From Mobula hypostoma (taxonomy: Eukaryota), in NCBI RefSeq assembly GCF_963921235.1, contig NC_086097.1:6324001-6388000 (forward strand): a DNA stretch of 64,000 nt, read 5' to 3'. The translations under genes were made by a program, and so were the position numbers. The notes beneath the pieces are model-generated. The model did not search any database and had not been told where the DNA came from. It saw nothing but the letters and a program-made list of their open reading frames with translations. Positions 1-64,000 of this stretch are shown in pieces; the stretch's first letter is position 1; each line of letters begins with the position of its first letter.

Positions 1-46
1 CTCTGATGTTTACACAGAAAACATAGAAACATAGAAACAATTGTTG

Positions 47-3000
47 TGTTGTTTGAACCTTCTCCTCATTTAGATAATAGTCCGCATGATTGTTCCTTTT
101 ACCAAAATGTATCATCGTACATTTCCCAATTCTGTATTCCATCTGCCACTTTTTTTGCCCATTCTTCCAATTTGTCTAAGTCCTGCTGCAATCGCACTGC
201 TTCCTCAGCGTTACCTACCCTTCCACCTATCTTCATATCATCCACAAACTTTGCCACAAAGCCATCAATTCCATTATCCACATCAATGACAAACAATGTG
301 AAAAGTAGTGGTCCCAATACTGACCACTGAGGAACATCACTAGTCACTGATAGCCAACCAGAAAAGGCTCCTTTAATTCCTACTCGCGACCTCCTGTCTG
401 TCAGCCATTCAGCTATCCATGCTAGTATCTTTCTGGTAATGCCTTAGGATATTACCTTGTTAAGCAGCCTCATGTGTGGCACCTTATCAAATGCCTTCTG
501 AAGATCCAAGTAAATGACATCCACTGCCTTCCTTTTGTCCAACCTGCCTGTTATAGTACTTCCTCAATAAAACCTAACAGATTTGTCAGATTTGTCCCTT
601 GAGAGAAACCATGCTGACTTTGACTTATTTTATTGTTAGTCTCCAGGTGCCCAAAACCAAGGAGATGATTGTTGATTTCAGACGGTCTCAGCCTGAGTAC
701 ACACCCCTCAGCATCAGCGGCTCCACAGTGGAGAGAGTGGAAAACATCAGGTTCCTTGGGGTGCAGATCTCCGACAATCTCACCTGGTCCAGGAACACCA
801 CTGGGATTGTGAAATGGGCCCAGCACAGATTGCACTTTCCGAGGAAGCTTAAACAAGCATCACTCCCCACTAACATCTTAGCTACCTTCTACAGAGGCGT
901 GGTTGAGAGTGTGCTGACCTCTTGCATCACAACCTGGTACTCCAGCTGCAGTGCTGTCGACAAAAAAGCCTTGCAGGGGGTGGTTAGGGGAGCAGAGAAG
1001 GTTATTGGGGTCTCCCTACCTTCTGTCCAAGACCTCTTTCAGAGTCGATGCCTCCAGAAGACACGATACATCATTAAAGACCCCTCACACCCTCTCCATG
1101 AACTGTTTGTACTTCTGCCATCAGGCAAACATTACTGGAGCATCAAAACTAAAACCACAAGGCTACTAAACAGCTTCCTCCCACAGGCAGTCAGACTGCT
1201 AAATAGCTGCTCCACCCGACTCTGCTTTGGACACTTTTAACTTGCCCTGGACACTTATAACTGATTTAACTGACATGTGGTTGTTGTGTTTTACTAGTTA
1301 TTGTTATGTTTATTATTTAGTGTGCGTTTGTTACGTTATGCTTGCACTGCCCCTGAGGAACGCTGTCTCATTCTGTCCTGCAGAGCTGATGTATGGTTAG
1401 AATGACAATAAAGTTTTTTGAATCTTTGAATCTTGAAAGCCTCCTTAATCAATAGAATCCAACTACTGAGGTTAGGCTAATTGGCCTATTATATCCTTTC
1501 TATTACCTTCCTTCCTTCTTAAAGAGTGGAGTGACAGTTGCAATCTTCCAGTCCTCCGGGACCATGCCAAAATCAGTGATTCCTGAAAGATCATAACCAA
1601 TGCATCCGTTATCTCTTCAGCAATCTCTCTCAGGACTCTGAGATGTAGTCAATGTGGTTGAGGTGACTTATCCACCTTAAGACATTTCAGTTTGCCTAAC
1701 ACTTTCTCCTATTAAGCCCGTCTACCATTTCTTCCTCCCCCACCAGCATCATTTTCCAGTGGTCCAATAACAAATCTCACCTCACGTTTACTCTTTATAT
1801 AACTGAAAACAAAAGCTTTTGGTATCTTGCTTTATGTTATTGGCTAGTTTGCTCTCATTTCATCTTGTCCCTTCTTATAGCTTTTTGAGTTGTCTTTTGT
1901 TGGATTTTAAAAGCTTCCAAATCATCCAACTTCCCACTCAAATTTGCTACTTACATGTGCTTTCCTTGGTTTTCATGCCGTCCTGAATTCCTTTGTCAGC
2001 CATGGTTGCCTGCCCCAGCCATTTGAGAACATCTTCTGATGGGGGATATATCTATGGTGCGCCTCTAGAGCTATTCCCAAAAACTTCAGCCATCTCTGCT
2101 GTGCCATCATCCCCGCCGGTATCCTCCCCCAATCTGGACACTACACACTAGACACATCTATCTGGGCAAGCTTCTCTCTCATGCCTCTATAATTCCCTTT
2201 ATTCCATTGCAATATTGATACATGTGTCTTATGCTTCTTCCTCTCAAATTGCAGTATGAGTTAAATCATATGACGATCACTGACTCCTAAAGTTTCCTTT
2301 ACATTAAGCTCCCTAATAAGATGCTGGCTATTATACAGCACCCAATCTAAGCCTTTCTTCAAGTAGGCTCATGCACAAGCTGCTCTAAAAAGCCATCTCA
2401 TAGGCGTTCAACAAATCCCTCTCTTGCGATCCAACACCAAGCTAATTTGTCCAATCCCCTTGCAAATTTAATTACAATTATGACATTACCCTTATTACAT
2501 ATCTTTTCCAGCTCCCTTTGCAATCTCAACTCCATATCTTGGCTATTATTTGAAGTCCTATATATGATTCCCATAATTTTTTTTTACACTTGCAGTTTCT
2601 TTACTCCATCCACAAAGATTCAACATTCTCTGACCCTATGTCACTTTTTTCTAACTATGTAATTCCATCTGTTACCAGCAGACCCTCGCCAGCGCCTATG
2701 CCTTCCTGCCTGTCCTTCTGATACAAAGTATGTCCTTTTATGCTAAGTTTGTAACTTTGACCTACTTTCAGCCATGACTCAGTGATGCCTACCACGTCTC
2801 TAATTGCACCATGAGTTTGTCCTTCTTATTCTGAATGCTACATGCGTTTAAATACTACACCTTCAGTTCTACATTCTTCGCCTTTTTGAATTTTGCCTCT
2901 GTGGTACAATTTAGCTCTTTTTTCTGTCTGCATTTGTATCCAATGATTGGCTTGTACTTCCTTACATTCATATTATATCCATCATCTACTTGCAAACCTG

Positions 3001-3216
3001 CTGGCTCATCCTCAGCTCTGTCTTATTGATTCCCATCCCCTGCCATATGAGTTGAAACAAATCTCAGCAGCTCTAGTTAACCTGCCTGCAAGAATATTGC
3101 CTCTCCTCAGATTCAAGTGCAACTCATCCCTTTTTCACAGGTCCCATCTGCCCCAGAAGTGGTCCCAATTATCCAGAAATCTGAATTCCTGCCCTCTGCT
3201 CCAATTCTTCAGCCAG
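47..3216 (-). mobile_element. Degenerate CR1 LINE (end of ORF1 esterase, APE, RT), interrupted by a Rex1/Babar insertion at 653-1436
   Basis: ORF 99-347 VPQWSVLGPLLFTLFVIDVD..FVAKFVDDMKIGG (CR1 RT motifs); ~3050-3215 minus reads FRFLDNWDHFWGRWDL..DELHLN (ORF1 SGNH esterase); many stops and frameshifts. Confidence 0.9.
653..1436 (+). mobile_element. 5'-truncated Rex1/Babar non-LTR retrotransposon
   Basis: ORF 599-1240 KTKEMIVDFRR..VERVENIRFLGVQISDNLTW..DPSHPLHELFVLLPSGK..NSFLPQAVRLLN; 3' UTR with AATAAA and TTGAATC-type repeat tail. Confidence 0.9.
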
Positions 3217-3239
3217 GTATCTAGCTTCTGGGCAGTTGA

Positions 3240-3390
3240 GAAGAAGAGTAGAAGTGAAGAATAGAAGAAGAGTGAAAAGGGACGGAAAAATTACCAGAAG
3301 GAGAAATCAATGTTCATGCCATCAGGTTGGCGGCTACCTCGACTGAATGTTATCCATCTCGCTCTTCCATTCTAAGAATGGCCTCATTGT
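3240..3390 (-). mobile_element. Old Penelope-like element fragment (ORF C-terminus)
   Basis: gagaaatcaatgttcatgccatcaggttgg matches the ..LQPDGMNIDFS end of other Penelope copies in the window. Confidence 0.7.
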
Positions 3391-3721
3391 ATCTACAAGT
3401 TGCTTTCACTTTCCCTCTGGTTTGTACTGACAATTATTAAACATGATGAGATGAAACCCACTGCCAAGGTGATGCTTCCCACCAGGTATCTGGGCATTTC
3501 CATTCTGTAGTACCTGCATCAAGAGTGCTCCTTGCAAATGTGGGCAAGGAGATTTCATAGCTTCCTTGCGATGACTTTCTGAGAGGAAGCTGGCTTCAGA
3601 CAATTGTTATTTCAAATTGAATGACAAGTTGCTGCACCAACAGCACTGGGCTCTGCAGGGAAATTAAATTGAAAAAAAACTTGCAAATCAGTGACAGAAT
3701 TTGAAAACCAGCCAGTGATAG

Positions 3722-4015
3722 ATTTATTTATTTATTTAGTTTATATTTAATTAAAGATACAGTGCGGACAGGCCTTTCTGGCCCAAAAAGTCATGCCATC
3801 CAACAACCTGCTGACTTATCCCTAGGGTAATACCAGGATAATTTACAATGACCAATTAACCAAATATCCCGCAAGTCTTTTAACTGTGGGAGGAAACTGG
3901 AGCACCTGGAGGAAACCTGAACATCACAGTGAAAAGCATAAACTCCTTACAGGTGAACTCTGAACTCCTATACCCCGAGTTCTAATAACTTTATGCTAAC
4001 CTCAGTGGCATTACG
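3722..4015 (-). mobile_element. tRNA-derived V-SINE (HE1-like)
   Basis: V-domain reverse complement ctgtgggaggaaactggagcacctggaggaaacc; (TTTA)n tail at ~3722. Confidence 0.8.
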
Positions 4016-4144
4016 TGCAGTATGGTATTTCTATCATTGGAAAAGATTTGCAGTGTATGTCTCCTGTGGATCATCAGTGAACTGACGTTACTTGCTGTAC
4101 ATTGGGATGCTGTCAGTCATATTATCCTAGTGACGCCGTACACA

Positions 4145-4600
4145 AAGTTCAAAGCTCCAAATTCCAAGTTAAAAGTACATTTATTATCAAAGTTTGTATA
4201 CTATATGCAAGCTTGAGATTCATCGCCTTTCAGGCAGTCACAAAGCAAAGAAACACAATAGAATCCATTAACAAGACTCCACACAGCAAAGACCGTTAAG
4301 CACCCAATGTGAGAAAAAAGAACAAAGTGGTGAAAACAATAAAAAAAAGTAAACAAATAACACACGGAACATGAACTGCAGGGTCCCCGAGAGTAAGTTC
4401 ACAGCCACCGAGCCAGTTCAGCACAAAGGCATGTGATGATGGTTGCAGGCCATAGACACGGAGCCAGTTCAGGACTGAGATGAGTAAACTTCACAGAGTA
4501 GTGAGCTGAACACCAACTTGCCTATTGCCCTCGACCTTGGTGCCTTGATATGTTAAACTGGATTGGAGTTTACATTCGCTAAGGATTTGTTCATTTTTCA
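4145..4600 (-). mobile_element. Non-autonomous retroposon fragment with Rex/Babar-like 3' tail
   Basis: aagttcaaag..aaagtacatttattatcaaag tail resembles the tail at 12972, which runs into Rex coding sequence. Confidence 0.55.
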
Positions 4601-5447
4601 CTTTCGACCCAAAGTTTCAATGCAGCAAGCCGGAAGCCTGAGAACAGAATTCTGTCAATAAATGCAGTTTATGTAAATGAGAATGTATGTAAATGTTTAT
4701 GTAAATGTATCAGGTGTCTGTGGAGGGGTAGAACTTCTGGTGGCGGGGTAGAACTTCTGGTGAAGGGGATTCTCATGTCGCTTCTGGGACAGATCATCCA
4801 GCTTTGGAACACGCCGAACACTCAGCTCTCATCTATGGCTCCAAATAGCTGTTTGCATGTGAAGATGGCCACATCCCTGCTACACCACTTCGACAGGAGG
4901 GATAAACTGGATAAGGGTAGCAGGCGGTCTTATACCCCGGTGAGATAAGGACGTGTCTATCCTGGCATGCAAAGTCAGCTCTGGCGGACTGGAAGGAAGT
5001 GATTACAGTGAGATCCAACAACCAGGAAGACAATTCTGCAGCACCCCACAGAGAACAAAGGCACACACGAGATCATGGTCATCCACTGAAAGTCAGTAAG
5101 ATCCCATTATGTGATGCTTGGTTGTACCTCTGGACGTAGACTTTAGAGTTCAAGAGACTGGAACTACCCCAGTGCAACGGCATTTCCACTTTCAAAAGCT
5201 CTTCCCTTGGGTTGTATATGATGGACAACCAATGTGTGAGTGAAAGAGGACACTGCAGTTATCAAACGATTCTATATCTGATGATGAAGCAATGCTGATG
5301 AATCTTAGAGCCCATGTCCTTACCAAAATGCTTGCACAAAGGAATAATTTAAACCAGCAGGTGCATTTGCAAGATGCTTGACCTGACCTTCTGTTTCATT
5401 TTTTCATAATTGTTACTGAAAGGGGGACACCGAAGTCACGTAGTGAT

Positions 5448-5590
5448 GTGCATCCCAATTCCTATTCCGACATGTCGGTCAAAGGCCTCCTTTGCTGACA
5501 CGATGAGGGCACCCTTAGGATGGAGGAGTAACATCTTATATTCCATCAAGGTAGCCGCCAGTCTGATGGAATAAACTTTGATTTCTCAAG
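5448..5590 (+). mobile_element. Penelope ORF C-terminal fragment
   Basis: gatgagggcacccttaggatggaggagtaacatcttatattcc matches the DEATLRLEEQHLIF segment of other copies. Confidence 0.75.
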
Positions 5591-5651
5591 AGCTTCTGAC
5601 TCTCAGGGTCTGTATTCTTACCAAAATATTTGAACAAAGGTATAATCTAAA

Positions 5652-5800
5652 CATCATCATCGTTATATGCTGTGTCATATGACAGAGGCAATCACATTCT
5701 TCATGACCATGACTACTTTTGGCAAATTTTTCCACAGAAGTGGTTTGCCATTGCCTTCTTCAAGGCAGTGTCTTTACAAAACATGAGACCCAAACCATTT
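5652..5800 (-). mobile_element. RTE/BovB-related SINE-like 3' fragment
   Basis: minus strand gaagaaggcaatggcaaaccacttctg (Bov-A/BovB-like motif) and (ATG)n tail; related copies at 39237-39370 and 53349-53420. Confidence 0.65.
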
Positions 5801-8150
5801 TAAGACCGTAAGACATCAGAGGAGAATTAGGACATTTGGTCCATTGGGTCAGCTCTGTCATTCAATCATGGCTGGTCCTTTTTTCCCCTCCTCAACCCCA
5901 CTCCCTGGAATCAACCTGGTGAACCTCCTCCGTACTGCCTCCAAAGCCAGTATATCTTTCCTCAAGTATGGAGACCAGAACTGCACACAGTACTCCAGGT
6001 GTGGCCTCACCAGTACCCTGTATAGTTGCAGCATGACCTCCCTGCTCTTGAATTCAATCCTTCTGGCAATGAAGGCCAACATTCTGTTTGGCTTCTTAAT
6101 AGCCTGTTGTACCTGCAAGCCAACTTTTTGCGATTCATGCACAAACACTCCCATGTCCCTCTGCTCAACAGCATGCTGCAATCTTTCACCATTTAAATAA
6201 TAACCTGCTCTTCTATTATTCCTTCCAAGTAGGTGATCTCGCATTTACCAACGTTGTATTCCGTCTGCCAGACCTTGGCCCACTCACTTAACCTATCTAT
6301 ATCCCTCTGTAGACTCTCCACCTCCTCTGTACAATTTGCCTTTCCACTCAGTTTAGTGTCATCAGCAAATTTTGCTCCGCTACACTCAGTCCCCTCTTCC
6401 AAATCATCAGTGTAAATGGTAAACAGCTGCGGGCCCAGCACCGACCCCTGCAGCACCCCACTCACCACAAACTGCCAATCGGAGAAACACCCATTTATAC
6501 CAACTCTCTGCCTTCTATTGGTTAACCAATCCACTATCCATGTCAATATACTTCCTCCGACTCCATGCATCTATTTCTTATTTATTAGTCTCCTGTGCGG
6601 CACCTTATCGAACACCTTCTGGAAATCCAACTATACGACATCCACCTGTTCCCCTCTATCCACTGCACTCATTATGTCCTCAAAGAACTCCAGTAATTTT
6701 GTCAAACAGGACCTGCCCTTTCTGAATCCATGCTGCGTCTGTCTAATGGAACCACTCCTTTCTAAATGTTTCGCTATTTCTTTCTTAATGACAGCTTCAA
6801 GCATTTTCCCAACTACAGATGTTAAGCGAACTGGCCTATAGTTGCCCGTTTTTTGCGAACATCCTTTTAAAAAAAGTGGTGAGACATTTGCTGTCTTCCA
6901 ATCTGCCGGGACCTACCCAGAGTCTAGAGAATTTTGGTAAATGATTACCAACGCATCTACTATAACCTCCACCAATTCCTTCAGCACCCTAGGATGCATC
7001 CCATCAGGACCAGGGGACTTATCTACCTTCAGGACCTCTAGTTTGTTCATCATTATCTCTTTAGTGACAGAGATTTTATTGAGGTCCTCACCTCCCATTT
7101 CATCCATAACATCCTTCTTTGGCATATTAGGCGTGTCCTCCACCGTGAAGACCAACATAAAATAGTTGTCCAATGCCTCAGCTATTTCCTTATCACCCAA
7201 TATCAATTACCCCTTCTCGTCTTCCAAGGGACCTACATTGACTTTAGCCACCCTCTTCCGCTTTATATATTTATAAAAACTTCTGCTATCTGTTTTTATA
7301 TTTTGTGCTAATTTACTTTCGTACTCTATCTTCCCTTTCCTAACTTCTTCTTTAGTTGTTCTTTGTTGCTTTTTAAAGTTTTCCCAATCCTCCAGTCTCC
7401 CACTACTCTTTGCGACTTGGTACACGAGCTTTTAATTTGTTACTATCTTTTATTTCCTTAGTTATCCAAGGCTGGCTCTCCCCACACTTACTCTCCTTAC
7501 TTTTGACTGGAATATACTTTTGTTGAGCACTGTGAAAAATTTCTTTGAAGTTATTCCACTGTTCCTCGACTGTCCTACCAAATAGCTTGTGCTCCCAATC
7601 CACATTAGCCAACTCCTCCCTCATCCTGTTGTAGTCTCCCTTGTTCAAGCATAATACACTAGTTTTAGATCTAACTATTTCATCTTCCATCCTCCATAAA
7701 AGGATCCCTTTATTTCCATTCGCTGCATCCTGCCAATCAGCCAATGCTCTAACCATATAAGTAACTTTCCTGTAATATCATGGGCTCTTAACTTGGTAAG
7801 CAGCCTCATGTATGGCTCCTTTTCAAAGGCCTTCTGAAAGTCCAAATATACAACATTTACTGCATTCTCTTTATCCATCCAACTTGTAATCTCCTCAAAG
7901 AAATCTAACAGATTCATCAGGCAAGAATTTCCTTTAAGGAAACCATACTGACTTTATACTATCTTGTCCTGTGTCACCTCATCCTTAACAATTGACTCTA
8001 ACAGGCTAACTGGTCTATAATTTCCTTTCTGCTGCCTTCCTCTGTTCTTAATAAGTGGAGTAACATTTGCATTTTTCCAGTCCTCTGGCACCATGCCTGA
8101 GTCCAATGATTTTTGAAAGATCATTGCTAATGCCTCATCAATCTCTACCA
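5801..8150 (-). mobile_element. CR1 LINE: younger copy 5801-7675 joined to a second RT fragment 7676-8150
   Basis: ORFs LVRPHLEYCVQFWSPY, GVLQGSVLGPQLFTIY..FADDTKL, KSPGPDGMHPRVLKEL, VYLDFQKAF. Confidence 0.95.
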
Positions 8151-8919
8151 GATTTGTTTTTAATTATTATTGTGTTCTTTATCTTATTGTGGATTTTATG
8201 GTGCTGCATCACATCCAGAGCAACAATTATTTTGTTCTCCTTTACACTTGTGTACTGGAAATGAGATTGAACAATCTTGAATTTTCAATGTTGTATTTGC
8301 TAGATACTTGCCCTGACCTTCTGTTTCCTTACTTAGTAAGCGTTTCTGATAGGACACCAAAGTCAATTAGTAATCTGTCCACATAGTGGGCAGAATAATA
8401 TAAATGTGGGAGGATAGGATAGCTTCCCCAAACACAAGGACTGTTCAGCTAACCTGCTGTTAGCTCAGCTCCTGATATATTATGTGTTATAAACAAATCC
8501 CTGACAATGTGTTATTGTACATGCCAATCATTTGATCAATATTGTGCATTTGCTTATGTTGGGGGGGCTATTACTTTACAGACATCAATCGAGAAGCCAG
8601 GTCTGCTGAAAATGATCAATAATGAGTTTTTTTTCCTCTCTGTCTATACACCAAACAATCAAAACTGAATTTTTAGCTCAGTGGTACTTCTCTCAACCGT
8701 GCAAATAATGGCCATTAGTTTCTGAATGGACATTGAACCCATGAACACGAGTTCACTACTTTTACTTCTCTTTTTACACAGCTTGTTTAACTACATATAT
8801 AAACTGTAATAACAGTAAGAAACATTTATATATATATATAGATTTCTTACTGCAATTTACAGTTTTTATTGTTATCTGTTACTGCTGCTGCTTACAAGTT
8901 TCACAACATATGCCAGTAA

Positions 8920-9530
8920 TAGAGACATAGAAAAGTACAGCACAGCTACAGGCTCACTGGTGCATCCCATCAATCTAAACTGGGACCATAGCCCTCCATA
9001 TGCTACCATCCACATACCTATCCAAACTTCTCTTCAACATTGAAGTCCATCTTGCATGCACCACTTCTGCAGGCAGCTCATTCCACACCATCACTAACCT
9101 CTGAGTGAAAAAGATTCCCTTCCTATTTCCCTTAAACTTCTCATCTTTCACCCTTAACCTATGACCTGTCGTCTTTTCCATCCTCAGTGGAAAAAGCTTG
9201 CTTGCATTTACCCTATCTATACACCTCATATTTTAGATTATGAAGACACGCAATCCTCTTTTAGATTAATTTTGTGTATTTCCAAAAAAATCTCCCCTCA
9301 TTCTTCTACATTCCAAGGAATAAAGTCCTAACCTACTCAACCTTTCCCTATAACTCAGTTCCTCCAGTCCAGGCAACATCCTTGTAAATTTTCTCAGTAG
9401 TCTTTCAAAATATCTTACATCTTGCCTGTAGGTAGGTGACCAAATCTGCACATAGTACTCCAAATTAGGCCTCACCAAAATCTTATACAACTTCAACATA
9501 ACATCCCATCTTCTGTACTCAATATCACAA
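8920..9530 (-). mobile_element. CR1 3' end (with a ~30-bp foreign tail insertion near 9233-9262)
   Basis: ORFs LVRPNLEYYVQIWSP..LEELSYRERLSRLGLYSLE and FFTQRLVMVWNELP. Confidence 0.9.
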
Positions 9531-9554
9531 TCAGAATCAGATGTAATATAATCG

Positions 9555-10993
9555 ACAAACAAGAGAAAATCTATAGATGCTAGAAATCCATGCAACACAC
9601 ACGTAATGCAGGAGGAACTGAAGAGACCAGGCAGCTTCTATGGAAAAGAGTACAGTCAATGGTTCAAAACACGACCCTTCATCAGGAATGGAGAACAAAG
9701 ATGAAAAGTCAGAGTAAGAAGGTGGGGGGAGGGGAGGAAGAATTACAAAGTAGTAGGTGATTGGGGAAAGCAGGGGTGGAGGGTGAAGTAAAGAGCTGCA
9801 AAGCTGATTGGTGAAAGAGATGAATGGCTGGAAAAAGGGGGAATCCGATAGTAGAGGACAGAAACCATGGAAGAAAGGAAAGGAGGAGGAGCACCCAAGG
9901 GAGATGATGGGTAGGTAAGGTGATAAGGTTAGAGAGGAAAATGGGAAAGGAGAGTTAGGGGCATTACCAGAAATTCAAGAAATCAATGTTCATGCCATCA
10001 GGTTGGAGGAGGCCCACATGGAATGTCCAAACTGAGTGTGGCCTCATTGTGGCAGTAGTGGAGGCTATGGGCTGACATGTCAGAATGGGAATAGAAAGTG
10101 GAATTTAAATGGATGGCCACTGAGAGGTCCTGCTTTTTCTGGCGCAAGTGCTCGGTAAGGTTATCTCCCAATCTATGCCAGGTGTCACTGATGTACAGAA
10201 GGCCACACTGGGAGAACTGGATACAGTAGATGACCCCAACAGACTCACAAGTGAAGTGTTACCTCGGCTGGAAGGACTGTTTAGGACCCTGGATTGTAGT
10301 GAGGGAGGAGGTGTAGGAGCAGGTGTAGCACTTGTTCCATTTGCAAGGAGAAGTGCCGGGAGGGAGATCAGTGGGGAGGGAAGAATGGACAAGGGAGTCA
10401 TGTAGCTGAAAGCTGGAAGTTGGGGGTGGAGGGAAAGGTTTGTTTGGTGTTGGGATCCCGTTGGAGATGGTGGGAGTTGCAGAGAATTATGTGCTGGACG
10501 AGGAGGCAGGTGAGGCCGTAGGTGAGTACAAGAGGAACCCTATATCTAGTAGGGTGGAAGGGAGGAGAGCATGAGGGCAGACAAGCATGAAATGGAAAAG
10601 ATACGATTGAGGGCAGCATTAATGGTGGAGGAATGGAAGCCTCTTTTTTTGAAAAAGGAGGACACCTCCTTAGTCCTGGAATGAAAAACCTCATCCTGAG
10701 AGCAGATGCAGCGGAGATAGAGGAATTGAGAGAAAGCGATGGCATTTTTACAAGTAACAGCATGGGAAGAGATACAGTCCAGGCGGCTCTGGGAGTCAGA
10801 GGGTTTATGAAAGACATCAGTAGAAAAGCTGTCTCCAGAGATAGGGACTGAGAGATCGAGAATGGGGAGGGATGTGTCAGAAATGGACCAGGTAAATTTG
10901 AGGGCGGGGTGGAAGATAAGAGGCAGAGTTGATGAAGTTGACAAGCTCTGCATGGGTGAAGGAAGCTATAGCAAAGCCGTCGTTGATGTAGCG
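9555..10993 (-). mobile_element. Penelope-like element: RT C-terminus, GIY-YIG, pseudo-LTR with decayed hammerhead and tail
   Basis: RYINDG (YIDD-like) at ~10976-10993; ORF 10546-10953 FHPALKFTWSISDTSLPILDLSV..CKNAIAFSQFLYLRCICS. Confidence 0.9.
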
Positions 10994-10999
10994 TAGTAT

Positions 11000-11620
11000 C
11001 ATAATATCATCAACATTTGTCGTTCAATTTGTTGTTCTTATGCCAGCAGTACAATGCAGTGCATAATAATAAAAACTGTGACTTACAGTAAGCATATAAA
11101 TATATGTACTGTAATTCATATATATAATAGTTAAATTAAATAAGTAGTGCAAAAAAAGTAGTAAGGTTGTGTTCATGGGTTCAATGTCCATTCAGAAATC
11201 AGATGGCAGAAGTGAAGAAGCTGTTTCTGATACACTGAGTGTGTGTCTTCAGACTTCTGTACCTCCTCCTTGATGATAACAATGAGAAGATGGTATGTCT
11301 TGGATGAAGGAGGCTCTTAATGATGGATGCTGCCTTTTTGAGGCATCGTTCCATGAAGACGTTCTGGATACTGGCAGTACCCATGATGTTACTGACTAAG
11401 TTCACAACTTTCTGCAGCTTCTTTTGATCCTGTGCAGTCACCTCCCTCATAAAAAATGGTAATGCTACCAGTTAGAATGCTCTCCATGGAACATCTGTAG
11501 ATATTTGCGAGTGTCTTTGGTGACATATCAAATCTTCTAGTGAAGTATAGCCGCTATCATGCCTTTGTAACTGCATCAATATGTTGGGCTCAGGATAGAT
11601 CCTCAGAGATGTTGACAGTA
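11000..11620 (-). mobile_element. Rex1/Babar 3' fragment (its tail lies at ~9530-9550, split off by the Penelope insertion)
   Basis: ORF 11199-11450 DQKKLQKVVN..RCLKKAASII..RRYRSLKTHT..RNSFF. Confidence 0.85.
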
Positions 11621-11694
11621 CTTTGATTTATGAAGGGCAATGTGCTAAAAGCTTTGTTTACAACCTTATCTACCTATAATATTAAACCAGATTC

Positions 11695-12489
11695 TACTTA
11701 TCTGTGTAAGCGGAACAAGTGCTACACAGGGCCTTACACTTCCTCCCTCACCACCATTCAGGGCCCCAGACAGTCCTTCCAGGTGAGGCGACACTTCACC
11801 TGTGAGTCGGCTGGGGTGAGATACTGCGTCCGGTGCTCCTGATGTGACCCGACGCAAACTGGGAGATTGTTTTGCTGAACATCTACGCTCCATCCGCCAG
11901 AGAAAGCAGGATCTCCCAGTGGCCACACATTTTAATTCCACATCCCATTCCCATTCTGACATGTCTATCCATGGCCTCCTCTACTGTAAAGATGAAGCCA
12001 CACTCAGGTTGGAGGAACTACACCTTATGTTCCGTCTGGGTAGCCTCCAACCTGATGGCATGAACATTGACTTCTCTAACTTCTGCATATGCCCCACCTC
12101 CCCCTCGTAACCAATCCGTTATTTATTTTTATACACACATTCTTTCTCTCTCTCTCCTTTTTCTCCCTCTGTCCCTCTGACTATACCCCTTGCCCATCCT
12201 CTGGGTTTTTCCCCCCGCCCCCTTTTCCTTCTCCTTGGGCCTCCTGTCCCATGATCCTCTCATATCCCTTTTGTCTATCACCTGTCCAGCTCTTGGGCTC
12301 TATTTTCCCCCTCCTGTCTTCTCCTATCATTTTGGATCTCCCCTCCCCCTCCCACTTTCAAATCTCTTACTAGCTCTTCTTTCAGTTAGTCCTGACGAAG
12401 GGTCTCGGCCCGAAATGTCGACTGTACCTCTTCCTAGAGATGCTGCCTGGCCTGCTGCGTTCACCAGCAACTTTTATGTGTGTTGCTTC
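11695..12489 (+). mobile_element. Penelope GIY-YIG fragment plus pseudo-LTR
   Basis: CKRNKCYT..FTCESAGVRYCVRCS; LGDCFAEHLRSIR..PVATHFNS..LGSLQPDGMNIDFS. Confidence 0.92.
12388..12423 (+). ncRNA. Minimal type I hammerhead ribozyme (Penelope pLTR), CpG-decayed stem III
   Basis: AGUC CUGACGA A GGGU-CUCG-GCCC GAAAU GUC GACU. Confidence 0.8.
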
Positions 12490-12674
12490 TAATTCAAGTT
12501 CTTCTCCAGTGACCTCAGCTGATGTTGAGGAAAGCTGTGTCATTGCATAATACACTGGTCGAGTGCAAGAACCACTCTGTTCTCTCAGGCCACTGAAACC
12601 TTGGCACAAAACAAATGAGTATGGTAGGCTCCCTGTGTCACAGTTAAACTTAACTACAACTAAAACAATCCCTT

Positions 12675-12816
12675 TTTATCTTCTTATTGTCTGTGGAATT
12701 TTTTTATGTGCAACTCAGCTGCCTCATTTTCGATGTTACCATGAGGAAAATTTTTACTGGATCTTAATTCCTTTCCGATATTCTGGGAGTGTGAAAATTA
12801 CTCCATTAATTCAAGT
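12675..12816 (+). mobile_element. Ancient Deu-domain SINE relic (SacSINE1/AmnSINE1-like)
   Basis: ttattgtctgtggaattt..tgtgcaactcagctgcc..gtgaaaattactccattaattcaagt resembles the Deu domain and 3' tail as I recall the consensus. Confidence 0.5.
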
Positions 12817-12971
12817 TACAGTGGATTCCAGTTAATTGGGCCATTGGTTAATTGGGGCAGCTGCTTATTTGGGACACATCTTAAAGAAAGAAAAAAAGTA
12901 ATCAAGAAAATCTTCAGTATTCCCTCCATTTATCTGATACACTGCGCTGCTTAATAGGAACAGGAAACTGT

Positions 12972-14055
12972 TCAAGGTTCAAAGTTCAAAGCAAATGTAT
13001 TATCAAAGCACGTATATGGCACCCTATACATTCCTGAGATTCATTTTGTTGCGGACATAGTAAATCTAAGAACCATGACTGAATCATTGAAAGACTGTTC
13101 ACAACCAGGGGAACAAATGTGCAGAGACAACAAACTGTGCAAATACAAAAAAGGTTAATAATAATAATAAAAAATAATAATAATTACTATTATTGTAAAT
13201 GAGCAATAAATACCGAGAACATGAGATGAAGAGTCATGAAAGTGAGTCCATAAGTTGTGGGAACAGTTCAGTGATGGGACAAGTGAAGTTGAGTGAAGTT
13301 ATCCCCTTTGGTTCAAGAGCCTGATGGTTGCGGAGTAATAACTGTTACTGAACCTGGTGGTGTGAGTCCTGAGGCTCCTGTGTCTTCCTGATTACAGCAG
13401 CAAAAAAGAAAGCATGGCGTGGACGGTGGGTACTCTAATGATGATCATGCCCTCCCGCAACAATGCTCCATGTAGATGTGTAGACTTTACCTGTGATGGA
13501 CTGGGACTTATCCACTACTTTTTGTGGGACTTTCCTTTCAAGGGCATTGGTATTTCCATACCAGGGCTGTGATGCAACCAGTCAACGTACTCTCCACCAC
13601 ACATGCCAAAACACCAAGGAATTTAAAGTTTCCGACCCTCTCCAACTTTGCACCTCCAATGAGGACTGGCTCATGGAACTCTGGTTTCCTCTTCCTGAAG
13701 TCAAAAATTAGCTCCATTGTCCAGCTGACATTGAGTGAGAGGCTGTTGTTGTGGAACCAGGCAGCCAGATTTTCAGTGTCCCTACTACATGCTGATTCAT
13801 CACCACCTTTGATTCAGCCAACAATAGTGGTGTCATCAGCAAACTTAACTTTGGTATTGAAGATGTGCTTAGCCACACAGTCATAAGTATAATTCATGTA
13901 GAGGAGAGGGCTTAGCATGCAGGTTGTGGGGCACCTTTCCTGATGCAGATTGTGGAAGAGATGTTGTCGTCAACCTGGATTGACTGGGGTCTGTAAATCA
14001 GGATTCAATTGCACAAAGAGGTACTGAGGCTAAGGTCTTGAAGCTTATTGATTAG
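12972..14055 (-). mobile_element. Rex1/Babar fragment (RT core to 3' tail, internally deleted)
   Basis: minus strand KFADDTTIVG..DESACSRDTENLAAWFHNNSLSLNVS. Confidence 0.85.
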
Positions 14056-14151
14056 TATAGATCAGTTTCAATTTAGTGTCTGTCCTGTGCACTTCTGTGG
14101 CCTGTTAGATGCCACAACGTATTTTGAGCTAACAGTTTTTAAATAGGTCTA

Positions 14152-14930
14152 GTTCAAGTCAAATCAAGTCAAGTCACTTTTCATTGTCATTTCGACCATA
14201 AACTGCTGGTACAGTGCACAGAATAAAGGAAACAACATTCCTCCAGGACCATGGTGCTACATGAAACAACACAAAACTACACTAGACTAAGTGAGACAAC
14301 ACAAGGCTACACGAGACTATGTAAGACAACACAGAAACTACACTAGACTACAGACCTGCACAGGACTACATAAAGTGCACAAAATAGTGCAGGGCAGTAC
14401 AGTAAAAATAAACAAGACAATAGGCATAGTAGAGGACAAATTACAATATAATAATAAATGATGTAGACGTCAGTCTAGACTCTGAGTATTGAGGAGTCTG
14501 ATGACTTGCGGGAAGAAACTGTAGTCGTGAGAGCCCAAATGCTTTGGTACCTTTTGCCAGATGGCAGGAGGGAGAAGAGTTTGTATGAGGGGTGCGTGGG
14601 GTCCTTCACAATGCTGTTGGCTTTACGGGTGCAGCGTGTGGTGTAAACGTCTGTAATGGCAGGAGGAGAGACCCTGATGATCTTCTCAGCTGACCTCACT
14701 AACCGCTGCAGGGTCTTGCGATCCGAGATGGTGCAATTCCCGAACCAGGCAGTGATGCAGCTGCTCAGGATGCTCTCAATACAACCTCTGTAGAATGTGG
14801 TGAGGATGGGGGGTGGGAGATGGATTTTTCTCAGCCTTCACAGAAAGTAGAGACACTGCTGTGTTTTCTTGGTGATGGAGCTGGTGTTGAGGGACCAGGT
14901 GAGATTCTCCGCGAGGTGAACACCAAAAAT
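14152..14930 (-). mobile_element. Rex1/Babar 3' fragment
   Basis: ORF 14475-14699 RSAEKII..DPTHPSYKLFSLLPSGKRY; (TCAAG)n tail; ~30-bp degenerate tandem in the UTR at ~14270-14350. Confidence 0.88.
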
Positions 14931-15419
14931 TAGTTGCATGTGTTTGTGTTCAATATGCAGCAATTTTTGTCACTGATAGTTGATGAGAAATAAGCAGTAG
15001 GACAATTCAGAATCGTTTTTCTCACAGCAGTTTCAAGCATTCAGGCTTGGAGATACCAGAAATGACTGGGAGTTAAAATGAAATGAATTCTCAAATTCAG
15101 CAAGTCAGGAACTACGAAAAATTTGAAGGTATTGGCAATCATCTTGAATATTACAATGAAATGAAGATTTGGAGGATGCAATCATCAAATTTATTGCATG
15201 AAGATATTCTATTACCTGCACTAAATGTCTACTCTGATTTTGTTCATTTACAGTCAACCAAAAGTACACAGCAGTGTACCATCGAAGAATTCACTTTTCA
15301 AATAACTATTAGGAACTAATACAGTTTTTTAGTACTGTAGTAGTATTGATAGTGTACTAATTTGTTCTGTATTTAATTTAAATATATAATATGTTACTCG
15401 GTTAAATAGCAGTTTGTCT

Positions 15420-16298
15420 AGATGCATCCAATACAGCATTCTCTACAACTTCTATCATCTTCCACCAAGCCCTCTCCCAGCTCTCCACAATCCACAGGTT
15501 TCATTTCCTCTATGGTTCCCTCGTCCATTTGTCCCTCCTCACTAAACTCCCTCCTGGCACATATTACTGCAAGTGACAGGAATGCTACACCTACCCATTA
15601 GCCTCCTCCATTACCTCAATTCAGGGCCCCAAAGGGTCCTTCCAGGTGAGGCAACAGTTCACCTGTCGGGGTCATATTTTGTATCCAGTGCGCCTGATGT
15701 GGCCACCTCTATACTGATGAGACCTGACATAATTTGGGGGTCTACTTTGTCAAGCTCTTTCTCTCCATTCACCAGAAGTGGAATTTCCCAGTGGCCAACC
15801 ATTTTAATTCTGATTTCCTTTTTTGATATGTGCCAAGATGAGGCCACCCTCAGGGTGGAGGAGCAACATCTTATATTCGGTTTGGGTAGCTGCCAACATA
15901 ACCGCATGAAAATGTCGATTTCTCCTTAAAGGCATTTTTTTCCTACTCCCTTCCCTCTTCAATTCCACACTCTGGCATCTTACCTCTTCTCCTCACCTGC
16001 CTATCACCTTCCCTGATGCCCCTCCTTCCCTTTTTCCTATGAGCCACTCTCCCATCCTATCAGATTCCTTCCTCGCCAGCCCTTTACCTTCCCCAGCCAC
16101 CCAGTTTTGCCTATCACCCTCCTTCACCTCCCCCCCACCTCTTTATTCTGGCATCTCCCCCCTTCCTTTCCGATCCTGAACAAAGGCCTCAGCCTATTAA
16201 GTTCATTTCCATAGATGCTACCAGACCTTCTGAGTTCCTCCTGCATTTTGTGTTTGTTACTTTTGGATTTCCTGGATCTACAAAATCTTTTATGTTTG
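15420..16298 (+). mobile_element. Older Penelope-like element (GIY-YIG plus pLTR)
   Basis: CQDEATLRVEEQHLIFGLGS; pyrimidine-rich pLTR; decayed ribozyme near 16175. Confidence 0.85.
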
Positions 16299-16984
16299 TC
16301 TTTTTTTTATACTTCTTAAATTTGTTTGCATGAAATTTCACTCAACTGGGACAGCTGCATATTTGGGATGATTTGTAATGGCCCAATTAACCAAAATCCT
16401 CCACACTTAATTTAAATAACTAAATAACTTTTAAAGGTGAATCCCTCAGGGAATAAAAGGTCAGGCTGATAGCTGCATGACAAACTTTCTAGCCTTGTGG
16501 ACCAAACTTGAGGGAGTCATCCAACTAGTTTCACAGTTGCTCATTCAGAGTGCAGTTAAGTGTTAGTGCTCATATTTTACAGTATTCCTAAATTGAAGCT
16601 TTTAAAATCAGTAGCAGTGCAACATCAATGGAAATAACTGTCAGGACTGCAATGTAACTTCTTGTTAATTCAGCAGTGCTCATGTGGTATAACAAAATGC
16701 AACTTGCAACCTCATGGGGCATGCTGAAAATCCAGCTGTAATTGTCTCTCACAGAACTCGTGAGTACCAAATTAGCACAGGGCCACAGAGGCCAGTTTGG
16801 AAGCAATGAAACTGACTGGATGGATCACAGGGGGAAAAGAGGACTCTTCTCAGATCTGAACAAATCATCGTCAACAAGAATGTGTACAGTTACTGTGGGT
16901 TGTGAAGGAAAAGTACCAATGTGACTGTAGGTTTGACCTTTGGAAGTACTTTAAAAATATTCTTCCTAATATTTTTGAGAACAA

Positions 16985-17533
16985 CTAGCCTCTTAATCTA
17001 TTGTAAAGATGAAGCCACACTCGGGTTGGAGGAACAACACCTTATATTCCCTCTGCGTAGCCTCCAACCTGATGGCATGAACATTGATTTCTCTAACTTC
17101 CGTTAATGCCCCTCCTCCCCTTCTTACCCCAGCTCTTATTTATTTATTTAATTTCTCTCCTTCCCTCTCACAATAACTCCTTGTCTGTTCTCCATCTTCC
17201 TCTGGTGCTCCCCTCCCCCTTTCTTTCTTCTGAGGCCTTCCGTCCCATGGTACTCCCCCTTCTCCAGCCTTGTATCCCTTTTGCCAATCAACTGCTCTGC
17301 TCTTGGCTTCATCCCTCGCCCTCCTGTCTTCTCCTATCATTTCGGGTCTCTCCCTCCCCCTCCCACTTTCAAATCTCTTACTATCTCTTTTTTCCGTTAG
17401 TCCTGACGAAGGGTCTCGACCTGAAACGTCGACTGTACTTCTTCCTATAGATACTGCCTGGCCTGCTGCGTTCACCAGCATTTTGTGTGGGCTGCTTGAA
17501 TTTCCAGCATCTGCAGATTTTCTCGTGTTTGCG
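16985..17533 (+). mobile_element. Penelope ORF end, pLTR and tail
   Basis: YCKDEATLGLEEQHLIFPLRSLQPDGMNIDFSNFR*; tail gaatttccagcatctgcagattttctcgtgtttgc. Confidence 0.92.
17399..17434 (+). ncRNA. Minimal hammerhead ribozyme, intact core
   Basis: AGUC CUGACGA A GGGU-CUCG-ACCU GAAAC GUC GACU; palindromic ACGU stem III. Confidence 0.85.
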
Positions 17534-17689
17534 ATCCTAATCTGCGCATGGTCGCAATTCAGTTAGTTTTGGTTCTTATTGTCCCAGGGTTATCTTTGTT
17601 TACTCTGTTTACCAAGTTATTATGTGGCTACGGGAACTAATGGGAGACTAGGAGATGGAGAAACCCATACCAGCTCACACCATTTTCTT

Positions 17690-18350
17690 ATAGTCATAGA
17701 GTCCGAGAGAAGCATAGCTCAGAAACAGGTGGATCAGCCCATATATTTTGCACCAAACTATTTAACCTGCCGACTTCCATTGACCTGCATCTGGACTACA
17801 GTCCTCCATACCCCTGCTATCCATATACCTTTCCAAACTTCTCTTCAACATTGAAATCAAGTTCACATGCACCAGTTGTGCTGTCAGCCCATTCCACACT
17901 TTCATGGCCCACTGAGTGAAGAAGTTTCCTCTTTAACTTTCAACATTTCACCCTTAACTGTTGTTCTCTGGTCATAGTCCCACCCAGCCTGAGTGGAAAA
18001 AGTCTGCTTGCATTTACCCTATCTATACCTCTCATAATTCTGTATACCTTTATCAAATCTCTCCTCAATTTTCCATGAACCAAGGTATTAAGGTATTAAG
18101 TCCTAACCTAGTCAATCTTTCCATATCACAAGGTCCTCTAGTCTCAGCAAGATCCTTGTATTTTTTCTCTGTACTCTTTCAACTTTATTTCCATCTTTCC
18201 CACAGCTGGGTGACAAGACAGCACACAGTACTCCAAATTTGGCCTCACCAACATCTTACAGAACTTCAACATAACATCTCATTTCCTGTGCAGAGTACTT
18301 TGATTTATGAAAAGCTTTCTTACCCTATCTACTTGTGACACTACTTTCAA
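17690..18350 (-). mobile_element. CR1 3' end
   Basis: ctccaaatttggcctcacc (VRPNLE on minus); tagtcatagagtc tail. Confidence 0.85.
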
Positions 18351-19127
18351 TGAATTCTTTACCAGCCATCGTGGAAATAGAGGCGGAATCTTCCAGGTCA
18401 GTCATTTCACCTTGGCCTTGCATAGAAATGTTTTGTAAAAACATTGAAATGGGATTACATTGGTTATTTATAACCAGTATGGACACAGTGAGTGACAATC
18501 CTCCTTCTCTGGTGAAATTTCAACCACTTACATGGGTGTGGTTATTTGAAAACTCTCTGATTAAAAAGCAGCATGCCATTCTGGTAAACACTGGGCAGAT
18601 CCTTCTTATATTTTTAAAAAATAAAATGACAAAGAGTTTAAATAAATTAAATTCTATTACTCTGCACTTTCCTGTAATGAATAATTAACAACTTGGGTGT
18701 AAAATCTGGCAAGTGTTGAGGCACAAATTGCTGAAAATCTTGACAAGCTTAAAGACGTCTGCCTATCCGCTTTGTTTGGGGATCCTGATTAATGAGCTAT
18801 TTAATATCCTGTTCCTGGTAATCTTTTGATCTGCAAATGGGATTATTTGAATTATTGGCAGTCTGTTCAGGAAGGTCATTAGATTCCTTTTCTCAAGGGT
18901 CATGTTTAAAGACCAATACATTCCCTTTATTTCTCACAGTTATCACATTATTTTTTCCTTATCTTCCTCTTAAAAGTAATGAGGCTCTCACTTGCATGCA
19001 GTTCCCCTAAAGGGTTTAAGCACCTTGCCACATGCAGAACAAAGCTGTCCAATTGCAGATCCGTCTGCCTAATCATCCATGCACAAGTATAAGCAAATTT
19101 GCTTTTTGTCTGTCAGCAATCCTGTTA

Positions 19128-20050
19128 TAAAATCTTCATCCTTGCATTAGATTCCACTTTGAAGTTAAAACGCTGCTGATATCTGTAACTTCCTCCATCC
19201 CTGCAACTTCTGTGATGTCTCCCCTTGGGTCTCCTCTGCATCACTGGTCTCCTCTGCTCCAGCACAGCCACAGCGGCTTGTCACTGTCTATGCCGGAAGC
19301 TTGTAAATTCCTCCCAGAATCCCTGCACTTCTCTTTTGTATCTTTTTTACGTGCTAACTCATTCCTTAGAACCTCCCTCTGCTCCCTCATCCCTCAGGAG
19401 ACTGAGGTCCTTTGACATCTGCCGGACGATGCTGAGGATGTTCTACAAGTCTGTGGTGGCCAGTGCTATCATGTTTGCTGTTGTGTGCTGGGGCAGCAGG
19501 CTGAGGGTAGCAGACACCAACAGAATCAACAAACTCATTCGTAAGGCCAGTGATGTTGTGGGGATGGAACTGGACTCTCTGACGGTGGTGTTTGAAAAGA
19601 GGATGCTGTCCAAGTTGCATGCCATCTTGGACAATGTCTCCCATCCACTACATAATGTACTGGGTGGGCACAGGAGTATACACTCAGCCAGAGACTCATT
19701 CCACCGAGATGCAACACAGAGCGTCATAGGAAGTCATTCCTGCCTGTGGCCATCAAACTTTACAACTCCTCCCTTGGAGGGTCAGACACCCTGAGCCAAT
19801 AGGCTGGTTCTGGATTTATTTCCATCTGGCATAATTTACATATTACTATTTAACTATTTATGGTTTTATTTCTATTTATTATTTATGGTGCAAATGTAAC
19901 GAAAATCAATTTCCCCTGGGATCAATAAAGTATGACTATGACTATGACTAATATCTCACATTGTGGCAAATTGTCAGATTTTCTTTATCAACATTTTTGT
20001 AAAGTGCCTTGGGATATTTTATGGTATTAATGTCATAAATTAGCTATTGA
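19128..20050 (+). mobile_element. Ancient L2-type LINE 3' relic interrupted by a Rex element
   Basis: aaaatcttcatccttg..tgtaacttcctcc..aagcttgtaaattcctccc..ccttagaacctccctct, resuming as tgtaaagtgccttgggatattt; recognised from recalled L2 3' consensus. Confidence 0.55.
19395..19950 (+). mobile_element. Rex1/Babar-type 3' fragment
   Basis: LRRLRSFDICRTMLRMFYKSVVASAIMFAVVCWG..NKLIRKASDVVG; AATAAA plus (TATGAC)n tail. Confidence 0.9.
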
Positions 20051-20104
20051 AGAACTTTGACATATAATGTGAGTATTATTACTTTGAGAAGTTTATTCTT
20101 ACTT

Positions 20105-20385
20105 ATTATTTAGAGATAGAGTGTGGAACAACCCCATTTGGCTCAACAAATCACACCACCCAGAAGCCCACCCAGCACTTGAGCCTAATCACATGACAAT
20201 TTACAACGACCAATGAACCGATTGACTAGTATGTCTTCGGACTGTGGGAGAAAACCAGAGCAGCTAAAGGAGACCCATATGGTTCACGGGGAGAATGGAC
20301 AACCTTCTTATAGTTGGCACCAGAACTGAACTCTGACATCCAGAGCTGTATTAGCATCATGCTAACCACTATGCTACTGTGGAAC
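20105..20385 (-). mobile_element. V-SINE (HE1-like)
   Basis: gtcttcggactgtgggagaaaaccagagcagc; atgctaaccactatgctac (A-box on minus). Confidence 0.8.
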
Positions 20386-20669
20386 CTTAATAATAAAGTT
20401 AGGCTAATTCATTAGTGTACTACTACTCAGAGAATTGGAAAAATTGGCATTCTACTATTTTGGATTAAATGGCCTGTTGGAGCCATGTATCTATTTTCTA
20501 TCAGCATTGTATCATGAGTTGTACATTTATTGTGGTAGTTGGTCATGTGGGTAGGGGTGTGGTAGACGTGAAGAGTTTCAATTAAGTGCTCATGCTTTTT
20601 AAAGTCAGTCTGGTTAGTATAGAACTAGGGAGTAGGTCGGGGTGATATCTTTTTGTTGACCGTTTAATT

Positions 20670-21170
20670 TAGGTTCAATAAGTTCAATAAGTACACTTAA
20701 TGTCAGGGAAATGTTTCAAAAGTTTCAGGGGTTTCAGAGGTACATTTAACATCAGAGAAATGTATACAATATACGTACATTCTGAAATTCTTTTTCTTCG
20801 CAAGCATCCACAAAAAAAGAGGAGTGCACCAAAGAATGAATGTTAAACATTAGAACCCCAAAGTCCTCTCCCAGCTGCCCCTCCAACGCACAAGCAGCAG
20901 TAAAGCAACAATCCCCCTTCCCCCACCAGCGCAAAGCATTGGCTCCCTCCACTCAGCACTCAAGTGTGCAGCAAAGCGTCAATAAAGACACACACTTGCA
21001 GTACCCCAAAGACTACTCGTTCATCCTGTAATTTCACATACCACAGGCTCTCTCTCTCTCCCTAATAAGGGAAAAAGAGGTGTGCCCATTTCACAGCGAG
21101 AGGGGAGACATAACTAAAAACTCACTGATTTATGATGTTAAAAATCTGTTGTGTCACTTTTTCCAAGCTC
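20670..21170 (-). mobile_element. Non-autonomous retroposon, same family as 62745-63547, with a doubled 3' tail
   Basis: Reverse complement aligns to ~63110-63545; two successive tail motifs at ~20670-20715 and ~20716-20770. Confidence 0.75.
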
Positions 21171-21229
21171 TGCACCAAGAGAAATTTTTTTTCTGAGCCA
21201 TTTTTTCTTCAGAAGCTCGAAATATTTTC

Positions 21230-22170
21230 TCTTCAGACCGTAAAAAAGTGGAACTTTGAAAACATCCAAGCAAGAACTGGAAGAGTAGCTGGAAAAGAAT
21301 CACACCAACTTGAAAAGGCAGGAACATATGATCATTCCATCTGCCATCAACCAATTCAGTCCCCCCACCTACCAGGGATTCTGACCCTCCAAAATGGAGA
21401 GGAGCAGAGAAGGTATTCTGACAGACAGGAACATCTGCTCCCGAGCCTAATGGAGTACATATAGGCTTTATAAGAACACACCAGACATCTTGCAGTTTCT
21501 TTGGATGCTCATGAGGTTTGTGTGGCAGAGGTGAATAGTATGCAAAGCGTGGGTAAGGGCTGGCACTGTCCTGATTACAAAAAAAAGGATGCAGAAAACA
21601 CCAGTCAGTTTTGTCCAATCTGCCTTCTGAACATTGAGAGGAAAATTTTCTTCACTGTAATAAAACTGAGGCTGGCCAGCTACTTGGAAAGAAATAACTA
21701 TATTGATACATCTGTTCAGAAAGCAGGAATTCCAGGGATCTCCGAGTGTTTGAAACATGCAAGCATGATATGGCACCAGATCCAAGAAGTTAGGAAGGAC
21801 AAAAGAAATCTCTCCGTGAGCTTGCCAATGCATTTGTCTCAGTTCCCTATGCACTCCTGTGGGAAGTACTGGCCTTCTTCCAGATACTAGAGCCCATCTC
21901 AATGGTGGTGAAGTTGTACATTTAAGATCTGCAACAGCAGATTTTACCACAAGACGGCAGAGACGGGAAGTAGTTATTACGGCAGATTGCACTATATCCA
22001 CCCTGGACTTCTCAATGCCATGGAGGTCACTATCAGGACTTCAAAATGGGTGGTAGGCAGTGAAAGAGCAAGTGCTAGGACCTTGTCCTTCCCCTAATAG
22101 GGTGAACATGGACGATATAACAACACTGACTGCCATTGCAGCATGCACCAAATGACGACTAGGAAACCAT
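21230..22170 (+). pseudogene. Hero-clade (RLE-type) non-LTR RT fragment
   Basis: SAPEPNGV..; KDAENTSQFCPICLLNIERKIFF..YIDTSVQKAGIPGISECLKH..WHQIQ; NMDDITTLT (YMDD-like) at ~22105. Confidence 0.85.
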
Positions 22171-22551
22171 TACTCTTCACAGACAGAAAAACAGAGAGGA
22201 AAAAATCACCCAACGTACGAATGACAGAAAAACGCTAGAACCCCAGAGCACCTCTCCCCACTCCGACGCACAAGCAGCAGCAAAATCATCAATCCCCCCC
22301 CCCACACTTGCTCCAATAAAGAGCATCAGCGCCACTCCCCAATCACCCACTATGCAAGCAACAGCAAAGCCCACAGAGACCATGATCTAGATCCCATTAA
22401 AAACTACCGTCCATCCCAGCACTTCGGCAACTCAAACAGGCCCTCTCTCTCACTAACACAAGGAATTCTGCAGATGCTGGAATTTCATGCAACACACATA
22501 AGAGTTGCTGGTGAACACAGCAGGCCAGGCAGCATCTCTAGGAAGAGGTAC

Positions 22552-22587
22552 AGTCAACATTTCGGGCCGAGACCCTTCGTCAGGACT
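22552..22587 (-). ncRNA. Minimal hammerhead ribozyme (GUU triplet, CpG-decayed)
   Basis: minus strand AGUC CUGACGA A GGGU-CUCG-GCCC GAAAU GUU GACU. Confidence 0.7.
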
Positions 22588-23885
22588 AACTGAAAGAAGA
22601 GCTAGTAAGAGATTTGAAAGTGGGAGGGGGATGATAGGAGAAGACAGGAGGGGGAGGGATGGAGCCAAGAGCTGGACAGGTGATTGGCAAAAGGGATACG
22701 AGAGGATCATGGGACAGGAGGCCCAAGAAGAAAGAAAAGGGGGAGGGGGAAGCCCAGAGGATGGGTAAGGGGTATAGTGAGAGGGACAGAGGGAGTAAAA
22801 GGAGAGAGAGAGAGAAAGAATGTGAGTATATAAATAAATAAATAACAGATGGGGTACGAGGGGGAGGTGGGGCATTAGCGGAAGTTAGAGAGTCAATGTT
22901 CATGCCATCAGGTTGGAGGCTACCCAGACGGAATATAAGGTGTTGTTCCTCCAACCTGAGTTTGGCTTCATCTTTACAGTAGAGGAGGCCGTGGATAGAC
23001 ATATCAGAATGGGAATGGAACGTAGAATTAAAATGTGTGGACATATCAGAATAGGAATGGGACGTGGAATTAAAATGTGTGGACGTATCAGAATATATCT
23101 CCCCACCTCTCTGCTTTCCGCAGGGATCACTCCCTACGCGACTCCCTTGTCCATTCGTCCCCCCATCCCTCCCCACCGATCTCCCTCCTGGAACTTATCC
23201 TGTAAGCAGGACAAGTGCTACACGTGCCCTTACACTTCCTCCCTCACTACCATTCAGGGCCCCAGACAGTCCTTCACTTGTGAGTCGGCTGGGGTGATAT
23301 ACTGCGTCCGGTGCTCCCAATGTGGCCTTCTATATATTGGCGAGACCCGATGCAGACTGGGAGATCGTTTGGCTGAACACCTACGCTCTGTCCGCTAGAG
23401 AAAGCAGGATGTCCCAGTGGCCACACATTTTAATTCCACATCCCATTCCCATTCTGATATGTCTATCCACGGCCTCCTCTACTGTAAAGATGAAACCACA
23501 CTCAGGTTGGAGGAACAACACCTTATATTCTGTCTGGGTAGCCTCCAACCTGATGGCATGAATGTTGACTTCTCTAACTTCCGCTAATTCCCCACCTCCC
23601 CCTCGTACCTCATCCATTATTTATTTATATACACACATTCTCTTTCTCTCTCTCCTTTTTCTCCCCCTGTCCCCCTCACTATACCCCTTGCCTATCCTTT
23701 GGGTTTTCCCCCCCTCCCCCTTTTCTTTATTCCTGGGCCTCCTGTCCCATGATCCTCTCATATCCCTTTTGCCAATCACCTGTCCAGCTCTTGGCTCCAT
23801 CCCTCCCCCTCCTGTCTTCTCCTATCATTTTGGATCTCCCCCTCCCCTCCCACTTTCAAATCTCTTACTCACTCTTCCTTCAGTT

Positions 23886-23921
23886 AGTCCTGACGAAGGG
23901 TCTCGACCCGAAACCTCGACT
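23886..23921 (+). ncRNA. Minimal hammerhead ribozyme (CUC triplet, stem III mismatch)
   Basis: AGUC CUGACGA A GGGU-CUCG-ACCC GAAAC CUC GACU. Confidence 0.7.
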
Positions 23922-24724
23922 GTACCTCTTCCTAGAGATGCTGCCTGGCCTGCTGCGTTCACCAGCAACTTTGATGCGTGTCGCTCTCTCTCACTAACGA
24001 GGGAGAGAGATATATTGATCCTGCCACAGCATGAGGGGAGGCCAACAACTTGCTGTTTTGATGTTAAGATCTGCAGCATAGTTTCTTTGAGTTCCCATGA
24101 CTCGAGAACCAGCAGACTCTCTCTCAGCATCATATATTAGAAGACTCTATCTACATTACAGTCTATTTCTAAAGTTTGGCAACATTGAAGCTGACTGATT
24201 AATTTTGGAAGTAAGAGTAGAATGTGCATACAGACATATTCATAACCTCTGTGACTGAGAACTTTTTTTCCTGCCTCATTATCAGAGTTGCTCCAGTAGA
24301 TTATTATAGAGTCAGACTGTGTGTATTTGAAGGCTAGAAATCATTTCAATAATTTGTAAAAAATATTTAGCTGAGCAATATATTCACAAATTCCAAAAAC
24401 TCCAGGGCTTGTATTCTTTATATGAGAAAATACGGAGATGATAGAAAGGAGCTACAAGGAAGTAGTCATCCCTCAGTTGTAGCCAACAGGTACGTAGGTG
24501 ACTGTTGAAAGAGGGGCAGGAAGTACAGTGTACCCTTGTGGCCATTCCCTACAATAATAAGTATACTGTATTGGATACTACTGAGGGGGACAACTTACCA
24601 GGGGGAAACCACAGCCAACACTTTCTCAATCAGTTGCCGTGTAACAGGGGGACAAAATCGAAAAGGGTGACAAATACAGGACTGAAGGTTTTACATTTGA
24701 ATACATATAATAAACACAGTAAGG

Positions 24725-27700
24725 ACGTGTGCTTGGAGCTCTATTCTGTGACCATTCAGGAGATCAGCAGTTTGAGAGGAGGGAATTTCACTCAGGTCCG
24801 CTGGCCGAATATAAAGGGCAGCAACATACAGCTGTTTGTTTGGAGCTCTGACCAGTGTCCAATCAGTGTTTGGGATTGATAAGCAAGAACAAGGAAGACA
24901 GGGCCAAGCATAGCAGCCATTGTCTGAGTGGACAGAGTTAGACTGGTGATTTTGATGCTTTAGGCCTTTGAGGCTTCAGTCAGAGAAGACAAAAACAAAA
25001 AGTTCCACGTAGAGCTTTTTCACCTGCAGATACTCTTGTGTTTGTGAGCTCTAGATGGAGTTTTTTGTTCACCTTTCTTTACAACTGCTCAGTTAGGACA
25101 GTGGAGATGACAGGCAGGATAGTTGAATGCTCCTCTTGTGGGTTTTGTGGGATGTGGGAAGGCATGGAAACCTCCAGTGTCCCTGACGACCACAATTATG
25201 AGAAGTGCATCCAGCTGCAACTTCTAAAAATCTATGTTAAGGAATTGGACAAATATCCTAGCAGGAAGGTTTGTTAATGCTGCCTGAGAGTTTAAACTAG
25301 AGTTGTAAGGGAATGGGAACCAGAGAGCCAGAGCAGTAGCTGGAGAGATTGTGGAAAATCAAAAGGTTGAGGATTGTGCTGAGCTGCATATATTTCAATG
25401 CAAGAAAGGCGACTGAGTTCAGGGCATGGATCAACACTTGGAATTATGACATTGCAGCCATTAGTGAGACTTGGTTGCAGGAGGGGCAGGACTGGCAGCT
25501 CAATATTCCGGGATTCCAGTGATTTAGTCGTGACAGAGCGGGAGGGATTAAAGGAGGAGGGCTGGCATTACTACGTAGGACAGCAGTGCTCAGGACAGAC
25601 AGGAGAACTCATCCAGTGAGGCTTTACAGATGGAACTGAGAAATGAGAAAGTTATGACCACATTTAAGGCACAATATTATAGACCATCTTACAGTCCAAG
25701 GGATTTAGAGGAACATATTTTTTTGATAGATCACAGACTATTACAAGAAACATAAGGTTGTTATAGTAAGTGAATTTAACTTTTCATGTACTGACCGGGA
25801 ATCCCATATTGTAAAAGGACAAGATGGGATAAAGTTTGTCAAATATGTTCCGAAAAGTTTCCTTCATCAGCACATAGAAGTCCCAATGAGAGAGTGTGCG
25901 ATAATGGACCTGCTATTAAAGAATGAGACAGGGCAGATGACAACATTTTGTGTAGGGGAACACTTTGCATCTAGTGATTATCATGCCATTAGGTTTAAAG
26001 TAAACGTGCAAAAAGATAGGTCTGTTCTGCGGTTTGAGGTTCTACATTGCAGAAAGGCCAATTTTGAAAGTACCAGAAATGATCTGGCAGGTGTGGCTTG
26101 AGACAGGCTGTTTTCTGGCAAAGGTGTACTTGGAAAGTGGGAGGTCTTCAAAAGAGGATTTTGGAATGTACGAAGATTGTATGTGCCTTTCGGAATAAAA
26201 GGGAAACATAATAAGTGTAGGAAACTTTGGCTTTCAAGAGATATTGAGACCATAGTTAAGAGAAAAAAAGAGGCGCATAGTAAGTATAGGCAAGCAGGAA
26301 CAAATGAGGTGCTGCTGAAGAGGTAAGAAATGCCAGAGAACACTTATGAAAGAAATCTGGAGGGCTAAAAGATGGTGTGAAGTTGCTCTTGCAGACAGGG
26401 TGAAGGAGAATCATAAGGAATTCTGCAGAGATGTTAAGAGAAAAAGGACTGCAAGGGACAAAATTCTTCCACTGGAGGACTAGGATGGTAATTGTTTGGA
26501 GCGAAAACAAATGGAGAAAATCAGAAATATTGCTTTTTGCATCTGTATCTCCTAAGTTACAGAGAAAGGTTGAACAAGTTAGGTCTTTATTCTTTAGAGC
26601 GTAGAAGGTTGAGGGGGGACTTGATAGAGGTGTTTAAAATAATGGGGGGTATTGATAGACTTGACGTGGATAGGCTTTTTCCATTGAGAATGGGGGAGAT
26701 TCAAACAAGAGGACATGAGTTGAGAGTTAAAGGGCAAAAGTTTAGGGGTAACGTGAGGGGGAACTTCTTTACTCAGAGAGTGGTAGCTGTGTGGAACGAG
26801 CTTCCAGCAGAAGTGGTAGAGGCAGGTTCGATGTTGTTGTTTAAAGTTAAATTGGATAGATATATGGACAGAAAAGGAATAGAGGGTTACAGGCTGAGTG
26901 CAGGTCGGTGGGACTAGGTGAGAGTAAGAGTTCAGCGTGGACTAGAAGGGCCGAGATGGCCTGTTTCTGTGCTGTAATTATATGGTTATATGGTTATGGT
27001 ATTTAATCGGGAAATGAACACGGAGTCTATAGGAGTAAGGCAAAGCGGCATCATCTTCATGGACAATGTACAGATTACGGAAGAGGAGGTGTTTACTATC
27101 CTGAGGGAAATCAGGGTGGATAGATTTTCAGGGCCTGACTAGGTGTTCCCTCAGACCCTGCAAGAGGCAAGTGCAAAAATTGCTGGGGTCCTAGCAGAAA
27201 TATTTATATTATCCTTAGCAACAGGAGATGTACCAGAGGATTGGAGGATAACCAATGTTGTTCCAGTGTTTTAAAAAGGCTCTAAACCTAAACCAGGAAA
27301 TTATAGGCTGGTGAGTCTGACATCAGTTATGCGAAAGTTATTGGAAGGTACTCTAAGGGACTGAATATATAAGTATTTGGATGGACATAGACTGATTAAG
27401 GATAGTCAGTATGGCTTCATGTATGATTGATTATGTCTAACCAATCTTAGAGTTTTTGAGGAAGTTACCAGGAAAATGGATGAAGGAATGACAGTAGATG
27501 TTGTCTACATGGACTTTTGCAAGGCATTTGACAAGGTCCCACATGGGAGGTTGGTCAAGAAGACTCAATCACTCAGCATTCAAGATGAGGTAGGAAATTG
27601 GATTAGACATTGGCTTTGTGGGAGAAGCCAGGGAGTGGTAGTAGCTGGTTGCCTTTTGACTAGTGGCCTATGAGTAGTGGTGTGCCACAGAGATTGGTAC

Positions 27701-28606
27701 TGGGTCCTTTTCGTTGTTTGTCATCTGTATCAATTATCTGGATGATAGTGTGGTTAACTGTATCAGCAAATTTACAGATGACACCAAAACTGGGCCTGTA
27801 GTGGACGGTGAGGAAGGTTATCATGGCTTGCAGAGGGTCTGCATCATCTAGAAAAATGGGTTGATGAATGGCAGATGGAATTTCATGCAGGCAAGTGTGA
27901 TGTTTTACACTACAGTAGGACAAAACAAGATAGGTCTTACACAATGAATGGTAGGGCACTGGGGAGTGTGGTAGAACATATGATTTGGGAGTACAGGTCC
28001 ATAATTCGTTGAAAGTGACATCACATGTAGAATGGATGTTATGCTGATGTTGTCTAAGAAGTTGGTGAGGCCTAATTTGAGTATTGCGTGCAGTTTTGGT
28101 CACTTACCTATAGGAAAGATGTAAAACAAGGTTAATAGCATACAGAGAAAATTCACAAGGATGTTGCTGGATCTGTGCACCTGAGTTATAAGGGAAGATT
28201 CAGTGGGTTAGGAGTGTATCCCATAAAATGTAGAAGATTGAGAGGAGATTTGATGGATGTACATAAAAGATGGAAGGGTATAAATAGACTAAATGCAAGC
28301 AGGCTTTTTCCACCGAGGTTGGGTGGGACTAAAACCTGAGGTCAAGGGTTAAGGGTGAAAGGTGAAAAGTTAAAGGGGAACATGAGAGGAAATGTCTTCA
28401 CTCAGAGGGTCATGAGAGGGTGGAAAGAGCTGCCAATGCAAGATTGATCTCAACTTTTAAGCAAAGCTTGGATAGGTACATGGATGGTTGAGGTATGGAG
28501 GGCTTTGGTTCCTGTGCAGGTTGATGGGAGTAGGCAATTTAAATAGTTTTGGCATGGATTCGATGAGCCAGAAGGCCTGATTATGTGCTGTACTTCTCTA
28601 TGATTC
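24725..28606 (+). mobile_element. CR1 with apparent 5' UTR, ORF1 start, APE, RT and 3' tail (internal deletions, degenerate)
   Basis: TAAGG repeat at 24720-24724 and 28607-28611; ORF1 MTGRIVECSSC..MWE..EKCIQLQLL; VDVVYMDFCKAFDKVPHGRL; tail ttctctatgattc. Confidence 0.88.
26551..27000 (+). mobile_element. Younger CR1 3' end nested in the CR1 above
   Basis: Uninterrupted LSYRERLNKLGLYSLERRRLRGDLIEVFK..FFTQRVVAVWNELP..LDRYM; atatggttatatggtt tail. Confidence 0.92.
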
Positions 28607-29424
28607 TAAGGCGGATGAACTTTTAGTGCAGTTAGAGATTGTCAGTTATGACATTTTAGGCATCACAGAGTCATACTTGTATGAAGATTATAGTTGGGAG
28701 CTTAACATCCATTGATACACATTGCATTGAAGGACAGGCACTTAGGCAGAGAGGTAGGTGGCTCCGTTGGTAAAAAAATTAAATCAAATCCTCAGAAAGA
28801 AGTGACATAGAATCAGAAGATGTATAATCCTTGAGGGTAGAGTAAAACAAAACTGCAAGAGTAAAAAGACCCTGATGGGAATTATATACATGACCCTGAA
28901 CAATGGCCAAGATGGGGCTACAAATTACAAGGGGAGAGAGAAAAGGCATGTTAAAGGGGCAGTGTCACAATAGTCATGGGGGGGGATTTCAACATACAGC
29001 TTGACTGGGAGAATTAGGTTGTTGCCTAGAATGCCTACAAAATAGCTATTCAGAGCATCTTATACTTGAGCCCACTAGGGGATCAGCTATTCTGGACTGG
29101 GTGCGGTTTAATGAACCAGATTTGATTAGGGAGCTTAAAGTAGAGGAACACTTAGGAGCCATTGACCATAATATGGTGGAATTCACTCTATAGTCTGGAA
29201 GGGAGAAGCTAAAGTAAGATGTATCAGTACTGCAGTAGAGTAAAGATAATTACAGGGGCATAGAGATACAGAGTCATAGAAAAGTGCAACACAGAAACAA
29301 ACCCTTCAACCTTAGTCTATTCTGAAACGATTCAAATTGCCTGATCCCATCGACCTGCACCAGGACCATTATACTCCTACCAACCATATACTTATACAAA
29401 ACTGCTCTTAAATGTTGAGATGAG

Positions 29425-29730
29425 GATATCTGCAGATGCTGGAATTTCAAGCAACACACATCAAAGTTGCTGGTGAACGCAGCAGGCCAGGCAGCATCTC
29501 TAGGAAGAGGTACAGTCGACATTTCAGGTCGAGACCCTTCGTCAGGACTAACTGAGAGAAGAGCTGGTAAGAGATTTGAAAGTGGGAGGGAGAGGGGGAG
29601 ATCCGAAATGATAGGAGAAGACAGGAGGGGGAGGGATGGAGCCAAAAGCTGGACAGGTGATTGGCTAAAGGGATATGAAAGGATCATGGGACAGGAGGCC
29701 TAGGGAGAAAGAAAAGGAGGAGGGGAGAAT
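29425..29730 (-). mobile_element. Penelope pLTR fragment
   Basis: Highly similar to 22465-22750. Confidence 0.9.
29514..29549 (-). ncRNA. Minimal hammerhead ribozyme
   Basis: minus strand AGUC CUGACGA A GGGU-CUCG-ACCU GAAAU GUC GACU. Confidence 0.75.
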
Positions 29731-29939
29731 AGAGCGTTATCGTATCAGAAACATTTGATAGTTCTGGTCCTGTACTTGCTGGAACTTTGAAGAATGAGGC
29801 AGGTTCTCATTGAAACCTATTGAATGTTAAGAAGCCTCAGCAGAGTGGATGCAGACAGGATGTTTCCTATGGTGGGGGGATCTAAGACCAGAAAGCACAG
29901 CCTCAGAATAGAAGAATCTCCATTTAGAACAGGTTCTTC

Positions 29940-30178
29940 AGGCCTAGCAAACCATGTCACACTGCAACCTACCTATTTAACACAAGCCTAATCAGAGGAT
30001 AATTTACAAGAACCAATTAACCTACCAACCGCTACGTCTTTGGACTGCAGGAGGAAACCGGTGCGCTGAGAGGAAACCCATGTGGTCACAGGTAGAAAAT
30101 ACAAACTCCTTACATCCGACGCTGGAACTGCACTTTGAACTCTGAGTGTTGTGCTAATTGCTCCTCTACCGTGGCAAT
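29940..30178 (-). mobile_element. V-SINE (HE1-like)
   Basis: ccaattaacctaccaaccgctacgtctttggactgcaggaggaaaccggtgcgc. Confidence 0.8.
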
Positions 30179-30197
30179 CAGTGCTTATGACATGTAA

Positions 30198-30893
30198 CGC
30201 ACACACAAAATGCTGGAGGAACTCAGCAGGCCAGGCAGCATCTATGGAAGAAAGTACAGTTGACGTTTTGGGTCGAGACCCTTCGACAGGACTGGAGAAA
30301 AAAAGAAGAGGCGCAGGTTTGAAAGGTTGGGGAGGGGAGAGAGAAACATATGGTGATAGGTGAAAACAGGAAGAGGAGAGATGAAGTAAAGAGCTGGGAA
30401 GTTGATTGGTGAAAGTGATATAGGGCTGGAGAAGGTGAAGTCCAATAGGAGAGAAGCCTAATGTGTGGAAGAGAGGGATGGGGAAGGGACATCCTCCTCA
30501 GGTTGGAGGAACAACGTCTTATATTCCATCTCCAACCTGGTGGCATGGACATTGATTTCTGAACTTCTGGAAATAGCACACCCTTTCTCCTTGGCCTTCT
30601 GTTCTCTCTTAACGGACTCCCACTTCTCCAGCCCTGTATCTCTTTCACCAATCAACTTCCCAGCTCTTTACTTCATCCCTCCCCTCCCAGTTTCACCTAT
30701 CACCTTATGTTTCTCTCTCCTCTCCCCCACCTTTTAAATCTACTCCTCATCTTTTTTTCTTCAGTTTTGCCAAAGGGTCTTGGTCCAAACCGTCGACTGG
30801 ACTTTTTTCCATAGAAGCTGCCTAGCCTGCTGAGTTCCTCCTGCATTTTGTGCGTGTTGCTTGGATTTCTAGCACCTGTGGATTTTCTCTTGT
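30198..30893. mobile_element. Older Penelope insertion with inverted pLTRs and ~13-bp TSD
   Basis: TTATGACATGTAA (30185-30197) / TTATAACATGTAA (30894-30906); left arm minus, right arm plus with tail. Confidence 0.82.
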
Positions 30894-31229
30894 TTATAAC
30901 ATGTAAGCACTTTTGTTCTTGTTGTCTATTCAGTATTAGTCTGCCCACGTTAAGCAGTTGCCTGTTACAGTTAAACTGAATAAATCATGAACTTAAATAC
31001 AAAATAAATTAGTGAACCAAAATATCATTGGAACAGTTTTGTTAGTAAAAGCATTCTACAAACAGATTCTTTTTATTGTCATAACATGATGTTGGTGAGC
31101 ACAATATTGAAGATTCCTTTTTTATATTGTCAATGTAATTATGTGCTCTGTATGGCCTTGGAGCCAGTTCTACTGGCTGGAATATAATATGTTATTTTCA
31201 GACAATAATAAATGGAAGATATTGGCTCA

Positions 31230-31765
31230 ATGTCATCCTATATTAGTTCCATATTTTGGATTACTGATGCTTAGGTAAGACAGAGGAACAGATAAGAGAG
31301 GAAAATGTTTGCTGTTTTGATAATAGCATTGCTCATTATTGATGTAACAGCACTTCAAAGATAGCATATTACTGAAGGATCATCAACTGATGCCATTTTG
31401 GGTAGAGCTTAGTAATATGAAGAGAATGATCACCTTGGTAGGTGTATTAGAGATACTCCAATAGTCAGTGGGAACTTGAGGAGCAAATGTGTTGAGAAAT
31501 CGTATATAGTTCTGGGAATAGAAGGATCGGACTAGTGGAGATGACCATTTTCCTGGTACTGTCTGGGCTACCCAGAGTGGAAAGGGCCTGAATATGGCAG
31601 AACTTGTGGCATGCTTCACACAATATTTTGAGGAACCTACTCAGGAATGAACATCACTGGATCACCGGTTGGGGAACAATGCAGGTCAAGTGAGTAAGTT
31701 GCTGTTGGGATCTAGTGACCACAATTCTACTAGCCTTGAAATGGTTATAGAAAAAGCTAGAACAT
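31230..31765 (+). mobile_element. Old CR1 APE fragment
   Basis: gatgccattttgggtagagcttag (AIWVEL-like), gaggaacctactcagga, tctagtgaccacaat (SSDHN). Confidence 0.7.
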
Positions 31766-34440
31766 GCACTTGCTTTCCTCACCACTGACTGAACATACAA
31801 GTTAACCTTTAGGATGATCTGCACAAGGACTCCCAAGCCCCTTTGCATCTTAGATTTTTGGATTGTCTCCCCATTTAGAAAAATGTCTGCACATTTATTT
31901 CTTCTACCAAAGTGCATGATCATACATTTTCCAAGGTTATATTTCATTTTCCACTCTCCTAATCTGTCTAAATCCTTCTGCAGCCTTACTGTTTCTTCAA
32001 CTCTACCTGCCCCACCACTAATCTTCATACCATCTGCAAATTTGGCAACAAAGCCATCTATTCTGTCATCTAAATCATTGATATGCAACATAAAAAGAAG
32101 TGGTCCCAACACCGACCCTTGCAGAGCATCACTGCTCACCAGCAGCCAACCAGACAAGGATTATTTTATTCCCACTTGCTGCCTCCTACCAATCAGCCAA
32201 TGCTACATGCATGCCAGTAACTCCTGTAATGCCACGGGCTCTTAACTTGGTAAGCAGCCTCATGTGTTGCACCTTGTCAAAGGCATTCTTAAAGTCCGAA
32301 TATACAACATCTACTACAACCCCTTTGTCTATCCTACATGTATCCTACTCAAAGAATCCCAACAGGCTTATCAGGCGAGATTTTCCTTTAAGGGAACCAT
32401 GCTGACTTTGTCCTATCTTGCCCTGTGTCCAGAACTTTATTCTGAACAATTGATTCCAACATTTTCCCAACCACTGAGGGCAGGTTAACTGGTCCATAAT
32501 TTCCTTTCTGCTGCCTCCCTCCTTTCTTAAAGAATGGAGTAACATTTGCAATTTTGCAGTCTTCTGGAACCATGCCAGCGTTCAATTATTCTTGAAAGAT
32601 CATTACTAATGCCTCCACAATCTTTACCACAACCTCTTTAAGAGCCCTAGGGGGCAGTTCAATTTGGCCAGGTGACTTATGCACCTCTAGGTCTTTCAAC
32701 TTTTGAGCACCTTCTCCCTTGTAATAGTAACTGCAGTCACTTCTCTTCCCTCATATCTTCAACACCTGGCACACTGCTAATGTCTTCTACTGTAAAGACC
32801 GATGTAAATAACTCACTTTGTTCATCCACCATCTCCTTGTCCCCCACTATTATTTCTCCTGCCTCATTTTCAAGTGGTCTATATTCACCCTCATCTCTCT
32901 TCTATTTTGTATACACTAGTAAAAGCTTTTTCTATCCACCTTGATATTGTTTGCTAGCTTTCTTTCGTATTTCATCTTTTAGCTCCTAATGATTCTTTTA
33001 TTTGCTTTCTGTAGGTCTTTAAAAGCTTCCCAAGCCTCTATCTTCCCACTAATTTTTGCTTTGTTGTATGCCCTCTCTTTTGATTTTACACTAGCTTTGA
33101 CTTCCCTTGTCAGCCATAGTTGCACTATTTTGACATTTGAGTTTTTTTTTTGGTTTTGGAATATATCCATCCTGCACCTTCCTCATTTTTCCCAGAAACT
33201 CAAGCCATTTATGCTTGGCTGTCAATCCCTGCCAACATCTTCTTTCAATTTACTTTAGCCAACTCCTCTCTCATACCACTGTAATTTCCTTTATTTCATT
33301 GAAATACTGCTATGACAGACTTTACTTTTTTCCTATCAAATTTCTAGTTGAACTCAATCATATTGTGATCACTGCCTGCTAAGCATTCCTTTACCTTAAG
33401 ATCTCTACTCGCCTCCGGTTCATTACATAACACCAAATGCAATATAGCTGATCCCCTATTAGGCACAATGACAAACTGTTCTTAAAAGCCATCACATAGG
33501 CATTCAACAAATATAATCTCTTGATGTCCATTATCAACCTGGTTTTCCTAATCTACCTGCATGTTAAAATCTCCCATGACTATCAATACATTGCCCTTTT
33601 TACACGTCTTTTCTATTTCCTGTTGTAATCTATAGTCCATATTTCAGCTACTGTTTGGATACTTTTATTTAACTACCATCAGGTTCCTAATATCCTTGAC
33701 ATTTCTTAACTCAACCCACAAGGATTCAACATCTTCCTATCCTATATCACATCTTTCTAATGATTTGATGCCATCTTTGCCAGCAGAGCCACTTCACCCC
33801 TTCTGCCTACCCTCTATCCCTCCAATGCAACGTGTAACCTTGGACAATCAGCTCCCAGCTACAACCATCCTTCAGCCACGATTCAGTGATGGCCACAACA
33901 TCACACCTGATAATCTGTAAAAGTGCAATAAGATCATTCAGCTTATTTCTTATACTCCATGCATGAAGATATAACACTTTGAGTACCATACTTGCTACCC
34001 TTTTTAATTCTTCATCCTTAATGCACTGATACTCACCCTGTTGACTGCAATTATATCCTACTATCTGTGTGTTCCACCTGATAGTCTGACAGCACATGAA
34101 CTTTGCCTTTTTTCCATCTGTCCTATCCTGATCCTCTTCACTCCGGTTTCCAACCCCTGCTAAATTAGTTTAAACCCTCCCTTACAGTTCTTATAAACAT
34201 GCCTGCGAGAATATTGGTCCCCCCTCAGATTCAGGTGCAACCCATCCCTTTTGTTCAGGTCGTAAATCCCCCAGAAGAGATCCAACTGATCCAAGAACCT
34301 GAAACCCTGCTCGACCAGTTTCTCAACCATGGATTTATCGGGCAAATCATCCTGTTTCTACCCTCAGTGGCAAATAGCGCACGTAGCAAATCAGAAATTA
34401 CTACCCTGGAGGTCCTGCTTCTCAACTTTCTGCCTACTTC
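31765..34440 (-). mobile_element. CR1 (ORF1 esterase end, APE, RT)
   Basis: GFRFLDQLDLFWG..RDGLHLN; LKVLYLHAWSIRNK..VAITESWL; QGSVLGPLLFMLHINDLD..FADG. Confidence 0.93.
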
Positions 34441-35127
34441 TGCCTACTTCCATAAATTAAAGTTCTGAAATGGAGCAGAGCAACTTTGAGGACTTTAGGC
34501 AGAATCTAGCTGGGGTTGACTGGGTTACTTTATTCAAAGGCATAGAATCAGTTGGCAAGTGGGAAGCTTTAAAAGCATCAGATCAAGAATCCCAGTGCAG
34601 TATGTTTGTGTAGGGTGGAGGGAGGATGTATCTTGTTCAGAGAACCCTGGCCTACAAGAGATACTGAGGCTCTGGACAGGAAAAAGGAGCAAATGTACAT
34701 CACATTTAGGCTGTTGGGCATAAATGAATCACTTGATAAATATAAAGAAGATTAAGAGCAAACTTAAGAGGGAAACCAGGCAGGCAAAAAGTGAGTATGG
34801 GATGGATTTTGCAGGCACGGGTGAAGATATTTCCAAGATATTCTTCAGTTATGTTAACTGTAAAAATGTGAGTTGGGAGAGGGAATCTCCATGTAAATAT
34901 CATCGGGGAAATACCTGACATATTCAATGTCTTTTTTGTTATTAAGGAGACTATTATCGATGCCAAGCAAATGAAGGTAACAAGTGTGGTCTTGGTTCAT
35001 ATACTTATACAAGGAAGAAGGTATTTACAACTTTGAGGCAAATCCCCAGGCCTGACCAAGTGTACCCTCAGATCTTATGGGAGGCCAGGGAAGAAATTGA
35101 GGTGATCCTTCCAGAAATATTTTCTTC

Positions 35128-35429
35128 TTTTTTTTGTAATTTATTTTTTATTGAAGTTAATCATCAAACAAACATTTCCATCAGATGTATTTCAGATATT
35201 GTACATATATGTCATATAACCATATTTGCCACAAATCTCCACATAATATTTATCTGAGGTATACACCTATAGAAAAGAGAGGAAAGAAAGAATAAGCAAA
35301 AGGAGAAAACCATGTACAAGTAGGGAGTGACCTTTTTTTTTACAACATATTCATTGATTTGTGAGAATAAAAACAGGCCTATGAGGTGTTATGTAGTTGA
35401 ACCATTTTTCCCAGTATGAATCAAATTGT
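35128..35429 (-). mobile_element. 5'-truncated L1/Tx1-like LINE 3' end with poly(A) and 16-bp TSD
   Basis: TSD CAGAAATATTTTCTTC at 35112-35127 and 35430-35445; minus reads QFDSYWEKWFNYITPH..*; AATAAA plus A-tail. Confidence 0.8.
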
Positions 35430-35959
35430 CAGAAATATTTTCTTCATTGTTAGCCACTGGTGGAGTTCCAGAAGATGGTGGCTAAAATTGTTCCATTGTT
35501 CCAGCAGTTTAGCAAACATAAGCTAGCAACTACAGAGTGGTGAGCCTGACTTCAGTTGTAGAGAAGTTACTAGAGTGAATCTGGGAGACAAAATCTACCA
35601 TCAGTTGGATAGTCAAGGTGTGATCAGGAATAGTCAGCATGGTTTTGCGTGTGGGGCATCATGTCTGGCAAATCTCTTGGTGTTTTTTGAAGAGGTATCT
35701 AAGGAGATAGATAAAAACAAGGCAGCGGATGTTGTGTATATGAACTTTAGTAAGGCCTTTGACAAAATCCCACATTTCAGGCTGACCTGAAAGTTAGCGA
35801 TTCAGGGGAGCCAGTGAGGTGGATTTAGAATTGTCTCAATGATAGGAAGCAGAGGGTAATGGTTGAAAGTTGTTTCTTTGAATGGAGGCTGTGATCAGCG
35901 GGGTGCCCAGAGGTCACTGTTGGAATCTCTGTTAATCATTACTTATGTAAATGATTTAG

Positions 35960-36618
35960 GATTAGATTAGATTATGAGTACACTCAGTCCTCGTTTATTG
36001 TCATTTAGAAATGCATGCATTAAAAAATGATACAATGTTCCTCCAGAGAGATATCACAAGAAACACAGGACAAACCAAGACTAAAACTGACAAAGCCACA
36101 TAATTATAACATACAGTTACAACAGTGCAAAGCAATACCGTAATTTGATAAAGAGCAGACCATGGGCACTGTAAAAAAAAAGTCTCAACTCCCATTAGCC
36201 CCATCATCTCACGCAGATGGTAGACGGGAGAAATTCTCCCTGCCATGAACTTCCAAGTGCAGCAAACTTGCCGATGCATTGGAAGCACCCGACCGCAGCC
36301 GACTTCGAGTCCGTCCGAAAACTTCGAGCCTCCGATCAGCCCTCCAATATCGAGCACCGAGCACTACCCTCTGCTGAGCGCTTCGACCCCGGCCCCGGCA
36401 ACAGGCAATAGGCAAAATTGAGGACTCGGGGCCTTCCCCTCCAGAGATTCTCGATCGCACAGGAGCTGCGGCAGCAAAGCAGGCATTTCAGATGTTCTTC
36501 CGTGCTCTCACATCTGTCTCCATCAAACCAGGATTGTGCACAGCACCCTACTTGACAGATTACAGATATCATTCACCGGAGTGGCCGCCGCGAGCTGTGT
36601 CGAGCCGCCATCTTCTCC
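35960..36618 (-). mobile_element. Non-autonomous retroposon with AAGATGGCG head and (TAATC)n tail
   Basis: 5' GGAGAAGATGGCGGC; CpG-rich body; 3' ~190 bp nearly identical to 58350-58540. Confidence 0.8.
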
Positions 36619-37989
36619 TTCTTGGATGTGAGTTTAAATGGCATGATCAGCAAGCGTGCTGATGATACCCAGTAACTGGGTCTTGTTGATAGACAAGCCG
36701 CTTACAATGAGTTGCAAAGAGACTTTGATCAGTTAGCGGATGGGCTGAGGAATGGCAAACATTAAGTGTTGGGTGATGAATTTTAGACAGTCAAAGTTTC
36801 AGTGCATGGGGCACAGACCAGTGTTGCGGAACAAAGCATCTGTGAGTACAAGTGCACAGTTCACTGAAAGCAGATGCACAAGTGGACAGGTTGCTGAAAA
36901 AGGTGATGAATATACTCATCTTCACTGGTCAGGAGTAGGGAAATTACATTGTCGTTACTTAAGTCGCTGGTGAGACAGCACTTTCTTATGTACAGTTTTG
37001 ATCACCTTTTTATGGGAAAGACATTGTTCAAGCTGGAGAGGGTATAGCAGATATTTTCAAATGATGCTCTCTGGACTAGAGGAATGGAGTTAGACATAGA
37101 TGTTGACCATGCTGGATTTCTATCCCCTAGAGTGCAGGAGGATGAGGGGTGTGACATCATAGATGTTTATAAAATCAGGAGGGGTACAGATAAGTTGGAC
37201 TCTCATAATCATTTTTGCAGGTTTACGGTGTCCCAAACTAGAGGGCACAGAGACAAGATAAGGAGGAAGAGATTTAAAAGAGGCACGAGAAGTAACTTTT
37301 TTACACCGAGGGTGGTGAGTCCCTGTTATGAACTGCCAGAAGGAGCAGTTGCAGTGAGTACAATTGTAACATTTAAGAGGCATTTGGATAGGTACTTTGA
37401 AGGGAGGGGCTTGGAGTTTATGGGCTGAAAATGGGCAACTGGGATTAGCAGTGAGGATGCTGTGGTCAGCATGGACCAAGTGGGCCGAAGTCTCTGTCAC
37501 CATGCTGTTTTGCTCTCTGTCAGACCGTGCTTAATGGGACACATACCTGAAAGAATGCCTCGTTTTTATAAATTCTTCCCAAAACGTTCTTCAACTAAGT
37601 ACATTCGCTGTGCATTGTGTCATCATCTACCTCGATAATTTTGACCATTAGGGTGCCAGTTGCTTTAGTGGCTCAGTGGAAAAACATTCTGAGAGAAACA
37701 GCATAGAGATGCAGAGGAGAATTCTCAATCCTTGGCCGGTGCTGGTAATAGCAGTTGGTCCCACAGCCCTATAGGTGTTAAATATCGTGTAGTCTTCCAT
37801 TTCCTGTTGCAAATGGGTGGACCAGCAAAGCAACTGCAAATTTAATGCGGCAATTCCGTGCATCTGAGCAATGAGCCTCATTCAAAATAAACCTGAAAAG
37901 GAAATTATCTACCTTGACTTCCTGCGAACAGTATGGGAAATGCGAGTTTACACTCCACTGGACTCACACCTGAGGTAAGACCATTTTAG

Positions 37990-38095
37990 AAATTGAAGGC
38001 AGTTGGTTCACATGGAGCTGGGACTTGCCTTTTCAAGCAGGGCTGGGTAATAGCAACAGTTTCTTCAGCGTTGCCCACATGCCAAGAAAAAACTA
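37990..38095 (+). mobile_element. Ancient LINE/SINE 3' tail relic
   Basis: gggctgggtaatag..cagcgttgcccacatgccaagaaaaaa resembles a shark LINE/SINE 3' end as I recall it. Confidence 0.4.
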
Positions 38096-39236
38096 GTTTC
38101 ATGATTAATAATTGACTAAATCAATTAAATATTGTTATACAAAAAATTATGCCAATCACTCTAAAGACCTGCCTGCAAATGACAATTGAGATCAGTTTAC
38201 CATGTATTATGAAAGTTCTGAAATTAGATGCCAAGACAGCATCCTGATTATTAGTGGAGGGACACCAGAATCTATGTTGAGATAGAGGTAGGTGTCAGCA
38301 ATCTACATGTAAAAGAGAAGCAATGTTTTCAAAATTAAATCTGATGCCATGTGAGATTAGCATGGCAATTGATATAGAGTCATAGAGAAGTAGAGCATGG
38401 AATCAGGCTTTTCAGCCCATCTAGTCCATACCAAGCCATTTAAACTACCTTATCCCGTCAACCAGATGGAATGGAGTCAAATCCTTGTTCATATTAAAAG
38501 GACTCCACAACTCACGTTTTCAATATTTATTGTTTATTTATTTATTTATTATGATTTTGTATTTGCATGATTTGTCTTTTACATATTGGTTGTTTATCTT
38601 TTTATGCGCATTGATTCATTGATTCTATTGTGGTTCATTGTATTTATTGTGAATGCCAATAAGTAAATAAATCTTGGGATTGTATATAATGACATATATG
38701 TACTTTGATGAAAACATTACTCAGAAATTTGAAATATTTGGATAGTGGCAATGGGGAATAGGGAAGGAAATGGGAATGAGAAAGGAATTCAGGAATGGAA
38801 GTCATTCCAGATTTAATGTTTAATTTTTTCCTCCATCTGTTTCATGTTTAAAGGCCAGCAAGATCTATCGACCAGAGTGAAGACTAGCAGCAAGAGATTA
38901 CAGCAGGAGATCAGGAAAGAGTGAAAGGGAAATTGCAGTGGGAGCTGAGACGGTACATAGAGACTTTGATCAATGTTTTGCTGAGGAGGTTGTAAATTGA
39001 TCTGGAGTCTGAGAGTGTTGTTGGACTCTTGTTTTGAGGATTCATCCAGGTTTCTGATGAGAGGATGATCACAGCAGGTTAATATGGAATTGGGGTGTCA
39101 GGATGTCAATGAATTCTTGCTCCCTCTGACCTACAGACAATTAAAAAAACTTAAGGTACTTAATGACCTCAAAACATTCTGAAGCACAGTCAATTTAAAT
39201 ACACTTTGTATAAGCTTAGACATTGTTTCAAATTAT

Positions 39237-39370
39237 AAATCATCATCTTCGTTACGTGCTGTCTCATTTGGCAGGTGATCATGGTCCATGGCAAATTTGT
39301 CTACAGAAGGGCTTTATCATTGCCTTCATCTGGGCAGTTTCTTTACAAGACAGGAGACCCCAGCCATTAT
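39237..39370 (-). mobile_element. RTE/BovB-related SINE-like fragment
   Basis: Aligns with 5652-5800. Confidence 0.65.
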
Positions 39371-39374
39371 ATGA

Positions 39375-42300
39375 CTATAAGATCAGAAGACATAAAAGCA
39401 GCACTGGGCCATCTGGCCCATCAAGTCTTCTCTGCCATTCAGTCATGGCTGATCCTTTTTTTTAATCTTCTCCTCAACTCCAATTCCTGGCCTTCTCTGC
39501 ATAACCTGTGATGCCATGGCCAATCAAGAACCTATCAATCTCTGCCTTAAATACACCCAATGACCTCGCCTCCACAGTTGCATGTGGCAACAAGTTCCAC
39601 AAATTCATCACCCAATGGCTAAGGAAAATTCTTGGCATCTCTGTTTTGAAAGGGCGCCCCTCTATCCTGAGGCTGTGCCCTCTTGTCCTATACTCTCCCA
39701 CCATGGGAAACATCCTTTCCACATCTACTCTGTCTAGGCCTTTCAACATTCGAAAGTTTTCAATGAGATTCCCACTCGTCCTTCTGAATTCCAGCGAGTA
39801 CGGACGCTGGAATTCCATCAAACGTACCTCGTATGACAACCCTTTCATTCCTGGAATCATCCTTGTGAACCTCCTCTGGACCCTTTCCCTTTTCTAAGAT
39901 GAGGGACCCAAAACTGCTCACAATACTCAAGGGGAGGTCTCATCAGTCCCTTATAAAGCCTTAGAACGTCCTTGTTCTTGTATTCTAGACCTCTTGAAAT
40001 GAATGCTAACATGGCATTTGCCTTCCTCACCACCGACTCAACCTACAAGTTAACCTTCAGGATGTTCTGCACTAGGACTCCCAAGTCCCACTGCATCTCA
40101 GATTCCTGAATTTTCTCCCCATTTAGAAAATCATCTGCGCATTTATTTCTACTACCAAAGTGCACGACCATGCATTTTCCAACATAGTATTTCATTGGCC
40201 AATGTCTTTCCCATTCTCCAAATCTGTCTAAGTCCTTCTGCATCCTATCTGTTTTCTCAACACTACCTGCCGCTCCATATCATCTGCAAACTTGGCAACA
40301 AAGCCATTTATTCCATCATCTAAATCACTTATATACAGCATAAAAAGAAGTGGTCCCAACACTGACCCCTGCGGAACACCATTAGTCACTGGCAACCAAC
40401 CAGAAAACAATCATTTTATTCCTACTTGCTGCCTCCTACCAGCCAGACAACACTCTAACCATGTTAGTAACTTGTCTGTAATATCATAGGGTCTTAACTT
40501 AGTAAACAGCCTCATGTATGGCGCCTTGTCAAAGGCCTTCTGAAAGTCCAAATATACAAGATCCACTGCATCCCCTTTATCTGTCCTAGTTGTAATCTCC
40601 TCAAAAAACTCCAACAGGTTTGTCCGGCAGGACTTTTCCTGAAGGAAACCATGCTGATTTTGTACTATCTTCTCCTGTGTCACCAAGTATTCAATCATCT
40701 CATCCTTAATAATTGACTCTATCATCTTCCTGACCACTGAGGTCAGGCTAACTGGTTTATAATTTCCTTTCTGCTGCCTTCCTCCTTTCTTAAAGACTGG
40801 TGTAATATTTACAATGTACCAGTCCTCTGGCATCATGCTAAATTCCAATGTTTTTGAAAGATCATTTCTAATGCACCACAATCTCTAACGCTACCTCTTC
40901 CAGAATTCTAGGGTGCAGTTCCTCTGGTCGGGGTGACTAACGTACCTTTAGGTCTTTCAGCTTTTTGAGCACCTTCTCTCTTGTAACAGTAACTGCACCC
41001 ACTTCTCTTCCTTCACACACTACAACATCAGACACACCGCTGGTGTCTTCCACAGTGAAGGCTGACCCAAAATACTCATTCAGTTCACCAGTCATCTCCT
41101 TGTTCCCTGTTATTATCTCTCCTGCCTCATTTCCTAGCAGTCTTATATCCACTCTCATTTCTCTTTTATGTTTAACATACTTGAAAAAGATTTTACTATC
41201 CACTTTGATATAATTTGCTAGCTTGCTTTCTTTTTTGTTCTAATGATTTTTTTTTGGTTGCTGTCTGTAGGTTTTTAAAAAATTCCCAATCCTCTATCTT
41301 CCCACTATTTTTTGCTTTGTTGTATGCCTTTTCTTTTGCTTTTACCATAACTTTGACTTCCCTTGTCAGCCACAGTTGTACTATTTTACCAGTTAAGTAT
41401 TTCTTTATTTCTAGAATACGCGTCCTCATTTTTCCCAGGAATACACACCTTTACTGCTCTGCTGACATCCCTACCAGCAGCTCCTTCCAATTTACTTTGG
41501 CCAACTCCTCTCTCATACCACTGTAATTTCCCTTACTCCACTGAAATACTGCTACATCAGACTTTACTTTCTCCCTTTCAAATTTCAAGTTGAACTCAAT
41601 CATATTGTGACCACTGGTTCCTAAGGGTTCTTTTAATGTAAGCTCCTGAATTCCACCAGTTCATTACATAACACCCAATCCAGGATAGCTGATCCGAGTA
41701 GGCTCAATGACAAACTGCTCTACAAAGCTACCTCTTAGGATTCAACAAACTCACTCTCTTGAGATCCATTACTAACCTGATTTTCCCAATCGACCTGCAT
41801 GTTAAAATCTCCCATGACTACCATAACATGGCCCTTTTGATTCGCCTTTTCTATTTCCTGTTGTAACCTGTGGTCCACCTTCCAGCCACTGTTAGGAGGC
41901 CTGTATATAACTGCCATCAACATCCTTTTACCCTTGCAGTTTCTTAACTCAACCCACAACATCTTCAAATCCTATGTCACATCTTTCTACTGATCTGACG
42001 CCATTCTTTACCAGTAGAACCACACCAACCCCTCTGCCTACATTCCTATCCCTCCAATACAATGCGTAACTTTGGACATTCATTTCCCAGCTACAACCAT
42101 CCTTCAGCCAGGATTCATTTCTGGCCTTTACATCATGCCTGGCAATCTGTAATATTGCAACAAGATCATCCACCTTATTTCTTATGCGACACGCATTTAG
42201 ATACAACACCTTGAGTACCGTATTTGCTATCCTTTCTGATTCTACATCCCTAATGATTTGATACTCAGCTTATTGGCTGCAACGAAGACCCATCACCTGC

Positions 42301-42495
42301 CTGCCCTTCCTGACATTCTGAGTGCCTGCTATCTTTGCCTTTTTACCATCCGTCCTATTCAGAGTCCCATCACTCCGGTTCCCACCCCCCTGCCAAGTTA
42401 GCTTAAACCCTCCTCAACAGCTCTAACAAACCTGCCTGTGAGAATATTGATCCCCCCCTTAGGTTCAGGTGCAGCCCGTCAGTTTTGAACAGGTC
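39375..42495 (-). mobile_element. CR1, ORF1 end through ORF2 to 3' tail (degenerate)
   Basis: LYLNACRIRNKVDDL; LWVELRN..IYRPPNS..MGDFN; GNYKPVSLTS..VYLDFQKAFDK; GVPQGSVLGPLLF..FADD. Confidence 0.95.
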
Positions 42496-42504
42496 AGTTT
42501 AGGA

Positions 42505-44660
42505 ATATAGAAACATAGAAAATCTACAGTACATTACAGGCCCATTGGCCCATAATGTTGTGCTGACCATGTAACCTACTCTAGTAGCTGCCTAGAATGT
42601 CCCTACCACATAGCCCTCTATTTTTCTAAGCTCTGTGTACCTATCTAAGAGTCTCTTAAAAGACGCTATTGTATTCGCCTGTACCACCATAACCTGCAGT
42701 GCATTCCACGCACCCACCTCTGTGTGTGGAAAAACTTACCCCCGACATCCCTCTTGTACCTACTTCCAAGCATCTTAAAACTATCGCCCCTCATGTTAAC
42801 CACTTCAGTCCTGGGAAAAAACCTCTGGCTGTCCACATGATCAATGCCTCTCATCATCTTATACATCTCTATAAGGTCACCTCTCATCCTCCATTGCTCC
42901 AAGGAGAAAAGGCCAAGTTCATTCAACCTATTCTCATAAGGCATGCTCTCCAATCCAGACAATATCCTTATAAATCTCCTCTTCACTCTTTCTATAATAT
43001 CCACATCCTTCCTGTAATGAGGTGACCAGAGCTGAACACAGTACTCCAAATCGGGTCTAACTAAGGTCTATATAGCTGTAATGTTACCTCATGACTCTTG
43101 AACTCAATCCTACAGTTGAAGAAGGCCATCATACCATATGCCTTCTTAACAACACTGTCAACCAGCACAGCAGCTTTGAGTGTCCTGTAGACATGGCCTA
43201 CAAGATGTCGCAGATACTCCACATTGCCAAGAGCCTTACCATTTATGTTATATTCTGTCTTCAAATTTGACCTACCAAAATGAACCACTTCACACTTACT
43301 GTTTTCTCAGCCCAGTTCTGCATCTTATCGATGTCCCACTGTAACCTTTGACAACCCTCCAGACTATCCACAGCACACCCAACTTTTGTGTCATCAGGAA
43401 ACTTACTAACTCACCCTTCCACTTTATTATCCAGCTCATTTATAAAAATGACAGAGAGGAAGGTGTCCCAAAACAGATCCCTGTAGAACACCACTGTTCA
43501 CTGACCTCTGTGTAGAATACGAGCTATCCACAACTAATCTTTGTCTTCTGTGGGCAAGCCAATTCTGAAACAACAAAACAAGGTCTCCTTGGATCCCATG
43601 CCTCCTTATTTTCTGAATGAGCCTTGCAAGGAGAACCTTATCAAATGCCTTACTGAAATCCATATGCACTACATCCACTGCTGTACCATCACGAATGTGT
43701 TTTGTTACATCCTCAAAGAATTCAATCAGTTTCATTAGGCATGACTGGCCCTTGACAAAGCCATGCTGACTATCCCTAATCAGATTACGTCTCTCCAAAT
43801 GCTCATAAATCCTGCCTCTCAGGTTCTTCTCCAAACAAATTGTCCACCAGAAAATAAAATTTGCAGGTCTATAATTTCCTGGGTTATCTCTACCACCTTT
43901 CTTGAGCAAGGGAACAATGTTTGCAACCTTCCAATTCTCTGGTACTTCTCCAGTCCCTATTGATGATGCAAATATCATTGCCAGAGGCTCAGCAATCTCC
44001 TCGTCACTTCCCGCAGTAGCCTGGCATATATCTCGTTTGGTTCCGGTGACTTATCTAACTTAATACCGTACAAAAGCTCCAGCACATCCTCTTTCTTAAT
44101 GTCTATACACTAAAATGTTTTATTCCGCTGTAAGTTATCCCCATAATTGCTAAGTCCTCTTCACTGGTGAATACTGAAGCGTAGCGTTCATTGAAAACCA
44201 CCACTACCTCCTCTGGCTCCATGCACATGCTTCCACTCTCACTCCTGATTGGTCCTATCCCCACATGGCTTATCCTCTTGCTCTTCACATACTTTTAGAA
44301 TGCCTTGGGGTTTTCCTGAATCCTGCTCATGAAGGCCTTCTCATGGTCCCTTTAGCTCTCCTAAATTCATTCTTGAGCTCCTTCCTAGCACCCATGTAAT
44401 TTTCCAGAGCTCTAAGTGTATCTAGTTTCATGAACCTTTTGTAAGCTTTTCTTTCCTTCTGAACTAGATTTTCAACATCCTTTGTACACCATAGTTATCT
44501 TACCCTACCATCCTTTTCCTGCCTCAATGGAACATACTTATGTAGAACTCCTGAAAATTTGCCACATTTCTGCTGTGCATTTCCCTGAGAACATCTGCAC
44601 CCAACTAATGTTCCCAAGTTCCTGCCTTGTAGCATCATATTTTCCCTTACCCCAGTTAAT
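42505..44660 (-). mobile_element. CR1 of another subfamily (linker, RT, 3' tail)
   Basis: GEVPENWKVANIVPL..PGNYRP..SQHGF..MDFSKAFDKV; EYCVQLWSPHYRKD; atagaaacatagaa tail. Confidence 0.93.
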
Positions 44661-44731
44661 ATTCTTGAAGGGGAGAGTGAGCAGCCAGAGGTCACGGTGG
44701 GTGTTGGTACCAATGACATAGGCAGGAGAGG

Positions 44732-46242
44732 GCTTTTTTTGACACTGATCAACAGAACAAATTCGTACATATCAAAGAGAAAACAGATTTCCACACATTG
44801 TCCTAAATTTATTACAATTATTAAACACAAAATAATTGATTGCATAATTACTCACTCCTTTCAAGTCATTATTTAGTAGAAGCACCTTTGGCAGCAATCA
44901 CAGCCATGAGTCTGTGTGGATAGGTCTCTATCAGCTTTGCACATCTAAGCACTACAATTTTTCCCCATTCTTCTTACAAAACTGCTCAAGCTCTGTCACA
45001 TTGCATGGGGATCGTGAGTGAACAGCCCTTTTCAAGTCCAGTCACAAATTCTGAATCGGATAGAGGTCTGGACTCTGACTTGGCCACTCCAGGACATTAA
45101 CTTTGTGTTTTCAAGCTACTGCTGTGTAGCTTTGGCTTTATGCTTGGGGTTATTGTCTTGCTGCAGAAGAAATCTTCTCCCAAGTCGCCGTTCTCTTGCA
45201 GACTGCATCAGGTTTTTCTCCAGGATTTCCTTGTATTTTGCTGCATTCACTTTACTCTCTACCTTCGCAAGCCTTCCGGGGCCTGCTGCAGTGAAGCATC
45301 CCCACAGCATGATGCAGCCACTACCATGCTTCATTGTAGGGATGGTGCGTTTTTGACGATACCACACATAGCCAAAAAGTTCAATTTTCAATTCATCAGA
45401 ATCATAAAACCTTCTTCTAGCTGACTTCAGAGTTTTCCATATACCTTCTGGCAAACTCTAGCTGAGATTTCATGTGAGCTTTTTTCAACAGTGGCTTTCT
45501 CTTTGCCACTCCCCTATAAAGCTGGGACTGGTGAAGCACTGGGGCAACAGTTGTTGTATGCATAGTCTCTCCCATCTCAATCACTGAAGCTTGTAACTCC
45601 TCCAGAGTTGTCATAAGTTGTCGTAGAGTTGTCGTAGCCTCCCTCACTGGTCCTCTTCTTGCACGATCAATCATTTTTGAGGATAGGCTGCTCTAGTCAG
45701 ATTTACAGCTGTGCCATATACTTTTCATTTCTTGATAATGACTTAACTGTACTCAAAGGGATATTCACTGATGTGAAAATTTTCTTGCATCCATCTCTTG
45801 GCTTGTGCTTTTCAACATTTTATGCTTGGAGTGTCCTTTTGTCTTCATGGTGTACTTTTTGCCAGCATACTGACTCTCCAGCGGTTGGACCTTCCAGGTA
45901 CAGGTGTATTTTTACTACAATCAATTGAAACTCCTTGACTGCACACTATGATCTCCATTTAACTAATTATATGATTTATAAAACCAGTTGGCTGCACCAC
46001 TGACGATTTGGTGTTTCATATTAAAGGGTGTGAATTCTTTCACAATCAATTATTTTGTGTTTTATATTTATAATAAATTTAGATCAATTTGTAGAGATGT
46101 GTTTTCACTTTGACACAAAAGAGTCTTTTTCTGTTGATCAGTGTCATAAAAAGCCAAATTAAATCCACTGTGAATCAATGTTGTAAAACAATAAAATGTG
46201 AAAACTTCCAAGAGGGTGGGTGAATACTTCTTATAAGTACTG
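44732..46242 (-). mobile_element. Tc1-like DNA transposon with long IR/DR-type TIRs; outer part of left TIR missing
   Basis: Right TIR ~46020-46242 ends GGTGAATACTTCTTATAAGTACTG|TA; 44732-44865 is the reverse complement of ~46020-46155. Confidence 0.92.
44866..45848 (-). pseudogene. Tc1 transposase pseudogene
   Basis: MKTKGHSK start; SDELKIELFG, KHGSGCIMLWGCF, QQDNNPKH, WPSQSPDLYPIQNL (catalytic E replaced by Q); several frameshifts. Confidence 0.92.
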
Positions 46243-46454
46243 TAATTGTGTATGGTCGATATTTACACAGTATTCATCGAAATCAAGGTTTCTTTAATTG
46301 GAATTCCCAACATTCCTGCTTGGTTAAATCCCAAATCATCTTGATCCTGGCTGTATATTGTTTATGAAAGTTGGCGTTCTCACCGCTGAGTCCTGTGGCT
46401 GTTGGCAGAGTTAGCTAACAAGTCAGGTTTGTATACAAGCCCCAGAGAGAGGGT

Positions 46455-46790
46455 TACACAAGTATGCCATAAACAGGTAGAGTACACACAGGTACTGTAT
46501 ACACAGGTTCGGTATACACAGGTACAGCATAAACAGGTATGGTATAATCAAGAACCGTATCCACGGATATGTTACAAACAGCTATGGTATATGCAGATAC
46601 CATATACACAGGTATGGTATATACAGATACAGTGTACACAGGTACAGTACATGCAGGCATGGTATATACAGGTACAGTATACACAAGTACAGCATAAACA
46701 GGTATGATATAACCAAGAACCGTATCCACAGATATGGTACAAACATGTATGGTATACTCAGGATCACAGGTACATAGCATTAGAGACACA
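46455..46790. repeat. Degenerate 15-bp minisatellite, consensus ~CAGGTACAGTATACA, about 21 units
   Basis: 15-bp periodicity visible directly; translates as pentapeptide repeats (YTQVQ; VYTVP on minus). Confidence 0.92.
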
Positions 46791-47239
46791 ACATTCCCAA
46801 GGAATACAACATAAATTTAATCGAAACTTCACAAAAATACATGCACGAGCACATTTAAAATAATAAATGATCCACATAATAATCAGATTATTTTAAAAAT
46901 ACATTAAAATGAATCAGAATCAGGTTTAATATCACCAGCATATGTTGTGAAATTTGTTAACTTAGTGATTGCAGTACAATGCAATACATGATCATATAGA
47001 AAAACACAAGAAAATCAATGAGAGTAAGTATATATGCGAGTATATTAAATAGTTAAATTAAAATAGTTCAAAAATAGAAATAATAGAGAAAAAAGTGATT
47101 TCGAAACCATAAACTGGCAAAGTGAAATTATATTCACCTTCATCCGTGAATCAACTAATTTATAATTAATCTACAAGAACCACAGAATATTTGCATTTCA
47201 TATCTCAACATATAATCAATGTCAATTATACTTGTAGAA

Positions 47240-47870
47240 TTTGAGGACTTGAGGTCCAGAATATAAAAGCAAGAATATAATCCTGAGGCTTTATGAAGCA
47301 CTGGTGAGGCCTCACAGAGTATTGTGAGCAGTTTTGGGCCCCTCACCTTAAAAAAGGATGTGCTGAAACTGGAGAGGGTCCAGAGGAGGTTCACGAGAGT
47401 GATTCCAGAAATGAAAGGGTTAGTGTATGAAAAGGGTTAGAGAGCTCTGAGCCTGTACTCGCTGGAGTTTAGAAGAATGAGGGTGGATCCCATTGAAGCC
47501 TATCGAATATTGAAAAGACTAGATAGAGTGGATGTGGAAAAAATGTTTCTGATAGTGAAAGAGTCCAGGACCAAAGAGCACAATCTCAAAACAGAAGGAG
47601 GTCCATTTAGAACAGAGATGAGGAGGAATTTCTTCAGTCAGAGGGTGGTGAATCTGTGGAATTCATTGCCACAAACAGCTGTGGAGACAAGTTGTTGGGT
47701 ATACTTATAGCGGAGGGTGATAGGTTCTTGATTAGTAAGGACATCAAAGATTACAGAGAGAAGGCAGGAAAATGGAGTTGCGTGGGATAATAAATCAATC
47801 ATGATGGAATGGCAGGGATAACTCGATGCGCTGAATGGCCTAATTCTGCTCTTAGTTCTTATGGTGTCGT
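47240..47870 (+). mobile_element. CR1 3' end
   Basis: RVDPIEAYRILKRLDRVD..NFFSQRVVNLWNSLP. Confidence 0.9.
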
Positions 47871-47974
47871 GATCTGATGTAGAGACAGAAGTGAGGCTGT
47901 TTGTAGCTCTGCCTTTTTTATGCAGTGAATCTGGATTATTATAGTGTTGGTTGCCTCATAATGTTGAAAAGAGA

Positions 47975-48105
47975 GAAATACATTTATTTAATTACATGTA
48001 ATATCCTCAGGACATCCCAAGTCATTTCGCTCATAGAATGATTTGTGAGGTAGCCTGTTAACACTTCAAAGGAAAGTAACACATTGCAAGATTCGCGGAA
48101 ACAGT
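47975..48105 (-). mobile_element. Ancient Deu-domain SINE relic
   Basis: cctcaggacatcccaag..gcaagattcgcggaaacag resembles the reverse complement of the Deu SINE 3' part. Confidence 0.45.
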
Positions 48106-48224
48106 CGGTTGCTTAATTGTCCAGTGTACCTGAGAGTGTGATGGAGTGGCGTTGCTGTTGATGGTCAGATATGAGGACATATGGAAATTTTCTTGCACTA
48201 GAAGAGTGCAAGTAGCTTAAATAC

Positions 48225-48480
48225 GCGTCAACAGCTTGGCGCACTGGAGTTTGGAGTTCAACTCCAGCGTTGTCTGTAAGAAATTTGTACATTCTCCCCA
48301 TGACTGTATGGGTTACCTCTGGGAGCTCCAGTTTCCTCCCACAGTCCGGAGATGTAGTGATTAATAGGTTAATCGGTCATTGTAAATTATCCCATGCTTA
48401 GGCTAGGATTAATTAGGTAGGTTGCTGGGCAGTGTGACTCATTGGGATGGAAAGGTCCGTTCCATAACTAAAAATAAAAC
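48225..48480 (+). mobile_element. V-SINE (HE1-like)
   Basis: B-box-like gagttcaactcc; tttgtacattctccccatg..gggttacctctgggagctccagtttcctcccacagtcc. Confidence 0.82.
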
Positions 48481-48624
48481 AAATGAATAAATTCACAATA
48501 CATGCTCATGTAGTGGATTTGGGATCAAATGGCAGAGAGGAGAATGTCACCACTGTTCAATGCAGGTACTCTGCATCCTATCTTTACCTAACAAGTGTTC
48601 ATTGTTATCATCAGAGGCCACAAG

Positions 48625-48858
48625 TGTTGTGTATTTAATATTGCAGTGATATTTGAGTAATATTGTAACTTTGTTGTTTGATTAAACATTCTTTGTTTCC
48701 ATAATTCATATCGAGTTATATGTAAAACCACATGAATGGCATCTGTCATGATGCCACTACTCCATAAGTGTGCACCTCACTTAAAGCTGGGGTACCCATA
48801 TTATCTCAGGTTTTCATATTGTTCTTTGGATTAATTTCTGGAATTACAAAATGTGACA
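48625..48858 (+). mobile_element. Probable solo LTR (234 bp)
   Basis: TGTTGT...GTGACA termini; flanks ACAAG/GCAAG (4 of 5 match). Confidence 0.55.
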
Positions 48859-49212
48859 GCAAGAAAGACGTAGTTCTTTCTGAATAACAAGTTATTTCAT
48901 TCAAGCCATTAGAGGGATTGTATGTCAGGTGATTAATACTGACTGTAGCTACAGTTCAATTCACCAAGTACCACATGGTGTATAAATTATTTTCTCTTGT
49001 CCATTGAAATATTAAACTTTCACACCAATATATTCAGGCTAATGGACATAAGTCAATGAATATGATAATTATCCTGGAGCAGATAAAAAAATGGTAGAGA
49101 AAAACTGTAAAATGCCAGAGCAGCTGGATACAATCCACAAAAATATAACGGGGTTTGATTACATTTATTCTGTCTTTTTTTGCTTTCAACTAGATCATAT
49201 CAGGTGCATAAT

Positions 49213-49380
49213 GACACAGAAAAAACACTGGAGGAAGTCAGCAGGTCAATCAGCATCTATGGAAAGGAATAAACAGTCAACGATTCGGGCTGAGGCCATT
49301 CGTCATTCAGAGCCTCGCTCAAAATATCGACTGCTTAACCATTTCCACAGAAGTTGCCTGACCTGCTGAGTTCCTCCAGA

Positions 49381-49479
<99 letters not shown>

Positions 49480-49517
49480 CTAGGTTTCCAGGATCTGCAG
49501 AATCTCTTGTGTTTATA
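49213..49517. mobile_element. Old palindromic Penelope-pLTR mini-element
   Basis: ctggaggaagtcagcaggtca ... tgacctgctgagttcctccag inverted arms; tail on the right only. Confidence 0.75.
49385..49474. repeat. (TG)n microsatellite with one TATA interruption
   Basis: Direct reading; expanded from the TTTGTGTGTG seed of the pLTR. Confidence 0.98.
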
Positions 49518-49844
49518 ACACTGCTTATTTTCGAGATAGGAATTAATGTATTGCTGCACCGGAATAACCTGGTTGGTAGGTACTTGTTCTGGGTGACGAA
49601 CGCTCAGTACCATTGGCTGGAGTTAAAATAAAAATCAGCGGGAGGAATTCAACAGGTCAAGCAGCATCTGCAGAGGCAAATGAATAGTCAATGTTTAGAG
49701 TTGAGTACCAGCATCAAAGCTCAAAGAGTTGTGATGGTAACTCCGTATTGGTTGAGGATGAGGAAAACCACGGAGTGTGAGCACAAGGAGACAGAGCTAC
49801 AGAATCCCCATCAGAGAGGAGAAAATATCTTCAAAGTGGGCATA

Positions 49845-50820
49845 CCTTGGGTTGAGAGGGTGAACAGCTTTAAGTTCCTCGGCATACACATCACCGAGAA
49901 TCTCACATGGCCTGTACATACTGGCTGTGTGGTAAAAAAAGCACAACAATGCCTCTTTCACCTCAGGCGACTGAAGAAGTTCAGTATGAGTCCCCAAATC
50001 CTTTCTACAGGGGCACAATTGAGAGCATCCTGACTGGCTGCATCACTGCCGGGTCTGGGAACTGTACTTTCCTCAATCGCAGGACTCTGCAGAGAGTGGT
50101 GCGGACAGCCCAGCACATCTGTGGATGTGAACTTCCTACTATTCAGGACATTTACCGAGACAAGTGAATAAAAAGGGCTCGAAGGATCATTGGGGACCCG
50201 AGTCACCCCAACCACAAACTGTTCCAGCTGTTACCATCTGTGAAACGATACCACAGCAGAAAAGCCAGGACCAGCAGCTTCTTCCACCAGGCCATCAGAC
50301 TGATTAATTCACACTGATATACAATTGTATTGTTATGCTATATTGACTGTCCTGTTGTATATGCTATTTATTACAAATTACTATAAATTGAACATTGCAC
50401 ATTTAGATGGAGAGGTAATGTAAAGATTTTTATTGCTCATGTATATGAAGGATGTAAGAAATAAAGTCAATTCAAAAAGTAGTGCAAAAAATAGAAATAA
50501 AGAAGCAGTGCTTATGGGTTCAACATCTGTTCAGAAATAGGATGGCAGAGGGGAAAAAGCTGTTCCTGAATTGTTAAGTGTATACCTTCAGGCTTCTGTA
50601 CCTCCTTTATGATGGTAGCAATGAGAAGAGAGCATAGTCCTGGGTGATGGGTGTCCTTAATAATGGATGCTGCTTTTTTGAGGCATTGCTCTTTGAAGAT
50701 GTCCTGGATACCACAGAGGATAGTGCCCATGATGGAGCTGACTAAGTTTACAACTCTCTGCAGCTTATTCCAATCCTGTGCAGTAGCCCCTTCCATATTC
50801 TAGACAGTGATTCAGCCAGT
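49845..50820. mobile_element. Two Rex1/Babar 3' fragments tail to tail (plus 49845-50475, minus 50475-50820)
   Basis: VERVNSFKFLGIHITENLTW..KKAQQCLFHLRRLKKF; DWNKLQRVV..CLKKAASIIKD. Confidence 0.88.
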
Positions 50821-52934
50821 ATGGTGTATGGGGGTGTGCTACTGCGCAGCATCGAAATAAGTTACAGAAAGTTATGAACTTAGTCCGCTCCATCATGGAG
50901 ACTCAAGAGTTGGATAGTATATCAAGTTAAAAGACAATTGGGCAAGAACATGAATAGGAAAGGTTTATATCAGAGGTTCCCAACCATTGTTTTTTATCTC
51001 ATGGACCAACACCATTAAGCAAGAGGTCTGTGGACTCCAGGGTGGAAAACCCTGGGTGAGAAGGATATGGGTCAAATAGAGGAAAATGGGACTAGCTCAG
51101 TTGAGCATCTTGTTTGGGATGAATCAGTTGGACCAAAGGATATGATTCAATGACTCTTGATAGACTGTAGATTCTGGAATCATTCTGGCATCTGAATTCT
51201 CTTGTGTTCCCAAAGCTGAGGTGCTTCAGAGCTCATGGACACAGAGCTCAGAACAGAGGGATATGTTTGACCTTTGAAGTTCAAGCTGGATCTCTCTCAT
51301 GCAACTCACTACTTCTACCCTTGACCCTTTTTATAAGGTCATAAGGCATAGGAGTAGAACTAAGCCATTCGGCCCATTGAGTCTGCTCCACCACTCAGTC
51401 ATGGCTGATCAATTGTGCCCCTTAACCCTATTCTCCTGTCTTCTCCCCGTAACCTTTGACATCTTTACCAAACAAAAACCTATCTGCTTTTGCTTTAAAT
51501 ATACTCAATGACCTGACCTCCACAGCCATTCTTTTCCATAGGCTGGCAAACGCTACTGAACCACATTTATTAAAGGCCACCAAGATAACTGTTTTCACCA
51601 TATCTATAGACCATAAATTGCAGATTCTGTGAAAAAAATAATTTTCCTTAAATCACTGTTAATTTTATGAGTGTGGCCTCAAGACAATGACTCCTCCACC
51701 AAAGGGGATAGCCTCCCACTATTCACTCTTTCCTGGCCTTTTATTATTGCATATACTTCCATTAAATCTTCCTTCAAACATTTTCTTCCAGCCTCTCTAA
51801 TATAATCTTGCACCCCCAGATTAAGGGCCCTAACATCAGTCCATAGGGATGCCATCTGTCATCTTTCATCTCACAGAAAAAAAAAACATTCACCATCTGG
51901 TCTGCTCTCTGCTTCTTACTCCATTTATATCCGTGCTTTATCTGTCTCTTTTTATGCTGTGTGTAATACAGCTGTGAAATACTTTATCAAAAGTTTTCTG
52001 GAGCATCATGGCAGTGGCTTCATCTTATCATGTTGCTTAGCAGTTGAGTAATTGAGCATATCTATCAAGTCAGGCAGCATCTATGGAAATCAATAAACTG
52101 TTGACACTTTGGGCCAAGTCCCTTCATCAGGATATATTCATTTCCAGAGATGCTGCCTTGCCAGCTGAATTCCTCCAGCATTTTGTGTGTGTTGCTTTGG
52201 ATTTCCAGCATCTGCAGAATATCTTGTGTTTGCTGTCAAGTTTGTTAATAAATCCATACTGCTAACATAAAACATCCATTTTCCTTCAAGTAAATATTAA
52301 CCTGTGCCGTTATTGAGGCTAAGCTAGTCACAGTTCATGGACTTGCCTATAATCGCATATTCTCCAGTCCTTAGGAAACAACCTGTATTTAAAAAGATTC
52401 AATGATTCCATGTACATTTACTTTCCAAGTATGTATAGATTATACATCCTTGAGACTTGTCTGCTTATAGGCAGCCACAAAGCAAGAAACCAGAAAGAAC
52501 CCAACTAAAAATAAAGACCAACACCAAATCCACAGAGAAAGAGAAAAACACAAATCATGCAAGCAATGGAAATAAACAACAGCATTCCGAACCAAATTGA
52601 GTCCATAGATCTGAATCTGAGGATCGAAAAATAATCACAAGGTAACAGAAAATGCTGAAAATACACAGCAGATGACTTATGTCTGTGGGAATAAAAATAA
52701 AGCCAATGTTTCAGGCGAAAACCTCTTTGGCAGAACTGGAAAGGAGATTTTAAAAAAGCTTGTTAAGCTGCAGGGGGAGTGTAAGTGGGGCCATGTGCAT
52801 ATCTCTGACAGGGTAAAATCAGAGGCATTTTCCTCCAGCATTTTGTGCCTATTACATTGACTTGCAGCATCTGCAGATTTTCTCCTGTTTGAGGGTAAAA
52901 TCGGGGCAACTATGGAAGTATGCTGTGAACAGCA

Positions 52935-53217
52935 GTACTTCTATAGAAGTACTGTGAAGAGCATTTTAGCTGGTTGCATCACCATCTGGTATGGAGAGGC
53001 CACAGCACAGGACTGAAAAAGCTGCAGAACATTGTAGCTCAGCCAGCTCCATCATGGGAACTATCCTCCCCAGCACTGAGGACATCCTGGAAATGCAATG
53101 CCTCAGAAAGGTGGAATTCATCATTTATTCATCGTGAACACTACCTCACTGCTTTTTTAAAAACTTATTTCTGTTCTTGAAATATTTATCTTAACTTAAC
53201 TATTTAATATACTTACA

Positions 53218-53270
<53 letters not shown>

Positions 53271-53465
53271 ACAGTAATTCAGTTCTTTTTTCTATATTTA
53301 TCATGTATTGAATTGTACTGCTGTAACAAAACAGCAAATATTCATGACACAATCATGGTCATGAGACCATGATCACCTATGTCAAACGACATGGTATATA
53401 ATCATTTAATGATAACGATAATGTTATTGATAATGCCTGTGATATTAAACCTGATTCTGATTCTG
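52935..53465 (+). mobile_element. Rex1/Babar 3' fragment containing (CA)n and an RTE-SINE piece
   Basis: FYRSTVKSILAGCITIWYG; ctgattctgattctg tail. Confidence 0.8.
53215..53267. repeat. (CA)n microsatellite
   Basis: Direct reading. Confidence 0.98.
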
Positions 53466-53689
53466 TTCAGTCAATGAGTGAAATGGGAGCAGCTGGTAAG
53501 TGAGAACGTGGACAAAAGACTATTGGAGTTGCAAAATGTACAGAAGTCAAGTCTGCCCAATAGGTCAGACTGGGTATGATCTCCACTTCTAGAGAAAAAA
53601 AGAGAGAGGACAAAATCTGAGGGGATATTACAAATGGTGACTGATATAGTCAGAGAAATCTAGATCCCTGAATTTATATAATTCAACAT

Positions 53690-54200
53690 TTGAGTCTACA
53701 GATATAGAAAGAATAAAGGTGAAGTGTTATACTCAAAGTTCCATTGGACCTTGCTGTAAGAATGTGGAGATCACAACTGGGAGGTGAAAACGGAATGGAT
53801 GGAAAATTAAAGTGGCTGACAATGGGACGTTAAGGGTCGTCCTTGCAGACTGAACACAGATGTTCAGAAAATCATCTCCCACTCTACGTTTGGTTCCTCT
53901 GATGTGAGGAGAAGGACAACTGAATCACTGCTTCACCTGGAAAGGCTGTTTAGATTGCTACATGATGGCAGGGAAAGTGGTGAAAGGCCAACTGTTGTAT
54001 CGCCTGCAGTTGCATCTCAAAGTGCAGAAAGGAGGGGGTGGTTGGTGGGAATGTATGAATGGACCAGAGAGTTGGAAAGCAAACAGTTCACACAAATTAG
54101 TTAATGGGGAAAAGATGGTGAGATGTGCCTGGAGGTGGAATCTCTGAAAATGCAGAGAATGGCTTGTCAAATACAGGCACTGTTTGCATGGAAATTGAGA
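53690..54200 (-). mobile_element. Old Penelope GIY-YIG fragment
   Basis: tgttcagaaaatcatctcccactctacgtttggt resembles TKRRVGDDFLN (cf. TRRKLGDCFAEH). Confidence 0.6.
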
Positions 54201-55726
54201 AAGTGGATGTTTACATCGCTGCCTCCGGAAGAAGTTGGAAGATTACGGCCTATCCAATTCCCTTCTGAATTTATTCAAAATATTAGGATGCATCCAATCT
54301 GACCCAGATGATTAACAAATTTCAACTTCAGTAAACTTTACTGATACTTCTGGTCTACTGATTCTTCACTTATCCAATGTCTCAACAAGATCCTCCTCGT
54401 TCACTGTTTCCAAGCACCCTAGTAGGCTTTCAGTAATTTAACATTTTCCTGAGATTCCAATGTAAACTCCCATTGTTGTCCTCAGTGGGCTACACACTTC
54501 CAGGATATGCCTATTACTATTAATATGCCTAATGCAGTCTCTTGGTTTCCCATATCTATTGATTCTTTAATAACCAGCCTGGTTAACAATCTGACACTAG
54601 TCACATGAAACATTTTGCTTCCATCCCCTTTCCGACATGTTGGTCCATGGGCTCCTCTTGTGCCACGACGAAGCCACTCTCAGGGTTGAGGAACAACACC
54701 TTATATCCTGTCGGGTTACCCTCTAACCTAATGACGTGAATATCGATTTCTCCTTCCGGTAAAACAAAATCCCTTCCCCTTCCTTCTACCTCCATTTGTC
54801 ACAACCACGGATTTGGCACCGCAGTAGATACGGCAATTGCGCTTGTGAATATGCACGTGTCAGCTAATTATTATTTCATTGTAATAGTATTTAACTCTAT
54901 ACTTGTCGTCGTAGTGCTTGTCGAGACTTGAACACAGCAATGCTTCGCTGCTGGCATTCCACCTCGCCCGAGAAATTGGACTGTCGAGTCAACTGACTCT
55001 GAAGACTCGCTGTATTCATTTTATTCTTAGTTGTTCTTTTCAGTCATTTACCATTTGAGAATTTTCGTTAACAGCCCTGCTTGGCTTAGCGTTTATTGTT
55101 TTCTTTCATTGCTAAACTGGCTGGTTCTCTGCAGATCTGTTTAATTTGCTACATGGAAGTTCAATTTTCCCATTCTGTACCATGACTTTCATCACGAGGT
55201 TAAAAATACTCTTAATAGGGTTACTTTACTTGTGTGCTTGCACACCGCAGCCAGGGATTAGCTTTTGGATTAGGGCTCTTCCGGAATTTACACTATTGAC
55301 TTGGATGATAATTTGTTGAATCAATTGATAAGCTTGCTTGAAGCGCTCATTTGTTATGCAGACCTGAGTCACGGAACCACAAAGCTGGGAACCTAGATAC
55401 ATGAGACTTGAAAAGCTTGGACTGGATACCAGAGAAAGACTAGAGACTGAAGCTCGGCAGGTAGACTTGGGACTCTCGGAATGCAGGGTCAGGATATGCA
55501 CTGAGAATAGAAGGCACCCTCTTCTCAGGCCACCAATACCAAAATGTCACTGTTCAGACTTTGCTGGGTCTATTACTTGCCAAGATCCTTCCGTCACGCT
55601 GGAGACAGAAATAAGAGTTCACACATAGGAATACCCACAGAACATTGTTGCCTCAATAAATCACTCTGACCAATGAATCTCATGGACAAGGTCAGCTACT
55701 CTCTCTCCACTGGGTCCATCGTTGTG

Positions 55727-55740
55727 TGGTCAAGACTTGC
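55727..55740 (-). promoter_or_regulatory. Putative self-priming primer-binding site (Tf1/sushi type)
   Basis: GCAAGTCTTGACCA directly after the LTR pairs over 11 nt (one G-U) with GTCGAGACTTG (56035-56025), ~30 nt downstream of the TATA. Confidence 0.7.
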
Positions 55741-56158
55741 TGTCTTCTGGTTCGGATATGACCCACGTGTGGAGTGAGAGACACTGAACCAGGTCGAAAA
55801 CTCACAGACTTTAATGCGAACAGTGTTAAAGGGAAAAGAAAACAATAAACGCTAGGCCAAATAGGGCCGTTAACTAAAACTCTCAAATAGTAACTGAAGC
55901 ATACACTGCAGCTGAAAAGAACAACTAAGAATAAAATGAATACAGCTAGTCTTCAGAGTCAGTTGACTCGACAGTCCAATTTCTCGGGCAAGGTGGAATG
56001 CCGGCAGCAAAGCATTGCTGTGTTCAAGTCTCGACAAGCACTACGACGACAAGTATAGAGTTAAATACTATTACAATGAAATAATAATTAGCTGACATGT
56101 GCATATTCACAAGCGCAATTTCTGTATCTATTGCAATGCCGAATCCGTGGTAGTGACA
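55741..56158 (-). repeat. Complete 418-bp LTR (TGTC...GACA) with TATA-like box and ATTAAA
   Basis: TATTTAA at 56067-56061; ATTAAA at 55815-55810; followed by a PBS-position motif and ATGGACCCA. Confidence 0.75.
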
Positions 56159-56544
56159 CTACTCCCTTTTACCTTTTCTCACCCGCCTATTACCTCTCCC
56201 TGGGTCCCCTCCACCTTCCCTTTCTCCTGTGGTCCGCTCTTCTCTCCTATCAGATTCCTTCTTCTCCAGCCCTTTACTTGTCCCATCCACCTGGATTGAC
56301 TTATCCTCTTCCAGCTAGTCTCCTTCCTCTCCACGCGCTTTTTACTCTGGTGTCCTCCCCCTTCCTTTCCAGTCCTGAAGAAGGGTCTTGGTGCAAATGT
56401 TGACTGACTTATTCATTTTCATAAATGCTTTCCTTGTGTTTTTGTTTCCCTTATCACCCTTTATCTTTCTCTTACAGTCATGGAACCAACAGGTTATGGA
56501 GCTCAGAAACAACCCAAATAGGGTCAATGAGTTCATTGTCCGCT

Positions 56545-57165
56545 ATCAAGATTCGAGATTGTTTAATGTCATTTCCAGTACACAAGTTCAAAGGAAAATG
56601 AAATAATTGTTACTCTATATTTGATGCGGCACAAAAAACCACAATGAATATAAATACATAAGATAGCTTATATTCATAGATTGATAATGTGTCCATGAAT
56701 TGATGCCAGGTACAGGGGTATCTGTAAATAAAGTGACTGATAGGAAATGATAAAGTAGTGGTGGTGGGGGTGTTGAGTTAGTGGGTGGAGGTGTAGGTCA
56801 GCTTTATTGTTTGGGGAAAGTAACTGAGCTTTTGAGTTTGATGGTTCTGGCATAAATGCTACATAGTCTCCTCCCTGATGGGCGTGGGACAAACAGTCCA
56901 TGAGCAGGGTAGCTAGGATCTTTCATAATGTTACTGGCCCTTTTCTGGCACCTTTCTGTACAAATGTCCTTCATGGTGGATAGGCAGGTACTGGTGATGC
57001 ATTGGGAAGTTTTGACTACCCACTGTAGAGCCTTCCTGTCCACTGCAGTGCAATTCCCACACCAAGCAGTGACGCAGCATGTTAGGGTGCTCTCTAGGAC
57101 ACATCTATGAGAGGTCGTCAGTATTGATGTTCACTGCCCAGGTCTCTTCAGTCTCCTCAGAGAGT
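56545..57165 (-). mobile_element. Rex1/Babar 3' fragment
   Basis: DRKALQWVVKTSQCI..RCQKRASNIMKDPSYPAHGLF..PSGRRL. Confidence 0.88.
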
Positions 57166-57254
57166 TGAGGTAGCTGGTGCAGCCATTGATTGACACTATT
57201 TCTCTGCTAGATCAGTTTTATTATTCCCTCATTCCCAGATTCTGGCACTTACAT

Positions 57255-57460
57255 ATTCAGGAGCGGCAATTTACCATGGTCGGTTAACCTACCAGCCGAC
57301 GTGTCCTTGGGATGTGGGAGGAAGCTAGAGCACCCAGAAAAACTCATGACACCACAGGGAGTGTACATGAATTACAGACAGATAGCACTGACGATCAGGA
57401 TCAAGCGTAGGATGCTGGAGCGGTGAGAAAGCAGCTTTCCTTTCTGTTCCACTCTGCCTC
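57255..57460 (-). mobile_element. V-SINE fragment
   Basis: ttaacctacc..gtccttgggatgtgggaggaagctagagcaccc. Confidence 0.7.
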
Positions 57461-57771
57461 AGCAAGATGTGGATTTGTTTGAAATACTTTATGCTGTTTA
57501 ATACACTCAGCAAGCTCTTAATGCATTTCCAAGATAGGATTAAGTATACTTGTTGACACTGACATACACGTCTGGAAGCAGACCTGAGTAAGTATCAGAA
57601 CCAGCCGAGAGCCAGGTGCAGAACAACGTTGTTTGTTTTTGGGAGCATCACTTCATGCTTCATGTCAGCTGCTGGCACAGCAAATCTAGTTAATTTTTTT
57701 TTACCCATAGAGTCATGGAGCACTACAGCACAGAAACAGGCCCTTCGGCCCATCTGGTTTGGACTGAACTA

Positions 57772-58953
57772 CTATCAGTGGCCACTTTATTGGGTGCACT
57801 TGCACACCTGCTTGTTAATGCTCACTAATCAACCAATCATTTAGCAGCAACTCAATGCATAAAAGCATGCAGACATAGTCAGGAGGTTCATTTGTTGTTC
57901 AGATCAAAACATTGGCGGGAGGAGAGAGAGCAGCGCACTGCGCGTGCGCAGCCCTCCAGTGAAAAATGATATTGTATCCGTTAAATAGGGGCCGTGGACA
58001 ACTCTGATTTGATGGAAAGGGACGTGAAAGCACAGAGGAACATCTGGAGAAATTTCTGAAATGCTCGTTCGTTGCTGTCGTTACTGCACGGTCGGGAATC
58101 TTTCGGAGAGTAGGTCTCAAAATCCCCGGCCTTGCCTGCTGTTGGCAATCGAGATTGAGGTCGAATCGTTCGGACAGAGATGGCGCTCAGTACTCGGTGT
58201 CAGAGAGCTGATTCGGAGGCTCAAAGTTTTCGGATGACTCAGAGTCGGATTGTGGTCGGGCATGGCAGGGAGAGTTTTTCTTCCTTCTCCCGTCTGCGTG
58301 AGATGTGGGACATTTGAGAGACTTTGAACTCTTACTGTGCTCACAGACTTCTTCATCAAGTTATGGTATTGTCGCACTGTTGTAACTATATGTTATAATT
58401 ATGTGGTTTTGTCAGTTTTTTCAGTCTTGGTCTGTCCTGTGTTTTGTGATATCACACCGGAGGAAATATTGTATCATTTCTTAATGCATGCATTACTAAA
58501 TGACAATAAAAGAGGACTGCGTGTCTTCATAATCTAATCTTATCAGGATGGAGAAGAAATGTGATTTAAGTGACTTTGAACATGGAATGATGGTTGCTGT
58601 CAGAAGGGGTAGTTTGAGTATCTCAGAAACTGCTGATCTCCTAGGATTTTCATGCACAAAAGTATCTAGAGTTTACAGAGAATGGTGCAAGAAAAACATC
58701 CAGTAAGCTGCATTTCTGTCAGTGAAAATGCCCTGTAATGAGAGAGGCCAAAGAGAATAACCAGACCATTCAGGCTGACAGGAAGGTCTTGTCAAATAAC
58801 CACCTGTTACGTGGTATGCAGCGGAGAATTTGCTGAATGCACAACACGTCAAAGCTTGCGGTGAATGGACTGTAGCAGCAGAAAACCACGAACATGCACA
58901 CAGTAACCATTTCATTGGGTATAGATAATAGCTAATTAAGTGGCCTCTGAACG
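57772..58953 (+). mobile_element. Internally deleted Tc1-like transposon (nested in a CR1 3' end; hosts 57914-58540)
   Basis: TIRs TCAGTGGCCACTTTATTGG / CTAATTAAGTGGCCTCTGA..TA; MEKKCDLSDFEHGMMVAVRRGSLSISETADLLGFSCTKVSRVYREW (HTH). Confidence 0.85.
57914..58540 (+). mobile_element. Non-autonomous retroposon with TGCGCGTGCGCA head and (TAATC)n tail
   Basis: CpG-rich; 3' ~190 bp shared with 35960-36150; AATAAA then gaggactgcgtgtcttcataatctaatct. Confidence 0.8.
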
Positions 58954-59492
58954 TATCAGTCTGCCTTTTCTCATCAACCTGCGCCTGAAACATAGCCCTC
59001 CATACCCTTCCCCCAGTGTATTTGTCCAAACTTCTCTTCAATGTTGAAATCAAACTATCTCGTTCCACATTCTCACCACCCTCTGAGGGAAGACATTACC
59101 CCATGTGGAATCTCCACCCTCTGTATTTTAGATGGTCTCCCTCAAAATCTAAGACTTTGTAAAGCCTCTAATGAGCTGAAATACTTTGTACAGCATCCCA
59201 AATGCACACAGAATAAATGAACCTCATATTGACACAGATTAACTATTTAGTAATCCTTGGAAAGAATATAATTGAATTCACTTGTTAGAGTTGGCCTGCA
59301 TTCTGTGAGGAATTACAGAAGTATCTGATTGAGAATATTGTAGAGATGACTCTGATCTTCACTTGAATAATCCTTGGACAAGCCATCCTTCCAGGTGTAA
59401 AACAGTGAAGAAAGGATATGGAATGTTAAGCAACACACATCAAAGTTGCTGGTGAACGCAGCAGGCCAGGCAACATCTCTAGGAAGAGGTAT

Positions 59493-59528
59493 AGTCGACG
59501 TTTCAGGCCGAGACCCTTCGTCAGGACT
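59493..59528 (-). ncRNA. Minimal hammerhead ribozyme, intact core
   Basis: minus strand AGUC CUGACGA A GGGU-CUCG-GCCU GAAAC GUC GACU. Confidence 0.85.
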
Positions 59529-59541
59529 AAGAGTCACTAAG

Positions 59542-59577
59542 AGTCCTGAGGAAGGGTCTTGGCCTGAAACGTCGACT
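59542..59577 (+). ncRNA. Minimal hammerhead ribozyme, intact core
   Basis: AGUC CUGAGGA A GGGU-CUUG-GCCU GAAAC GUC GACU. Confidence 0.82.
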
Positions 59578-59864
59578 GTACCTCTTCCTAGAGATTCTGC
59601 CTGGCCTGCTGCGTTCACCAGCAACTTTGATGTGTGTTGCTTGAATTTCTATCATCTGCAGAATTCCTGTTGTTTGCGATATGGAATGTTAAATCTTTTT
59701 TTCATTCTCTCTTTGCACAGGGATGGAAATGCTTGGAAACATGAGTACAGATGTTCCATTTTAATTCAAACTAAATTAGTGTTAAAATGCTGCAATGTGT
59801 GGTTAAACTCATGCAACTCAAATTAGACCTGCCCAACACACTACTGTTTAAAGTCCTTTTCAAA

Positions 59865-60460
59865 ATCAGCATCAGAATAAGGTTTAATATTACCAGCTTA
59901 TGCCGTGACATTTGTTTACTTTGTGGCAGCAGAACAATGCAATACATGGAAAAAATGTTTAAAAACTGTGAATTACAGTAATTATATATAAAATAGTTAA
60001 ATTAATACAAGTAGTGCAAAAACTGAAATTTAAAAGAATTGTAGGGTCGTGTTCATGAGTTCAATGTCCATTCAGAAATCAGTAGGCAGAGAGGAAGGAA
60101 TGCTGAACTGCTAGGTACATGCCTCTAGGCTACTGTACCTCTTTCCTGATGGTAACAATGAGAAGAAGGCAGGTCCTGGGTGCTGGGGGTCCTTGATGAT
60201 GGAAGCCACTTTTCTGAGGCACTGCTCCTTGAAGATGTCTTCTTGATAGAGCTGACTAATTTTACAACTCTCTGCAGCTTATTTTGGTGCTGTGCAGAAG
60301 ACCCCACCCCGCCCCCATCTCAGACGGTAATGCAGCCAGTGAGAATGCTCTCCACAGGACATCTGCAGATGTTTTAAAGTGCTCTCGATGACAAACCAAA
60401 TCTCCTAAAACTCCTGATGAAATATAGCTGCTGTCTTGTCTTCCTTATAGCTGTATCATT
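59865..60460 (-). mobile_element. Rex1/Babar 3' fragment
   Basis: SAQHQNKLQRVVKLVSSI; aatcagcatcagaat tail. Confidence 0.8.
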
Positions 60461-61153
60461 TGATTCTGTTTGCAATTTATTTTAAATCCTGTGTTACAGG
60501 TCCATTTGAAAGCGGGAAGGAAGGAATTTCACCTACATATCAGAGGGATCAGAAGTGGAAAGGATGAGCAACTTCAAGTTCCTGCGTGTCAAAACCTCTG
60601 AGGATCTAACCTGGACCCAACATATCGATGCAACTACAAAGGCACAACAGCAGCTATATTTCATTCGGAGTTTGAGGAGATTTGGTATGTCACCAACAGA
60701 CACTCGTATATTTCAACAGATACACCATAGAGAGCATTCTAACTGGCTTCATCACCATCTGTTATGGTGTGGGGGTAGTGGGGAGAAGGGGTGTTAGGGC
60801 TACTGCATAGGATTGAAATCAGCTGCAGGGAGTTGTAAACTCAGTCAGCATCATCATGGGCACCAGCCTCCCAGCATCCAGGAGATCTTCAGGGAGGAAT
60901 GCCTCAAGAAGATGGCATCCATTATTAAAACCCCCCCATCACACAGGATAGGCCTTGTTCTCATTGCTACCATGAGGAAGGAGGGACAGAAACCTGAAGA
61001 CACACACGCAACGATTCAGGAACAGCTTCTTCTCCTCTGCCATCCCATTCCTAAATGAACATTGAACCCATGAACACTACTTCATTCGTTTTTTATTTTG
61101 ATTTTTGCACCATTTATTGAATTTAACTATTATATATATATATATATATATAT

Positions 61154-62010
61154 CACTAAGGCACATTTTAACAGGATGCACCACGAGCCTTGCCTCACCC
61201 AGGGGCGGTACACTTGGCGGCATAACCAAGTTCTCAGACAGCTGGCATCAATCTTGGAACACAGGTGAATCACCACAAATGTTCTCCCACAAACATCGGC
61301 AGGAAATGTCCACATCACACGATTTGTACCAGCAGGCCAACCTCCAGAGCACCATATAACATCAAAAGATGTAAGCATTCTGCAGGTTGCTCGGGATTGG
61401 AAAATGGACATGGACTTGGAAAAAAGGCTAGTGTTTCTCCCAGACATTGCGGCTACAACACTCAGGCCAGGCGTGGTCCTGTGGTCCACAACAGCCAAGC
61501 TGGCATATGTTGTGGAATTGACAGTACCATGGGAAGATGGTGTCGAAGAAGCTTATGAGAGGAAAAAGACCAAGTACTCTGAACTGGCAACTGAAGCTGC
61601 CCGGAATGGCTGGAAGACCAAGACTTTCCCTGTAGAAGTGGGATGCAGGGGATTCGTTGCTACATCTACGACCAGTCTATTGAAGAAGATGGGGGTGAGG
61701 GGTCACTCCCTCCAACAAGCAATCAAGTCCTTGTCAAATGCAGCAGAAGAAAGCAGCAACTGGATTTGGATTAAAAGGAAAGACAACAACTGGGCTGCAA
61801 GATGAAGACAGGATGGTATGGAACTGAGGGGGTGTATCTGGGACGCCAGGTAGCACCGTTGAGCCCTCTGGAGACGTCGTGGGCTTATCAATGAAACATC
61901 AAAGAAGAAGGGTTTCCACCTGATGACCCCGATGACGTACCTTCCCTCACTCCCTGTCACCACTCCAAGCCCACTGCCAACATCGAGAGTGCTGACTTAC
62001 CATAGGGAAA
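61154..62010 (+). pseudogene. 5'-truncated Hero-clade non-LTR element: zinc-knuckle end, RHN motif, restriction-like endonuclease, 3' UTR
   Basis: LRHILTGC..QGRYTWRHNQVLRQLA; TTLRPGVVLWS..VVELTVPWE..AYERKKTKY..FPVEVGCRGF..SNWIWIKR (RPD changed to RPG). Confidence 0.9.
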
Positions 62011-62019
62011 AAAAGAAAA

Positions 62020-62435
62020 GGGCCCATTCAAATTAAACAGTCAAATGTGCACAAGTTGGAGCTCATCCTGAACTTCTCGGTCACTCGCGTGCTGGGCCCT
62101 CGGTCGATGTGAATGCCCACACCACCTTCCGAACGTCGCTCGCAATCCATCTCAAACAAACGGGGCTCCCACCGGATCGTATGCTACGATCGGTTCTCCC
62201 CAGCATCTTCTCTCTTCATCTCCTCTCGAATGAAAGCCCCAAGCCCAACCTTAGAGTCCCTCACCAGAGAAAACACCCCTTAATCCGACCATCCTAATTG
62301 GATGGCACATATTTCTCCTCTCTCTTATCTTCAGCAGTAACTCAAACATAAACTAAAAACAAGCAGCTCACACAGATAACACAAATTGCAATACAGAACA
62401 GGATAACAGTAAAAAATATGAACCAGGGCACTGCA
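62020..62435 (-). mobile_element. Partial LTR
   Basis: Minus strand starts TGCAGTGCCCTGG exactly where the Rex UTR resumes; CCAAT box; no CA end visible. Confidence 0.55.
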
Positions 62436-62744
62436 TATACTTACAGTAATTCACATTTTATTTCTCTATTATTATATATTGCATCATACTGTTTTCACAA
62501 AAAACAACATATTTCACAGCATATGCCACTGATATTCACCTGATTCTGATCTCCTGCAGCACATTTTCTATCCACTCGCTGTTAAATTTCAAACAAATCA
62601 GCTTTGGTAGACATAACATTATTGAAATTAATAGAATAAACTTAAATCTTCATATTGGATAAATTATGCTTTGACTTATCAATTTCTCTTCTATTAAAGC
62701 ACCAATCAAACAGAACAATTGTATATCAGATATTGCATCACACG

Positions 62745-63547
62745 GAGGGCGGGGCAAAGTTAAGATGGCGCTAAACAGTGACTGCTTTGCTTGCATCTTT
62801 GGAAACAGATCTACTTCTCTCTTTGATATCTCATTTTTCCCCTTTTCAAGGATTTTTTGCAGACCCGGACATGGAGTTACACTCTGACTTTGGTTCTTTG
62901 CGGGAATGGGACCTGCTCTCAGGGCCTCACGACCACCGCTTTTCGTTATGCCAAGGACGTGGCCTGGAAGACTAGCGTGCCTTCAGGGTGCCAGATTTTC
63001 GAGGCTCTGGAAACAGGCTGATTCAAGGCCAGTGCCCCTGACTGAGGCATCAGGGGAGAACTTGGAACATCAGGAGATGTGCATCCAGAGCCAACTCTCT
63101 GGGCGTAGAGCCAGAAAAAAGTGACGCAACAGACTTTTAACATCATAAATCAGCTAGTTGCTTGTTATATCTCCCCTCTTGCTGTGAAATGGGACACCTC
63201 TATTTCCCTTATTAGGGAGAGAGAGAGAGAGAGCCTGTGGTATGTCGAATTACCAGGGCATGAGTAGTCTTTGGGGTACTGCAAGTCTGTGTCTTTATTC
63301 GTGCTTTGCTGTACGCTTGAGTGCTTGCTGGAGGGTGCTGATGCTTTTTGCTGGTGAGGGAGGAAGGGATTCGTTGCGTTGTGTGTGGGTGGGGGGCTGG
63401 GGAAGCTTTGGGGTTCTAAAGTTTAACTGTCATTCATTCTTTGGGACACTCCTCTGTTTTCGTGGATGTTTGCAAAGAAGAAGAATTTTAGGATGTATAT
63501 TGTATATATTTCTCCGACATTAAATGTACCTATTGAACCTATTGAAA
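62745..63547 (+). mobile_element. Apparently full-length non-autonomous retroposon: GC box plus AAGATGGCG head, Rex-like tail
   Basis: gggcggggc..AAGATGGCG (62762-62770); ends attaaatgtacctattgaacctattgaa; related copies at 20670 and 22180. Confidence 0.75.
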
Positions 63548-63634
63548 CTAGGTTTCAAGAGCAAAACCAAGAAAGCATACAGGAACGAAGAGAAAAATCG
63601 CAGAACGAGCATGTCAGTTTTGAATTAGAGTTAT

Positions 63635-64000
63635 TGAGTCATAGAAGACTAGAGCACATAAAAAGGCCCTTTGGCCCATCTAGTTTGTGCCAAACTGTTA
63701 TTCTGCAGTTCAATCAACTCACACCTGGACCACAGCCTTCTATGCCCCTCCCATCCATGTACTTATCCAAACATAAGACCATAAGATATAGAAGCAGATT
63801 TAGGTCATTTGGCCCATTGAGTCTGCTCTGCCATTTCATTATGACTGATCCATTTTCCTTCTTAGCCCCAATCTCCTGTCTTCTCCCCATATCTCTTCAT
63901 GCCCTCACTATTCAAGAATCTATCAACCTATGCCTTAAATATAACCTATATCTTGGCCTCCACAGCCACCTGTGGCAACAAATTCCACAGATTCACCACT
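63635..64000 (-). mobile_element. Two stacked CR1 3' ends (the second runs off the window)
   Basis: gagtcatagaag..ggccctttggcccatc; cataagaccataagatatag..ttggcccattgagtctgctc. Confidence 0.85.

Follow-up and report, generated by a model that had tools for sequence, protein, structure and literature searches.

Inverted insertions with two U3 ends derived from a non-coding Ty3/Gypsy LTR retrotransposon family of Mobula hypostoma

Known elements with inverted ends or abnormal LTR order

DIRS elements carry inverted terminal repeats and an internal complementary region, encode a tyrosine recombinase, and do not form a target site duplication (TSD); in our literature search, the term "inverted LTR" was used almost only for these elements. 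Aberrant products of reverse transcription are already known from retroviruses and from three-LTR elements of plants. Complex LTR insertions attributed to template switching (Sabot & Schulman 2007, PMC1950507) and the "abnormal" elements of rice (bioRxiv 10.1101/452573) have the order LTR-interior-LTR-interior-LTR with all LTRs direct, and the word "inverted" occurs in neither of the two articles. Inversions were found in 1-2 of 78 HIV-1 defective proviruses and were internal, according to the available part of PMC9278108. Among DNA transposons, Ginger1 generates 4-bp CCGG/CCGT TSDs and metazoan Ginger2 likewise 4-bp TSDs (Bao, Kapitonov & Jurka 2010; PMC2836005, available part); the same source gives TGTNR termini as common to Ginger and Gypsy LTRs, so that such tips do not discriminate between them.

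The insert described here is located in the window, i.e., the whole stretch of 64,000 nucleotides of contig NC_086097.1 that was analysed, and belongs with several other units that end in U3 on both sides. Like the elements of PMC1950507 and 10.1101/452573, these units have an abnormal LTR order within one TSD and therefore arose prior to integration, through faulty reverse transcription or cDNA recombination; unlike those elements, they have an inverted, incomplete second LTR and terminate in U3 on either side. With the HIV-1 defective proviruses they would share the character of integrated aberrant strand-transfer products, with an LTR partly missing and rare inverted segments, but the units are germ-line and recur at defined junctions, and the available part of PMC9278108 describes no provirus ending in an inverted U3. 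Long inverted ends, TGTNR tips (TGTCA at both tips here) and the implied involvement of an integrase-like enzyme recall Ginger1 and Ginger2 as presented in the available part of PMC2836005, from which the units differ by a 5-bp TSD without CCGG/CCGT target and by ends that are LTRs. They resemble DIRS in being retroelements with inverted terminal repeats, but have TG..CA integrase-type tips, 5-bp TSDs, no internal complementary region, and a partner with a DDE-type integrase. Canonical LTR retrotransposons, TRIMs and LARDs have two direct LTRs, whereas the arms here are inverted. In our literature search, we found neither germ-line, TSD-flanked insertions with two U3 tips nor recurrent junction classes described.

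Architecture of the window insert, its host site and its parent family

The insert comprises 1362 bp, with inverted arms at 54797-55106 and 55835-56158. Its features are as follows (window positions; strand given where assigned).

54792-54796: left flank CCATT, candidate decayed copy of a 5-bp TSD; host paralogues carry CCACT once
54797-55106, plus strand: left arm, partial LTR from nt 1 to about nt 324, delimited by the arm alignment; 14-nt deletion; outer tip is U3 nt 1 (TGTCAC)
54920-54930, plus strand: GTCGAGACTTG within the left arm; putative transcript start and self-primer (11 nt), complement of the 11 nt after the 5' LTR in most copies
55100-55106: junction microhomology TTTCTTT, common to LTR nt 318-324 and the complement of interior nt ~634-640
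55107-55728, minus strand: start of the non-coding interior (~620 nt) of the 2.4-kb family, from alignment with other copies
55729-55739, minus strand: primer-binding position CAAGTCTTGAC, CpG-decayed from CAAGTCTCGAC and complementary to LTR nt ~124-134 (36 copies compared)
55741-56158, minus strand: complete 418-nt LTR, of which the right arm comprises the first 324 nt; U3 nt 1 at the outer tip
56054-56057, minus strand: TATA, within the complete LTR
56025-56035, minus strand: putative R start, within the complete LTR
55810-55815, minus strand: ATTAAA, within the complete LTR
56159-56163: right flank CTACT, candidate decayed second TSD copy

The original prediction of inverted arms with TGTCAC/GTGACA ends was borne out, apart from the inner ends of the arms, which lie at 55106 (left arm; not 55107) and 55835 (right arm). 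The arms match at 290 of 310 aligned bases (93.5%); BLAST reports 89.5% identity across 324 columns, with the gap counted. The alignment consists of an outer block (54797-55043 versus 55912-56158; 247 nt, 95%) and an inner block (55044-55106 versus 55835-55897; 63 nt, 87%); between the two, the left arm lacks 14 nt. U3 nt 1 thus lies at both ends of the insert, the arms being inverted rather than direct, and both tips finish with GTGACA-3', like a normal U5 tip. From one end to the other, the insert consists of a complete LTR, the primer site, ~630 nt of interior, and inverted LTR nt 324 to 1; the remaining ~940 nt of the interior and the PPT are missing. The region 55741-56158 on the minus strand is a complete LTR, as predicted, since this ~420-nt block is found at other loci as two direct copies. 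The TATA-like motif, the ATTAAA motif at 55810-55815 and the ATG GAC CCA string are likewise present as described. The left arm, read in the plus sense, extends over the TATA-like box and the putative R start and lacks ATTAAA and U5; its matches at other loci are LTR sequence only. As inserted, the unit combines two inward-facing putative promoters with an inverted repeat of ~310 bp.

At the inner junction, ordinary copies read ...GACAGG followed by TTTCTTTCAT, and the LTR reads ...TTATTGT followed by TTTCTTT. The 7-nt complement AAAGAAA/TTTCTTT at this point is the only pair of its kind in the element, as AAAGAAA is found at one place in the element and TTTCTTT at one place in each LTR.

The host repeat, a putative Penelope pLTR, is uninterrupted across the insert position in 25-28 paralogous copies, in agreement with the predicted continuation of the repeat on both sides of the insert. 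The proposed 5-bp TSD fared less clearly: CCATT and CTACT are each one transition away from the CCACT that occurs once in the host paralogues, but the duplication was not confirmed, since the fit to 25 paralogues after removal of k = 0-10 bases at the flank joint was best at k = 0. Rfam searches revealed neither a hammerhead nor any other match at E≤1 in window positions 53500-57500, and no match at E≤1 in the loci L028, L032 and L025. Read-derived contigs under one species label span the arm/internal junction and the right tip/flank junction with 0 differences, and those under a second label span both junctions with 3 differences each. The window locus is no assembly artefact, one of two caveats attached to the original prediction. 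High-copy repeats with inverted arms are prone to assembly errors; nevertheless, these bridging contigs, together with the same architecture assembled at an independent locus (L032), leave a negligible probability for a collapsed or chimeric repeat.

Judged by its sequence, the window unit is a derivative of a Ty3/Gypsy LTR retrotransposon. The parent is a very abundant non-coding element of ~2.4 kb with direct LTRs of ~420 bp, TGTCAC..GTGACA tips and 5-bp TSDs. The genome contains 4201 first-look candidates, of which the best 40 were scored, with coverage limited to element nt 304-1362. Other copies align to this region and then continue for ~940 nt to a direct 3' LTR, which in ordinary copies is preceded by the PPT GAGAGGGGGGG. 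Thirteen full copies of 2.36-2.50 kb have direct LTRs of ~420 nt and TGTCAC..GGTGACA tips; the 5-bp TSD is perfect in three of them and matches at four of five positions in seven. The median LTR-LTR identity of ordinary copies is 88.1%. An ORF scan of the parent family revealed nothing longer than 105 aa. Besides these 13 non-coding copies, the search for a related Gypsy element with direct LTRs yielded L116, a decayed 5.1-kb Ty3/Gypsy element with the LTRs, the leader and the PPT of the parent family, corroborating the assignment of the arms to a Gypsy LTR. Its broken ORF chain has the order gag, RT, RNase H, integrase zinc finger, rve, and SH3_Tf2-1, with profile matches to RVT_1 (3.8e-12), RT_RNaseH_2 (2.1e-21), Integrase_H2C2 (7.5e-19) and SH3_Tf2-1 (3.9e-11), and sub-cut-off matches to Retrotrans_gag (7.6e-4) and rve (1.5e-3). 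Autonomous Ginger copies have an integrase-like transposase and no RT; L116, the only coding partner found, encodes RT and RNase H.

In most of 36 copies, the 11 nt after the 5' LTR are complementary to an LTR motif ~20 nt downstream of the TATA-like box, and no tRNA-type TGG start was found at the primer-binding position of the 36 copies. This post-LTR complement and the SH3_Tf2-1 tail of the coding partner resemble the self-priming Tf1/sushi group of Ty3/Gypsy elements, as characterized in the available part of PMC7175516; the likeness is one of sequence features alone, from which self-priming and the transcript start are deduced; the corresponding putative R runs from nt ~124 to ~365. The parent lineage, including L116, accordingly appears to self-prime like Tf1. 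A search of the window for tRNA genes found none.

Sister copy, further classes and phylogeny

The second caveat, that the junction might be single-copy, did not hold either: the window-type junction is present in two copies among the matches listed, the window copy and L032 on another contig, and other inverted classes are multi-copy. L032 is full length and 81% identical to the window copy, but has unrelated flanks. It reads TTAAC-TGTCAC..GTGACA-TTAAC, corresponding to a perfect TSD of 5 bp, the TSD length of the parent family. Such a TSD at its sister copy supports insertion of the window unit as a single piece with integrase-type ends, consistent with the Gypsy-integrase-type insertion envisaged originally.

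The two arms are 93.5% identical to each other within the window copy and 91.3% within L032, versus 86-88% between the copies. Site patterns across these arms are copy-specific at 16 sites, arm-specific at one and cross at none, and the copy-specific states common to both arms are rare in 42 ordinary LTRs. Since the arms of each copy carry private mutations together, the two copies are not parent and daughter copied as DNA. Gene conversion between inverted repeats of 310 nt could also yield arm similarity within a copy.

Units of ~550 bp with the junction at the primer site (11-nt complement) occur at no fewer than five loci. This class had been predicted from the self-priming complement and was then found, with 27 matches versus 2 for the control. 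The architecture was present in 8 of 9 loci fetched, and perfect TSDs flank L125 (CTCTC/CTCTC) and L119 (AGAAC/AGAAC). L120 was rejected as a member, as its architecture did not fit. Some primer-site units are truncated, with a left end at nt ~137; its interpretation as an RNase H-cleaved RNA end was weakened by L124, a paralogue of the C12 group that keeps more of the LTR, leaving L121 alone with this end.

A class of ~690 bp, joined at an 11/13 complement ~105 nt into the interior, comprises at least 10 loci; its junction was spanned at 10 of the best 40 scored places. All eight full copies have a TSD, perfect in three and matching at four of five positions in five. The within-copy effect is nearly absent from the 165-nt arms of these units (87.4% within versus about 86.6% between copies), and there is no left- versus right-lineage signal (L-L 86.5, R-R 86.3, L-R 86.8). 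L099 and L102 are related by a DNA-level copy from the exact left tip, with the arm differences inherited. A 2.4-kb U3-out/U3-out form with a unique junction was found at one locus, L025. L015, in which the inverted segment begins 18 nt after the LTR end and is cut off by unrelated DNA, was not counted as a class. The 5-bp TSDs of the inverted units are TTAAC, GAATC, CATGG, CCTCC, CTCTC and AGAAC, and the perfect ones of the other inverted classes abut U3 nt 1 on both sides. Complements of 11 nt and 11/13 correspond to multi-copy classes, 7 nt to two copies, and 2-5 nt to one copy, a trend that rests on four classes with the best 40 candidates scored per search and 100 places listed. Class counts are lower bounds; of 2923 tip matches, the first 100 were listed.

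Duplicated loci (L022, L031, L034, L037, L041) were left out before tree building, and the final trees and AU tests were computed without L099 (a near-copy of L102) and L114 (ambiguous junction). L108, whose matching stretch was too short, was left out of these and of the 690-bp subfamily tree. Units with the same junction did not form clades (0/200 bootstrap trees), and the window copy and L032 were not sisters (0/200), the bootstraps not having converged in either case. The window copy lies outside a group formed by L032 and two ordinary copies (98/82), and the 690-bp units are scattered among ordinary members of the subfamily. AU tests did not reject one origin for the window copy and L032 (p 0.21 and 0.44) or for the 690-bp units (p 0.087). 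An early quick tree was a star tree; a 99* clade of 690-bp units in a quick tree dissolved after addition of nine subfamily-matched ordinary copies. Recombination between co-packaged RNAs could blur such trees.

Origin of the U3/U3 units

The window insert probably represents the defective cDNA of a non-autonomous Ty3/Gypsy element that underwent a strand-switch error and was then inserted by integrase; the unusual reverse-transcription route considered in the original prediction is, in our judgement, the best explanation. The plus-strand DNA, which has U3 nt 1 at its 5' end, may fold back while still growing, or the nascent plus strand may leave its template at LTR nt 324 and anneal to the complementary patch on a strand of sense polarity. 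Copying would then run off at U3 nt 1, which requires a plus-strand DNA template and is a step of the model rather than an observation, and the resulting linear duplex with two U3 ends would be accepted and inserted by the integrase of the element. The same process at the 11-nt primer site and at the 11/13 patch would give rise to the other inverted classes; as self-priming implies complementarity between the primer site and the start of R, recurrent error would be expected there. The best reading takes most of the inverted units to be by-products without further propagation that arose again and again at complementarity hot-spots. For the window copy and L032, we favour independent formation as fairly probable over a single inverted founder, which seems rather unlikely. 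Use of the same 7-nt microhomology on two occasions would be a coincidence unless there is a real hot-spot, as we infer. Autointegration was dismissed on the reasoning that its products would have an LTR tip linked to the target, but the joint here involves LTR nt 324. By reasoning only, we likewise reject re-mobilisation of the unit through RNA, because both promoters face inward and no element-initiated RNA carries U3 in the needed sense.

It is possible, but unlikely, that the inverted unit is a non-autonomous TIR-like element which arose by one founding rearrangement and was then moved as DNA by a Gypsy-type integrase or transposase, through cut-and-paste or some other mechanism at the DNA level, as a form between LTR elements and DNA transposons. 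Such an element would account for two dispersed copies with an identical junction despite just 7 nt of microhomology, and for the ~690-bp class, with one junction and a separate TSD for each copy; the AU results are compatible with one origin, L099/L102 document copying of a unit as DNA from its exact left tip, and the tips fit the TGTNR of Ginger elements as given in the available part of PMC2836005. However, two window-type copies among the matches listed face thousands of ordinary copies, and plain DNA copying would need gene conversion to produce private mutations common to both arms. The missing lineage signal in the 690-bp arms and the failure of same-junction groups to form clades also argue against it, the primer-site class is the recurrent error predicted by self-priming chemistry, and, by reasoning, an RNA route could not restore U3 tips from inward-facing promoters. 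Excision of chromosomal DNA is not known for retroviral-type integrases. With the low copy number and the private mutations in both arms, there is no positive support for the self-propagating TIR-like or cut-and-paste family that had been suggested. Multiple copies of one architecture with independent TSDs fit re-mobilisation and repeated formation alike. A single origin of some units (the ~690-bp class and perhaps also the window type), followed by movement as U3/U3 DNA by a Ty3/Gypsy integrase, is doubtful.

An origin in situ, from two nearby insertions of opposite orientation plus a deletion or from inversion and deletion within one ordinary copy, would suit a genome dense in LTR elements and the lack of a demonstrable duplication at the window flanks (best fit at k = 0). 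It is nevertheless very improbable and largely refuted by L032, which agrees with the window copy in junction and tips and has a perfect TSD within unrelated flanks; the perfect TSDs abutting U3 nt 1 in other inverted classes, the continuity of the host repeat across the insert, and the fact that the two arms are each other's nearest relatives also contradict it. Assignment of the unit to an established class with inverted ends, be it Ginger, DIRS, or a foldback element or MITE unrelated to LTR elements, might be suggested by the long inverted ends with TGT..ACA tips, given that Ginger TIRs reach up to ~270 bp (PMC2836005, available part). This has hardly any likelihood, as the arms belong to the LTR of a family that has direct LTRs and a PPT as well as a coding partner of Ty3/Gypsy type, the right arm sits in a complete LTR followed by the leader of the family, and the 5-bp TSD is neither CCGG/CCGT nor the 4 bp stated for metazoan Ginger in the available part of that article. 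For DIRS, no TSD is expected, but TSDs are present here.

In genome annotation, units of this kind are easily taken for DNA transposons or MITEs. If the proposed strand-switch origin is right, the genome holds a fossil record of errors of plus-strand synthesis in a self-priming Ty3/Gypsy element, the primer-site complement is a built-in weak point of such elements, and the integrase accepts two U3 ends in vivo. As long inverted repeats with inward-facing promoters, the units are possible sources of hairpin RNA. They are also the kind of sequence that could evolve into an integrase-mobilised TIR transposon; if some of them did move as integrase-mobilised U3/U3 DNA, these would be living intermediates between LTR retrotransposons and Ginger-like cut-and-paste transposons.

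Architecture of the window unit and its parent family

The inverted-arm insertion with TGTCAC...GTGACA ends described in the original prediction is present at 54797–56158, with 290 of 310 aligned arm bases identical; the two arm segments are set out of step by 14 nt missing from the left arm. Comparison across the whole 64-kb window revealed no other sequence resembling this unit.

Features of the window unit (parts 1 to 5 in sense order)
54797–55043 against 55912–56158, inverted: arm pair 1, 247 nt, 95% identity
55044–55106 against 55835–55897, inverted: arm pair 2, 63 nt, 87% identity
56158 to 55741, minus strand: part 1, complete LTR
Between LTR and primer site, minus strand: part 2, single base
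55739 to 55729, minus strand: part 3, primer site
55728 to 55107, minus strand: part 4, interior
After the interior: part 5, reverse complement of LTR nt 324 to 1

Contigs from public reads of organism A bridged the arm/internal junction (55016–55186) and the right tip with its flank (56092–56223) with 0 differences, and those of organism B, which bears a different species label, bridged 55014–55155 and 56093–56196 with 3 differences each, indicating that the structure is real and predates the split between A and B; since the assembly may have been made from the organism A sample, only organism B is an independent check. At the break, ordinary copies read ...GACAGG/TTTCTTTCAT and the LTR reads ...TTATTGT/TTTCTTT, so that the joint falls within 7 shared bases. 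Throughout the element AAAGAAA is found a single time, at the break; TTTCTTT has one occurrence in each LTR, at the landing position. The host sequence (54450–54796 and 56159–56400), taken in the original prediction for a Penelope pLTR, is a CT-rich high-copy repeat, with 40 places scored at 80–86% out of 4446 first-look candidates, and an Rfam search of 53500–57500 returned neither a hammerhead nor any other match.

In the window's own assembly (3.48 Gb), the 40 scored of 4201 first-look candidates matched the unit at 82–85% within element nt 304–1362 only, the left arm being matched solely by their own LTR in reverse complement. Many loci had a second LTR of ~420 nt, ~940 nt past nt 304 and in the same orientation as the first. 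Thirteen full copies of 2.36–2.50 kb showed TGTCAC..GGTGACA tips and LTR–LTR identities of 83.8–92.3% (median 88.1%); in ordinary copies a purine tract (GAGAGGGGGGG) precedes the 3' LTR. The 5-bp target site duplication (TSD) was perfect in three of the thirteen (CATTG, CATAG, GAAAG) and matched at 4/5 positions in seven; the copies L002 and L016 matched at 3/5 and 2/5, and that of L017 was unreadable. One full copy contained no ORF >105 aa and had no Rfam match. The family is accordingly a non-autonomous LTR retrotransposon that is non-coding and very abundant. Five ordinary copies (L020, L021, L022, L027 and L037; G000:C9, 71.3–71.9 Mb) form a tight clade (100*) with 2–4 tandem copies of an interior piece of ~70–100 nt (L028 nt 1333–1433); L021 and L022 are nearly identical, and the group looks like a locally duplicated array.

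Same-strand LTR tips 4.7–5.2 kb apart were taken as candidates for a coding partner. The one locus fetched, L116, has its LTRs, the first ~75 nt past the LTR and the PPT in common with the parent family, whereas its 4.2-kb interior is unlike and holds a broken ORF chain. Its domains follow the Ty3/Gypsy order, bearing out the Gypsy label initially given to the unit.

Pfam domains of L116, in order
1, Retrotrans_gag, 7.6e-4 (below Pfam's cut-off)
2, RVT_1, 3.8e-12
3, RT_RNaseH_2, 2.1e-21
4, Integrase_H2C2, 7.5e-19
5, rve, 1.5e-3 (below cut-off)
6, SH3_Tf2-1, 3.9e-11

Further insertions with inverted LTRs

A 151-nt junction query (1466 candidates, 40 scored) found one further junction-spanning place, L032 on contig C5, a full-length copy of 1362 bp that is 81% identical to the window copy, has unrelated flanks and ends in TTAAC/TGTCAC...GTGACA/TTAAC. 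A whole-genome scan with 24 nt of the junction (≤3 mismatches) gave 28 matches against 16 for the reversed control; the two exact ones were the window copy and L032, and none of 24 inexact matches examined (of 26) spans the junction. Two two-anchor patterns diagnostic of the inverted joint had 2 and 1 matches, against 0 in each control. A query with the L032 junction (2247 candidates, 40 scored) retrieved nothing beyond L032 and the window copy. A single-copy junction, which the original prediction had named as evidence against itself, is thus not what the genome holds.

The two arms agree at 93.5% in the window copy and at 91.3% in L032, values at the young extreme of those for ordinary LTR pairs; arms from different copies agree at 86–88%. 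Alignment of the four arms gave 16 copy-specific sites, 1 arm-specific and 0 cross, with evenly spread singletons (9, 8, 13, 12). Most states that the two arms of a copy have in common are rare in 42 ordinary LTRs (1–2/42 at six window sites), the best of which carries at most 6 of 14 window-derived states, four of those six being one deletion. The arms of each copy were therefore templated from a single LTR sequence, and the sources of the two copies differed by about 5.5%; such templating rules out plain parent–daughter DNA copying, unless gene conversion between arms is invoked.

A shorter class, of ~690 bp, is represented by L096 (696 bp; TSD GAATC/GAATC), which consists of LTR, primer site, ~105 nt of interior and the reverse complement of LTR nt ~165 to 1. 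Its junction was spanned in 10 of 40 scored places; of nine loci fetched besides L096, seven are full length and two have a truncated right arm. All eight full copies have TSDs, three perfect and five matching at 4/5, three of the latter with the tip read with 1–2 decayed bases. Ordinary copies read ...GGAGACAAGC/TACAGGCAATGG here and the reverse-complemented LTR ...GCCGAAAGC/AAACAGGCAGCG, while the units read ...GGAGACAAGC/AAACAGGCAGCG in 9/9 shown; a nascent LTR-sense strand ...TGCCTGTTTGCTT annealing to AAGCTACAGGCA would form an 11-of-13 complement at the joint. The arms form a star (within-copy median 87.4%; between copies L–L 86.5%, R–R 86.3%, L–R 86.8%), and summing the site patterns over 28 copy pairs gives 85 copy-specific against 46 cross and 29 side-specific. 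The subfamily copy L114 (G000:C12:11259650-11260300) follows this junction for ~8 nt (..AAGCAAAC) before unrelated GC-rich sequence and could represent either a truncation of such a unit or a joint of another kind.

L025 (2401 bp; flanks AATGC/TTTGC) comprises 5' LTR, full interior, PPT, 30 nt of the 3' LTR and the reverse complement of LTR nt 411 to 1; no second place with its junction was found among 40 scored. L015 carries an additional inverted joint but ends prematurely in unrelated DNA. At L095 (G000:C1:42722880-42723600), element 148–577 is a 430-bp near-palindrome, 84% self-complementary end to end, in which the match to the family LTR tip is limited to the outer ~40 nt, with TGTCACAACTATGGATT at each end. 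Flanked by CATGT/GTTGT, it may have arisen by snap-back in a related family, or it may be MITE-like in derivation.

Putative self-priming and the proposed mechanism

The 11 nt past the 5' LTR lack an initial TGG; in most copies they are CAAGTCTCGAC, and their complement, GTCGAGACTTG, lies at LTR nt ~124–134, with a TATA-like motif ~20 nt upstream of it. The exact complementary run over 36 copies has a median of 7 nt and a maximum of 12 nt, the match being interrupted by CpG decay in individual copies. In Tf1/sushi self-priming the primer-binding site pairs with the initial 11 bases of the RNA (PMC7175516, in part), and the layout seen here in sequence alone is the same. We infer that the family self-primes in this manner; U3 would then be nt 1–123, and R would end just beyond ATTAAA (nt ~344–349). 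Within these putative limits the left arm (nt 1–324) includes the promoter and the greater part of R but not the poly(A) signal.

The self-priming complement predicts a further class, in which LTR end and primer site pass directly into the reverse complement of U3. The predicted 27-nt junction had 27 matches against 2 in the control, and 8/9 fetched loci show the architecture, representing at least five independent loci. Four of them (L117, L122, L123, L124; G000:C12, 10.5–11.2 Mb) are paralogues of one insertion with right flanks shared at 84–97%, indicating that this region was duplicated several times; they retain differing lengths of sense LTR. In the left-truncated L121 (G000:C5:83908900-83909580) the sense LTR starts at nt ~137, just beyond the putative 11-nt self-primer, with neither upstream LTR sequence nor an evident TSD; it might reflect run-off at a cleaved RNA 5' end and another route of entry into the genome.

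Other loci of the primer-site class
L125: complete, 555 bp, TSD CTCTC/CTCTC, arms 91.0%
L119: complete, 547 bp, TSD AGAAC/AGAAC, arms 84.3%
L118: left side truncated

All inverted classes have U3 nt 1 at both tips, a joint placed where the LTR and a downstream site are complementary over a short stretch, and a 5-bp TSD wherever both ends are intact and legible. The simplest account of the intervening steps would be an error in plus-strand DNA synthesis. Starting at U3 nt 1, the plus strand may reach the downstream site and then fold back onto its own LTR, or the nascent strand may quit its template within the LTR and anneal to the complementary patch on a strand of sense polarity, two options that the insertions do not distinguish. 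Either way, copying would run off at U3 nt 1 to give a linear duplex with two U3 ends, which integrase would insert because both tips end in GTGACA-3', the end of the normal U5 tip as well as of the inverted U3 tip. L032, together with the perfect TSDs that adjoin each of the tips in other classes, excludes rearrangement in situ. Autointegration would place an LTR tip at the joint, whereas the window joint uses nt 324.

Repeated formation or a single founder

Units sharing a junction might descend from one founder that was re-copied. A shallow tree search made the ~690-bp units appear monophyletic, but that clade dissolved once nine subfamily-matched ordinary copies were added, seven of them falling inside it; in a careful search five changes were needed, and supported branches require at least two origins. 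In bootstraps that had not converged, neither the ~690-bp clade nor, in both datasets, a clade of the window copy and L032 appeared in any of 200 trees, and L032 grouped with two ordinary copies (support 98/82). By AU tests a single origin of each group is disfavoured, not rejected.

AU tests of a single origin
~690-bp units, 5' part, 51 rows: Delta lnL 22.5, p-AU 0.087
Window copy and L032, 5' part, 51 rows: Delta lnL 14.5, p-AU 0.21
Window copy and L032, nt 304–1362, 35 rows: Delta lnL 5.5, p-AU 0.44

Against repeated formation stand the double use of the 7-nt joint, which would be a coincidence, and the putative nature of the hot-spot strength. DNA-level copying of a unit is exemplified by L099 (G000:C91:12955243-12956122) and L102 (G000:C91:9731499-9732377), ~690-bp units 3.2 Mb apart with unrelated flanks and 98.6% identity across 591 bp beginning precisely at the left tip, L099 having inherited the arm differences of L102; the two are suggestive of DNA-level copying or, equally well, of ectopic conversion. 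The right arm of L099 is interrupted partway, and by eye its left and right flanks are alike over ~30 nt. Repeated formation is nevertheless favoured, because the primer-site class is the recurrent slip expected from self-priming chemistry, class size tracks complement length, and both the window copy and L032 have arms marked by private source mutations. A further point in its favour, by reasoning only, is that we see no RNA route restoring the U3 tips of an inverted unit, since both promoters point inward.

Template-switch products flanked by TSDs are known as three-LTR complexes (PMC1950507; bioRxiv 10.1101/452573); the word "inverted" is absent from both texts, whereas the window unit has an inverted LTR. 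HIV proviruses with inversions or asymmetric LTRs are the nearest retroviral analogue (PMC9278108, in part). Ginger elements have TGTNR tips in common with the window unit, and their metazoan TSDs are 4 bp (PMC2836005, in part). Titles and opening abstract lines found for inverted LTR and retrotransposon, some concerning DIRS, do not describe the U3/U3 architecture. The initial reading as a possible LTR-to-TIR transition form is supported in part, notably as to the Gypsy LTR origin; the window unit itself is best read as an aberrant reverse-transcription product, and its interest lies in the recurrent TSD-flanked U3/U3 classes and their tie to self-priming.
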